NCBI RefSeq assembly: GCF_016433145.1
Contig: NC_058130.1
Span: 378,118,292-378,182,291, forward strand
Source: Gracilinanus agilis
Taxonomy: Eukaryota
Reading direction: 5' to 3'
DNA length: 64,000 bases
Shown here: positions 1 through 64,000 of the stretch, one piece after another
Layout of the letters: each line of letters starts with the position of its first letter
Position numbering within the stretch: the first letter of the stretch is position 1
Notes under the pieces: model-generated
The model's input: the letters and a program-made list of their open reading frames with translations, nothing else
Databases searched by the model: none
Told to the model about the DNA's origin: nothing
Program-made: the position numbers and the translations under genes

Positions 1-707
1 GTAATAAGTAAATTAGAGACCTGAATTGACCTGCTAGAAGCTATGAAATTCAGGATAGACTAAACCAAAAAGGAAAAATCAAAAGATCATAGCTGAAAAG
101 CCGTCTTTAAAGAATAGAATTGAGCAAGTAGAAGCTAATGATCTCATGAGACAGCAAAAATTAATAAAGCAAAATCAAAAGAATGAAAAAATAAAAGGAA
201 ACATGAAATATCTCATTGAAAAGACAACTGACCTGGAAAACAGTTCCAGGATAGACAATTTGAGAATTATTGGTCTACCTGGAAGCCTGAAGCAAAACAA
301 AACAAACAAACAAACAAAAAAAGGCCTTGACATCATATTACAAGAAATTATCCACAAAAATGCCCTGATATTCTTGACTAAGAGGACAAAATAGAAATTG
401 AAAGAATCCATAGATTGCCCCCTACATTAAATCCCCAAAAGACAACCCCCAAAAATCTCATAGCCAAGTTCAAGAGCTTCCAGGCCAAGGAGAAAATACT
501 GCAAATGGCCAGAAAGAGACAATTCAGATATCAAGGACCCCCAGTTAGGATTACACAGGATCTGGCAGCTTCTACATTAAAGGACCACAAAGTTTGGAAT
601 ATGATATTCAGGAAGGCAAGAGAATTGGGTCTACAATCAAGAATCACCTACCCATCAAAACTGACTATACATTTTCAGGAGAAAGTATGGGTTTTTTAAT
701 AAAATAA
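1..707 (+). mobile_element. L1 ORF1 fragment (C-terminal part), decayed, 3'-truncated at the end of ORF1
   Basis: ORFs 146-394 and 415-699 give L1 ORF1p motifs (LENxSRxDNLRIIGLP, IIAKFKSFQAKEKILQ, RITQDLAASTLK, WNMIFRKARELGLQ-RITYP); a (CAAA)n expansion at ~292-320 disrupts it. Confidence 0.9.
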
Positions 708-715
708 AGCTATGG

Positions 716-910
716 GGGCAGCTGGGTAGCTCAGTGGAGTGAGAGTCAGGCCTAGAGACAGGAGGTCCTAGGTTCAAACCTGGCCTCAGCCACTTCCCAG
801 CTGTGTGACCCTGGGCAAGTCACTTGACCCCCATTGCCCACCCTTACCAATCTTCCACCTATGAGACAATACACCGAAGTACAAAGGTTTAAAAAAATAA
901 ATAAATAAAT
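716..910 (+). mobile_element. Young tRNA/CORE SINE (SINE1_Mdo-type) with TSD
   Basis: A box (TAGCTCAGTGG), B box (GGTTCAAACC), A-rich tail; 14-bp TSD AAATAAAGCTATGG at 702-715 and 911-924. Confidence 0.93.
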
Positions 911-1084
911 AAATAAAGCTATGGTAGGGTTTTGGTTACTAATATAAAAGAATGTATTAGATATAACATGTTAGGGTCAATAATTGCCTGCACCATAGAA
1001 ATTAGTTTGAAGAATAGTTAGTTTCTGCTAGGGGCTAGCCTACAATGTGGGATTTTAGCAATTTTCTCTTGTCACCAGGAGATA

Positions 1085-1300
1085 TGGCATAGTGAATAGA
1101 CAGCTAGGTCTATAGTCAAGAAAAGCTGGTTTTGAATAGTACCCCAGACATTTTTCTCCTATATGACCATTGGCTAGTCAACTAATCTCCCTCAGGGTCT
1201 TCTCATCTGTGAAATAAGAGTAATAATACCAATTCATTGTGTTATGAGGTGCAAAGGATAGAATATCAAAAATTCTTTGTTACCTTACCAGTGCTATACA
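1085..1300 (+). mobile_element. Old MIR-type SINE
   Basis: Degenerate GGCATAGTG head and CORE (CTCATCTGTGAAAT-GAGTAATAATACC), TGTTATGAGG tail. Confidence 0.55.
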
Positions 1301-2421
1301 AGGGAAAGTTCTTATGACTAAGAGATGAATGAAATTTGGTCAAACAAAGAAGAAAAAGGCATCTGAGAACACCTTCAGGAGAGATTCTGCATAATGACTT
1401 TCTGAACCTAGTTAGTCTCAAATTAAGTACTCTTCAAAGGCAGAGATGATCTGTTTTTTTGCCAGAGCAAAACCAGTACGAATTGGTACCAAATTATGAA
1501 AAATAGTAAAATTCATAGCTGATTTATAGCATAGCACTGTGTTGGGTACACAGAAGGAAAAAAAATACAGTTGTTCTCATATTTTCACAACAGTTTGCTT
1601 TAAATCCTTACTGATGTGGGCAACTTCTCTAATGGTCCTGAAATTGTGTTTTCTGTGGACATGAGCCATATGGCAGAGTAATAATGAGGAAATCAGAAAC
1701 CAGACCTCTTACATCCTGAGCCCAAGAGCATTATGGAAATTTACTGGCATTGGTTCAACCTCTAGAAATTTGTGAACTCTGTTGCAAGTTTGTGAATCTG
1801 AGCAGGCATAACATATTGTTTGATGGGATCTCAAGATTACTCACTGTATGCCTTGGATGGGCATTATTCTAGAAAAGGGACTCAACCTGAGTCTGTGAAA
1901 ATAAATGGGCAAAAAATATTTTATTTATATATATTTGTTTTCTTTGCAACTCATGTATTTTATTTTAAGTAATTAAAAACATTATTCTGAGAAATCCACA
2001 GGCTTCAACAGATTATTCAAGGGATTCATGGCACAAAAAGGTTAAGAATTACTATTTGGAAGAATCCATTTCAGAATTTAAAAGGAGCTGATCTCAGTTT
2101 TCATTGGCAAGCAATTACTTCATTAAATTCAGCAACTCTGTTGAGTCAAGGACATGGTAATACTGAAAGGTAATTGTTCATCTCAATCTCGGCAACACAT
2201 AGGAACATTTCTGTCTTTTAAAAAAAAGGCTTATATTTCTACTTGTGAAAGAAATCCTAACAAAAGAACAGCAATCCCACTTGAGCTAGACAGAAAAAGA
2301 TCCTGCTGGAGACTTCCAACAAGTTATTACACAATCAGCTCTTTTTACATTCACTGAACTGTTGATTCAATGTATGGACTGGGGGAGAAGAGTTATGGAA
2401 GGTATTCTGGATCTGGTTCTT

Positions 2422-3099
2422 TGTAAATGGAATTAGCTCATCCTCACTCATCGTTTAGACTCTAGCCATCAGAAATAATATCACCCCACCCAACTTAGAA
2501 TTAAGTGGGGAGGGGAAGGTCGGTTATCCATACGTGACATTAAATAACAAATCAAAAACAAGGGACTGCCCTTTGGGCAGTCCAAAACAGTGTTGAAGCT
2601 GCCATTTGTCCACTTGAAATTGGAGGTGGATGCAGGAAGTGACAAAGATGCTATCTTTTAAATATGATGGTAACTTCCTGTGGAGGGAGTTGGCTCTTTG
2701 AACTTGGTGTAGACGGATCTCTGGTGAGACCTCAGACTGCTTCCCTCTGAATTGTCATGTGGGTAAGTTAGGCTGACTTTCTTTCTCCTCCCTTGGTGTT
2801 TCTGGAGGCTCTACCCTCAAGGAGGTCTCTCTTGCCTCTCTAATTGTAAAAGGCCTTGTAGCTAGAAGCCTCGTTTAATTAACCTCTGTGCTCCTTTGCT
2901 GGGGCCTCTAAATTCTTACCTGGTCTGGACCTCTGGTCTGGGCCAGAGTTTCTCTCTCTCAATTTCCCTACCTTCAACCTTCCTAACTGTAAATAAACTT
3001 CCATAAAAGTAATCCTGACTTGGGTCTATTTTTAATTTGAAATCACGTTAATCTGATTTCTGGCGACCATACCTTAAATATCTAGTTTCCCCTCTTACA
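2422..3099 (+). mobile_element. Solo ERV LTR (678 bp)
   Basis: TGTAA...TTACA inverted termini, flanks GTTCTT/GTTCTG (5/6), TATA-like TTTAAATA at 2657, AATAAA at ~2992. Confidence 0.8.
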
Positions 3100-3711
3100 G
3101 TTCTGGGTCTCCTGGAGGATTGAGCTTCATAAGGCTCTAAGAAGATTATTCAGATACTTCACTCCATTTATTTGCTTGTGTACAGATTGTGCTATTGCCA
3201 GTTGGAAATGGAATGATTTTGATCTCAGTTTGACTTTGCATAAGGGACTAGAAAGAGTCCTCTAAACCTTTCTCCTATCCTTCTAAAACTCCAGAAATTC
3301 ACTCTCCTGACTGATAAAACTGTTTTATGTTTTATTCAAACTTGTGACCAGATGAGGTTGGGCACTGATATCCAGCTGCTGGCAGCCTTTGAAATACCTA
3401 GCAGATGAAATGAGCTAAGGTGATGGAAAGCAGAAGCCTAGCCTGATCCCTCCTACTGTGTCAAAGAGCACTTGATTAAATGAACAGATAAATAGTTGTA
3501 GTCCCAGACTCCTCCCACAATAGACCTATCTTTCAGGATATTTGTTAATGTGTGTATTCCTAATAATGGATAAATAGTATCTCAGGTTTTGTGCCATTTG
3601 AGAGGTAAAATTCTCCATGGAAAGATCCTAGTTGGAAGACTGGAAAATTGCTACACTTCTATACCCTTCATCTGTACATCCCATCATCCCTCAACCTCCT
3701 GAAATCTAGTG

Positions 3712-4330
3712 TTTTTTATTTAATTTTATTTTAATTCAAAGATATTTCTTTTCCCAATTATATGTAATTAATAATTTTCAATATAGGTTTTCCAAAATTA
3801 TAAGATCTAGACCATCTCCCTCCTTCCCTTCCCTCCCCCAACTCAGAGAGAGTAAGCAATTTGATCTGGGCCTTATATGTATTATCACACAAAACAAACT
3901 CCCACGTTGATCATTGTTCTAAGAGCACACTCATACAAAACCAAAACTCCAAAGTAAAACCACAAACACAGTGATGTTAAAGATAGTATACTTTGAGTTA
4001 CATCTATCTGACTCTAGCAGTTCTTCTCTGGAGGTGAATAACATTCCCCATCATAAACCCTTCAGAATTGTCCCAGATTATTGCATTGGTGAGAGTAGCC
4101 AAGTTTTCATAGTTGATCATAGTAGAGTATTGCTGTAACTTTATACAATGTTCTCCTGGTTCTGTTTATTTCACTCTACAACAGTTCCTGTAGACCTTTA
4201 TGGCTTTTTTTGAAATCATCTTGCTTATCATTTCTTTATAGCACAATAGCATTCCATCACCAACATGTGTCACAATTTGTTTAGCCATTCCCCAACTGAT
4301 GGACATCCCCTCAATTTCCAATTCTTGGCC
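3712..4330 (-). mobile_element. L1 3' end (3' UTR and end of ORF2), 5'-truncated
   Basis: Poly-T head, then typical marsupial L1 3' UTR complement and AGCCATTCCCCAACTGATGGACATCCCCTCAATTTCCAATTCTT ORF2 C-terminal signature. Confidence 0.8.
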
Positions 4331-4769
4331 AGAAAGCTCCTGCAATCTAGTTTTAACCTTCCGGACACAATTGAAACAGTTCTTTCTAAGGTGACTTCCT
4401 AATCAAAAATGACTTGCTAAGCATCAAATACAATGGATTAAAAAAAAAAAACAACCTTCCCCTCCTCAGAATTTTACAGAATTGACTATTTCCTTTCCCT
4501 TGATTCTCTGTCCTCAACATCTGTGGCAATTCTCTGCCAAGTTTCATTTTACCCATCTAGTAGCTCCTCTCCTTACACTGCACTGTCCTTGCCCCTCTTC
4601 TCTTTCTCATCCATACTCCCCCACCCCAACTAAAGTTCTACTAAGTCCTATGTATATAATGTTCACCTCAATGCATATAATTCCCATATATATATATCTT
4701 CAGCTTCACCCTTTTATCTCATTTTCATTGCCACATTTCTAACTATCTGTTGATTCTACCTGCCAGAGT

Positions 4770-5720
4770 ATTAAATTCTACATGTCCCAAAATGAGTTCA
4801 TCTTCCCTCCTCTTTGTTATATATAAATTTTGTTAAGAGAACAATTTTTTTCCAATTATTAAAGCTAAAAACCTTTGAGTAATAATTGTTCTTCCTTCTC
4901 CCTCATCCCATGAGACTTATATAATCATTGCAAAATCCTATACATTCGACCTTCTCAATACCTGTCACATTTATTCAGACATTGATGCTTCCATTAACTT
5001 TACCTTAGTTTAGAATCTGATCACAATTAGCCTGATGATTATCATAATAGTCTCTTTATAGGTCTAGCTTCCTTTCCCTGCCATCATTTATATACACATA
5101 CCTATATATGTATGTATGTATATACCTATATATTATATTTATATTATAGTTATTTAGAACTAAAATTCTCCATGCAGAGAAGCTCATTTGTCAATTGTGC
5201 TATTGTTGACATTGGGAAATGGGATTATCTTCACTGAGCTATTTTATATTCTGCTTACAATTTACATGAGGGGCCTAAAGAGACTCATTCTCCCTCTGAT
5301 TTTTCAAAGATACAGGAAGTCCACTCCCCTGGCTGTTAAAACTGTGCCCTACACACATTGTGCTTAATTGGCATTATTTCCTTGATAACAAAACTATTGT
5401 CAAAGGCAACCCATTGCTTTTCAAATAAAATATAAATTTCTAAGCCTAACATTCAGGCTCTTTCTTGATCTAGACCCAACCTTTCCTGCTTTCTGTCCAA
5501 GTGCCCTCATTTTCTTAGTCTATTCTCTATTTCAAATGGACTGTTCACTGTTCTTTGATCTTCTCATGCCATCTCTCATTTCTGTGCCTTTACATATAGA
5601 GTCCTCCATTCCTAAAATAAATTCCCTTCATCACCATTATTCGCATCTATTCACATCCTTCTCTGTTCTTAAAGACTCATCTCAGGTACCATTTTCTCCA
5701 TGAAGTATTCTCAGATTACT
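4770..5720 (+). mobile_element. Fragmented ancient L2 LINE
   Basis: Pyrimidine-rich L2-like blocks (CATGTCCCAAAATGAGTTCATCTTCCC, AAAGCTAAAAACCTTTGAGT, CTAAGCCTAACATTCAGGCTCT). Confidence 0.5.
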
Positions 5721-6619
5721 GATCAATCATGTACAGTTCCCAAGTGAATTATCAACAGATATCTTCTTTACCCATAAAACCTCACTGTGAACCTTTAGAT
5801 TCCCAAATATGCAGATAAGTCTTTTGGGCACATGTGTATGTGTACACCATTAGCAAAGTAACTGAAAGTTGTTCTTGGTGTCCTAAAGTCCCATTCCCTT
5901 GTAATGTGATTATGTGAATACAAGTGGCACACCCAGCCTTTGGCAGCCATTTACCCAGAGCCTCCAGTAAGGTTGGAAACTCTTGGCCCTGGGAACACTC
6001 AGATTTGGGAAAAACAATTGTCAGTTCAAATATGTGGTGGTTGAGTATGTACTTGCCTTCACATTTACAAGAGTCAGTTGTTTTCAGGGAAAAAAAATCT
6101 TCCCACTATGGTGTAAATAGTCAATTTAATTGTGGTGCAAATGCTAAAGTCCAGCATATGAAATAAATGAAACCAGAATCTTCCAGATGAGAAAAGTATA
6201 ACTTGTAAAAGTTACTAGGTATAAGCCTATCATCTTAAGCTTCCAAAAACAACTGACCCCAGGGTTCCTTCAGCCATATCTAATAGAGTACTAAAATCAC
6301 TTTATAGCATATAAAACAAGGCCTCTTCAGTCATTGGTCCCTTTGGCAATCTGTTGAAGCTGATGGACTCCTCAGAACAATATTTTTAATTCAAAAACTA
6401 TACAGAAAAACAATGGAAACCAATGATATTGAAATGAAATTATCAAAATACTAAAAAGAAATTACATTCTCCAGGTTAAGAACTCTTGTCATAATCCTTG
6501 TGTTATCCAAAAGTAACTGGCATATTTACACAATAAAAGTAAGACTGTGGACTAGAAGGATGGAGGCATTCCTAGTATAATTTTTTAAAAAACCCATCAG
6601 GTCATAACATATAATTTTA

Positions 6620-7290
6620 CTAATATGTTATCTTTTTGTTAACATTTTATTTAAAAATATTGCATCAATCTTCATTGAGGATATAGGTCTGTGGTTTTCT
6701 TTCTCTGCTTATTCTCTCCCTCATTTAGAGTTTGAAAGGGCTGTTTTTCTTATTATTGCAATTTATATAGTATTGGAATACATTCTTCATTGAATATATG
6801 ATAAAATTCACTTGTAAGTCTATCTTGTCCTAGAGGTTTTGTTTTTTTCCTTCGTTCATCTATTTTGTAGATTATTCAATTTCTTTTACTGATATTGGGT
6901 TAATACTCTATTTCTTCTTTTGTAAATGAGATTATTTTATATTTTTGTAAGTATAATCCATTTCCTCTGTTATCAATTTTGTTAGCATACACATGGACAA
7001 AATAGATTCTAACAATTTGCTTTATTTCTTCTTCAATTGCTATAAATTTTCCTTTTTCATTTTTTGATATGAACAATTTGGCTTCCTTCTTTTATTTAAT
7101 CATGATAACTAATTGTTTATTTTATTAGATTTTTTAAATCAGCTTCTGGTTTTACTTATCCATCATTAGTGTTTTGTTTTAAATTCTATTAATCTCTTCT
7201 TCAATTTTCATAATTTTTTCTTTGTTATATAGTTGAGGATTTGCTGTTCAAATTTTTTCCTCCTTGCATGATATATGACTAATTTGAAAA
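6620..7290 (-). mobile_element. Old L1 ORF2 fragment
   Basis: TTGCATCAATCTTCATTGAGGATATAGGTCTGTGGTTTTC and downstream T-rich blocks match the reverse complement of L1 ORF2. Confidence 0.7.
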
Positions 7291-7408
7291 TGTTTTTTGT
7301 ATGCCTTCACATGTACAATCGATATACTGCTTAACCTCTCTAGGGGTAGAGGAAGGTGAGGAGGTGGGGAGAAAATTTGGAACTCTAAATTGCTTTAAAA
7401 TGAATGTT

Positions 7409-9376
7409 CCAGAGTGTGTTACTTACCTCTACTCTTAGCTTGTCGAGGGCTGTAATGAGAACCTGGGGATCCTTGTTCCTGCTGTCCCAGCCACTGCTTA
7501 ACCCATTAACCACCATGCATGAGTGTATCTCTATCCACATTGGCCAGACTGGTGTCCAGATTGACAATGCCTTCTGGGAGTTGTACTGCCTGGAACATGG
7601 TATCCAGCCTGATGGGCAGATGGCAAGTGACAAGACCATTGGGGGGAGGAGATGACTCCTTCAACACCTTCTTCAGTGAAACGGGGGCTGGCAAACATGT
7701 CCCCAGAGCAGTGTTTGTAGATACAGAACCAACTGTCATTGATGAAGTTCGTGCTGGAACTTACCACCAGTTCTTCCATCCTGAACAGCTGGTCATTGGC
7801 AAGGAAGATGCTGCCAATAACTATGCTCATGGGCACTAGACTATTGACCTTGTTCTAGATAGGATTCAGGAACTGGCGGATCAGTGCACAGGTCTTCAAG
7901 GCTTCTTGGTTCTCCACGGCTCTGGTTTTACCTCTCTGTTGATGGAAAGGCTATCTGTTGATTATAGCAAGCAGTCTAAGCTGGAGTTCTCCATTTACCA
8001 AGCCCCTCAGGTTTCCACAGCTGTAGTTGAGCCCTACAACTCCATTCTGACCATTCAATCACTTGGAGCACTCTGATTGTGCCTTCATGGTAGACAATGA
8101 GGCTTTGATATCTGTCTCAGAAACCTTGATATTAAACGCCCAACCTACATTAATCTAAATCACCTTATTAGTCAAATTGTGTCCTCCATCACTGCCTCTC
8201 TGAGATTTGATGGTGCCCTGAATGTTGATCTTACAGAATTCCAGACCAACTTGGTGCCCTACCCCCGAATCCATTTCCCCTTGGCCACCTATGCCCCAGT
8301 CATTTCTGCTGAGAAAGCCTACCATGAGCAGGTTCCTGTAGCAAAGATCACCAATGCTTGCTTTGAGCCTGCCAACCAGATGGCAAAATGTGACCCTTGC
8401 CACAGTAAATACTGTACCTTGGGGTTGTGGTTCCCAAAGATGTCAATGCCACCATTGGCACCATCAAGACAAAGTGTAGCATCCAGTTTGTGGATTGGTG
8501 CCCAACTGGCTTCAAGGTTGGTATCAATTACCAGCCTCCCACTGTGGTTCCTGGTGGTGACCTGGCCAAGGTACAGAGGGCTGTGTGCATGCTGAGCACA
8601 TCACAGCCATTGCTGAGACCTGGGCTCACCTGGATCACAAGTTTGATCCGATATATGCCAAGCATGCCTTTGTTCACTGGTATGTGGGGGAGAGTATGGA
8701 GGAAGGAGAGTTCTCTGAGGCATGGGAAGATATGGCAGCCCTGGAGAAGGATTATGAAGAGGTTGGTGTGGATTCTGTTGAAGGAGAGGGTGAAGAGGAA
8801 GGAGAAAAGTACTAATGCCCCCTGCCATACATCTCTGTAGCATGTTTCATCTAAAACTCATCAGCTTAAACATGTTTAGCTTAACTATTTGGTGACTGTT
8901 TAGAAAGGTACCATGATAGATCAGGAATAAAATGATAAAGGTCAGACTTGTAGACTACAAAAAAATCTGTACCTCTATTCAGCATGAAAAATGACATCAA
9001 GAAAATTCTCAATAGTTATGGCAAGCACTGAAAAACATCATGAGAAAAGAAATTGATTATATTTCAATGGTAGGAAATGACTCCTTAATGATGTGGGGAT
9101 AAATCTTGAATCAGCTGTATCAGTATGGTCAGATCATAGACTAGTTTGACAAAGAACAAAGTGTGAAGATAGGAAAAAATAAGAATGGAGAACAGGATTA
9201 AAAGAAAGAAGTTATCGTGGTGGTATGAAGGCAGCCTTGACAGTACAGCTAGCAATCTGGTTAGTTTGTCTACATTGTCAAAACTGTGATCATGTTTAAG
9301 TTTTCCATGTGTCCATAAAATTTCCATCATGTCTATGAAATTAAAGGCTTTACAAAAATAAAAATAAAAATAAAAA
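7409..9376 (+). pseudogene. TUBA1B: Full-length processed pseudogene of alpha-tubulin 1B
   Basis: Intronless. CDS 7515 ([11 protein letters not shown]) to 8815 (...[17 protein letters not shown]). 5' UTR GTGTTACTTACCTC-ACTCTTAGCTTGTC and 3' UTR blocks resemble TUBA1B as recalled. A-rich tail 9354-9376; 13-bp TSD TAAAATGAATGTT at 7396-7408 and 9377-9389. Disabled by a frameshift at ~7645, TAG at 7837, further frameshifts and two in-frame deletions. Confidence 0.93.
8887..9238 (+). mobile_element. Internal fragment of an RTE-type (non-L1) LINE endonuclease region inside the pseudogene 3' UTR
   Basis: Encodes KEIDYI (9046-9063) and SDHRL (9129-9143), APE endonuclease catalytic motifs; interrupts otherwise contiguous TUBA1B-like 3' UTR. 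Confidence 0.6.
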
Positions 9377-9849
9377 TAAAATGAATGTTACAAATATTAA
9401 TTATAATTTGGAAATATCGAATGAAATAAAATATATATAAAGAAAATGGTTGCAGAGACAAGTTCATTGACCAAAAGAATATCAGAGATGCCCAGTTCAG
9501 AACATCTAAAATGCTCTAGGTGCTTGCTTTTGAGTTTGTGCCAGCCCTCAGCATACCTTAAACCTGGGGTAGATTTTCCTGGGGCTCACATATGAGGGAG
9601 TGCCCAGATGCCATGGTACAAACTTTATTTGTATTTTTAAAGTTGTTGCTTTGCCATATACAATAATATTTAGTGCATATTTTGATGACAGGAATAAGGC
9701 TTGAACTTCTGATTTCAATGGGATGGAGACCTACCAGATGAGGAAACTCCCTCTACCAATGAAGATGAGTATATTCTAGTAACTTTATAGCCTTAGAATG
9801 TCTCTTGGAACACCAGGAGGTAAAATGTCCTGTCCTAGATCACATAGAG

Positions 9850-10113
9850 GGTAGCTAGGTGGCAGTGTAGATAAAGTGCTGAGCTTGGAGATTTATCTTC
9901 CTGAGTTCAAATCTGGCCTCAGATACTTACTAGCTGTGTGACTCTGGGCAAATCACTTAATATCTGTTTATCTCAGTTTCCTTATCTGTAAAATGGGGAT
10001 AACAATTATACCTCATAGAGCTGTTGTGAGGATTAAACGAGATAATATTTGTAAAGCACCTAGCATAGGCCTGGCACATAGTAGACACTATGTAAATACT
10101 AGTCATTATTATT
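9850..10113 (+). mobile_element. Full-length MIR SINE
   Basis: tRNA head, CORE (CTCAGTTTCCTTATCTGTAAAATGGGGATAA) and L2-derived tail (CTGGCACATAGTAG...ATTATTATTA). Confidence 0.85.
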
Positions 10114-10699
10114 AGCTCTGAACTCACAACTAATATGGCATTCCTAAACCTCTGAATTATTCTGATGCATTATCCTCTATTCTTCTCTTTCTATTCCACA
10201 TGGTCCAAGCATCACATCCCTGTACCTTCTGCTACCAATGTCTCCTTGGCATGGTAATTCCATTGTCTGAGTCATCTGCCCCACATCCCGGTTTCAGTGA
10301 CCAGTTCCTTCCCTAGATGGCAAATAAAATAATCCAGGCATTGACTCTGGCCTGACCAATACTGCTTGACTGGATGTGAGGAGTAAAATCCATTGTTCCC
10401 AATACTTCTATAATAAAGGATTCTGTTGGCTATTTTGCATTGAATAAGCTATCTCAAAGTACCAGAGATGTGGAAATGCTGTAGACTCAGGTTCATTCTT
10501 GGAAGAATGTTAATAATTACATTGTATGGTTTGTTTTTGCACCCCTAGGGTATCTTTTAGGAACAAATAAATTTTACTTATTTCTAGTTCTCATATAGGT
10601 ATTTAAAGTTCTCTTGAAAAAACGAAGACAAAAAAAAAGCATAGACTAAAGAGCAAGCTTGTTTCACAAAATGAAAAATTCAAAAGAATTTTTATTAAA

Positions 10700-10870
10700 C
10701 CTAATAATAATACTTACTATCTTAACTGATCTTCATAACAACCCTGGGAAGTAAGTGCTATTATTACCTCCATTTTACGGATGAAGAAACTGAGACAGAG
10801 AGGTTAAATTATTGGCTCAGTGTCACACACATAGTAAGTATTTGAGGATGGATTTGAACTCATCTCTTTC
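10700..10870 (-). mobile_element. MIR SINE
   Basis: CCATTTTACGGATGAAGAAACTGAGACAGAGAGGTTAA reverse CORE. Confidence 0.75.
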
Positions 10871-11857
10871 TCTATTCACTGCATCATCTAGCAGCTCAAT
10901 GTGTAAGCAAAAAAAAAGAAAACAAAAAGAAACTTCTTTCTTGCATTTCCCACCTTATTCATTTCAGCCTAAGGAATGTACTGGCCATTCTGCCTCTGGT
11001 ACTCTGCTTGGCATCAGCTACCATTTGCTTCTCCTTCCTCACCTAATGTTAGACTTTATAATGAAGAGAGTAAGGATCAATATTACCCTAGGGCCTAGGC
11101 TAATAACTTTAGCCCTTTTTCAGGCCCCATAGTGGGGCACACAAAAAGGTCCCTTACACATCTATATATATATATATTGTCTAAAGGCATTCATCAGAAA
11201 ACAGTTCCCAGTCCAAACTACTGACTGACATAAAGCTACCTAATTCTACCTCTCTTCTCTTCTTTATGGCACAGACAGTGTACCCCTTCACAGCCAATAT
11301 CCACAGTCTCCCTTTTCCTTGTCCTTTTGAGGATGGGGGAAAAAAACACTTGCAAAAAACACTCTCCTTTTGCATTTCCAATTCCTTCATCCCTCCTCCA
11401 CCCTTACCTCTCCCACTGACTGGAAACTACCCTGAGGCATGGAAAAGCCTTAGGATAGCACAAGGAACACTGGAAGAAAAAAGGGTAGACCCACAGCTGC
11501 TTGCCAGCAAACCAGCCACAGCATCAAATGTTCATGCCCCTGTTAAAATAATAAGTGCTTGTAACAGATCTGTTTTTTTAAAAAGGTGGATAATGAATAA
11601 TCCAGTACAACAAGAGTGTTTTCCAGTTTCTGCCTACACAGCAATCCTTATTGAGGAACATTCCTCATTATAGACAGTTTATTATGCAGGTAAAGAGGAA
11701 AATTATTATCTTCACAACCACTGATCAGCATTTATTCTTCATTTTTCATCTTCTTCCTGACTTTAAATATACTAATCATTTATGATAGAAAATTCTCCCC
11801 ACTTGGGACTTCAGAAGTAGCAGAGAACCAGACCATCTTGAAGGAGGAATGAGACTG

Positions 11858-12070
11858 GATGATTGTTTAGTTGTATCTGACTCTGTGACCTTGTTTCGGA
11901 TTTTCTTGGCAAAGATATTGGCGTGGTTGGCCATTTACCATCTCCCATTTTATAGATAAGGAACTGAACAAATAGGAGTTAAATGGCTTGATCAGAGTCA
12001 CAAATCTAGTAAGTATTTGAAGTAGAATTCACTCAGGTCCTCCTCATTCCAGGACCAGCATCCTATCTAC
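11858..12070 (-). mobile_element. MAR1-type SINE
   Basis: RTE-derived tail complement (TTTTCTTGGCAAAGATA-TGG-GTGGTTGGCCATTT) plus CORE. Confidence 0.75.
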
Positions 12071-13584
12071 TACTTGTTCACATAACTGAGGGATGGAGAT
12101 AAGAGACCCATATAGGAAATCTTCTTTCTGCTTAATGTATTCAGAGTTCCTTACATATTAACTTAACACAAAAAAAAAAACACCTGGGAACACAGTGACT
12201 CTAACTTCTCCTGGTTGAGAATATGATTTATAGTTGATGTGATCACTATGACTGGATTACTGGAGGGCATGTGTCAGCCAAATAGAGCCTGAGGTTCAAA
12301 TCCTGCCCACAATCTTGGTATTGGTTCATGAGCTGGGATATTTTTGAATACAATAAAATTTTATTTTAAAATGTAAAAAAAATTAAAAACAACATTATGA
12401 GCTCACTGGGCTATGCAAAAGGAGGTGATAAAGCAGATTTTCAATTTAGCAGACAGTTGCAGATCCCTGAAATAAAGCAAAAGATTTGGGATCACCCATT
12501 AAATTTTAGCTGTCTCTCCATACTATGGAAAAGTGTAACACTGGACCTTTTTATAACAGAATATTTATTCTTCCAAAGGATTAATCCAAATAAACAAACT
12601 TACTCCCCTATGAAATGGGAGTTATAATTTTCTTTCTCTCCCTTTGTACTGCCTCAGTCTCTGGGGAGAGGAGGATTTCATTCATAGCTTAGTTCAGTCT
12701 TCAAAGAGTATAGCACCAGTTCCATGTCCAATATCCCCCTTGGGCTTGAATCCCAGGAACCTTGGATTCTCAAGTCCACCATCCCACCATCCCACCTACA
12801 TCCCTGGTTCCAACATAGCCATGGCTCAGACTCCTAATTCCATGAGGATTACTTCTAGAATCTGAAACTGAGGACAAACAACACAGAACATTAAAAAACC
12901 ATGCCCAAGCCCATTTCTTAGAATAAGAGAGGTAAGCATTTACTGATTGGCTTTTCTGGGTGTAAAAGGAGGAGTTTGTAGAAAAGAGCTCTGTATCTGA
13001 AAAGGGAGTGAATGGTTTAATCTCACCAGTTTTAAAGTCTCAAGCAGCCAGTCAAAAGAGATGACCCACACTTATATGATTGGGGACTCAGTAGGGTCTA
13101 TGGTAGGTAAATTGCCCTCATGAGCATGTTAGAAGTGGACATGTCCAGAGAAGCCTGGACTACACAAGAAATGTCAGAAGCAAATGTTTTCGAAGGCCAG
13201 AGCAAGGGAAAGAAGAAAAGTCAGGGGAAGCCATACTGATTCATTGAGTAGATGAAGAGATGATAGAATGATTATGAGCATTAAATCACTCTTAGTATCA
13301 GTACAAAGAGCATGAATGTGATCAGGCAAGAAGACAAGGAGCCTTTGTTAATTATGCCATTGTTAATCATGCTACATCAAAAGATCTAGAAAAAGGTTCC
13401 CAGAACCTTGGGTGGAGAAGCTATGGAATATTAATGCAAGAAGTTAGGGGGGAAAGAAGATAGGTAAGCATAGCAGAGGATAGAAAACATAAAGATGAGT
13501 TATAATATGCACCATTGGAGGAAATATTCATATAGAGGAAATTATGAATCCATCCCTGAAATAATAAGGATGAAGTTTTAAGGC

Positions 13585-13990
13585 AGAGTAATTAATTAAA
13601 GAATGACTAAACAAACTCTATTATATGGTTGAATGGAATCATATTGTATTGTAAGAAATGACAAGAAATGGTTACACAGAAATCTGAGAAGACAACTCAT
13701 GCAGAGAGAAGTGAGCAGAATCAGAATGATATATAAAATAAGATTGTAAAAACATGCAGCTTTGCAAGATTTATTAACTCTGCTCAATACAATGTTTAGC
13801 CATGATTATAGAGTACAACTATATAAAAAAATACTACCACTCTCCTGAGATAGAGGTGATAGATTCAAGATGCAGAATGAGACAAACTTTTGAAAATGGT
13901 CTATGTGAGCATTTGTTTTGCTTGACTATGTATATTTGCAAGGGGAAAGCAGGAGGGAGAGTAATAATATTTATTACTTTAAAATCTTTA
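13585..13990 (+). mobile_element. Old L1 ORF2 end and 3' UTR
   Basis: AATGGAATCATATTGT-TGTAAGAAATGAC, ATGCAGAGAGAAGTGAGCAGAATCAGAA L1 motifs. Confidence 0.65.
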
Positions 13991-14184
13991 ATTTGAAAAG
14001 AAAAATTCAAAATCCACCCCTACACATTTTTCAGATCTCCCTAAGTCATAGATCTTCAATACAGGTTGTTATTGTTGGGTGAACAGCAAGGCCTGGAGTT
14101 AATACAATAGTTTCTTCACAATCCCAGACAAAAAGAACAAAAAAATAAAGATTATTTGAACAGAGCTGACTTTCCTTTACACAT

Positions 14185-14300
14185 TGCCTCCCCCAATTAG
14201 AGTGTGAGCTCCTTTAAGAGGCAAGATCATCTTGTTCTTTTCTACATGTTCGCAACACTTGATACACAGTGCATCATGCTTAAAAATACTTTTTTATTCA
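14185..14300 (+). mobile_element. L2 3' end
   Basis: TTAGAGTGTGAGCTCC-TT-AGAGGCAAG-T...CACAGTG...CTTAA-AAATACTT. Confidence 0.55.
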
Positions 14301-14349
14301 TTCATTCAAATAAGAAAAAATCAATATCTTACATTAGATAATAAAATGC

Positions 14350-14540
14350 TTCATTTTTTTTCAACCTTCTGTCTTAGTAACAATTCTAAGACAGAAGAGA
14401 GGCAAGGGCTAGGCATTTGGGGTTAGGTGACTTGCCCAGTGTCAAACAGCTAGGAACTGACTGAGTTTCAGATTTGAACCCAGATCCTCCTGACTCCAGT
14501 CCTGGAGCTCTATCCACTGTACTACTTCACTACCCCCAAT
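14350..14540 (-). mobile_element. Marsupial CORE-SINE with AGACAGAAG tail
   Basis: GGGCTAGGCA-TTGGGGTTAGGTGACTTGCCCAG...GATTTGAACCCAG...TCTATCCACTG. Confidence 0.75.
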
Positions 14541-14659
14541 GCCTTGTTCTCTATCCCATTTCTTTCTTGGGCTTATTTGGTTTCCTTAAAAAGGAATTGG
14601 AAAGCTCTTTCAAAGTTTTGAGAAGAGGGGAGTATGAATATGGAATATTGCCTATACTC

Positions 14660-14838
14660 TTACTGAACTGTCTTTATTTTATACTTATCTTTGTTAAAAA
14701 GTTATTATCTCTATAGAATTAGGTCTTGATCAATGATACATGTGAAACCCAGTGGAATTGTGTGGCTGGTAAGGGGGGTTAGGGGAGCTTAGGGAGAGGG
14801 AAAGAACATGAAACATGTAACTATGGGAAAGTATTCAA
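14660..14838 (+). mobile_element. 5'-truncated L1 3' end
   Basis: TTGATCAATGATACATGTGAAACCCAGTGGAATTG...GAAAGAACATGAA-CATGTAACTATGGGAAA...AATAAAA. Confidence 0.75.
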
Positions 14839-15067
14839 AATAAAATTTTTTAAAAAAAGTCATTATCTCTGTGTATAGAAGGGAGATATTTACATATGAT
14901 GGCAATGCAAAAGCAAGATAGAAGTTCTTATAGTCCTTGGAGGGGTATGAGAAATTATTTTTGTAATTCACATTTACTAAATGTTAATTTTGTAACTAAT
15001 TTCTTTTGTCAGAGATGTTTCACAGTATTGTATTATGTTTTTCTTTTTAATTTAAAATTAGAATTTA

Positions 15068-15268
15068 GGGGCAGCTGGGTAGCTCAGTGGATTGAGAGTC
15101 AGGCCTAGAGATGGGAGGTCCTAGGTTCAAATCCAGCCTCAGACACTTTCCAGCTGTGTGACCCTGGGCAAGTCACTTGACCCCCATTGACCACCCTTAC
15201 CACTCTTCCACCTAGGAGCCAATACACAGAAGTTAAGGGTTTAAAAATGTAAAAAAAAAAAATAAATT
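15068..15268 (+). mobile_element. SINE1_Mdo-type SINE with TSD
   Basis: Intact A/B boxes, A tail; 13-bp TSD AAATTAGAATTTA at 15055-15067 and 15269-15281. Confidence 0.92.
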
Positions 15269-15576
15269 AAATTAGAATTTAAATTAGTAATAATATATGG
15301 AAGCTAAAACAATTCAGTGAGAATTTTAAATGCATAAGGAGGATAAAGATCTCACTTGATCTGTAATAAAAGTAGAGACATACTCAATACACAGAAGCTT
15401 TGTTTTTTCTGTGAGAAAATACATTTTAAGATTAAAATCCTCAGGACATTGTGGGGATGTGGAATACTTCCTAAAGGATGAATGGAGAGATAAATATACA
15501 GATAGACAGAGAGATAAACACACACATACATATGCACACATGTATTATATGTAGGTATGTAGGTATGTATATATAG

Positions 15577-15835
15577 TGGGCAACTAGAGGGCACAGTGGG
15601 TATAGTGCTGGGTCTGAAGTCAGGAAGATTTATCCTACTAATTAATGTTCAAATCTGGCCTCATACACTTACTAGCTATGTGATCCTGGGCAAGTCACTT
15701 AACCCTGTTTGCCTCAGTTTCCTCATCTGTCAAATGAGCCAGAGAAGGAAATGGCAACCATTTCAGGATCTTTGCCAAAAAAAAATAATAAAAACTCCAA
15801 ATGGGGTCTCAAAAGTTGGACACAACTAAAAGAAA
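15577..15835 (+). mobile_element. MAR1-type SINE
   Basis: tRNA head, CORE, RTE tail (GGAAATGGCAACCA...CTTTGCCAA...AAATGGGGTC...TTGGACACAACT). Confidence 0.85.
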
Positions 15836-16259
15836 TAAATGCAAAAAAAAATGGGCTTATGTATGTGTATATAACTACATGTATATGTATACATATCTAT
15901 GTACATGGAAACATTTGTATAACTATGTTATATTCATGTGTATATATTTATATATTAATTGATAGCTCAAAAAATGAAAGATTTTGTTCTTACACCTGCA
16001 ATAGAATTGAGAGAGCAAAGTTTATGTTCTCCAAATTAATGCTGAAGTTATGAACAATAAATACCTTTAAGTATGATTAAACAAGGTCATTCCCAGTCAA
16101 GGTTCATATGTGAATTTAAGAAAATTAAAATAAAAAACAGATTGAGCTTTTCTGGGAAATCTTTTACAATAATGACTAGGTTGTCTATAATTTGGAGCAA
16201 GAAGATAAACCTCAGCTTTTTCTAAGTAAAAACACTCTTCCAGTCTATCCAAACTGCTT

Positions 16260-17261
16260 TGTAACGAGGACAAGGGAATCAGGGGGTAATTGGGTATTGG
16301 GAGAAACTCCTAAATTTAGATGTCCTAGGGCCTTGCCCCTTTTTATTGCATTAGAGGTTCATACTAAGTAAGAATAAGGTCCCCTAATATTTTCAGTCTT
16401 TTCCTACTTTCCTTTTATCCCATTTCCAGGACATCCATTAACTTGTTTTTAATGTCTTTTCATTGGGTTCTTGTCCTATTGTTTTTATTTCTGAGCCTTC
16501 TTTTTTCTATCATAGCTTATCCAAAGCCCTCTCCTCCTCATTGTGAAAGGGAATTTTTTTTATCTCAACTTTATCAATCAAGTACTTGGGGTGCTCTACC
16601 CTCTTAACTTAATCAATTAGGAACTCCGGTGAGGATCCTTTTGATAAACCACCCTCAGAGAATGGGAGGTTGATCCAATAGGCACTGCTCCCTGGGCAGT
16701 GCCAGGCAAATTAATAAACTCTGATTGGTTCCTGAGATGTGATAGATCAGTCCACAGTGAAAAGAAGTAGAAACCAAAGAGACAGGAAGTGATGTAGAGA
16801 AAACTGCTTATAAAAACCAGCCAAGGGTATTCTGACTCATTCTGCTGCATTGGTGGCTCTTGCTGAAAGAGGAATTCTTCTCCGTGGCACTTCTTCTGTA
16901 TTGGACTTCTTCTGTATTGAAGGACTTCTACATTGGATATTCTGCATTGGTGGCTCGAGGAGTTCAGCTTTGGTGACTCGCTTGGGTTGAGGAAGACCCT
17001 GGTCAAAGACACTGGCTTTTCAGTTCTTCCCCAGTCTTTGGTGGGATGCTATCGTAGGTGAGGCACTTGGATCTGGACTTAGGGAATTTAGCTTGGCAAT
17101 ATTTTCTACCTCCTTCCTACATTTCTTCTTTACTATCTCTACCTTGCTATAATAAAGCTACTAAAGCTACTAACAGCATTTTGACTTGAGTTAATTATTA
17201 TAAATAGCAACCACAACAATTTTTAATTCTTATATTTGTTAAACCCATTTTAATTATTACA
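16260..17261 (+). mobile_element. Solo ERV LTR (~1.0 kb)
   Basis: TGTAA...TTACA termini, TATAAAA at 16809, AATAAA at ~17151; TSD degraded (TGCTT/TCATT). Confidence 0.75.
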
Positions 17262-18345
17262 TCATTCAATACTTAAAATTATTATATATACTTCCTCAAA
17301 TTTCCATAGCACTTTTTCCAAACCAACTATTATCCATTTTATTCAGAAGGGATTGGTGCATGGATTTTTGCCTGAATCAGTCAAATAATTGGGAAGAAAA
17401 TGTCATTTTTCTTGGCAAAAGTCTTCTATGTTGGCCACTTGTGCTGCCAATGTCCCTTATAAAAAGGACTTTGGATTTTGCTCCATTGACTAAAACCACA
17501 AGAATACATTAAGATAGAAATTGCCACTCTGGGTCAGGTCTTTGGTCCAGTCTGCCTAATGTGCTCTTGCCAATTAAATGTGAGCGGTTCATTCTGCCTT
17601 CTCAATATAAATGCTGGGGTAGGAGCACACAATCATAGATTTTGAATTTTATAGGGCATGAGAGGCCATCAAGCAGTACAAATGTCCACGTTCCTTACCC
17701 TACTTCCCAAACACAGAACAGAGTAGGAGAGGGCAGTGGGCAGTAGGAAGACATAACAGACTGGAATGGGTATGAAAGGAAAACTATCAGCAGATGTGTC
17801 TACCTCTTATTATAGACAGGAGTTCATGAAAGTCCAAGGAGTCATTCATTCATTTAGCAAACATGCATTAGACCTAAAGCTGAAAGGAAGCTTAGGGATT
17901 ATTTAGTCCTAACCCATAACATCTCAGTTTACAGATCACCAGAAATGGGGTCTCAGAGAGGGTCACAAGCTAAGTCACACAGTTTATAAATGACAGAACC
18001 CAATCTGGAACTCAAGTTTGATAATGCAAAGAACAGCACTTTTCTAATATATTCTGCCATGGAAAGCATGATCCAGTACTGGTCATCTGACATGGACATT
18101 TGTCTTTGCTTTGTGGAAAGCACATTCTTTTTCAGATCCATAACAGGAGTGCTTGAAAGACCATAAACCAAAGTTCCCATAAACCATCTTGTTGAGTGTT
18201 CTCTCCTTGAATTAATTTGTATGAGTCTAGGCAGAGAGTGGTTCCCTTAATCTGCTCATCCAAATATTGATTCAGAGCTTCTCTGGGGATCAAGTAGGGA
18301 ATGAGAACCTTGGTAGCAGCCCTGTTTTTCTAGATTTACCTAGGT

Positions 18346-18563
18346 CAATAATGGTGAACCTTTTAGAGACTGAATTCCCAAACTACAACCCTCACACCAT
18401 ATGTGAACACCCCCACCTCACTCCAGATGAAAAAAAAGGGGGAAGTTCTCCAATTGGGCTGCTAGATAGAGAGGTAGGTGATATTAGAAATGTCTTCAGG
18501 TGCAGTGGAGAAGGGAGGGGAGCAGCCCCCTCTGGCATGCGTGCTATAGGTTTGCCAACATGG
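18346..18563. mobile_element. hAT (Charlie-like) non-autonomous DNA transposon
   Basis: Decayed TIRs consistent with CAGTGATGGCGAACCT; perfect 8-bp TSD ACCTAGGT at 18338-18345 and 18564-18571. Confidence 0.8.
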
Positions 18564-18719
18564 ACCTAGGTAGTAGGAGGTACTTAAAGAGTTGGCCCCA
18601 TTCCATCAGACCAGGAGGACTAGTACTGCTGAGAATCAGCCACAAACTAAGCTTACTTCAATACCTCTGAAAGTGTAACTATTAGATTTTCTTCATCTCT
18701 AAATTGTGGGCTACACTAA

Positions 18720-18895
18720 GGTATTATGGTGTAATAAAGAGACAACTGAACTTGGAGTCAATGTCTCAGATACTAATTAGTTTTGTGACCCTGAGGAATT
18801 CATTTGAGTCCTCTGAGACTCAGTTTCCTCATCAGTAAAAATGAAGAGTTTGCACTTGATGACCATTAAGTCCCTTCTAATCTCTAAAGCTGTGC
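18720..18895 (+). mobile_element. MIR3-type SINE
   Basis: CORE plus CR1-derived tail (GATGACCATTAAGTCCCTTCTAATCTCTAAA). Confidence 0.65.
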
Positions 18896-21104
18896 TGCAA
18901 TGGACTTCTGACTATACAAATAACTTGTAGAAAAGTAAGGATCTTAACACAAAGACCCTCAGGAATACACTATGGAACATTAAAAGTTGTTCAAGGGATG
19001 TTCTTAATATATACATGATTTTCCTTTAAAAAAAAATAAGAGCAATGGAAAACAAGGTGAAGGGAGGATCTCTACCTTGTAGATAAATGAAGAGGAAATG
19101 ATGGACTTCATTATTACTATAAATATATATATATATATGTATATACATATATATATATATAAGAAAAAAGAGTGTACAAATATGGGAAAAGGGTTAGGGA
19201 GTGGGCATCAGATAAACCACTCAAATAAAATGGACAGAGGAGGATTGGACCTGCATATAGAGAACTCTGTTGTAGAAATTTCTCAAACTAAACTAGGACT
19301 AAAGTTAGAATGTGTGCAGGTGGGTTAACGGGGAATACTTACAAACAGATTAAATATCCTGGTCCTGAAAGGGAGTAGGGATTAAAATGGAAAAAAAAGA
19401 AAATAATTATATTAAAAGGAAAAAATAATTAGAATATAAGGGTGTATCCACCAATTGGGAGATTGCTGAACAAATTGTGCTATATGCACATGATTAAATA
19501 TTATTGTACTTTAAGGTGTATGAAGAAACAAAATTTTTGAGTTGGGTATGGTATTGATTTATTTTGTGAGATTATATTTCTTTGTTACAATTTTTTTGGT
19601 TTTTAAATGGTGGGATAGGAAATTAGGGAGGGGGATGTTAATAATAGTAAAGTATATACAGAAGAAAATAGATGGAAGCTTATCAGAAATCATAGAAAAG
19701 TTGGAGTTTAAAAAAATAGTGTGTGGATATCATTATTTACTTTTTTTAAAAGGCAGTATAAGATGGAGATCCATGCCTTCTGGTAGAATCATCTTTTTCT
19801 GAATGTGTTCTGCTATGTAGATGGAAATGATCTTTTGGGGGATTTAGAGTCACAAACATATATGCATATATGTATATGTGTGTATATACATATGAAATAA
19901 GACTCTTGAAGAAGAGGCAAATGGAAAAGTATACATATCAACCTCAAGACTTCAAGGCTAATCATTTTCCTACTGTCCATTTGTAGGATTGCATTATACT
20001 CCTCTGTGATTAATAGCAATTCTGCATAGGTATTGCCCTTGGTAAAACTGTAATGTTAACAAAGTTCATCTTTATTCATCCTGTGCTTATTTATTTCCCT
20101 TTCTGATGCCTCCTGACTCAAATGCCTGTGTTCTCATACTGATCTTCCCTGTAACAGTTCACCTTAGTCTGCCCCTATCAAGACTACCCTCTGTGCTCTA
20201 GACTTTTCCCAAATGCCAACCAAACCCACCTGCACTCTATTCCAGTCCCTTAGGGCCTTATAGCTTCTAAGTATCAATTAGATGATTAATTTATCTATGC
20301 TAGTAACTAATAAACTAATCTATGCTAATGTGATCGTGGGTAAGAATAAGTCCATGTTACCACTATGTTCATTTTTTCAGGGATGAACAGAAAGTGATGT
20401 CTTCACTTAAAGAATAACTTTTCATGATCAGGATTTCGGATGCTGTCAAATTAGTGGAAGAGACAGTAGGAGGATTACTTGACCTTCATATTTCATGTCA
20501 TATGCAGCTGCCTACTTAGCCTCAGTTTAGGGTTGACCTTCAGTCTTAATATTTCCAACTACTCTGTCATTTGGTGAAACAGTGAAAAGGTACATTCATT
20601 ATGAACCAAAAAAATATTTTCTTTTCACAGATTGTTTTTGAGGAAAACTGTGCCTTCATGACTTGGAGTTATTTTTTTAAAACTTCCAATAAACTATCCT
20701 GGCATTATATAAACTAAGGAAATAAAAACAAGACCCAGACAGAGGAGGAAACATAAAGACTTGGTTGAAGAGACAGTTTCATCAATAGCAGCTTTAAAGA
20801 ACCAGACTAGTCACCCTCACTCAAAAAGATAGCAGGACATAGCCATGTGTCCACTTATTACCGGCTCTGGTATCATTTGGGAGGCATCTACAATATGATG
20901 TGATTTCTTTGAATTAACCACTGCCTTTGCTGCAAAAATGAAAGAGTTTTGTTGATAATTAATATTCTTACAGGCATTCTTCCTCTCTGATGCCATGTCT
21001 CTTGTTCCTTTTTATTTCAAACAGTCTGCACTAACTTCTCTTCTTGAGGAAATATCTTCTCCAAATGCTGCAAGTGAGTAAGACATTCTTTTGGGGGAGA
21101 AATG

Positions 21105-21395
21105 GGGGAAGCACTAACTGGCGCAGTGGATAGAGTGCTGGGCCTGGAGTCAGGAAGGCTTATCTTCCTAAGTTCAATTTTGACCTCAGATACTTACTAA
21201 CTGTGGCAAGTCACTTAACTCTTTTTGCCTCCATTTCCTTAACTTTAAAATGATCTGAAGAAGAAAAATAGTAAACCACTCTAGTATCTTTACCAAGAAA
21301 ACCTCAAATGGTGTCATAAAGAGTCTCTCTGCCAAGAAAATCCCAAATGGGGTCACCAAGAGTCAGACATAACTGAAAAAGACTGAACAACAGAA
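21105..21395 (+). mobile_element. MAR1-type SINE
   Basis: TGGCGCAGTGGATAGAG head; RTE tail AAATGGGGTCACCAAGAGTCAGACATAACTGAAAAAGACTGAACAAC. Confidence 0.85.
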
Positions 21396-21589
21396 GTGAT
21401 AAGTGGCTGAACTCTGGTGGTTGCAAGGCAAGTGGACAGCAGAGAATTGATGACAAAGATTGTAAAGGTAAAATCAGTCAGACTTGCAACTGGCTGGTTG
21501 TAGGAAGTGAAGGAGAGGGAGGAACCAAAGATGATTGAGATTGCAAACCTGAGTGATGACGATAGTGCCATCAATAGAAATAGGGTTTT

Positions 21590-21594
<5 letters not shown>

Positions 21595-21635
<41 letters not shown>
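21595..21635. repeat. (TG)n microsatellite, ~20 units
   Basis: Direct reading. Confidence 0.95.
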
Positions 21636-21638
<3 letters not shown>

Positions 21639-23809
21639 GGCAGTAGGGAGAAGTAGAAGGGAAAAAAACATGAAGCTTTGATAATTAAATTTAAAATTAA
21701 AGATTTAATTTTTACAAAATTTAAAAGAGAGAGGCCCTAGGAGGACAGAAATGAGAGGTGGGAAGATTGAATCAAAATTGGGAAATGTTGACTGGATAAA
21801 AGATATTGCTTTCTCTCTATAAGGATGGTTTACCTAAATCTTTTGCATGGTTACTGTTTTTTTTCCTGAGGAGCCTTTAAAGTGCTATAGTATTTTATGT
21901 AACCTACACAGTCTGATCTTCAAACAATGGCATCTGGAAGACCTCTTTATGTCCATAGGGAGTCTCTTTTCAAATTGGACTTAAACTGGATCTCCTCCAT
22001 GAGATTAGTGAACACTGACAAGCACATCTGCTTAGCTTGTGTCTCACCTCATATTTATGATAAGAGTGTAATTAAACAAAATTTTCTCCCTTGTTATATC
22101 CTCTGGATTATTTTGATATATGTAGTAGAAGGCACATTGTCAGAAAAGAGCTTTTATAGTAGGGAATTATAACCTGGCATCCAATAATTTGTTTTAAACA
22201 CATAGTTTGATAGCTATTTTAATATATTGTTTCCTTTGTAACCCTATTTTGTTTTATGCATTTAAAAACAGTGAAGACATTAGCAGTTCCAAAACCCTAA
22301 GGAGGTGAAGAATAGAATTTCTGAAGAGGTCATAAAAACAACTTTGCTCAAATTAACACACATTGTTTTGAGTGTTTGTTTTAAGCAATCTCTAAGCAGC
22401 AGTGCATAACAACCTTTTTCATCACTTTTTTTTGTTTTGTTTTTCTTATTTTCTTTTGTCCTCATTTATCCATGCAAATGCTTGTACTTGTTGATGGAAG
22501 AAAAAAATAAAATGCATTTATTGAAGAAAATAGATAATTTAGTAATTTCATAAAGTAGATAGTGCAAATAATTCTCTTATTGTTCATTAATTTATTGCCC
22601 CTTACCTCATCTGTGGACCCACATGGATTTGGTTTAAAATGTGGAAACTTTTAATAATAATTTACCTCCCTTCTTCTTTTCCTCTAAAAATGTCAGAAAA
22701 CTGGGAACTTAAGAAACTGACGCTGACTTTTTTGCTTACTGAGCTAACAGACTCAGACAAAAAAAAACATTAGAACTATAAACACTTTACTGAGATAGAA
22801 ATGGATATTAATAATATTGGCCAGAACTGGCCAGATTTTTGAATGAGTACTTTTCTTCTGCATCTTCCTTAGAGTAATTTGAGACTCATGCTACTTCAAA
22901 TTTATGAGTCCAGTGATGAAAACATGGATTTAGATTACAGATATAAGGTACTGCTGAGCGGTCTGAGGTTGAAGATTTCAGAGTAGGATTAGGTCTGTTT
23001 GGATTTAACTGCTTTCCTCTTTATCTCCATCCATAAAGTAAATAGCCTTTTGCTTTACAAGGACTCCAGTAACACTATCTGCACATAAGGCTTGTTCTTC
23101 TCTGCTTCTTATATCCACTAGTCACCCAATGCAATATGGCAATAAAAATGTCCTCCACGTTTGCTTTCTTTAGGAGTAGGAGAAAGAACAAATTTCCCAA
23201 GGTTGTTTCATTTGGAGAAGAGGATATGAGAGCAAACCACCTTGGGAAAAACTTTTTTTTCTTCCCTTTACTGTGAAAAACTACTAAAATGACCTCCTTT
23301 CATTCAAAAGGGCTGTCCCAATGAAAAGGCAAATAAAGAGTAATGCACAAGCTATCCTCATACTATGAAGAACTGATGACTGCACTAGCCTCATTTTACA
23401 AATGAAAAAGCTTAGAAAGTAGAAATCCTCCCAAATCATACTACTAGTAAGCATTGCAGTCAGGACTCAAATCTAGGTCTTCCAATTCCTATCCAGTGCA
23501 ATTCTCACCAGATCATTCTATTTTTATGGAATTATGTGGGCTCACATGATCTGACCCATTTCATAATGAACTAAGTTAAAGTAGGATGTTAATATCACAA
23601 ACCCACAGCATGGAACAGAAGAATTAAGTTCTCCAGTTGTTTCATTAAGTAAGAGAACTTGGTCACTGCATTAGTTCAACTAGCCAAGAGAAAGTATTCT
23701 TACCCTTTAAAAATAATCACCCAAGGAAGAATCAGTACCAGTCAGTTATACTAACATGTACTTCCTGCCAGTTCCTAAAAACAATCCTTATATCAAAAAC
23801 TTTCTCCTT

Positions 23810-24319
23810 TGGTAACGTTCAGGTTCCTTTGAGGGAATTTCTTACCTCTCTGGCTCATAGAACCCACAGGGGAAATCATTACCTGACCCAAGCTGGCATA
23901 TCAGTGTGGTGACACCAATTCCTCAACAAGGACACAGTTCACACAATGTCCAAAGGAAAAGTTTTATTGAAAAGACAAAGAAAATCAAAGTTGTAACAAA
24001 ACTTTCAGAAAATAAAGCAATGTCCACTGGGTAACCCTTTACTAAAGAACTATATAAGGTAGCAGATAACATGGTCCAACCAGATGTGGTTGGAAGTCCC
24101 CTGGTTTGGCTTCTCCTTTAATTCTATTTCACTCAATGATAAGCCCTGGGCCAGCCAGAACAAAACAAGTCCAGTGTTCTCCCCGTATTATAATTTCAGG
24201 AATGTACTGAGAGTTGGAACTCCTTCTCATTGAGTCTATTATTCTCTGATATAGCACTTGTTGGCCCAGTCTTCATAAAAGTGTGTCTAGGGAGCAGGAA
24301 CGCTTCTTCTCTGTTACCA
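23810..24319 (-). mobile_element. Putative old solo LTR
   Basis: TGGTAAC...GTTACCA inverted termini; TTTTATTG (minus-strand AATAAA) at ~23965; no matching TSD. Confidence 0.4.
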
Positions 24320-25319
24320 AAAGAATCTTAGTAATCATCTGTCCTAGATTTAGAGAAGACTAAAATTTTTAATGTCCTTCCTTGCCATAGAACTAGAAGG
24401 GATATTGACCTACACAAGGGAGGATGCCTCACTTGTTCAGCACCCTACTTTTTACTTAATAACTCTATTGAGTACAAAGCATGTGTTGGAACTATTCAGT
24501 TCCCTCTAGACTGTTACAAAAGAGATATGACTTTTTTTTTCTTTTGAGGGGAAGTGGTTAGATCCTAGCATATACAAATACACACATATACACACATATA
24601 GATATGTAGATATATGTGTGTATATATTGGATCCCCTATGACTTGAATGAATGCTCCTTAAAGGAAGAAATGGCTTCATTGTTGTCTTTGTATCCCTAAT
24701 ACTTAGTGTTTAATCAATGCTTGTTAATTTATTGTTTGAAGAAGGTCCAAAGTGGGGTTCTGTCAGAAGCACTGAAATCCAAAGCAGGAGGAAGTTATCA
24801 GAATGGGGTCAGAATAGGTCATAGAATAGAACACTAAGTGCTGAATCAAAACAAAATTAGCAGGTTGGAGCGATGGTTCCATTTACCTCTCTTATTTCTT
24901 CTCTGCACTTCTCTCTCTCTGCTCAAGACCTGTCACTTCCCCCTGAAAGTAATATGTATAGTTTCTTTTCCAGGTAAAATGCTCAGAGGCAACTAATAAG
25001 TCAACAGAAAATTCTGCCCAAATATTTGTTCCCAAGAATCTTTTTCTCCGGCCAATAATCCTGAGAAGTAGAATAGAGGTAGGAATCATTCATATTCTAA
25101 CAGATGAGAAGGGAAGGGCTGTTATAGACCAAGTGAAACAGAGTATCTGTCATCAATGGTAGACAAAATCCAAGAAAAGGAATGCCTATGTTCTGTTCCA
25201 AATAGATATAGTGTGTGTCTATGTATGTATATAATTAAGATCTCAAAAGAGTTTGCAGAAAGCAGATAAGGTCTGAGAAGGTAGTATTATTTAAATACTT
25301 GATATTTTCAAGAAATTTT

Positions 25320-25560
25320 GAAGCAGTGGATAGAACATCCAGCTTAGAGTCAGGATGTCCTAAGTCCATATCTGGTCTAGATTGCTTACTATCTCTGTAA
25401 CCCTGGGCAAGTCATTTACCCCTGTTGGTCTCAGTTTCCTTATCTGTAAAATGAGCTGGAAAAGGAAATGGCAAACCACTCAAGTATGTTCCCCAAGCAA
25501 AGCCCAAATGTAGTCACAAAAAGTCAAATATGACCAAAATGTCTGAACAGCAACAACATT
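25320..25560 (+). mobile_element. MAR1-type SINE
   Basis: CORE plus GGAAATGGCAAACCACTC...GTCACAAAAAGTC tail. Confidence 0.8.
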
Positions 25561-25699
25561 GAGAATAGGATAAGGGACAGAGGGGTAGAGTGAAGGGGAA
25601 AATAAATGTTGGAATCTCTAAACCATCATTTCTTGAGCAGTTGCTGCTCTATGTTGGCAGCAGGGCTCTTTTCCCAAGGAGTCCCCTAGATCAATGTAA

Positions 25700-25910
25700 C
25701 TAGGGATCTAGATGTTCTCTTTCCACCCTTCCTCCCAGCTTAGGTTGGAGTCAGATGATCTGAGTTTGAATCTTGGCTCTGCCATTTACTCCTTGTGTGA
25801 CCTTGGGCAAGCTCCTTCACTCCCTTGGGTCTCCAGTGTCTCATCTATAAACTGAAAGGGTGAGACCAGAGGACTTCTAAGGTTTCCTTCCAACACTCAA
25901 TTTATGACTA
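25700..25910 (+). mobile_element. MIR3-type SINE
   Basis: GAGTTTGAATCTTGGCTCTGCCA, CORE, GACTTCTAAGGTTTCCTTCC tail. Confidence 0.65.
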
Positions 25911-26729
25911 TGCCTCCCAACTTAATGAGATTCTATTTCATAACACAGTGCAAACTATTATTTTCCCACATTTTGCTTCCACCCCCTCAGAATTGATGTG
26001 GTTGTGGTTTGGGAAATAATGGTCTGGAAGGTTTAATCCATTGGCAAAAGAGCCAGAGAAAAAAGCTTAATTAGGCCTGTTCTTTACGGTCTACCTAACA
26101 GAGAACAGAGACCAAAGTATTGAGTGGTTGCCATTCTGAAGAGCCTGATAAAAAATACTCTTATTTTTTGCTAGCCAAAAAAAAAAAAAAAATGTTATGC
26201 TACGCAGATGGAGATGTTCTCACAACAGAGAAAACAGCCAATGAAAGCAGTGAATTTTTGGAGGCCACCCATAAGGCACAAACCTAATCTCTGGATATCT
26301 TGCCAGAAGTGTGTGGGGAAAAAAAAGATAGGAACAGATAGGATCAGTGTTTGTGAAACCAGGTGGGGAAAAAATGGGTTGGGGGCGTAGAAGGGGATAG
26401 AGATTGATTGCACAGTACAAAGATAGAAATTGAATTGGAACCAAAGGCATTGGACTTAATGTTCAGGAACATAATGGAAGTAGGAATTATGAAATAATTC
26501 CCCTCTGTGACAGAGGACTTACTACAAAGGAAGTGGTTAGTCTGCCCACAAGCCTTTAGTGTTTACTATCTGCCAGCCACTTCACTAAATGCTGAAGATA
26601 CAAAGAATGGTTTAAAAAGAAAAAAAAAAGGAGTAATGGGTAGAACAGTGCAGGGCAGGGCTAAGCTGAGCCTGACTAATTAGCAGTAGAGTCTAGACTT
26701 TGATCCAGGTCCCTGACTCATGTTCGAAC

Positions 26730-26970
26730 ATTTTCAAAGAGTACATGGAACTCTGAGTTTGCAGTTAGAAAAATCTGGGTTCAAAACTCATTCGGAGCAC
26801 TAAACCTCAGTGTGGCCATGAATCTCAGTTTTCTCATCAATAAAATGGGAGAAATAACACCTGCAGCATCTACTGTAATTCACAGGGTTGTTATATAGTT
26901 CAAATGAGAGAACATATGCAAAGGGTTTTGTAAACCTCAGATCCCTATATAAGCAATGTCAGTTATTATC
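26730..26970 (+). mobile_element. MIR SINE
   Basis: CTGGGTTCAAA, CTCAGTTTTCTCATCAATAAAATGGG, CACAGGGTTGTT. Confidence 0.65.
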
Positions 26971-27199
26971 AAATGCTGCTTCTTAACTGAGACATCCTTG
27001 AAGGAAGGTAGGATTTGAGGACACCAAAAGCAGAGGTGAACTAGAAAATATTCAGTGACCAGAAATAAGGGATTATATAAGATATATATATATATATACA
27101 TATATATACATATATATGTATTAGATATATATAGGGAGAGAGAGATTAAAATTCAACAAGGAAATCTTTTCTACATCTCAGCATTTATATAGTTAATAG

Positions 27200-27660
27200 G
27201 CTTGCAACATACTTTACATATATTTTCCCAGGGTGCTATGAAGAACTCTGTGAGTTAGGTGCTATTTATTGCCTACATTTTATACATGAGAAAACTGAGG
27301 CTGAGAAGAGTTAAATGCCTTTCCCTGATATAGTAAGTGTCTGAGGCAGGATTTGAACTCATTTAAGTCATATCTGATCAAGGGTGTTGTGAGACTGAAA
27401 TGAGATAATGGATATAATTTGTGAGTTGTTCAGTCATGTCTGAATCTTTGTGATCCCATCTGTAGTTTTGGGGTTTTTTTTGCAAGGATAATGCACTGGT
27501 TTGCCATTTCCTTCTCTAACTCATTTTACAAATGAGGAAACTGAGGCAACCAGGGTTAAGTGACTTGCCCAGGGTCACACAGCTAGTCTGAGACCAGATT
27601 TGAACTCAGAAAGATGTATGTTTCTGACTTCAGGCCTAGTTCTCTATCCACTGAGCTACC
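27200..27660 (-). mobile_element. Adjacent MIR (27200-27365) and MAR1 (27410-27660) SINEs
   Basis: Two reverse CORE blocks (GAGAAAACTGAGGC, GAGGAAACTGAGGC); the second has the RTE tail complement. Confidence 0.7.
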
Positions 27661-29306
27661 TAATTTCCCAGATCTAAAGCACCTTGCAAACTTTAAAATG
27701 CTATACAAATACCAGTATTATTATAGTTGTTGTAGTTGTTATTCTACAATCAGATCACCAGGCCTCAAATGGGATGATAACTTCCTTCCCTGTTCCTTAC
27801 TATCCTGCTGAGTTCCAGCAGTGTTTATGGGGCCATAGAGAGGTGTACTCGTTAAGATTTAACAGCCAAGGATGTCAGAGGAAGATGATGTATTTGTATA
27901 CTTTTTAAATGTAATCTGAGTTATTTGTATTTGCTTTAATCTAAACAATGAACAAGAGAATAAATCAAGCACTGATTTGTAATGATTCTGTTATTTCTGA
28001 GATGTAAAAGCTTATGCTGAAAATGTACCTATCAGTGCTAGTCTGCTGTTTAGAACAGGCAATTTAAAATGGATATTAGAGTCTTTATGCATCAATTATT
28101 TACATTGTGGGAAATCCACTGTAAATTTTGTTTTCAAGTTCTAATGAAAGGTTGGACCCAAAACTCTTTAATGCCCCTTGAATACTGAAAATAGTTTGTG
28201 AATTAACCCCTAAGACTGACAACATTAAATGTTTTGTTGACATTTCACACTTTCTCTGCTTACTCCTACTTTGTAGTAAGGCCCTGGAGGAACTCAAAAT
28301 TCCTTTGAAGTCAAACCATTAACTAAAGAACATTTGACTTCATTGGTTTCTAAAGTATGATTCTGGGACTCCTTGAGAAGCTGCACAGATACCTTTTTTT
28401 TTATTAAATTAATCCAGTAGTAAACAAGTAAACATCTATTGACTGAAAAAATATATTAAACATATTTTAAAGCAAAATACATGTATTTAAGCATAGCTTA
28501 CAAATGGAAACTTTCCAACCAGTTAAGTCAGCAACCTATCTATCACTTGAAGTTTTAAGGAGTCACCTAGAGGCAGAAATGTTAAGTATCCCTTTGCTAT
28601 GGCTAGGAAGTATCAGAGATTTAATTTAATCTCATGTGTCCAAGACTCCTAAGGAAGTCCTCTATGCATTATAGCAGGCTACATTTAAGAGAGACAGGCA
28701 GACAGACAGAGAGTTTAGATGGTTGAAATGCAACATTTATTTTGTGATATTCATTTTTGATTGTTTTATAGTTGCTCTTCTTTCTAATTACATGGTCATA
28801 GTCATTGTATAGACTGTTTTCCTGGCTCTGCTTACTTCAGTTTGCATGAGATTACTTAAATTTTGATAAATATGATATATCATGACATATATTATAAATA
28901 GTATCATATCTACACATACAAATATGTAAATATGCATAATTTTTCAAAAGCATATAGATGCTTGTGATAAAAAAACAAGACCTCAAATTCATTTAAAAGC
29001 AATACTGAAAAGTTTCAATGACCTCATGCAGAGAGAATTCAGTAGAGCAGGTAAACAATCTACACAATGATTACAACCATGTAATTAGAAAGAAAAACAA
29101 TTACAAAACAATTGAAAATAAATGTTACAAAATTACAAAGAATGTGTGGCCAAGAAGAATAGATTTGAAAAGCTAGCTCTTCTACTCTTGTGCAAAGGGG
29201 TGAAGGATATAGTGGAATATTGTATATATTGTTAACTTTTTTAGTGTATTGATTGATTTTGCTGAATTTTTTCTCTTTTTCTTCTTTTACTTTTTAAAAA
29301 GTCTAT

Positions 29307-29510
29307 CAGTGATGGGCAAACTTTTTAAAGAGGGGGCCAAAGGAAAGGTAATGCTCATCTGTCAGTCTGTTTCTAAGGCAACTCTTTCAAAGTTTCATTG
29401 TATTGTATCCTACTCGTTGTATTTATCAGATTAGGAATAATGTTGAGTAGCTGGATAGAACATTTCAGAGGGCCACATCTGGCCCGCGGGCAGTAGTTTG
29501 ACCATCACTG
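29307..29510. mobile_element. hAT (Charlie-like) MITE, same family as 55195-55403
   Basis: TIRs CAGTGATGGGCAAAC / GTTTGACCATCACTG; internal sequence is the reverse complement of the 55.2-kb copy; TSD not preserved. Confidence 0.85.
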
Positions 29511-30466
29511 TGATAGATAGTTGGTTCTCTTACAGGAAGAGGGGGGAGATGGCTAGAGAAATTTAGGAGATGTAAAAAAATGTGAGTAAAATTTTTAAAG
29601 ACCATTACTGAGTTCATAGGGGTTTATTGTCATTTTATATTTTCCTTTCTAAGGGAAATTAATAGCACCATTACTGATACACTCAGGGGAAGAGGGTGGT
29701 GAAATTTTGTTGACATTACAAATAAATCCATTAAATTCAAAAAGATTAAGAACCACTGCTTTTCTTGGGCTTATAATTTGTCTCAATTTGGGAAGTGATG
29801 TGGTTTATTCCCAGGACTGAGTGAGTTATAAGTAGAACAAGGAAGCAGGCAGAAGAGGCTCTCTCCTCCCAAATCAGGCCTTCCTAGTATGGATTCCTTC
29901 TCATTTTGTGTTGTCATATGTCCTCTCAATAAATTCAATCAAATTCAAATGTAAATATAAGAATTCTTTCTGAAGTCATATATTCAGAAATTTGGCAAAG
30001 CTTCAAGAATACATGATTTTATTAAGATTAATATTCCTTCCACCAACAGGCATCAGAACCTCTCCATACCTCAATTAATGGTTCAGAGTTTGTTTCTAAA
30101 ATCATCATTGTGGCCAATCCTATAGTGATGAATTTCTTCATATTGAAACTGATTATCAGATTACAGACAGATAGATGGATGGATAGATAGTCCATCACTG
30201 ATTTGTTCTCAAATTTTCATCAATCTACATAGACCTAACCAGAGCTTGTGTATGTTCTGACTCAGCCTTTAACATTCCAAAGCCTCCTTTATTTCATTTT
30301 GAGGAGTAGAACTTTAGTAAAGTCAGTATACAGAATGAATGATTTTTGATTGTCCATTGTTTATAACTATGTAAATATCTGTCCCCTTCTTTTAGCAATG
30401 ATAATTAACATTTATTGTACTCTGAATTTAAAAGATAAATTTAAGCATTAAAATTTTTATGAGGAG

Positions 30467-30570
30467 GGGTTGCTGGGTGGCTCAGTGGATTGAGAGCCAG
30501 GCTTAGAGACAAGAGGTCCTGAGTTCAAATATGGCCTTAGATGCTTCCTAGCTATGGGACTCTGGGTAAG
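30467..30570 (+). mobile_element. 5' half of a CORE-SINE truncated by the adjacent LTR
   Basis: GGTGGCTCAGTGGATTGAGAGCCAGGC...GAGTTCAAAT...CTGGGTAAG ends at 30570. Confidence 0.75.
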
Positions 30571-31190
30571 TGTGGTGAAAATTTATTAGCAGAAACACTA
30601 ATAAGGGGAACAAGGTCAAAATTAACTTTAAACTATATCAATAAAAGTCTCCAAGCTATAAATGAATAGATTTATTGAGAGGTGGACAGTCCAAGCTCTC
30701 ATCAAAATCAACACCAGAGATCCTGAACCTTAGGAGAAAGCCTTTTTTTATGCAAAGAAATCTGATGGCACAGTGACAGAAAATATAATCACAATTAAAT
30801 AGAATGGAGGCAAAATCTTTCACATAGGCAGTTCTTAATTAATGATAATTAATGATAGCTAATTAAACTTGAAAGTACAAAAATAATCACTATGGGTGGT
30901 AACTATGTTTATTATTATTGCTGGCCTTTCCAAGACCTCTGCAATAAGGGTCAGAGTTCAATCGTTTTCTGCTGACAATTATGATTTAATACTAAGAGTT
31001 AGCAGTTAGGTGGCACCCAAAAGTAATGTTCCACTTCCTTTTTTGTCGACGATTGCACCCAAGAGCAGTCCTCCACCTCCTTTTGGTCAAACGTCATACA
31101 TAGAGCAGGGAGTGGTGGGCTTAGTGGAAATTCTTGGGTTACAGACTTAAGATTAAAATGCCTGTAAACAAGATTTGATACCACCCTACA
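30571..31190 (-). mobile_element. Putative solo LTR (620 bp)
   Basis: TG...CA ends, TTTATTG (minus AATAAA) at ~30670; no TSD and the SINE does not resume. Confidence 0.5.
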
Positions 31191-31223
31191 CTGTATTTTT
31201 CTTAGCTAATGTTTATAATTCTT

Positions 31224-31449
31224 TTTTTTTTAATATTAAAGGAGCGAGTCTTTATTACGAGTATATTTTTTTTTCTCTTAACTTCTGTGTATTAGCTCCT
31301 AGGTGGAAGAGTGGTAAGGGTGGGCAATGGGGGTCAAGTGACTTGCCCAGGGTCACACAGGGTCACAAAATGTCTGAGGCTGGATTTGAACCCAGGACCT
31401 CCCATCTCTAGGCCTGGCTCTCAATCCACTGAGCTACCCAGCTGCCCCC
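31224..31449 (-). mobile_element. SINE1_Mdo-type SINE with extended 3' tail
   Basis: 10-bp TSD TATAATTCTT at 31214-31223 and 31450-31459; extra unique segment between two A-tracts. Confidence 0.9.
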
Positions 31450-32369
31450 TATAATTCTTATAAAGCAAATCATATAACTTGACTATTAACTCAAGACTAA
31501 TTATTATGTTATTAAAATAATCATAAAGGCTACTACTATTATAATCCTAAAAGAGGGCAGGGGTTTCAAACTCATATATATCACTTAACCTCCATTACCT
31601 AGCCCTTAATGCTCCACTACCTTGGAACCAATAAGTAGTATTGATTCTAAAATGGAAGATAAGGGTTTTAAAAAAAAAAGGTTTTATGATACTTAAAATT
31701 CAGATTGCCTAAATTAACTGGGCGTTTCCATCAAGCATTTGATATCTACTATTAAAATAGTTTAAAAGGAAATTCACTTTATCCTATGGCTAAAAATAAT
31801 GCCTATATATAATATATAATAATATATAATATATTTATATTATTCTATATGTAGTATAATAATAATATAATATACTGATATATCAAAATATTGTATTGAT
31901 ATATACCAGTGAATTAACCTAGTCCAATGGAGAACATATTGGAAAGAAATCAGACATCCTATCAATCTTTACCACTCAAGGTCTACCTTGACCACTGATT
32001 CTTCATAACACTTTGCCTGCATTTCTCCTAAGCCCTCATCATAATCTACCTTACATTCTATCTTTGTCTTCATTACACTTTCCTTTTCACTCATCTGTGT
32101 CCAGATCAAACTTCTTTTAGAAGATTATGAACTCTTCAAGAGGAGAAACATCATTAATTTTCATCTTTTAGTCTCCAGAATGGAGCATTAATATGTGCTT
32201 AGTAAATATTTATTAAATTGAATTGTGTATTATCTAGAGCTATTCTTACAGTATAAGACATTTGAGTAATTATTGTCAACTCCATGATTTAAGGGGTTTT
32301 GTTCTGTTGAACAAGAAAGAGGAAGAGAGGGAGGAGATATGTTCCCCATAAAATCTGTTAATTCATGTA

Positions 32370-32560
32370 GAGGAATCATGGTATCATAGAATGAGTGCTG
32401 ACTCATTCCAAGTTCAGTCCCAAACTCTGGCATTTAATAGCTATGTGACCTTGGATGAGTCCCTTAAATTCTTTGTGCCTCAGTTTCTTAATCTGAAAAT
32501 TAGGATAATAACACCTTATTGCATTTATCACAGAGTTATCGTGAAGAAATCTCAGCAAAC
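32370..32560 (+). mobile_element. MIR SINE
   Basis: CCCAAACTCTGGC-TT...GTGACCTTGG, CCTCAGTTTCTTAATCTGAAAAT. Confidence 0.65.
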
Positions 32561-33651
32561 TTTGACCTGATTATTAATATAACCTATTATAAACACCCAA
32601 ATCATCAACAAAAGAGTGGGAATTTCCCTTACTCCCCTTATGTGCACACAGCCCTCATACCTAACCCTTAAGGCTCTCCTTGGTTTCCATTTGAACATGA
32701 ATTGATGCACATAATAATAATGATAAGCATGATGATAATAATGGCAATTTATATTTTATAGATATTGGGTGGCATTCATGAGCAAGGCAGGCTTTTAAAC
32801 TTTACCTGGACCAGAAGACCTGTCTATGCATGATTTCAGAACTTTCTTCCTCTTCCTTTCCTGAGTTTGCACTCAGGACTGTGGTTTCCCATTTCTGGTC
32901 AAACCAGCCCTTCCCCCACCACTTTGTTTCATTGGGGCAAGGCTCTCTTTTAGTCCCATGGCTCCATATGGCACCCAGAAGAGGGAAAAAAAGAAAAAGA
33001 AATGACCATATTTTATTTGTTTTTTGGCCTGTGGTTAGTATCAGTTCATGTTTTTAAAATAAGGCTCAGGAATTTTAAAATTCCTTGCCAGGTTGCAACA
33101 GTTCAATATAAACTTCTTTCCCTACCCCCATTTTGCCTTATTAGTTCCAATCCAAGCTTTTAATGACACCTTGTTAGGCAAGATGTCTTTCATCTCCAGA
33201 GAGGACATTCAGTGCCCTATCCTCACTTCCTTTATTCTGATACATGAAAGATAAGTAAAATACAACAGTAGTTCAGATGTTACTGCCCAAAATGTATATA
33301 GTAGGTTTGAAGCATTAGAAAATAAAGTAGCATTTAAGAGGGTAATGGGCAGAAAGAGAACAGAAATCTGGGTACTAATAATCATCAGGGAAACTTCCTT
33401 TTACTGGGGCAGAGAAATGGAAGAAAGGAGAAAAAAGGAAAAAATAGTTATTATCCTCCTTCCTGTTCACCTGAGGTCAGCAAATCTGACTACTCAGCAG
33501 TCTGAATGAAATCTTCCCTCCTCCAGCCCAACTAGTCATTCACTGCAGCCTACCATGACCTTCTCATTTCTTCTTAATGGTTTGGCTTTCTCATTCTATT
33601 ACCTTCAAGTCACTTCACTAAAGACTGGGTAGGGTAAGCTTAGAAGCCAGA

Positions 33652-33655
<4 letters not shown>

Positions 33656-33705
<50 letters not shown>
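33656..33705. repeat. (TA)n microsatellite, ~25 units
   Basis: Direct reading. Confidence 0.95.
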
Positions 33706-33710
<5 letters not shown>

Positions 33711-33930
33711 ACAATCAGTGAGGAAATTTGTTTTACTTGACTATGCTTATTTCTTACAGAGATTTAGTTTTTCTTCCCCTCAATCTACCTCCCATAGGGT
33801 GATGGATGGGCAGGAGAAAAATATGTTTGCATTAATTTAAAAATAACAACAGAGACAGAGTCCCCAAATTTCATTGTCATTTAAGAGTTTTATCATGCTG
33901 AAAGAATAGCACAGATGTCACTGAATTTTG

Positions 33931-34140
33931 TTTTGTTTTCTTTTTTTTTAAAAATTTTTTTTAAACCCTTGTACTTCAGTGTATTATCTCATAGGTGGAT
34001 GATTGGTAAGGGTGGGCAATGGGGGTCAAGTGACTTGCCCAGGGTCACACAGCTGGGAAGTGGCTGAGGCCGGGTTTGAACCTAGGACCTCCTGTCTCTA
34101 GGCCTGACTCTCACTCCACTGAGCTACCCAGCTGCCCCAT
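33931..34140 (-). mobile_element. Young SINE1_Mdo-type SINE with TSD
   Basis: 15-bp TSD TGTCACTGAATTTTG at 33916-33930 and 34141-34155. Confidence 0.93.
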
Positions 34141-34939
34141 TGTCACTGAATTTTGAAGGAAGGGAAGCCTCCCTCAGCAGCCTGGAATTTCAGAGTCCTC
34201 CCAGTGCAGCATCAATGCCTCAAGTTAGACAACCATAGGGACAGCCATTAGGACACCAGCCCAGCCTAGCTGAAAGGACTCACCAAGCAATGATACCACC
34301 CTTGGATGTGAATTGGTGGGACTGATACCCTATAGGAACTGAGCTGAGTAAGCCTACTCTCTCCAGAAAAGGAAGTAGTGTTGGAGAGTCTATTAAGTGT
34401 AAAAATGTTCATAATTTGTTCTTGCTCTTAATATCACTTTATAAAAGCTACTTCATGTTAAATGAAATTGCTTCACTGATCAGAGTTCTCTGGTAACTGG
34501 GAGTGAGAAACACAGATGGTTCTAGTCAAAGATATTAGAAGAGGCACTCCATAAACCCCTCAGATTTTCCTGGCCCCTGAGGAATTATGTAGTAGGCCTG
34601 AGAAAATGAGGCTGGAATATAGATGTTTTGGTACCACAAACATTCTCTCATAGCACAACCATAGTGGACTTGGGCAACTTTTACTTTTTGTCCTAAGGAG
34701 TGATGTTGAGGGATCCCACAATCAGTATGGATTTATTAAGTATTCAATATATACAAGGCATTATTCCATACACCATGGGAAAGTATTAGGAAATATCAAG
34801 TTGAATAGTAGTGGCTTGTCCATTTCTGCCCTAACCCCCATTTTCACAAATTTAAACTTGAGACTTGGAAGTAGGATAATCTCTTCACATCTTGAAACAT
34901 AAGAAGACCCAAAAGTGACTGCCTCTATGGCTACCATAT

Positions 34940-37080
34940 CAGATAACATCTTTTTTATTATTATAAATCTGTTTGTTGCTTTCATTAAAATTCCCAAGTA
35001 TCTCCCTCTCCTCAAACTAGAGAAGGTATTGCTTGACCAAAAAAAATGTATATATAAACTGTCTCATTTTTGTTCATTATTTCTTTCAAAGGAGGTGAAC
35101 ATTCACAAGTAGTTATTCAAACCTTAATTCTGTAGCTACATATAATGTTCTCTGTATTGAGAATGTGATGAGTATTTTACTTTTCATAATTTCATGTGGG
35201 TCTTTCCATGTTTTTTAAAAAATCAACCTGCCTATCATTTGTTACTGCATAGTAATATTTCATTACAACCACAACTTGTTCAGCCATTTCCCAATTGATG
35301 GACAGTCCCTCAATTTTCTAGTTCTTTGCCATCACAAAAGAGCTGCTACAAATGTTTTAGAACATATGGGTTCTTTTCCTTTCTCCCTGATCAGATTGGT
35401 ACAGACCCAAAGTGATAATGCTGAGTCTAAAGCTATATACAGTTTTATAATTCTCTGAGCATATTTCAGATTTCTCTCCAAAATGGTTGAATTCATTCAA
35501 AGTTCTAATAACAGTGTGTTAGTGTCCCCATTTTTCCACATCCTCTCCAAAATTATCATTTTAGCCAATCTGATAGGTAGGAAATGATATCTCAGAATTG
35601 TTTGATTTGCATTTCTCTAATCAGTAATTATTTGGAGCATTTTTTTCATATGTCTATATGTGGCTTTGATTTCTTTGCCCAAAAACTGTTCATATCTTTT
35701 GACCATTCATCAACTGGAGAATGGGCCCTATTCTTATAAATTTGATCAGCTTCTCTACAAATTTTAGAAATAAGACTTGTCCAGAAAATGGTCCGTATAT
35801 TTTTTAAAATTTCTTTCTTTCCTTCTAATCTTGGCTACATTACTTTTATATGTACAAACCCTTTTGGATTTATTGTAATTAAAATTATCTATTTTATATT
35901 TCATGATGCTCTCTATCTCTTGTTTATTCATAAATTCCTCTCCTATCCATAAATCTGACAGGTAATATGTTCCTTATTCTTCTAATTTGCTTATGTCTCC
36001 CTTTATGTTTAAGACATGTATCCATTTTGATCTTATCTTACTAAATTGTTTTGTTTTTGTTTTTGTTTTTGTTTTTTAAACCCTTGTACTTTGGTGTATT
36101 GTCTCATAGGTGGAAGAGTGGTAAGGGTGGGCAATGGGGGTCAAGTGACTTGCCCAGGGTCATACAGCTGGGAAGTGGCTGAGGCCGGGTTTGAACCTAG
36201 GACCTCCTGTCTCTAGGCCTGACTCTCACTCCACTGAGCTACCCAGCTGCCCCCTATCTTACTAAATTATGTAAGATATTGGTCTATATCTATTTTCTGC
36301 CAAACTGCTTTCTAATTTTCCTAACAATTTTTACCATTTGGTGATTTCTTATCCCAAAAGCTTGGATTCATAGTTTTGTTAAATTCAAGTTTATCATAAT
36401 CTTTTACTAGTCTTTGTTGTACTACTGTTGTCTTTCACATTTCTATTTCTTAGCTACAAGATAGTTTTGATAATTACTGCTTAATAATATAGTTTAAAAT
36501 CTGGAACTGATAGACCTTCTTACTGTGCATTTTTTCATCTATTCCTTTCATATTCTTGACCTCCTGTTCTTTCAAATTAATTTTGTTATTATTTTTCTAG
36601 TTCAATAAAATTATTTTTGGTAATTTAATTGGGGTAGCATTAAGTAAGTTTAATTTAGGTAGGACTGACTTTGTCCCCCTATAAGCAATTAATATTTCTC
36701 CAATTATTTAAATATGATTTATTTGTGTACGTAGTGTTTTGTAATTACATTCATGTAGCATCTGGGTTTGTTTTGACATTTTCTCACAGGCCTGTGGTTA
36801 TTTTAAATGAGGTTTCTCTTTCTGTCTCTTCTTGCAATCTTTCTTAGTGACATATAGAATGATAATGATTTGTGTAGGTTTATTTTACATCCTGCTACTT
36901 TTCTGAAATTATTGATAATTTCAACTAACTTTTTTAGTTGAATGTATAGGATTTTCCATGTATGCCATCACATCATTTGCCCATTCTGATTTCTTCAACT
37001 TCTTTTTCTTATCTTATTGCTACTGCTAGCATTTCTAATACAGTGCATAATAATATTAGTGATGATGGGCATCCTTGTAG
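34940..37080 (-). mobile_element. Old L1 ORF2 3' half, fragmented
   Basis: AGCCATTTCCCAATTGATGGACAGTCCC, TTCTTCCAAATTAATTTTGTTATTATTTTTCTAG, GATGATGGGCATCCTTG L1 ORF2 complements. Confidence 0.8.
36048..36254 (-). mobile_element. Young SINE1_Mdo-type SINE nested in L1
   Basis: 14-bp TSD TATCTTACTAAATT at 36034-36047 and 36255-36268. Confidence 0.93.
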
Positions 37081-37189
37081 GTAGATACTTCTTTTCATTT
37101 TAAGAAAAAAATCCATTTACATCTGTGCTTTCCTGTGTTTTTTTTTAAATAAATTTCTTTATCTTTTAAGGAAGTATGCGAAAATCAAG

Positions 37190-37395
37190 AAGTCAGTATG
37201 GCATTGTGGGAAGAGTACTGCACATGGAGTCTAAAGACCTGATTTCAAATCCTGACTCAGACACTTTCCTATCACCCAGAGCAAATTGCTTAACTCTCTG
37301 AATCTCATTTTATCCATCTGTAAAATATAAGAATTAGATTTTAGATTTGATGACTTCTAATGTTGCTTTTAGATCTAAAACCATGATCCTATGAG
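37190..37395 (+). mobile_element. MIR3-type SINE
   Basis: GGCATTGTGGGAAGAG head, CORE, GATGACTTCTAA...TCTAAAACCATGATCCTATGA tail. Confidence 0.7.
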
Positions 37396-38419
37396 CTAAA
37401 TTAATGTCTTTTGTTGTAGAATCCAGAAGAGAACAAAACTTGTAAAAAAAAATCAAGCCATCAATCTAAAAAAATCAAAAAGCTTTTTCTCCTTAATTTA
37501 CTATTTGGCATAGATAACAATGAGGTTATCCTCATTATCTTGGTGTGTAAGCAAATCTGTGAAAGGTCCCATTGAACTATTCAATTAGGGAAAATGGACT
37601 TAAGTTTCATAAATAGGGCTTGGAAAATAGGGACAGTTGGATTTGCATGTAATCTAGCTCCACCTAGAGTACAGTGAATAACAGTGAATAAATAATCTGA
37701 TCTCTTTAATAAAATCAGTGGTCTGGGATCATTTTCCACAGGGACAAAAAGGCTTCTGGAACTTGCTTTTATTATATAAAATTATTATTTGTCCCAAAGT
37801 TGGCCATACTTTGTGGAGGAAATGAGCAGAAAAGCTATTTACTACAAGTCCAGGGCTAGAATGTCTTTCTTGAAGTAAAAGTAATGTATCCAATATTCAT
37901 ATTTACCCAAAATATAAATTAGTACTCATTTATTTATGACAAGATTCATTATTTTACAAAATCTTATCAGGAAAGATTCCTTTAAATTAAAATTTCATGC
38001 AGTTCTAGATGAATTGAATGTCCTTTAAAGTATTAAAAGGGCCAATATAAATGATCTAGGGACTTGAATATAACTTTAATGGGATAAAAAATGCTATGGT
38101 GTGAAAATCTCTCCAAATGCAGGTGAACATCTTCTCCACAATTTATAGATCCCTGAAATGTTAAATAACTTGCCTATGGTCACACAAACAATATGTGACA
38201 GAGGCAAGACTTGAAATCATATTTCTGACTCCCAGAGAAGTTCTGACTATGTCTTGCTGCCTCTGACTTGATTTTGAAAAACTTTAATATTTAGTGGAGT
38301 ATAATGAAGAGTACAGTAATGTCGATAAGCATTAATGTGAGACTGCTGTAATGTTAATCACTGTGCTCAGCACTGAAAATGCAAAAAGGGAGTGGATAAT
38401 CCTGTTTTCATGGATTTCC

Positions 38420-41400
38420 CATTTTTTTAATCATATGTTTTCATCTGTATTTATACTCTGACAGTTCTTTCTCTAGAGGTGAATAGCATTCCTTTTCATA
38501 AATCCCTCAGAATTATCTTGGATCATTGCAATGCTATTGATCATTCCACAATATTTAAGTTACCCTTCTATTTTTTAACCAGTACCAGATTTTTTTTTAT
38601 TATTATTGCTTTTTAGTACAGTTTAAGATCTGGTACTCCTAAGCCATCATACATCACTTTTTTTTTCCATGAGTTCCCTTGACTTTTTGTTCTTCCAGAT
38701 GATTTTTGTTATTATTTTTCTAGTCCAATAAAATAGTTTTTTGATAGGTATAGCACTAATTAACTAAATTAATTTAATTACAATAGCTCAGCCTACCCAT
38801 GAGTATGCGTAATTAATATTTTTTCCAATTGTTTAGATATAATTTTATTTGGGTGAAAAGTATTTTATAATTGTGTTCATATAATACCTGCATTTGTCTT
38901 GGAAAATAAACTACCAAATATTTTATATTATCAAGAGTGATTTTAAATGAAATTTCTTTTTCCAACTTTTGCTGCTTTGTTGGAAATATGTAGAAATGCC
39001 AATGTTTTCTGTGGGTTTATATGTATCCGGCAATTTTGTTAAAGTTGCTAATTATTTCAACTAGATTTTGAGTTGATTTTCTAGAATTCTCTATGTATAC
39101 CATCATATCATCCGCAAAGAATGATAGTTTACTTTCCTTATTGTCTATTTTAATTCCTTCAATTTCTTTTTCTTCTCAATTGCTTCCATTAACATTTCTA
39201 GTACAATATTAAATAATAATGATGATAATGGGCATCCTTGCTTCACTCCTGATCTTATGGAGAAGGCTTCTAATTTATCCCCATTGCAGATGATACTTGC
39301 TGATAGTTTTAAATAAATACTGATTATTTTAAGAAAAGGCCCTTTTATTCCATTGCTTTCTAATATTTTCAATAGGAAAGGGTGCTATAATTTGTCAAAG
39401 ACTCATTCTTCATCTATTGAAAAGATTATGTGATTTCTGTTAGTTTGATTATTGATATGGTCAATTATGCTGATAGTTTTCCTAATATTAAACCAGCTTT
39501 GCATTCATGGTATAAATTCTACCTACTCATAGTGAATAATCCTTGTGATATATTGCTGTGGTCTCTGCTAGATTTTTATTCAAGATGTTTACATCAATAT
39601 CCATTAAGGGAATTAAGTCTGTAATTTTCTTTCTCTGTTTTTGGTCTTCCTGGCTTATGTAGCAGCACCATTTTGTGTCATAAAAAAGAATTTGGTAGGA
39701 CTCCTTCTTTGTTTATTTTGCTAAATAGTTTATATAGTATTGGGATTAATTGTTCTTTAAATGTTTGATAGAATTCACTTGTGAATCCTTCTGGACCTGG
39801 CAGTTTTTTCTTTGGGAGTTCATGGATGATTTGTTCAATTTACTTTTAAGAGATAACATTATTTTAGGATTCTATTTCCTCTTTTGTTAATATAGGCAAT
39901 TCATATTTTTGTAAATATTCATCCATTTCTCCTACATTATCAGATTTATTGTCATATAATTGGACAAAATAGATCCTAATAATTGTTTTATTTTCCTCTC
40001 ATTAGAAATGAAATCACCCTTCCCATTTTTGATACTGGTAAATTGATCCTCTTCTTTCTTGTTTTTAATCAAATTAACCAATACTATATTTTATTTGAGT
40101 TTTTTCAGAAAACCAGTTCCTAGTCTTATTTATTAGCTCAATAGTTCTTTTAATTTCAATTTTATTAATTTCTCCTTTGATTTTTAGGATTTTCAATTGT
40201 CTTTAACTGGGGTTTTTAAATTTGTTCTTTTTCTAGTTTTTTTCATTGCATGCCCAATTCAATGATCTGCTTTTTCTCTATTTTATTGATATAAGCACTC
40301 AGACATATAAAATTTCCCCTGAGTACTACTTTGTTTGTATACCATACATTTTTTTTTAAACCCTTGTACTTCGGTGTATTGTCTCATAGGTGGAAGAGTG
40401 GTAAGGGTGGGCAATGGGGGTCAAGTGACTTGCCCAGGGTCACACAGCTGGGAAGTGGCTGAGGCCGGGTTTGAACCTAGGACCTCCTGTCTCTAGGCCT
40501 GACTCTCACTCCACTGAGCTACCAAGCTGCCCCCATACCATACATTTTGATATGTTGTCTTCTCATTGGCATTACCTTCTATGAAATCAGTGATTGTTTC
40601 TATGATTTGTTCTTTGACACATCAGTTTTGAAGAATTAGATTATTTAGTTTCCAATTAATTTTTAATTTGCCTCTTCATGAGCCCTTATTAATAATAATT
40701 TTATTACATTATGATCTGAAAAAGTTGTGTTTATTATTTCTGCTTTTCTGTATTTGCTTGTGAAATTTTTATGCCCTGGTGCATGGTAAATTTTTGTACC
40801 AGATGTTGCTGAAAAGAAAGTATATTCCTTTTTAACCCTATTCAATTTTCTCCACACCTCTATTAAATCTAACTTTTCTACACTTTCATTCACTTCCCTT
40901 ATGGCTTTCTTATTTATTTTTTTTGTTAGATTTATCTAGCTCTGATAGGAGAAGTTTGAGGTCCCCCACTAATATAGTTTTACTATCTATTTCCTCCTTA
41001 AGTTCCTTTAGTTTATCCTTTAAAAATTTGGATACTATGCCATTTGGTACGTATATGTTAAATACTGATATTTCTTCATTGTCTACACTGCCTTTTACAA
41101 AGATAAAATTACCTTCCTTATATCTTTTAATCATATTTATTTTTGATTTAGCTTTCTCTGAGAACATGATTGTTACTCCTGCTTTTTTGTCTCAATTGAA
41201 GCCCAATAGTTTCTGTTCCAACCTCTTACTTTTACTCTGTGCATCCACCTGCCCCAAATGTGTTTTTTTTTAAATGAACGGTAAGATTCAGGTTTTTAAG
41301 GCACTCTTCTCTCCACTTCCATTTTATGGGTGAGTTCATTCCATTTACATTCACATTTATGATTACCATCTGTGTCTTCTCCTCCATCTTAATTTTCTCT

Positions 41401-41991
41401 TTTAATCATGCCCTTTCTCCTTTCACTTTTTCAGTGTTTTGCTTTTAATCACTCCCCCCACTCTCTCTTATATTACTCCTTTCCCCAATACCCCTTTTCT
41501 TATTCCCCTTCTATAGGGTAAGATAAGATTCTATGCTACAATGAATCTGGCTGATCTTCCCTCTCTGAGCCAATTCCACTGAGAATGAGGTTTTAGTATT
41601 ACCTGTCACTACCCTCATTCTGCCTTCCAATGTAATAGTATCTCTGCCACCCACACACCTCATTAACAGCTCTTTATGTGATATAATTTACCCCATTTTA
41701 CTTCTCTCTTCCCATTTCTCTTGGTACAATCCTCTTTTTCACCCCTAGTTTTTTGTTTTTTACATATCATCCTAAAGAGTTTACTACCATATCCTCTGTC
41801 TATGTATACTTCTACTACTATGATAATTATAACAATTTTTAAGAGTTACAGATATCATCTTTCCATATAGGAATGTAAACAATTTGACCTTATTGGAGCT
41901 CTTAAATTTTTTCTCTTTCTTATTTACCTTTTTATGCTTCACTTGAATTTTGTATTTGAACATCAGATTTTCTATTTATGCCTTGATTTTT
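38420..41991 (-). mobile_element. L1, 3' portion (inter-ORF spacer, ORF2 endonuclease/RT with deletions, 3' UTR remnant); host of the ERV
   Basis: ORFs 40910-41167 (GNFIFVKGSVDNEEISVFNIYVPN), 40663-40893 (LDLIEVWR...EYTFFS...FSDHN), 39145-39372 (GDKLEAFSIRSGVKQGCPLSSLLFNIVLE). Confidence 0.92.
40353..40534 (-). mobile_element. Young SINE1_Mdo-type SINE nested in L1 ORF2
   Basis: 14-bp TSD ATACCATACATTTT at 40339-40352 and 40535-40548. Confidence 0.93.
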
Positions 41992-42481
41992 ATCAATAAT
42001 ATCATTAGCTTTAATTAGTTAAGGACTTCCTGTTCCCTTTCTCCCAACCATTATCCTGCTTCTCCTTCCCTAAGTCTATTAATAATAAATAATCTTAAAC
42101 TTACATCTGACTTGAGCTTCATCAAGAATCCTAGGGTCTCCAGTGAATCATATCCTGGGATAATTTGATGGAAGAGGAGTATTACATCTTGCAGAAACAG
42201 TGATCAATCTGCAGGCAATCTCAAGCATTATCCAAAGGCACAGGGCTTCAGTTGAGAATAAATAACTGTACAATTCTAACAACAGATTTCTTGCTTAGCT
42301 GGTAGCCCTGTGATACTGTTATCATCTAGAGTTTGGGATTAGCAGATTCAACATATTCAGACAACATCTACTGCAGTGGGTGATCCTTTTGGGTTCACTA
42401 TCATATCTTAAGTGTCTCACATAGGATTCAATACCCATAATTAACCCTGCTCCAGATTCACATTACAACCCTGTCATAACA
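41990..42481 (+). mobile_element. Truncated LTR (last ~490 bp), inverted relative to the ERV body
   Basis: Is the reverse complement of 50652-51141 (roughly 92-94% by eye); ends exactly at the LTR terminal ...ATAACA. Confidence 0.92.
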
Positions 42482-43823
42482 ACCTGAAAACATCAAGATT
42501 ATCATTTTTCTAAGTTGAACTCTACACTATGCTATACTAAGTCTCTTACCTCACTATCTACAATTCCCCCCAAAATAATAAAATTCTTAACAATGCCATT
42601 TCCTAAGCTCTCTATTCTTCCTATGCTAATGGTAAGGAGTAGGAAAGTTTTAACTGGGAAAGAATTTGGGTTTGAATACATATGGTGAACAGAATTTGAA
42701 CATGCTTATACAGTCAACAATGCAAGTTTGTAACACAAAATATAGTAACCTTTAAACTTTGTAACTTTTCCTTAACTGGCTCTATAACTATGCATAAATA
42801 CAAATAAACTATGTTAAGAAGACTACTGTCAATACATAACTGCAATTAAATATCTACATTAACACAACAGTTTTCTAACAATCTTAAATTCCTATGCTAT
42901 CTATACTATTATTAGTCCTTTTCCATACATTAGTAAATTTCTATCCTAAGTTAGAGTATTAATCCATTAGTAACATAACTACCTAAGTTCATAATATTTC
43001 TCATGACTAAACCTTATTAGCATATGTACAAGCCTATTTAATTAAACTTATAACCATAATTTTCTGTCCCTATGCTACCTTCCTATAAAAATCCCTGATT
43101 ATTCTGTCCCTAGGATTAGTAGAACTTATTATGGGTTAGTTTCAAATATAATACATATATACAAGGTTTTATGTGAAGTTTTAACAAAGAGAGTAAATCT
43201 AGCACTATTAACCAGATCAAGGAACACATTTTCTCCTTTGCCGTGGTTAAAGTACCTTTTTACTCTAACTATATATAACATATATACAAATATGTACATG
43301 TGAAGTAATTTAAGTGTTTATGTGTTGGACATATGACCTATCATGTCTTGTATTGTTTCATACTCACCTCTTAATTCTCCTGCCAATCAGCCATGGACTG
43401 TTGCATGCATTCTACAGTATGGATGCAATGACTTTATGACATGATTGTTATATGAGTATGTTAACCTTCTACAATTCAAATTTAATCTTCCACAGTTGGT
43501 CATGATATTGTTCTACTTCTGTGGTGATGTCATCCAAGTCACACAGATGTTCACAGTTCAGTTCTCTTTGTGTAGTCTGCATTGCCCTTTGCGATGTCCC
43601 ATGACATCCAGGTGTCTTCAAGCCTTCATCTGTACTGCTTTCACTATTTTGACTGGTGTCTAATTTGACTGAAGAGCTTGTCACCTTCGTTTATCTGGAA
43701 CTGTCATTTGTGTGATTGTGTTGAATTGTGTTTAAAAAAAATTGTGTGTTGCCACAAAGTTTTTTTTTTTTTGAAAAGTTGTCATAAATACGGCTTTATT
43801 ATTTCACTTGCTTCTTTAATCAT

Positions 43824-45110
43824 TTACTCATCGGTATCACTACTTTGGTCTAATGCAATTTGATCTTTTGACTGCTGTTCTTCTATGGCTGGGTCTTGTT
43901 GCTGAGGCAATTCTTTGGATGACTTGACATGAATGACATGGCACCATGGGTCTCTGTTTTTTACTTTGACTGCTGTAGGGGGTATCAAAATAATTTTGTA
44001 AGGTCCATGCCACTTGGGTTCCATGATTGATTTTCTATTAAAATTTCTGACATACACTGTGTCTCCTGATTTATAATTATGCAAGCTAAAATCAAATGGA
44101 ACTCTCTGCTGGATTAAGCCTAATCTGTGTAACTCATCTAGCCTTTCTTTCAACAGCTTGATATATTCATATGGTTTGTATTCCACTCCCAGATGTATTA
44201 AATAATCTGTCTCTTGAGGTGCCATGCCATGCCAGGGCAGTTGACCATATAGTAACTCAAAAGGTGATAAGTGAGGAATACTATTTAGTTGACTCCTGAT
44301 ATGAAACAATGCCATTAGTAAAAGATCTGGCCATTTTAGGTGTGTTTTAGCACAGAGTTTTCCAATCAGATTTTTGAGCTGTTTGTTCATTTTTTCAATC
44401 TGGCCCTATGACTGAAGATGATAGATTGCATATATATGTCTTTTTTATCCCTAAAACTGCATAAATGCTCTTTAAAATGGCATTAGCAAAGTGACTTCCC
44501 GAATCTAACAAAATAATTGCAGGGATTGAGAATCTTGGTATAATTTCTCTCAGTAGGATCTTGACTACAAAAGCTGCATTATTACATCTGGCCAGGAACA
44601 CTTCTGACCATTTGGTTAATTTGTCCACAATCACTAAGGCATATCTGTACCCTTGGCATCTTGGCATGGTGATGTAATCAATTTGCTAGTTGTTTCCCTC
44701 CAAGGCTTTTGACTTTGGTAATGCCTTAGTTGAATTGCATGCAAATCTTGCACCTCTGACACACTCTCATAGCTGTTGTAGTTATTCTTCTGGCTATCCA
44801 GTGCTTTTTAATGGAATCCACTAGGGCTAAAGTCCCATAATTACCTTTCTCATGCAAAGTATTACATAACATGTAGAACAATGATTTTGGCAAAAATGGT
44901 TTATCAAAAGCTGATATCCAAACTCAATTCACTAGATTTGTTCCAAATGTTCTTTCTAGTACTTCACTGTGGAGAATATGCATTTTGTAATTGAGTTTCA
45001 TCCACTAAAGATAAGTTCAGTACTTAAAGTGGTCCAAATCTAGCTCCAAATTTTACAGTGATGTCAGCCCTATGGTTGCCTAACTGCACTGTTCCTAACA
45101 ATCTTTGATA
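43824..45110 (-). pseudogene. pol: ERV integrase (decayed)
   Basis: HW...CQRCKIC zinc-binding remnant, YALVIVDKLTKW-EVF, IIPRF-IP-I--DSGSHF, MNKQLK, GPY/F domain (PKWHGPYKIIL-P-TAVKV...WCHVIHVK). Confidence 0.92.
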
Positions 45111-47050
45111 ACCTTTGCAATGAATTACAGAGAATTTTGCTGGTAATTGAATTCTTGCAAGAGATCACTTATTAAATGTCCATATGCAATTGCTTTTCCA
45201 TTTGACGTTATGAATCTGAGGTTTCTCCAGATTTCTCCTGAACAATGAACTACTCCAAACACATATTTTGAGTTTATGAAGATGTTAACCCATTTATTTT
45301 CTGCAATTTGAAGTGCTCTCACAAATACTAGGAGTTCTGTGCCTTGTGCACTTATTTTTTTGTGGCAGTGCAGAATACCACAAGGTGTCAGTCTGTGTAA
45401 CTACTGCAGCCCTGCTGTAGCGTCTTCCATTCACCATGTAGGATGAACCATCGGTATGAAGGTTCATATCGGCATCAACTAGGGGAACATCTGATGAATC
45501 CTTCCTAGTCTTCTGCACAACCTGCAAGGTGTCATTGCAATTATGAATATTTTCACCCTTTAATAGAAAATCTGGTAGTAGAGTAGCTGGATTGATGTTT
45601 TTGCACTAGTGGAATGACACATTCTCATTTGCTAGTAATACTGCTTGATATTGAGAATGTCTTTGTGATGTGAAAGTTTGCAGATTGGTATTCCTCAATG
45701 TTGTTTGTATTTGGTGTTGGGAATATAATCTGGGCTCTCTTTCCAATATCAGCTTTGAGGACTTTCGAAACATAATAGCTACTGTAGCCACAGTTTTTAG
45801 ACAACTGGACATTCTGCGGATCACCTGGGTCTAAGTTGTAACTATAGAAAGCAATTGGTCTTAAGTTATCCCCTAGAGTTTGCATTAGCACACCATAAGC
45901 AATCCCTTTGTCTTCATGGATGAATAGGTGGAATGGTTTTTCGTGATTTGGGATGCCTAAGGCTGGTGATGACATGATTGCAGCCTTGAGTTTCTCTATA
46001 GTGTGCTTGTGTTCTCTGTTGAGCTTCAACAGTTCTGTGACGTTCTTGGTTAACTCTGTTAGTGGTTTCACAATTAGAGAATAACCAGGTATCCACTGTC
46101 TACAGAAACTCATCATGCCTATGATTGCTCTTAGTTTTTTCTTTGTTTTAGGCAAGCTCAACTTTTAAATGTCTGCATTTCTCATTTGGGAAATTTTCCT
46201 GGTGTCCTTTTCTAGTATGAATCCTAAGTATTCTACTTTCTTTTTAATCCTCTGCAATTTTGTTTTGAACACTTTGTGACCTCTTTTGCATAGTTCTTTT
46301 AATAGATGCACACTGCCTCTCTGGCATATAGAAGCTGATGGTGACATTAGCAAGATGTCATCTGCATAATGTACCATTTTTCTCTCAGTAAAGGTAATTG
46401 ATTCTAGATCCTTTTGCAAGATTTGGCAAAATATTGAAGCGGAATTCGCGAAACCTTGGGGAATTCTTGTCCATAGGATTGATTTTCCCTCCCAGGTGAA
46501 GGTGAACAGCTTCTAGCTGTCTCTATGCATGGGTATGGAAAAGTATGTAGAGCTGAGATCAATGACAGTGAACCAGCTAGCTGTATCTGGTATCTCTGCA
46601 ACAATTCATAATGGACTGGGTACTACTGCATGTGTCTTCTTTACATAGTTGTTGACAGCCTTAAGATCTTGAACCATTCTCCACTGAGTTCTCCCTTCAG
46701 AGTACAGTTTTGCTTTTTTAATTGGCATAATGGGAGTATTGAACTCTGAGAAGCCATAGACAAGTATGCCTTGATCCAGGAGACTTTGGATGATCAGTCT
46801 TACACCCTCTACTGCTTCTTTGCTCAGTTTGAATTGAGGTGGTGTGCCTCCTTTGATTTTTATTTTTACAGGATCAGCAGACAGGATTCTTCCAACTTCT
46901 GTTGAGTTTTTAGCCCAGATTTCATTTGGGATATATCTGGAATCTCATATGTGTTGTTCTCTTGTTTGTATTCAGATTCCTCTTCTAGTTGACCTAAAAA
47001 CAATATTGGGTGATGTTTCAGAGATCTTTTTGGCAAGTGTAGATAAATCT
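45111..47050 (-). pseudogene. pol: ERV reverse transcriptase, connection and RNase H (decayed)
   Basis: SEFNTPIMPIKK...WRMVQDLKAVN, HYADDILL, VEYLGFIL, LRAIIGMMSFCRQWIPGY, LHTDGSSYMVNG, NIFINSKYVFGVVH. Confidence 0.93.
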
Positions 47051-47780
47051 TTCCACTAGGATCACATTGAATAGTGGCAGCTAATTTGCATAAAAGATCT
47101 CTCCCAGTGAGGTTGGTGTTATATTGAATCTCTGGGAGCTAGGAGTTCACTGTTGATTGACAGGTGAATCAGTTGGATGTTGAATGTTCCCAGAGATGCA
47201 TGCGGACATAGAAGAGGGCAGTTGAGAACCCTGGGAGAGGTTCTGGGGTCTTTACGTGTCCCTGAGGCTGGAGTTCAAGTGGATCCTGGTCTTTGGGGAA
47301 ATTCAGACTTGCAAACTGAACCCTGCAAGCTCCTCCTGTGTTTTCTGTATCATCATCAACCTGTATCAGACCACCATCTCTGTTTCTACTGCCCCTAGAT
47401 ATTAGGAAGTCCATCATCTTAGTCATCTAGATTTCCCAGGGCCCGGGAGGGATCTGGGAAGTGGGTAGGAGAAGAAGAAGAGGGTGGATAAAAGGGTGAA
47501 TATCTCAACCGATTAGGCTTAAGATCTACTGAAGAAGAAGCTGAAGATTTCACATTGAATGGACAGGATGGCATTAACAAAAATGAGTGATTGAGGGAAA
47601 GTGGGCCCAGCTTTATCATCTTTGCTTTAAATTTTGGAACAGACTGAGATAATCCTGAAGCACCATGGAACCTCAAATTGCCTTCATATTTGCATCGTGC
47701 TGGGATTTCCTATAAAAGATGTCCCCGTATCTAACATCACGTCATAAATATTTTCCCCAATTTTGATTGAAATTAGGGGT
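47050..47780 (-). pseudogene. pro: ERV aspartic protease (split by nested LTR)
   Basis: KPLISIKIG...VMLDTG (DTG at 47723-47731), HSFLLMPSCP-NLTGRDLLCKL. Confidence 0.9.
47117..47554. mobile_element. Nested solo LTR (438 bp) inside the ERV protease
   Basis: TG...CA termini, 4-bp TSD TTGG/TTGA; removing it plus one TSD restores in-frame CPFNLTGRDLLCKL. Confidence 0.88.
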
Positions 47781-49200
47781 TTATTTTGTTTATTGGATTT
47801 TACTGGAACAAGCAGCATCTGTGATTCCTTCAAAGACAACATGTCTTTAGGTGTAATCCAGTCCTGCATATGGTTTTCTTGCCTTAGCAGTCCATCATCC
47901 CTGTTGTCATCACTCAGTAATAATTCAGAAATCTCTTTTTGATTTTCTGAAATCATGTCTTTAGCAGCACACTGATGGAGTATTTCATACAGGGGCTGAC
48001 AGCATTCCCCTGCCCCTCTCACAGGATTCTGAGTTGTCATGGATACTCTGCCAGAGTTCACGGAGTGTTCAGAAGCTAGCACCTTTATCTTAGGGAGAAT
48101 AAGGCTTTGATTTGTGATTTCAGTTAACTTATCAGTTGTTGTCTCAAAGTCTGTAGAAGTAGAAATTTTTCCTTTGGCAGCTTCTGGATTTGGTATATGG
48201 TTAGAGTTTTCGCCATCCACTGCCTCGGGTTTAAGTTTTCTTGTCTCTAAGACTTGATGAATCATACTCTCCAGTTTACGCTTCTGTGGAGTTCCAGGCA
48301 ACTCACTGGAAACCTCTTTGTGTGAGTTAACCTTGTTAACTCTGCTGATTAACTCACTAGATTTTTGTTTGATCATGTCTATGTCCTTCATCCCACAACC
48401 CTTAGGTGTATATTCCTTTGCTTGTGGATTTAAACTTGAAACTAGATATCTTTCTGGTCTATATTTGTTCTTATATAACCCTGCTTCAAGATGAAGGAAT
48501 ACAGAGTTCCCATTAAATCCTGGAGGCTTTCCTCTTCTGCACTTTGAATACTATTTTCATTTACTGCATCTGAATGGGGTACTCTATTTTTTATGGGACA
48601 CAGCTTCATCTCTTGGGTTATATGTGTTGCTAGTGTGTTAACACAATGTAAATCCCTTTCACATTCTTTATCCAAGACTTCTTTTTGATCACAGCTTGGA
48701 ATAAAGTTATGAAGCTGTGGTTTCTGACCCATCAAACTGGATTGTAATGCTTCATCCTTTTGCAAACAATTACTAATCCTTCCTATGAAGTCCATTTGTT
48801 GCATATCCAAACCACCTTGTTAGGAATATGCTAACTAACTTTCTTCAAGCTCATTGCTTGATATCCCAGATACAACTTTCCTCATTTGTAAGATGTCTTG
48901 CCACTCCTCATTTTTTGCAGCAGTCTGATCACTACCCCTTGTAAATTCATTTATATTGTTGCCCAGCCTATTCAGTGTGCTGTCTTTGCCCTCTGCCTTA
49001 TTGCAGTCACCCTCTTTGTCTCAAATAAACTTCCATCGAATCCAATGTAGGAGACTGGCTAGATTTCCTCCATTTATGATCACAACATCTATCATGAGAC
49101 TTATCATCCTCATGATGCCCTGACATGATTGACCACTTGGAATTGTAATATGTCTTCTTGTTGTTATCACATTGCTCATTGCTATAAGACTTATTAAAAT
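47781..49200 (-). pseudogene. Uncharacterised Gag-Pro extension (~470-495 codons, hydrophilic, contains PAM2-like motif)
   Basis: ORFs 48442-48810 and 47684-48391 plus largely open frame 48841-49020; the last segment is in frame with protease. Confidence 0.65.
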
Positions 49201-50596
49201 TAATCTGCTTTTTATATTTATGAAATTTAACTATGTGGCCTCAAAGTCCACACAGATAGCATGTCTTTCCAACAATATCATTGCCTTTGTTATTATAGCC
49301 TCCTGATTGCTAGACTGACTTTGTCCCCTACTGGCTTGTAGTGCCAAGTTCTTAATCTCTTCATGCTCTTTCTCCTTTTTTGCATCCTTAAGCTATCTCT
49401 TTAAATCTGCAGTCAATGTAGCTTTCTCAGACTCAGATTCTCTAGCTGCTCTTTGTTCTTTCACCCAAAAGTCATGAATGTAACTAGCATGTTGTCTAAT
49501 ATCCTCAATGGAGAGAGTTTCCCATTGAGGGCAGTTCTGGCGAAAGTAATGTTGGATTTGCACTGCAGCCCCTTTGACAAATTGCCTACGTATGTGCTCT
49601 AAAGCTTCTGGTGACTGGTTATCCCTGTATCCAAGCAAATTCTCTACCAATTCTACTAGTCTGTCCAAGTATATATTCGGATGTTTGTCTTCTACCTGCC
49701 TCAATTTCTCAAATTTTATCCATGAGTTAAGCCTCTTAGCATATAATTTCATTGCTTCCAACAAATTGGTTTGACACCTCTGTAAATATCTCATATTGGC
49801 ATAAGACGATATCTCCAAGTCTTCATGAACAGTAGGCCAGGATGTCAGGTTTTCATTTGACCTAGTCTCTTCCATGAATTTATTTTTTCAGATGGTGTGT
49901 AAAATTCCCCCAAAAGAAATTCCACATCCTGGAAAGATGGATTGAACAGTTCAAAAGCCCTTTCCAGCTCTTTTATGGACTTATGTGGTGATAGGTAAAA
50001 TTTGGGGAATCTTCTCCTTAAAACTTCTAGGTCATTGACTGTAAATGCTTTATATGACTTCAAATGAACTATCCCTCCTTCCAGTTGAAGGATAGTTCTA
50101 TCCACAATGGGGTACAGAGATACGGTATTTGATTTGTCATCCTTTGCCTCAGTCTTAGTATCTGTAGAATTTGTAGCATCAGTGGCTGTCCCTATTTGGT
50201 TTTTTCTATTACCTCCAATTGCATTATTGTGTGGTTATCAAGTTGTTGACCCTCTCTTATCTTTTTGTTAATTTCTATGAGTTGTTTTATTTGGTCTTTC
50301 AGTGTTTGTATCAGGTCACTATTCTCTTGCTTTGGATGTCCCCACAAATGCTCAACTACTTTCTTCAATGCTCATAGTCCTTAAAAAATCAATATAATAA
50401 TAATTCCCAGAGTAGGCAGGAATGCTAACAATTCTGCCAGGCTAACTGCTAGCCATTTGTAAGAATCACATATCAGTAAGATTTTTAGCAGATAACCTGG
50501 AATAGTTTCGAACCATAATGTGTAAGCACCTTGGGAAATAGTGTATATCATTAGGCAGAGGCTTAATACTATAAAAGTCATTCTTCCCACAGCCAT
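49200..50596 (-). pseudogene. gag: ERV gag (hydrophobic leader, coiled coil, capsid with MHR, NC zinc knuckle)
   Basis: YKAFTVNDL...FNPSFQDVEFLLGEFYTPSEK (class I CA), HPNIYLDRL (MHR-like), CYLCGL*GHIVKFH knuckle at 49220-49261. Confidence 0.88.
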
Positions 50597-50629
50597 TTTT
50601 ATTTTTCTGCTTTGTCATTACTAAGTTCA

Positions 50630-50651
50630 ATTCCTTTTGCCTCGCAAAAAC
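50630..50651 (-). promoter_or_regulatory. Degenerate primer-binding-site-like sequence
   Basis: Directly after the LTR end: GTTTTTGCGAGGCAAAAGGAATTGAAC, with a TTGAAC TpsiC-loop complement; tRNA species not assignable. Confidence 0.4.
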
Positions 50652-51526
50652 TGTTATTACAAGGTTGTAATGTGGTTCTGGAGCAAGGTTAATTATGGGT
50701 ATTGAATCCTATGTGAGGCACTTAAGATATGATAGTGAACCCAAAAGGATCACCCACTGCAGTAGATATTGTCTGAATATGTTGAATCTGCTAATCCCAA
50801 ACACCAGATGGTAACAGTATCATGGGGCTACCAGCTAAGGAAGAAATCTGCTGTTATAATTGTACAGTTATTTATTCTCAACTGAAGCCCTGTGCCTTTG
50901 GATAACACTTGAGATTGATTGCAGATTGATCACTGTTTCTGCAAGATGTAATATTCCTCTTCCCTTAAATTATCCCAGGATATGTTCTACTAGAGCCCTA
51001 GGACTCTTGATGAAGCTAAAGTCAGATGTAAGTTTAAGATTATTTATTACTAATAGACTTAGGGAAGGAGGAGCAGGATAATGGTTGGGAGAAAGGGAAC
51101 AGGAAGTCCTTAACTAATTAAAGCTAATTATATTATTGATAATCTTTGAAAATACTGTTGATCAGGTTTGATAGATAATAGCCTGATTGTGCCAGACAGA
51201 CCCAAACTAAATCAAGGTTACTCTGCTGAATGAGATGTTGTTCTTCTTCTTGGTAGTGAAATTCAGGAATAGAGATTGATGAAGTAGATTTGTAGTTGGT
51301 TGTTGGTTCATGGTTGAATAAAGCTCACCTGAGGCCTACCCAAACCACCCTTCAACCCACTATCTCATTTCTGAGATCAAGTGGCTTCAAATTCCTGGCT
51401 TTTATACCTGAACCTAACTGCCCTTGGCTTCTGCCAAGCTCCTTCCAGGTTTGGTTCTTTCCGCATTCTAAGCAGGTAATTGTCCATCATCCTGACTTCA
51501 ACATGGCTGTCAAATATATTATTACA
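50652..51526 (-). mobile_element. ERV 5' LTR (875 bp)
   Basis: TGTAATAA...TAATAACA; TATAAAA at 51400-51406; AATAAA at ~51045 and ~50873; adjacent to PBS-like site and gag. Confidence 0.9.
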
Positions 51527-53290
51527 CTATGTATACTTCTGCTACTATGATAATTGTATGAATTTTTAAGAGTTACAGATATCATCTTTACATATAGGAA
51601 TATAAACAATTTGATCTTATTGGAGCTTTTAAATTTTTTCTCTTTCTTATTTACCTTTTTATGCTTCTCTTGAATTTTGTATTTGAACATCAGATTTTCT
51701 CCTTATGCCTAATTTTTTTTTCTTCAGGAACAGTTGAAAATCTTCTATTTTATTAAATGACCATACTCTCCCCTGAAAGAATATAGTCAGTTTTGACAGG
51801 GAGGTGATTCTTGGTTGTTAACCCAGTTCCCTTGCCTTCCAACATATCATATGCTAAGCCTTCCAGTCCTTCAGTGTGGTAGCTGCCAAATCCTATGTAA
51901 TCCAGACTGAGGCTTCATGATATATGAACTGTTTCTTTCTGGCTGTCTGTAATATTTTCTCCTTGGCCTGGGAACTCTTGTACTTGGCTATAACATTCCT
52001 GGGATTTCTCATTTTGGGATTTGTTGTAGGAGGGGATTTGTGGATTCTTTCAATTTCTATTTTACCCTCTTGTTCAAGAATATTAATGAAGTTTTCTTAG
52101 ATAATTTCTTGTAATATGACAGATAGTCTTTTTTTTTTTTGGTCCTGACTTTCAGATAGTCCAATAATACCTAAAATGTCTCTTCTGGATCTATTTTCTA
52201 GGTCACTTTTTTTCAATTAAATATTTCATATTTTCTTATATTTTTTATTCTTTTGTTTTTTCTTATTGTTTATTGATGTCTCATGAAGACACCAGATTCT
52301 GTTTGCTCATTTGTAGTATTTAAAGACTGAATTTCTTCCTTGACCTTTTGATCCTCCTTTTTCATTTGGTCCATTCTACTTTTCATGACACTTTTTTTTT
52401 GCCTCTTTTTCTAGTAGGTTAATTCTGTTTTACAAAAACTTTTTTTCCATTGGATTTTTGTGCCTCTTCTTTCCAGTTCACTAATTATGCCTTTTAAGCC
52501 ATTATTTTCTTTTTTGCATTACTTTCATTTTTTTCCATTTTTCTTCCCATTTTCTTCAACCTGTCTTATTTGATTTTTGAATGCCTTTTCGAATTCTTCT
52601 AGTGCTTGAGACCATTTTCCATTTTTCTTTGAAGTTTTGCATGCAGTTACTTAGATCTCACCGTCCCCTGTTGGTTCTGTGCTTTGCTTTTTGCCCTAAA
52701 GATTTTAGAAATCTTTAAGGGTTAAATGTTTCTTTTTGCTATTTGCTCATTTTCCCAATCTTTTTTTTCTGCCTGTGAACTGGAAATTCTGAAAGCTGCT
52801 TGCTGATTGTGTTTCCTTTGCAGCTGGCTTATAGGGATTGCTACTGTGAGCTATTTTACCCTGAGGGTAGGTCTTCAGCACAGCAAAGCAAGTTTGAAAG
52901 GGGCCACCGCTATGGACTTCTGGGCTTCATAGTGGGCTAGTATCAGAGTCTGGGACTTCAAGGGGTGGGTCTGAGGTGCTCTTTTGTTGGGGTAGCCACA
53001 TCCAGGATCTCAAAGTTAGCCTATGGCCATCATAGAACCTGATGCAGTAGGTGGAAGGTGGTCAGCCAGCACTACTCTGTGTGCAGTTTTGCTTCTGATT
53101 CCCCCTTATCCCATAAAAATCAACTGCCTTGGCCTATATTTCAAGTTGTATTCTGAGGGAGACCTCTCTCAATCTGTCTTGTTGTTGGTTTTTGACTCCT
53201 ATAATTTTGAGGTGCTTTTTAAAGATTGGTTAGGAAGGATTTTCAGAGCAGTTTCAGCCTTTGCTGCTACTAAGCCATCATTTTGGCTCC
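51527..53290 (-). mobile_element. L1 5' portion (5' UTR, ORF1, start of spacer), continuation of 38420-41991
   Basis: ORF1 complement (same family as 415-699); 5' end GGAGCCAAAATGATGGC at ~53290. Confidence 0.88.
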
Positions 53291-53329
53291 ACTACTGAAT
53301 CTCACAATCTTATGAGTAAAACAACATGC

Positions 53330-54960
53330 ATACAACTAAGTACAAATGAAATACAGGGTAAATTGGAGATAAGCTTAGAAGGAAGGCAATAGCATTAAGG
53401 GGCACTAGAAAAAGCATCTTCTAGAAGGTGGTATTTTAGATGGGATATGAAGGAATCTAGAGAAACGAGGAGATGAAGATGAGAAGGGAAAGAATTCCAT
53501 GCATCAGGGACAGTCAGTGAAAATGCTTAGCATCAGGCTATAGCATTATTTGTGTAAAGAACAGCTAGGAGGACAGAGTTACTAGACTACAGAGTATGGG
53601 GGAGGTGGGGTAAAGTGTAAGAAGACTGAAAATATAGGGGAGACATGTTAGAAGAATTTTTAAAAGCCAACCAGATTTTATATATGATCCTAGAGATAAC
53701 ATGAGTCTTAAGAATTTAATGATGGAGGAGGCAGGGTGAGGTGGTCATATATGAATGAGCTTTAGGAAAATCATTTTAAGAAATGAGTGGCGAATAGACT
53801 GGAGAGACTTGAGGCCAGGTGTTATAGGTGAATTTGGGAAAGGTGTTAGGTTAAAGGGGATTTGGAAGGGATGTTCTCAGGGACTGGCTAGGTAGGTAAT
53901 ATGGGTTGCAGGTAGGATGTAATAGTGAGATGCAGGATATAATACGAGGCTGAAGTCAGGGAGTATAACACTGATGTAACAAAAATTTCCAGGGAAAGGA
54001 TGAATTAATCTAAACAAGCAGAAAGCAGCAGGGCTTATAGACTAGGACTTAGACTAAAGACAAAGTGAAGGGAAATAGACTGATTGAAATTAACTACAGG
54101 CTTTAGTTCATTTCACAGGAAGGGACTGCAGTTACACCTTCCTTCAAGATGGATACCCCGGCTTCCCTTCAAGCCCAGAGTATGTTGATTCTATTCCTCT
54201 TCTTCCCTTTTCTTACTAATTAACTGACAAAGTAACTAACAGGTCTGTTTAAACACAAAAGGGGTTTATTGTCTTCTCAGGTCAAATTGTCAGGTAAAAG
54301 GAATTAAAGGAAGCCCTAACAGTTGCTTAAAGAAACCTCAGGTTAGGGAAGGGAAGCAGAGATGGAGTTTAGCAAGTTCCTGCCTTGACTCAACTCTCAA
54401 GGTGATCTTGAAATCAAAAGGGATTATGATGATAACTACCTAACCTCTCTCGATAAAATGCTGCAAGAGTATAGCTAAACTCTCACAGATTTGAAACTGC
54501 TCTCTGATTCACTCTCCTTACTCACTCCTATCAGACATTTAGGTAAGGGAAAGGAAGGTAGGGAAATGAGGTAGAGTATGGAGATTCAAAGGGTTTATCT
54601 AAATTAACAAATCTCAAAAAACACTCCAAAACTAGGCTAGGTTTCAATCTTCAGAAAGGAGATACAGAAGCTCAGCTGGCCCTGGCTCTCTCCACGAGGT
54701 CCCAGGTCCAACTGAAACTCTTCTCCAAGATTCTAAACTCCTAACTGACATCAGAACTCAGTCAAAGCCTGCAAAACTGCTCTGTCCCCCTCTCTCTGTA
54801 CTACACAGGAGACCAACCACAAGACAATTACAATACTCCAAGCATGAGAGGAGAAGGGCTTGCACCAGGGTAGGAAAAGTGTAAGAGGAGAGAAGATGAA
54901 GTATAGAAAATATGTTTAAAAGGTAGAAGAAATAGATCTTTGCAACTGGTTAGATATGGG
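53330..54960 (-). mobile_element. L2 fragment split by a solo LTR (53330-53819, 54806-54960)
   Basis: Purine-rich L2 complement (AGAAGGTGGTATTTTAGATGGG, GAGACCAACCACAAGACAATTACAATACTCCAAGC). Confidence 0.7.
53820..54805 (-). mobile_element. Solo ERV1-type LTR (986 bp)
   Basis: TG...CA ends, perfect 4-bp TSD CAGG (53816-53819, 54806-54809), GGGGTTTATTG (minus AATAAA) at ~54265. Confidence 0.85.
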
Positions 54961-55194
54961 GTCCATTAGAGAGACCACTGGGTTGGGTATGATAGGCTGG
55001 AGGTAAAAAAAAACTTGAATTTGTACCTATTGACTTTTAAAGTTGCTTTTATATCTTTATGGATGAGCCTATGTTTCTTAACATAATGTTTGGGGAAGCA
55101 CACTGGTATATAAAGTTATTTAAATATATTTTTTTAGATTGTAGATGCTAATAAGTACTTTCAAAAAGCCAAGATTACATTCTGTGGTCTAGCC

Positions 55195-55403
55195 CAGTGA
55201 TGGGCAAACTATGTCCTGGCCTGAGGGCCAGATGCAGCCCCCTGAAATGTTCTATCCAGCTGCTCTACATTATTCCTAATCTGACGAATACAAGGAGTAG
55301 GATACAATACAAAGAAACTTCGAAAGAGTTGCCTTAGAAACAGATTGACAGATGAGCATTTCCTTTCCTTTGGCCCCCTTTATAAAAAATTTGTCCATCA
55401 CTG
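55195..55403. mobile_element. hAT (Charlie-like) MITE
   Basis: TIRs CAGTGATGGGCAAA / TTTGTCCATCACTG; TSD GTCTAGCC/GTCTAGAC (7/8). Confidence 0.88.
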
Positions 55404-55784
55404 GTCTAGACTGTAAAGGATTGATTTGGGACTATTAATCTCCTAACTCTATGTATACACTATCTAAGATAAATGTATGTTAAAATTCCATGTGATAACA
55501 AAAGACCAAAAACTCCTGGTTGCAGCTAAAAACAAAGACAAAAATATAGAAAGAGTTCATGATACATGGAGGGGTTGGACAAGAAGACCTCTAGGTTGCT
55601 TTCAACTTGGCAAATCTATGATTCTCAACAAAAGAATTCCCGATGAGAAATATAGCTAAGATCGAATTACTAAACAAATAGAACTAATTGAAATGAAGGT
55701 TCATTAGTTATTGACAAGTTTCAGCTTTAACAAAACTCTAAAACTTATGACCCAGAATGTTTATGGAGATTATTCAATGAATTT

Positions 55785-56040
55785 ATAGAATCACAGAGCT
55801 GGAAGGTATCTCGGGGCCATATAGCTCAACTATTACCCAAGTAAGAATCTTTTCTACAAGATCCCCAACAAGTTGCTATCCAGTCTCGACTTGAATGCAC
55901 CAATGACAAAGAAATTACTACCTCATATGCTATTTTAATGCCACTGTAATTTTCATCTGCTTACCAGAAATGTTGTCCTGCTTTTTATTTGCCTTCTGGA
56001 TCCACACAGAAAAATGTCCTAACCTTCCTTCACCACTGAA
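55785..56040 (-). mobile_element. L3/CR1 3' fragment
   Basis: AGAATCACAGAGCTGGAAGG...CTACAAGATCCCCAACAAG...TATCCAGTCTCGACTTGAA. Confidence 0.55.
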
Positions 56041-56504
56041 TTTATTTGAACTTGGTAAACTTGTCCACAAAATTACTGAGCCAGCAGATACAAAGAATAA
56101 TTTTTTAGACCTTAGAAAAATTTTAATTTTAATTAAATTTAATTTGAATTCCAAATAAGAGATTCTTGTTCAGTGACAAGGCTAAAATCCAGAGGAAGTG
56201 AATCACTAGTATTCTCTCTGATAAAGGGAAATTGAGCTAAATGGAAGTATGACTTAAAGCTTCTCTTTGGAGAGACAATAAAGATGACAAAGTTAACTTT
56301 ATTGCACATCCAAAGGCAACAAGAAACGTCATTTTATTTGATACTTAGTTATCTCATATTATAGTGTTCATGGTAAGCATTGCAAAAAGACCATTATAAA
56401 GATAATTTCAGCTTAGGCAAGAACTTCTGTTACAAAGGATGAGGAAACAGAGAAATTCTATTCAGATTTTAATAATACCCTTCAGACTAACATTTTAAAA
56501 ACTC

Positions 56505-57190
56505 AGCTAGGTAGCTTGCTAGATGGAGCACCAGGCCTGGAGTTGGGAAGTCCTGGGTTCAAATATGGCCTCAGACACTTCCTAGCTATGTAAACTTATG
56601 CAAGTCACTTAACCCTATTTGCCTAGTCCTTGCCTTTCTATCTTAGAGTTGTTACAAAGACAGAAAATAAGGATTAAAAGGATTTCAATTAACTTAATAC
56701 AAAAGTGGATTTAGAGGAGGATAGTGTGTATGTATACATGGATATTTATATTGGAATATATAGTTTAAAAAGAACAAATACTGTACAAGGGCAAAAGCCT
56801 TTAGACCAGCCAGAAGCCCCATGCCTCTCTGCATATCATGAATAATTTATTTAAGAACCTCAGGAATCAATGACATGGCAAACACCACATTCAGCTACAC
56901 AGAAAACATGAAATTGATTTTAAAATATAGGAAATGACTGATTACTCATGTGGTGAGTAATATCTGATAGAGTAAAAAAATAAAAATCAGTACCAACTTA
57001 AGAAAAATGAAAGCTGTGTTATATAACCCATTTAAAAAGCTGTTAATGGGGTAGCTAAGTGGTTCAGTGGATTCAAAGCCAGACCTAGAGACAGGAAGTC
57101 CTGGGTTCAAATCTGACCTCAGACAATTCCTAGCTGTGCAACTCTAGGCAAGTCACAGTACATACTTTTGATTCTAAGATGGGAGATAGA
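56505..57190 (+). mobile_element. Two CORE-SINEs (56505-56680 and 57048-57190)
   Basis: CCTGGGTTCAAAT-TGGCCTCAGACA-TTCCTAGCT heads in both. Confidence 0.75.
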
Positions 57191-57984
57191 GGGTTTTTTT
57201 TTAAAGGTTATTATTACTGAAAAAGGAAAAGTAGAAAAAAGGACACATGCAAACACTATCAACATTTCCTAAGGAAGTTTAACTAATATAAATCAGTTTT
57301 CACAACAAGGAGGCAAAAAGAACCTAGAAACGACTTCAACCAGAAAACCTTTGATCTCGTTCTCAAATACATAGATACAACAGCCAACAGAAACAATGTC
57401 CAGAATATTAACTTGTTTATAAAATCTTATAAGAAGAACAGAGGATTACGAAAAGTATCACTTCATAAAATTGTGAAAGTGAGGAGAAAAATAACTTTAA
57501 AAAGTTCAATAAAAGGTTCAGTTTTACCAGATGATCCTCAAAATACTTAAGAATAAAATTGAAAGCTCAACAAACAGGCAAAAATGCAAAATACAGATCT
57601 GTGAAGATATCTTTAATAAACCCTCTTATCCTAATCCTACCACTAACAATGTAGTCACTATATTTGAACTTTAACATCCCAGTCTGCAATGAGATGCCTA
57701 TGAAAACAGAAATTGCCCTAAAGAAAACAATGAGGAAAGAACATTAAACCAAGAGATGAAGTCTATGCAGGAGGAGACATAATTTTGAAGGTATTAAAAG
57801 ATTCATTTTCAAAAATATTCTGAAGAGGGGAGGTATTCAAATACCTGGAAAAAAATTACAGTTTTATGATTAACAAAATGGGTGAATATGAAAAGGGACA
57901 ATATACCTACTGTCCAATTTCTATAGTCTTTATGATAATATGTGTATATAGTTTTTTGTTGTGTGTGTGTGTGTTTTTTTTCAG

Positions 57985-58200
57985 TCCTTTTAGACTGTTT
58001 ATGATTCTATTTGCAGCTTCCTTCAGATACTGGAGTGGTTTGCCATTTCCTTCTCTAACTCATTTTACAGATGAGGAAACTGAGGCAGAGTTAAGTGACA
58101 TGTCTAAGATCACACACTTAGTTGTGTCTAAGGCTGAATCTGAACTCAGGTCTCCCTGATACCCCCAATACTCTATTTACTGTGCCATCTAGACACCCTG
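57985..58200 (-). mobile_element. MAR1-type SINE
   Basis: AGATACTGGAGTGGTTTGCCATTTCCTTCTC-AACTCATTTTACAGATGAGGAAACTGAGGCA. Confidence 0.8.
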
Positions 58201-59196
58201 TTTATACAGCAGGTTTTCACAAATGATATTCTACAATGAAACACATTTATAATGACATAATGTCCTAAAGGTAAAACAAGAGAATCCAAGATCCCATCTT
58301 ATTTATTGTTTGTTGATTTATTGTAGGGTTGAAACTACTCCCCTTATTTTAACCTTAAACATTTACCCAGTGAAAATAAATCTAAATTAATAAAAATTAT
58401 ACTTAACTAAGTGTGAAAAGTTTGTTTGTTTTTAAAGTGTAGGATAAAGTGAAATGATGCCTGGAAATGTGTTCAAAGTGGTTAAGAGATTTCATCATGC
58501 CCTCTAGGTTCTGTATAAAAAGTATCAACTTATCTGGAATTATGGAGTTCCAGAAAGTGTATCAAGTGTCAGACCTCTAAAACAAACCTATGAAAAAGAA
58601 CTGCCTGGTGAGGTGTGAAGTCAGCATGTGACTGAAGGGATCCAGTTTCATTTGAGTTTTACACCACTGGATGAAGGGAGGGCATAACTTGGAATCAAGA
58701 AGACCCGGGTTTAAATTCAGCATCTGACACATCCTGGCTCTATAAGGAAAGGGAAGTAGTGATTTCTCAATGCTCTAAGCTCTTCTAAAAGACTATCATA
58801 GATCAGCCATCAATCTGCTGTTGAAAGAAAGGTTTCTATACTAGGAGTTTCCTAAACAGATAAAATCACAGGTCCACACCAAAAAAGGAATTTTTTAGAC
58901 AAAAAAAAAATTTTCATCTCACAAACTTTGATTAAACAGGAAATAATTTATGGCAGTTACAAAGGGACAAAAGTAGGTTTGATGTTAGGAAAATTTTCCA
59001 AACAGTTAAGAGTTTTTCTAAAGTGGACTGAGCTGCCTCAAAAGGGTATGGGTTTCTCCTTATTAGAGATCCTTAGGCAGAGGCTAGATGACTGCGTAAG
59101 TAAATAGTGGTGGGAATTCCTTTCATATATGATCAAATGGCCACTGAATTCCTACTCACTATCAAATTCTGTAATTCCATTAAAAGATTATAGACA

Positions 59197-59590
59197 GGGG
59201 AAAGCTGGATGACTCAGTGGATAATAACTCCTGGATATGGGAGGTCCTGGGTTCAAATCTGCCCTCAAACACTTCCTAGCTGTGTGACCCTGGACAAGTC
59301 ACTTAACTCCCTTGCCTAGCCTTAACACTCTTCTGCTTTAGACGGAATGTAAGGGATTAAAGGGGGGATGGTGGTTTACAGACAAAGAAACCATTTAGAA
59401 ACATGCTACCATAACAGAATATACTAGATTAGATTTTGGCAATGTGGACTTAATTCTAAGACAGAAAAACCACAAGGGCTAGGCAATTATGATAAAGTAG
59501 TCACAGCATTAGGAAATATCTGAAGCTACATTTGAACCCAGCTCCTCCCAGGTCTTTGCTGGACTCTCTATCGACTGAGCCACCTAGCTT
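59197..59590. mobile_element. Two CORE-SINEs: 59197-59370 (+) and 59450-59590 (-)
   Basis: GACTCAGTGGATA...CCTGGGTTCAAATCTG; and AGGGCTAGGCAATT...TTTGAACCCAG. Confidence 0.7.
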
Positions 59591-61481
59591 CAACCCTTTA
59601 GTATTGAATAATGAGATTCCCTCTAGTTTACCCTGACTATATCCAATAATTGCATATGGTTATTTGCATATTGTCTCTTCCATTAGAATGTGAGCTCCTT
59701 GGTGGGCATGGACTGTCTTTTGGCTTTCATGGTTTTTTTTCTTTTTAATTTAATTTGACTTGATCTTCATCATAGCCTGAGAGATAAGTTCTACATGTAT
59801 TACTGTTCTCATTTTATAGGTGAGGAAACTAAGGCAGAGATTGTTTAAGTGATTTGCCCATGATCATTCAATTTGTAAATACCAGAAGTAGGCTTTTTAA
59901 ACCCCAAATTTAGGCCTCTTTCTACTATACCTTAAAATGGTTATTAATCTGTCCTTGGAGATACTCAGTAAAAGGATGAGAGAAATAACTTGGCACACAA
60001 TAAAGAAGAAAGTTCATTTCAGGAGCTCTTTTTCCCCCACTTTGTATTTCTCTTGTCAAGATCTTTGAAAACTATGGCAAGGACCCCTCACTGCATGAAA
60101 ACTGAAAAACAAAACTAAATACACTGTTTTAGATGAACAAAGCAATGAATGTCAGACTCCAGGGTAGAGAAAGGAATTAATTAGTTAAAAACATTTTGAG
60201 TTCCTATCATGTACCAAGCATTCTGCAAGCCACTAGGGGGAAAAAAAAAAAGATGTTTTAGCTCCTTGCTCCTGCTCAATTTCAATAGGTGTGAAAGCCT
60301 TTGTTTTAGGCATCAAAAAGATACTTCATTTTATCTGGGCGCTCCTTTCCTGCACTAATCTTAATCACTCTTCAGATAACCAGAGCCTTTAGCAGGTCTT
60401 TTGTTTTTTGTATCCTGATATAGAACACCAAACATGAAGGTTTACTAAGAAAAGAAAACACTGTACTCATTTTCCATTCTTATGGTCTCACCCAGCTTTT
60501 AAACTTCCCTGTAATAGCACACTATTCAAGAAGGTTGGAAAATGTTCCTTTTCATATCTGTGAAAACAAACTTTCTCTCATAAGAGGAAGCTATCAGTAA
60601 CATCAAGCCCTTGCTTATCTTTTTGGCTGCCACCTTTGGACATTAGGTAAACCATGAAAGAATTGGCAGCCCACTGAAAGGGGAATTCGCATCAGCTCAG
60701 AACCTGCCAGGACAATGGCACAAGGCTGTACAGTCCCTGCCTTTTATTCTAGTTCCCCGTATCCTAATTAAACATTTTTTCTGGATATTTTTACTGAATA
60801 GATAAGCCACAAGAATGAGCAGGATTTTAAGAAAATAACAGCAAACTCTTTCTTTATGCCCCAGAAAAAGGCATTGTCCTTCCTAAGAGATTAAATCATC
60901 CCTTTCCATTTTTGTTCCATTACAGGCATGAATTCATCTCCATAAAGCAGACTTTATGCCCATGCAAGTCAAACTATCAAATGCCCTTTTTGAAATGTAT
61001 TCTTTTTTTAGCTTTTACATAATAATAATGATATATGATTAACTAGCATGATCTCACTGGAGATTAAAAGGCTGGAAACGTGTTGAATGTTATTGGTTCT
61101 ATTTAATGTTATTATAAGACTTTCATATCAAACAGCTTATTTGGAGTTATTATCATTATTATTCATTGCATTTAGAAAAACTACATCTGAACAATGAGTA
61201 AGTAACAACAATAGCCTTCTGGGAAGTATTATCTTCTGGGGATTTTCTGAGAAAAAATATCACTGGGATGTGAGTGGAGGCTTTATTTTTACTTCAGTTT
61301 CCATAAAGATGCTAAGTCATTATAATTAGAATAAGGCTGCTCTATTCAGGGTGATGAGCAACCTATGGCTATGGCAGGCTTTCTTCTGGGAGCTAAAGAG
61401 AGGCAGCACAGCACAGTGGGGCACACTGGACAGGGAGACAAGACCTGGGTTTGTAATTTTCCCATTACAGGTTCCACTCAC

Positions 61482-61850
61482 CTGGAGCCAGCTCTCACCC
61501 ATTTACAGGCCTATTGTTATTTTTTTTCATGGTGAGCATTTACACCTCGGAAATGGCAGTTGCTATAAATCAGTCTAATTATTTTGTTGACTGTCTAGAC
61601 CAGTGGTTCCCAAACTTTTTTGGCCTACCATCCCCTTTCCAGAAAAAATATTACTTAGGCCCCTGGAAATTAATTTTTTTTATTTTAATAGCTATTAATA
61701 GGAAAGATAAATGCACCTGTGGCCATAACTGCCCCCCCCCCGATTGCTGCAGGACGCACAAGGGGGCGATGGCACCCACTTTGGGAATCACTGATCTAGA
61801 CTTAAGAAAATGATGGGGAAAATGTTAATAATACATGCTAAATTTAAAAG
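61482..61850. mobile_element. MER63-like ancient hAT element interrupted by a younger hAT MITE
   Basis: CTGGAGCCAGCTC..., ATTTACACCTCGGAAAT-GGCA...CTA-AAATCAG, TGTCTAGACTTAAGAAA-TGATGG-GAAAATGTTAATAAT (recognised from memory). Confidence 0.55.
61601..61793. mobile_element. hAT (Charlie/MER30-like) MITE
   Basis: TIRs CAGTGGTTCCCAAA / TTTGGGAATCACTG; TSD GTCTAGAC/ATCTAGAC (7/8). Confidence 0.88.
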
Positions 61851-62826
61851 TCCCATTGGCAGATTTTTTTCATACAGACAGTTGTCAAACATTTAGCATC
61901 ACTCTTCTGATTCCATTACCAAATTATGTATTTTCTATAAATTTTAACCTTAGGCTGGTTGCTTCTCCATTCTGATCAGCTTCCTACTCTGTATAAAGGG
62001 AATTATAGCAAGACCTGCTTTATGAGGTTGGGGTCAGGATTACCTGAGGTAATGTTTGTAAAGTATATTTGTTCTTTACATACATTTAATTATGTATATA
62101 TATGTATATATATGTGTGTGTGTGTGTATATATGTTTACATATGTATAATTAAAAAGAATACATAAAGTACATTATTGATTTTTTCTGATCACATACTTA
62201 TCACTGAATATTTGCCCTTTAATTTTAACTCACCTGGCATCTACAAAATGGGAATGAATAAAATTGCCCTCTCTGTAGTTCATAGGGAGGTTCTGAGAGA
62301 CTCATAAGCCAAAAATCTCTCAGAAGATACTTTTAAAATAGTAGCTGTAGCTTATCAGATAACAGGCATTCTGTTCACTATGGACAAAGATAAGGTCTGG
62401 ACTCCAATACTTTATAATTTTGCTTAGGAGAAAGTAATATAACAAAGTGTTTTATGACAGTTAAAGATCATAAGAAATTGGACAAAGTAGTTCATAAATA
62501 ATTAGAAAATTAGTTGCTTTGGCAACCCAGGCATTCACAGAAGAGCGAGATCATCTGGACTGGGGGGAAAGGAGGAAGGGAATGGTAAGAGAAGGCTTCC
62601 TTGGGAGATTTGGAACTAAGCTGTGTCAATATTGACAGCCTCTGTGTAATAGGAACCAATGAGCAGGAAGGAAACAATTAAGATATTTTATGAAATAGAC
62701 TCCCGTTGGCCTAACTGGTATGGAGAGATGATCATCCTCTACTATACAGCTGTGTCACTCAGAACAGTAGAAAAAGGCTGGAAATATTTTTAATGTTGTA
62801 GGTGAGCTACTTAGTAGGTAACTTAC

Positions 62827-63270
62827 TGGCTTTCGTCATTTGTCCCCATTTCTCCATCACTACCTTAGCTAATTGGGTGGAATTCTAATCAGAGAAAAGG
62901 CATTAATCTATATAATATCCAACCCAGATTAGTTTCCAAATAAACATTTCAGAGAGATTTTGAAAGCATTCTTCTTTCTAAAATATTTCAGATTGGGGTT
63001 GGGGTTGGGACTGGGGAACAGAGGACAGCTCTGGAAACTAGAAGAAATTGTTCAGAGGAGTCTTAGAGAAAAATGAGCTAATAAAAACCTATTACCATTT
63101 TTCAAGGGAGGGTTACAGTCCTTCTTTTCTTCATTTTATTTCTTTGTTAAGGGTATGTAGGGTGTTCCAGGAGGACTAGCCAAGTCTTAAACTTACCATT
63201 TTGTGTCCACCTTTTTTACTCAATTTTTTCTGTTGTTCCAAGAAACTGTAGCATTTGAAGAGGCCACAGC
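62827..63270 (-). other. Candidate pair of coding exons of an unidentified host gene (63197-63270 and 62827-62884)
   Basis: Both have GTAAGT donors and T-rich AG acceptors, one open frame each, phase-compatible: xCGLFKCYSFLEQQKKLSKKGGHKM + NSTQLAKVVMEKWGQMTKA. Confidence 0.3.
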
Positions 63271-63279
63271 CTAGTAAAA

Positions 63280-63662
63280 ATTATCTGGGTAGATGGACTA
63301 AACCAGGCTGAGGGTAAACAACAGGCTTCAAACCTGTCCATGAGTAAGGACCATGAGTGTTCCAATCATGTGAAGACTCCTTCCAGTGAAATGAGAGGAT
63401 GAGAACAGTTTGTTCCAATAGCCATGAAAGTCGCTGAGGAGAGCTGAGAGTTTGGTCAGATAACAAAAAAGCCAAGATCATCCATTCATCCCAGGCCATT
63501 GCCAGTAATGCTGATTTTTGTCCTGCCACTGGGCTTTGATGATTCTGGAAGAGAGAGTGAGGCTGATGACAATGCAATTTGGTCTCACTTCAATCCAATT
63601 CACAGGAAAGTTAAGACATCACCATATGGTGTCAACGATCCTTTTTGAATAGGAGGATGAAA
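63280..63662 (-). mobile_element. WALLSI-type RTE-mobilised SINE
   Basis: AGCCAAGATCATCCA-T-CATCCCAGGCCATTGCCAG...GAGAGAGTGAGGCTGATGAC...CTCACTT-AATCCAATTCAC. Confidence 0.75.
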
Positions 63663-64000
63663 AATTCATTTCTTTGCCAATGAATAAATATTTTGAGCAA
63701 GTGAAATCTTGTTTCCTTATTGCTTTTGGTCATTCATTGACTCTGTCTCTGGGTGGACTTCTGGCTAGTCCTATTTTACATTGTGAAGCAGTGGGCCAAT
63801 TGTCAAGTATTCTATTTCAAGTCAATCAAATAATGGAAGTTGAGGTCAGAAACAACTTTAGCATTTTTTTAAAAAGTCTACTATTATATTTATTCTTTAA
63901 AAATGAAATAAAAGCTAAAACAGAAAAAAGGATAAAGAATCTTTTTAAATGGCCTTCTTCAGCAGAGCATATGTTTGCCCTAAGTCCTATGCTAGTTATT

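Follow-up and report, generated by a model that had tools for sequence, protein, structure and literature searches.

A candidate PAM2 motif behind the gag UGA stop in a clade of class I endogenous retroviruses of Gracilinanus agilis

Introduction

PAM2 motifs occur in hydrophilic regions of host proteins such as PAIP1, PAIP2, eRF3, Ataxin-2, PAN3 and Tob and share a common contact spacing, in which positions 3, 4, 5, 7, 10 and 12 touch the MLLE domain, whereas 6 and 8 lie exposed and position 11 is free (PMC2854688). According to the same source the Phe at position 10 is invariant and matters more than any other residue, position 7 is an 'invariant' Ala, and eRF3, PAN3 and Tob compete for the same site on MLLE. 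The PAM2w motifs of LARP4 and LARP4B demonstrate that the position 10 pocket also accepts Trp (PMC7356810), whereas the substitute in the endogenous retrovirus (ERV) described here is Tyr, a residue for which no binding data at position 10 were found in the literature searched. The motif described here furthermore differs from the host motifs in being ERV-encoded, in carrying this Tyr10 in one sub-clade and in having Thr7 in some lineages.

Viral ligands of the PABP1 MLLE domain have been described in the Hendra and Nipah virus P/V/C proteins and in the N proteins of HCoV-229E and Berne virus, with measured affinities and one crystallised complex (PMC10132805). These RNA viruses are however exogenous and carry the motif in proteins made in abundance, whereas the ERV motif would reside in a minor precursor dependent on stop suppression, has been followed through many lineages and is a putative binder. 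No retroviral or ERV PAM2 was found in the literature searched, the scope of which mostly excludes subscription papers, and the available text of a review on retroviral read-through mentions PAM2 only for eRF3 (PMC13517186). The initial annotation of this DNA knew of no such motif in class I mammalian retroviruses, and the literature searched agrees with this, but among viruses at large PAM2 mimicry is already known (PMC10132805). Both the motif and the viral strategy were therefore familiar; the setting is new, and the form with Tyr is a variant.

The Moloney MLV reverse transcriptase (RT), which reportedly binds eRF1, as Orlova is said to have found in 2003, would be a case in which a read-through product of a retrovirus affects termination; its target and mechanism are different, and it bears on the present motif only if the read-through feedback considered below applies. 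With respect to gene order, SSSV, a zebrafish ERV and a cane toad ERV, which are related to the epsilonretroviruses, likewise have a Gag ending in UGA followed by pro-pol in frame (PMC13517186), but in a comparison by description only, section 4.1.2 of that review leaves a long PAM2-bearing spacer unmentioned for them. In a survey of dasyurid ERVs some class I clades furthermore fall between the gamma and the epsilon viruses, and PAM2 and readthrough do not occur in the available portion of its text (PMC11334065).

The element and its relatives

The window, i.e. the whole stretch of 64,000 nucleotides of Gracilinanus agilis DNA that was analysed, contains a decayed minus-strand provirus with LTR, gag remnants, spacer, protease, RT, RNase H and integrase end, the features of which are the following:

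50651..51530, minus strand, 5' LTR of about 880 nt, with many dispersed copies in the genome
49020..50400, minus strand, decayed gag, with a capsid containing an MHR-like stretch and a zinc-knuckle remnant near 49261
49010..49019, minus strand, site where pairwise alignments reveal about 55 nt missing from the window copy
48551..49010, minus strand, remaining part of the spacer between gag and protease, interrupted by stops and frame breaks in the window copy
47684..48550, minus strand, stop-to-stop open frame of 288 codons, comprising hydrophilic spacer with the motif and then the first half of the protease
48401..48439, minus strand, PAM2-type motif in its Tyr variant, positions 1-12 corresponding to 48439-48404
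45294..46944, minus strand, RT (YADD), connection and RNase H, decayed and spread over several frames
43824..44405, minus strand, C-terminal part of the integrase (MLVIN_C, class I type; E 1.8e-16)
42482..43823, minus strand, AT-rich 3' region without an env frame
41990..42481, plus strand, partial 3' LTR covering LTR positions 389-879, in the opposite orientation to the 5' LTR

The capsid and its MHR-like stretch were recognised by eye and are presumed to be such, and no Gag match to Pfam was obtained in the gag region of the window. The approximately 55 nt lacking from the window copy are present in five of five close relatives and include the gag-terminal UGA, and since further breaks are found in addition to this loss at the gag junction, the window copy is dead and no motif-bearing protein is made from it. 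No env frame exists between the integrase and the 3' LTR piece, and env families were likewise unmatched in the scanned frames of six out of ten downstream stretches from relatives, namely those with an integrase match, the other four having no such match and being uninformative in this respect.

The best matches of the RT in the PDB are of MLV/XMRV type (E 1e-16), those of foamy type reaching E 1e-9, and an RT nearest to the gamma/epsilon type, an MLV-type integrase end and a pro-pol in the gag frame behind a stop codon together place the element among the class I ERVs. In a protein tree of 46 RT rows, the 17 rows from this genome constitute one clade (100/100) that is sister to an opossum family (100/99) and lies outside the PERV-B group, the deeper nodes being weak. 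This sister group is the Monodelphis domestica Gag-Pol family (UniRef K7E2C3 and A0A5F8GG34), which is 54% identical over PR-RT, and of its cluster of 44 members the 15 listed have their start at the protease or close to it, so that the spacer region is not covered by them. A gammaretrovirus proper was also considered; it would group with MLV and PERV, have a UAG stop followed by a pseudoknot, a short junction between NC and protease, and env. The present element instead lies outside the clade with PERV-B and has a UGA, a long spacer, no stable local fold and no env, and is accordingly not one.

Protein searches with the spacer for relatives elsewhere came out empty (851 and 8,000 candidates), and a profile search gave 315 matches, of which the 150 listed are almost all to protease only, while a few close fragments on short contigs (P0001, P0002 and P0054) stop short of the motif. 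Neither were related loci found in metagenomes and viral contigs, and a degenerate pattern of the motif retrieved 53 metagenomic stretches, none of them ERV-like. A search of sequencing runs listed no RNA run that contains it. A spacer-bearing copy was thus not found outside this genome, but the collections hold few marsupial ERV frames and absence elsewhere is not implied.

The motif in the window copy

The minus strand of 48401-48439 reads SSLNPQAKEYTPK, and the motif residues are Leu3, Asn4, Pro5, Ala7, Glu9, Tyr10 (codon TAT) and Pro12. The peptide accordingly conforms to PAM2 at five positions (a hydrophobic residue at position 3, Asn or Ser at 4, Pro or Val at 5, Ala at 7 and Pro at 12) and departs from it at position 10, where Tyr is found instead of Phe. 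Counted along the 288-codon frame, the Leu of the motif has number 40, the first Met number 54 and the DTG of the protease (47731-47723, minus strand) number 274, with a stop codon just past the first half of the protease, and the motif is thus indeed in frame with the protease and upstream of the start of a 235-aa open reading frame, as initially described. An identity of 8 out of 13 positions with Ataxin-2 is likewise reproduced with the Ataxin-2 peptide as it was written there, and the surroundings of the motif are hydrophilic as stated. Disorder-promoting residues make up 65% of the frame before the protease compared to 54% in the PR-RT of a relative, a comparison of composition only.

PAM2 (PF07145) is the sole Pfam family matched by the window frame, and together with the MLV-type RT and integrase matches this agrees with the original designation of a PAM2-type motif in a class I ERV. 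A Pfam scan had also been proposed as a check; no other family is matched, and the 13.8 bits obtained (E 0.048) fall under the gathering cut-off of 20 bits. No other Pfam domain and no ESM Atlas match was found for the spacer. The PAM2 pattern of the literature, widened to accept Tyr or Trp at position 10, arose in 28 of 200,000 shuffles of the window frame, and over six frames 0.077 occurrences are expected per shuffled window (1,213 shuffles), where one is observed. The single match in the window is therefore suggestive but not decisive, and it is conservation that decides.

Conservation of the motif

A DNA search for close copies returned 45 matches at 30 loci, and all 29 copies covering the motif, which include the window and two near-duplicate pairs, have Tyr at position 10, encoded as TAT. 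The private decay from Phe to Tyr in the window copy that the initial annotation implied must therefore be given up, the more so as Tyr also runs along several successive branches. Constraint was evaluated on 27 rows, after two duplicates and one locus without the region had been dropped; Leu3 and Tyr10 are invariant in all 27, but so are 6 of 199 other columns. Synonymous and non-synonymous pair fractions are 0.25 and 0.17 at the key positions as opposed to 0.08 and 0.44 elsewhere, while the ten-codon motif window ranks only 14 of 200. Tyr is consequently the state of a sub-clade, in which the constraint on the motif is moderate.

More distant relatives were found with a protein search that gave 136 matches, many of them 22-34% identical and beginning right at the motif, and in most of 40 distant copies fetched the canonical form, with Phe, precedes the protease site by about 215-240 codons. 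Because this first protein query contained the motif, the test was repeated with RT alone, taking the 40 best-ranked chromosome-placed matches of 150 listed and leaving out the window, 11 matches already fetched and unplaced contigs. Among these RT-selected relatives the motif is present in 30 of 40 in a loose form and in 26 of 40 in a strict form, where shuffles lead one to expect 0.05 and 0.03, and of the ten without it six hold a decayed homologue, two align only beside the motif site and two are unaligned. Every major branch of a DNA tree with 66 rows carries the motif; the Tyr forms occupy successive branches around the window copy and Phe forms are found beyond these and elsewhere, an arrangement that, with midpoint rooting, implies no direction of change. 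The motif is on the other hand absent from all 25 other retroviral-type proteins having at least 150 residues before the protease. The dead state of the window copy and the 0.077 matches expected per shuffled window would in themselves be compatible with a chance match in a decaying provirus, but the occurrence in 30 of 40 RT-selected relatives against 0.05 expected, together with its presence on every major branch, rules this out and leaves it a negligible probability.

About one third of the 40 relatives belong to one young subfamily, and one row was therefore taken per sublineage, giving 17 rows chosen by eye from the 30 motif carriers. Across these sublineages Leu3 is kept in 17/17 (using all six codons), Asn4 in 16/17, Pro5 in 17/17 and Pro12 in 16/17, position 10 is Phe in 14 and Tyr in 3, and position 7 is Ala in 13, while the variable positions 2, 6, 8 and 11 take 11, 7, 9 and 6 states, respectively. 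Conservation across family copies, which the initial annotation had named as a check, is hence found both in the RT-selected set and at the contact positions, and by comparison of residues the sublineage pattern matches the published MLLE contact map. It should also be mentioned that two observations run counter to an MLLE reading, namely the Thr that replaces the 'invariant' Ala7 in 4/17 sublineages and the retention of Glu9 in just 8/17. An alignment of 30 copies sharing the motif-protease frame was reduced by clustering to 11 lineages of 14-53% identity, and among its 252 ten-residue spacer windows the motif scores highest with 0.65, the next scoring 0.36 and the mean being 0.20, but this set was selected on the motif and the 0.65 is thereby inflated. 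The Pfam PAM2 cut-off is passed by 2 of 16 relatives (20.4 and 28.1 bits), the other 14 remaining below.

These patterns indicate that the motif is a real feature kept by selection at the protein level across lineages. It is conceivable, but in our judgement very unlikely, that the residues have converged on the PAM2 pattern while being kept as a protease cleavage site, as some other motif or as a nucleic acid signal, without any binding to MLLE; the Pfam scores mostly below cut-off and the deviations at Ala7 and Glu9 in several lineages speak for this notion. The six positions however fit the MLLE contact spacing exactly, and a DNA or RNA signal is ruled out by the codon variety, comprising all six Leu codons as well as several Pro and Ala/Thr codons. 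A cleavage site is furthermore made improbable by the motif having an aromatic residue followed by x-Pro and not the aromatic-Pro bond that is typical of retroviral cleavage sites.

Position after the gag stop codon

Among 107 loci, 52 gag ends are recognisable and 46 of these are TGA (36 directly and 10 one codon later), the end of gag lying about 80-95 codons past the zinc knuckle and the base after the TGA being A wherever it was counted (36 of 36). At a distance of 164-205 codons downstream of the gag TGA comes the motif, in the same frame in all seven copies checked, five of which are stop-free over this distance, and in 10 of 16 relatives' frames scanned an RVP match shares the open frame with the motif; the zinc knuckle and the protease are separated by roughly 500 codons. 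The placement of the motif inside a Gag-Pro polyprotein by the initial annotation is accordingly correct with respect to the protease frame, but the motif lies after the gag UGA and a location in Gag proper is ruled out. Since it is found post-UGA in the gag frame, the motif would be confined to a read-through Gag-Pro-Pol, and read-through is, as we infer from the frames, the simplest route to a motif-bearing product.

In gag stops preceded by A, e.g. those of L061, L088 and L126, an ATG overlaps the stop and opens a mini-frame of 2-8 codons in 10/10 copies, and re-initiation at this ATG is ruled out by these short frames. The contexts UGAAGA and UGAAGU both occur at the gag stop in this family, as is also reported for SSSV and the fish and frog ERVs (PMC13517186). 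A stem-loop directly 3' of the UGA was found in none of ten copies (z -0.5 to +1.4) in folds of 100 nt, the scope of which is local structure as distinct from pseudoknots and long-range pairings. The gag itself extends about 90 residues beyond its single zinc knuckle (window about 49020-49260 and relatives), and this tail has a recurring Cys/His cluster and a conserved final stretch before the stop.

It may be suggested that the motif acts in a feedback on read-through, in which it displaces eRF3 from PABPC, weakens termination at the gag UGA and thereby promotes its own synthesis, as a PABP-side analogue of MLV RT binding eRF1. The occurrence of the motif only in the post-UGA frame is consistent with such a role, as is the lack of local RNA structure 3' of the UGA in 10/10 copies, unlike the gammaretroviral pseudoknot (PMC13517186), and PABP is described as stimulating termination via the PAM2 of eRF3 (PMC5027505). 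A minor product would however hardly out-compete abundant PABPC in trans, and effects of PABPC1 are expected to be minimal where a long coding sequence follows the stop (PMC13517186), and we therefore regard this feedback as unlikely.

Possible function in MLLE binding

Judged from its conserved positions, the motif has very probably been selected for binding to MLLE, and the peptide is probably a selected PAM2 mimic common to this whole clade of env-less class I ERVs. That the Tyr form still binds MLLE also seems fairly likely to us, whereas the more specific proposal that PABPC is the target and that the effect is exerted in cis on RNA stability or packaging is one on which we are evenly divided. 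Under this proposal, the Gag-Pro-Pol precursor would be tethered by its PAM2 mimic to PABPC on its own RNA, which would keep Pol together with its own genome, and the tethered motif may displace eRF3, PAN3 and Tob from PABPC, such that an RNA with many kilobases after the first stop would be protected and its packaging favoured. Since the Gag-Pro-Pol precursor is minor and PABPC is abundant, action in cis is more plausible than a global competition. Sequence cannot, however, separate PABPC from UBR5 as target, nor cis from trans action.

In a predicted complex the window peptide scores 0.34 with a PABPC-type MLLE domain of this genome as compared to 0.01 for the best control, with contacts agreeing to at least 83% between runs and a pLDDT of 55-56 for the partner. 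Of the solved pairs 51 of 78 attain the score mark, as do 2 of the 108 mismatched ones, but a score of 0.60 or under belongs to only 5 of the 78 solved pairs and to every one of the 4 mismatches that pass; for peptides and for host-virus pairs the mark is uncalibrated. The predicted complex is consequently weak evidence and may express likeness only, probably to solved PAM2-MLLE complexes.

UBR5, which is reported to contain an MLLE domain, or a germline PABP could alternatively be the target. The genome holds 22 MLLE matches, one of them an intronless PABP, and an element without env would have to copy itself in germ cells, which makes a germline PABP conceivable. Nothing in the present data points to UBR5 in particular, however, and in a pull-down from cells with a viral PAM2 peptide PABP1 and PABP4 were recovered (PMC10132805), and a target of this kind appears decidedly improbable. 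As regards PABPC and action in cis, one may also combine this with the read-through feedback, so that the PAM2 of the read-through product would replace the gammaretroviral RNA read-through signal, evict eRF3 and deadenylase adaptors from PABP and, by feedback in cis, couple Pol synthesis, RNA survival and packaging, with Tyr being a working third aromatic; in its entirety this combination is doubtful.

If MLLE is indeed bound, then within the limits of our searches retroviruses and ERVs would here have their first PAM2 mimic, suggesting that these retroviruses hijacked mRNA control. The natural series of substitutions over many lineages would in addition map the tolerance of MLLE, as for Tyr10, Thr7 and Asp4, and a motif that is only found post-UGA would allow a direct test of PABP/eRF3 control over retroviral stop suppression and would also probe the survival of an RNA with a very long 3' tail and the packaging of Pol in cis without env.

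Further observations on the element and its family

The 5' LTR is matched by 40 out of 40 scored candidates (811 candidates in the genome), and the two LTR pieces of the window element are 93.7% identical (6.3% difference). A direct repeat of 192 nt and 93% identity, which we take to resemble LINE-1, stands on both sides of the whole insertion (41800-42481 and 50651-51717 regions). With the 3' LTR partial and inverted, this is no ordinary footprint of integration, and a later rearrangement or a template switch is possible. Several dispersed short repeat families (D1-D5, D8 and D11) are found at 700-59600 of the window; these are presumably SINEs, and pieces near 36500-41300 we take to be LINE-like. 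The catalytic motif of the RT is YADD in the window copy (46165-46512) and YVDD in a young relative.

The family is large, a search with one RT piece giving 5,851 first-look candidates, and its tree is ladder-like with a young subfamily of low divergence, as is expected of intracellular retrotransposition. The intronless PABP of this genome (L143, C7:11606383-11609580) has RRMs and an intact MLLE in an open frame of 945 codons. Finally, one copy of the element (L135, C2:337371203-337375835) carries the PAM2 motif twice in a single frame, at a distance of 134 codons, and scores 28.1 bits for PAM2 in Pfam.

Follow-up and report, generated by a model that had tools for sequence, protein, structure and literature searches.

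A hydrophobic two-helix start of Gag in env-less class I endogenous retroviruses of opossum-like marsupials

Most of what is known about how a retrovirus becomes an intracellular retrotransposon comes from mouse IAP and MusD. IAP Gag carries a changed N terminus on a matrix, and MLV glyco-Gag retains its matrix and places the capsid outside the cell. IAP lost env and gained an ER-targeting signal (Ribet 2008, as cited in the available part of PMC4643047). According to the accessible portions of the respective texts, env-less elements have formed megafamilies (PMC4102558), particles of MuERV-L gather in the ER (PMC5930517), and the matrix has its standard role (PMC13709493). Bik-1 and ERNI are described in the available text of PMC12067270 as bearing N-terminal coiled coils; that of Bik-1 is required for binding to membrane, and Bik-1 Gag localizes to the plasma membrane. 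OVEX1 Gag is reported, in the accessible part of PMC2717909, to be non-myristoylated and to contain a coiled coil. MEBrv 3 of dasyurid marsupials is introduced in the available text of PMC11334065 as an env-less, amplified class II ERV that keeps an env remnant; the words "matrix" and "hydrophobic" do not occur in that paper. The literature searched, mainly open main texts, yielded no account of marsupial ERVs with a hydrophobic or transmembrane Gag start. Helical N-terminal Gag domains have precedents, and the hydrophobic two-helix start of a marsupial class I clade may be new, the repeats themselves probably being catalogued already as repeats.

The window analyzed here is a 64,000-nucleotide stretch of Gracilinanus agilis DNA. 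It contains a dead endogenous retrovirus, one copy from a class I clade of opossum-like marsupials that lacks env. The copy runs from 51526 to 41990 on the minus strand, the strand of all element parts below unless stated. The 875-bp 5′ LTR (50652–51526) has TG...CA ends; its edge is marked by a start point shared by many copies, and its sequence matches the direct 3′ LTR of other copies. A decayed stretch resembling a primer-binding site follows (50634–50651), which is TGG-type in other copies, and no tRNA gene lies within the 64-kb window. Gag is sequentially composed of an N-terminal hydrophobic domain predicted to form two long helices (codons 1–88, 50333–50596), a charged helical, coiled-coil-like segment (50200–50332), a variable linker (50112–50199), a broken MLV p30-like capsid that starts from the Pro of a Tyr-Pro site (49457–50111, end approximate), and a decayed zinc knuckle of the nucleocapsid (49215–49261). 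The zinc knuckle was read from the sequence and is found as zf-CCHC in open relatives. A low-complexity spacer of ~400 codons (47760–48990, limits approximate) leads from the end of gag to a broken pro-pol region (43824–47759), which encodes protease, RT, RNase H, and integrase with an MLV-type C-terminal domain; Pfam recognizes RVT_1, RT_RNaseH_2, RNase_H, rve, and MLVIN_C. The subsequent AT-rich non-coding region (42482–43823) has a GC content of 0.32, a longest open sense stretch of 73 amino acids, and no match to an env remnant.

Three further features of the internal region were observed. About 440 bp at 47117–47554 are missing from other copies; alike DNA occurs in L039, where it precedes the 3′ part of another element's gag, and reversed in L047, so this piece is taken as a secondary insertion. 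In the subfamilies of the window and L116, an acidic low-complexity spacer of 400–500 codons separates the gag stop, in frame, from the protease; it contains 19% D+E in L116 (3167–4440), is shorter in L106–L110, and gives nothing above cut-off in Pfam. The window subfamily (42480–42510 in the window; L082–L099) has no clear purine tract ahead of the 3′ LTR and a degenerate primer site, the tract being present in sister subfamilies (L107–L110, L113, and L114).

The initial annotation of this DNA, made from the sequence alone, read the start of Gag as a membrane-targeting leader. The ATG at 50596 indeed lies in a strong Kozak context, with A at −3 and G at +4, and the translation is as quoted there. 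The annotation took it for the first ATG downstream of the LTR, wrongly for this copy, where an out-of-frame ATG at 50618 comes earlier and opens a 50-codon frame (50466–50618) that is absent from most copies, an upstream out-of-frame ATG being present in 5 of 21 copies with an aligned ATG. The two hydrophobic stretches noted are real, with Kyte-Doolittle 19-mer peaks of 1.88 (residues 2–20) and 2.61 (residues 56–74). Segment 1 covers residues 2–20 (50537–50593), and segment 2 covers approximately residues 53–74 (50375–50440), with a largely conserved proline, and has basic residues downstream of it; the second helix looks more hydrophobic in the window than in other copies. The leader frame is interrupted by a TAA at codon 72 (50383–50381) and a TGA at codon 75 (50374–50372) before it enters the charged segment, and a one-base loss in an A6 run (50205–50200) parts it from the capsid frame, all as first described. 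The window leader has no Met-Gly start, again as annotated.

A DNA search of the G. agilis genome returned 43 matches of 58–82% identity, including the window. The copy set comprised 30 loci minus three duplicates (L010, L014, and L024), with L005 as the reference. Of the 26 other copies, 19 align at the start codon, and 18 of these have ATG. The stops and the frameshift are particular to the window copy: the two stop positions hold a stop in 1/25 and 3/25 other copies, the frame offset from start to capsid is kept in 11 of 19 other spanning copies, and L005 and L028 are open from ATG to capsid with neither stop nor shift. The family copies do not support the proposed origin of the TGA by CpG decay. 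Of the observations that the initial annotation named as refuting its reading, a stop kept in the family, a downstream Met-Gly start, or relatives with env and matrix, none was encountered.

Across 27 copies, pN/pS is 0.24 for codons 1–88 (0.20–0.29), 0.23 for the capsid, 0.17 for the charged helix, and 0.54 for the linker, which has many in-frame indels; these are pairwise values from pairs that are not independent, and the interval is a codon bootstrap. After correction, the Gag frame has a ratio of 0.11 and the remaining two frames have 0.85 and 2.28. The open copies and the frame-specific selection together show that the leader is coding, in the Gag frame, and constrained as the capsid is. 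The chance that it is a fortuitous hydrophobic frame or a separate uORF in AT-rich leader DNA is negligible: the window frame does stop after 71 codons, as such a uORF would, but most copies lack the stops, their frames run open into the capsid under frame-specific selection, and the open natural copies refute the idea. The hydrophobic leader is a true, selected Gag N terminus across the clade and no separate uORF.

The same layout of two hydrophobic helices, charged helix, linker, MLV-like capsid, and zinc knuckle is shared by related subfamilies at 25–50% identity, including young ones with open gag. An unfiltered HMMER search found nine relatives, among them the predicted Monodelphis domestica proteins XP_007499152 and XP_056674145; the former has 520 residues, a hydrophobic start, p30, and a zinc knuckle. 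It matched the genome 85 times at 40–69% identity, often without stops, and the N termini of these matches again contain two hydrophobic segments, a charged helix, and a linker. A sister subfamily gave at least 150 matches of 81–100% identity, and ~100 of the 150 listed have no stop in the first 252 codons, a count made by hand that includes duplicated contigs. In 21 young copies from 30 of its loci, pN/pS is 0.19 for the leader and 0.18 for the capsid. Another subfamily has LTR pairs up to 99% identical. For the gag of one young subfamily no RNA record was listed, which speaks neither way. A leader profile made from these rows matched 28/29, 23/30, 20/20, and 30/30 loci in four overlapping sets, a partly circular comparison; the seven unmatched loci, from the XP_007499152-like set, are mostly matches beginning inside the capsid or linker. 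A word-based protein search of the L005 frame against longer proteins found nothing, and the ESM Atlas gave weak Gag-like leads only, under 0.9, with no usable feature match for residues 1–135. The feature is real and wider than could be seen from the window sequence alone.

Capture of the leader from env was considered and rejected, as its profile matched 0/30 env loci and no protein outside the clade. Two side observations concern Gag-related frames elsewhere. The open gag frames L051–L055, 65–67% identical to XP_007499152, have Val at its first-Met position, and several frames of this type lie inside otherwise decayed elements (L106 and L107 among zinc-finger-like repeats); co-option or a non-AUG start is possible. 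In P0011, a predicted N-myc-interactor of a didelphid, the first ~85 residues are 81% identical to clade Gag, which may reflect an exonized ERV piece or a prediction error.

In hydropathy the leader stands apart from the other N termini compared. The best 19-mer before the capsid scores 1.87–2.55 in four clade proteins, compared with at most 0.73 in ten other proteins in which at least 100 residues precede the match to the capsid profile; a chaperone chimera and an off-target match were set aside. The first 80 residues hold 6–13 charged residues in the clade versus 17–20 in three gamma-type Gags, and the net charge after helix 2 is 0 to +5. In some subfamilies the leader helices are only marginally hydrophobic.

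The assignment of the element to class I in the initial annotation is borne out. Its best solved RT match is MLV/XMRV RT (E 4e-42, versus 2e-23 for foamy virus), the RT tree agrees, and the p30-type capsid, the MLV-type integrase C-terminal domain, and the LTR-gag-pro-pol-LTR order are class I features. The best profile match of the capsid is MLV CA (E 3.9e-13), and its C-terminal domain fold matches MLV CA with a Z score of 13.3 and an rmsd of 2.0 over 87 residues. Gag and pol are joined by an in-frame stop, after which L113, L116, and L118 remain open for 508, 430, and 313 codons and five other copies for 30–194 codons. The RT tree was built with FastTree from 86 RT sequences in single natural frames, which L047, L048, and L108 lack; the window contributed a 115-residue piece, and no named epsilonretrovirus was included. 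In this tree the marsupial elements group as a single clade (support 0.999). Its neighbors are Pol records and one record from pigeon in which an env fragment is present (0.978), and it falls with the fish and amphibian sequences of class I (0.80), apart from the matrix-bearing gamma types. The earliest branch of the clade is a second element in L039, seen without a gag start. Membership of the class II IAP group was rejected, the RT not being of class II.

No recognizable matrix was found in sequence searches against Pfam Gag_MA and solved MA chains. Pfam found nothing in the window leader; Gag_MA was missing from single-protein scans and from the best 25 of 54 families for the alignment, and no MA chain was among 24 PDB matches at E ≤ 10. 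Fold searches listed no matrix domain, and since the capsid fills these lists, the absence there is no exclusion. A Met-Gly start occurs in 2 of 19 Met-starting rows, the homologs P0003 and P0004, and in none of the genome's own rows. Judged from these alignments, the clade has no conserved myristoylation start.

The env gene is missing across the clade, consistent with the lack of a recognizable env first noted in the window. In 10/10 elements from at least five subfamilies, the region from integrase to the 3′ LTR is non-coding, 0.9–1.8 kb long, and 30–34% GC. None of these regions gave an env match better than E 0.75 or an open sense stretch longer than 97 codons, and in positive controls the probe matched real env at E 2e-25 and 1e-11. 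Two open frames of other kinds were seen. L126–L155 represent a separate young family with an open gamma-type env of ~660–675 codons and an integrase that is not of this clade; the family includes a tandem run on C1 with a spacing of ~5.8 kb. A 362-codon Ser/Thr-rich, mucin-like frame (L112, 5649–6734) follows a truncated element, is unlike the 3′ region of the family, and is probably host DNA.

The window element ends in an inverted 3′ LTR on the plus strand (41990–42481), 460/491 identical to the 5′ LTR. The 5′ 384 bases of this LTR are missing, and its exact U5 end is joined inward, ~30 bases before the usual LTR start. The element is flanked by a 192-bp duplication of host sequence (41800–41991 and 51527–51718, 178/192 identical), which we take to be L1-like. 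Both the duplication and the LTR pair are ~93% identical. Such a structure is compatible with a U5 end that integrated into its own element, with later repair at one end.

Several defective copies likewise end in an inverted LTR: in addition to the window (41990–42481), L012 (oriented 587–1461/2473–3370), L006, L017, and L039. The two outer ends of L012, and likewise those of L006, are U3 ends whose flanks match over 4 bp with one mismatch; the inner junction of L012 and of the window element is the exact U5 end. These copies look like self-integration inversions that were later inserted. Inverted terminal repeats were rejected as a family-wide trait: a direct LTR lies right after the internal end in 18 of 24 other 3′-end loci, the remainder being truncated or unmatched, and L113 has a 4-bp target duplication. 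A DIRS-type identity, with inverted repeats and a tyrosine recombinase, was also rejected, as the integrase is of DDE type and the LTRs are mostly direct.

The leader is likely to anchor Gag to a membrane in some form. The more specific proposal, that a two-helix hairpin anchor replaces the function of matrix in this env-less clade, keeps the capsid cytosolic, and lets the element copy itself within the cell, is probably correct. Helices 1 and 2 would insert as a hairpin whose two ends both lie in the cytosol, with basic residues trailing helix 2, and would take over the role of matrix with no need for myristate. A monotopic arrangement, inserted around the conserved proline, would also keep the capsid cytosolic. 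Capsid and nucleocapsid must face the cytosol for RNA packing, so either arrangement suits and a lone signal peptide does not. The membrane would most likely be the ER or another internal one, since a first hydrophobic helix at residues 2–20 should engage SRP. The cytosolic capsid and nucleocapsid would pack RNA and Gag-Pol, the latter made by readthrough of the in-frame stop, and protease would free the capsid at the Tyr/Phe/Leu-Pro site. Replacement of matrix at the time of env loss is plausible; the nearest outside relatives of the clade are known from Pol only. The broader statement that a long-lived, recently active American marsupial clade uses a two-pass, ER-inserted Gag instead of matrix, by a route independent of and more radical than that of IAP, is put forward tentatively, as somewhat short of probable.

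Instead of crossing the membrane, the leader could form a bundle of helices that is soluble or only peripheral to it. Such a bundle would be an amphipathic or oligomerizing stalk whose hydrophobic faces pack together or lie in one leaflet, like the coiled-coil N termini of Bik-1, ERNI, OVEX1, and foamy virus Gag. Several observations lend this reading weight. On a rough biological insertion scale with weights of our own, scores lie between 0 and +4 kcal/mol for most segments, many of them at +2 to +4, reach +5 to +6.5 for some, and fall below zero for few, so that insertion is marginal in several subfamilies; a real env anchor scores +0.4 and gamma Gags +9 to +13 on the same scale. Residues 24–41 display a clear amphipathic moment of 0.2–0.5. 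An alignment-based model of the first 376 residues of the sister subfamily, of moderate confidence (mean pLDDT 62, pTM 0.29), contains helices at 2–45 and 52–93, shorter helices to 137, a loose linker, and an MLV-like capsid from Pro158. Its leader helices of ~40 residues are far longer than a bilayer span, and the N-terminal part matches only generic hairpins or coiled coils in fold searches; a single-sequence fold of P0005 (pLDDT 40) was set aside. In addition, other env-less elements have N-terminal domains that are helical and lack transmembrane character, as described in the accessible parts of PMC12067270 and PMC2717909, which counts against an anchor. We nevertheless regard the bundle as unlikely, as two 19-residue, nearly uncharged cores of low moment are kept at 25% identity, and a separate charged coiled-coil-like helix is already present after them.

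Two other readings accept the membrane and differ in topology or destination. Helix 1 might serve as an ER signal peptide that is removed by cleavage, with helix 2 as the stop-transfer anchor, giving a type I Gag with a short luminal piece and IAP-like budding into the ER. The window subfamily and its sisters do have a basic residue, a hydrophobic core, and small residues near position 23, but position −3 is Trp or another large residue in several open copies and the −3/−1 pattern is missing in distant subfamilies (both judged by eye). Residues 1–25 are moreover conserved as the capsid is (dN/dS 0.10), which would be unusual in a peptide that is cut off and lost. Cleavage of a simple signal peptide is unlikely because the capsid would become luminal unless helix 2 stops transfer, and because the −3/−1 pattern is not kept; the two-part arrangement as a whole is improbable. 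The anchor could also send Gag to the plasma membrane for cell-to-cell spread with an envelope borrowed from another family, and the genome does contain many open gamma-type env genes (at least 78 matches listed). The integrase visible beside env at 13 of 30 loci, however, is only 22% identical to that of the clade or unmatched, and env loss is usually tied to intracellular spread according to the available parts of PMC4643047 and PMC4102558. This borrowing has a very slight probability. The hairpin anchor is retained as the preferred reading.

The clade points to a so far undescribed mode of particle assembly on internal membranes. It offers an independent class I case, in which all subfamilies examined lack env and share a hydrophobic domain selected as strongly as the capsid, and young open copies are numerous. 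Whether Gag must be retargeted after env loss, and whether Gag can work as a true membrane protein, thereby become testable questions. Open frames encoding a putatively membrane-anchored Gag would also be raw material for host co-option, as in Bik-1 and ERNI.

Among known systems, MEBrv 3 resembles the clade in being an env-less, amplified marsupial ERV, and differs as a class II element with an env remnant, by the available description. The epsilon-like class I ERVs of fish, amphibians, and birds were compared by RT only, and the clade RT groups among fish and amphibian sequences (0.80). Zebrafish Bik-1 and Bik-2, chicken ERNI (ENS-1), OVEX1, and foamy virus Gag share a helical, non-myristoylated domain before the capsid, as far as the accessible texts describe them. 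Their RT lineages, unlike that of the clade, are loki, ERV-L sister, or class III-like. Bik-1, ERNI, and OVEX1, compared by description only, are presented as coiled coils, and the word "transmembrane" is absent from the available text of PMC12067270.

The clade resembles MLV and other gammaretroviruses in the fold and sequence of the capsid, the MLVIN_C tail, the single zinc knuckle, the in-frame gag-pol stop, and the 4-bp target duplication. Unlike MLV, it has no Gag_MA match, conserved Met-Gly, or env, and a spacer of 400–500 residues precedes its protease. With mouse IAP, a class II, betaretrovirus-like element, it shares the lack of env, a Gag N terminus suited to membranes without myristate, and a high copy number. 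In contrast to IAP, the clade has a class I RT, an MLV-like capsid, and, in place of any matrix match, a whole double-helix domain of ~90 residues. The likeness to IAP is best understood as a functional analogy, not kinship.
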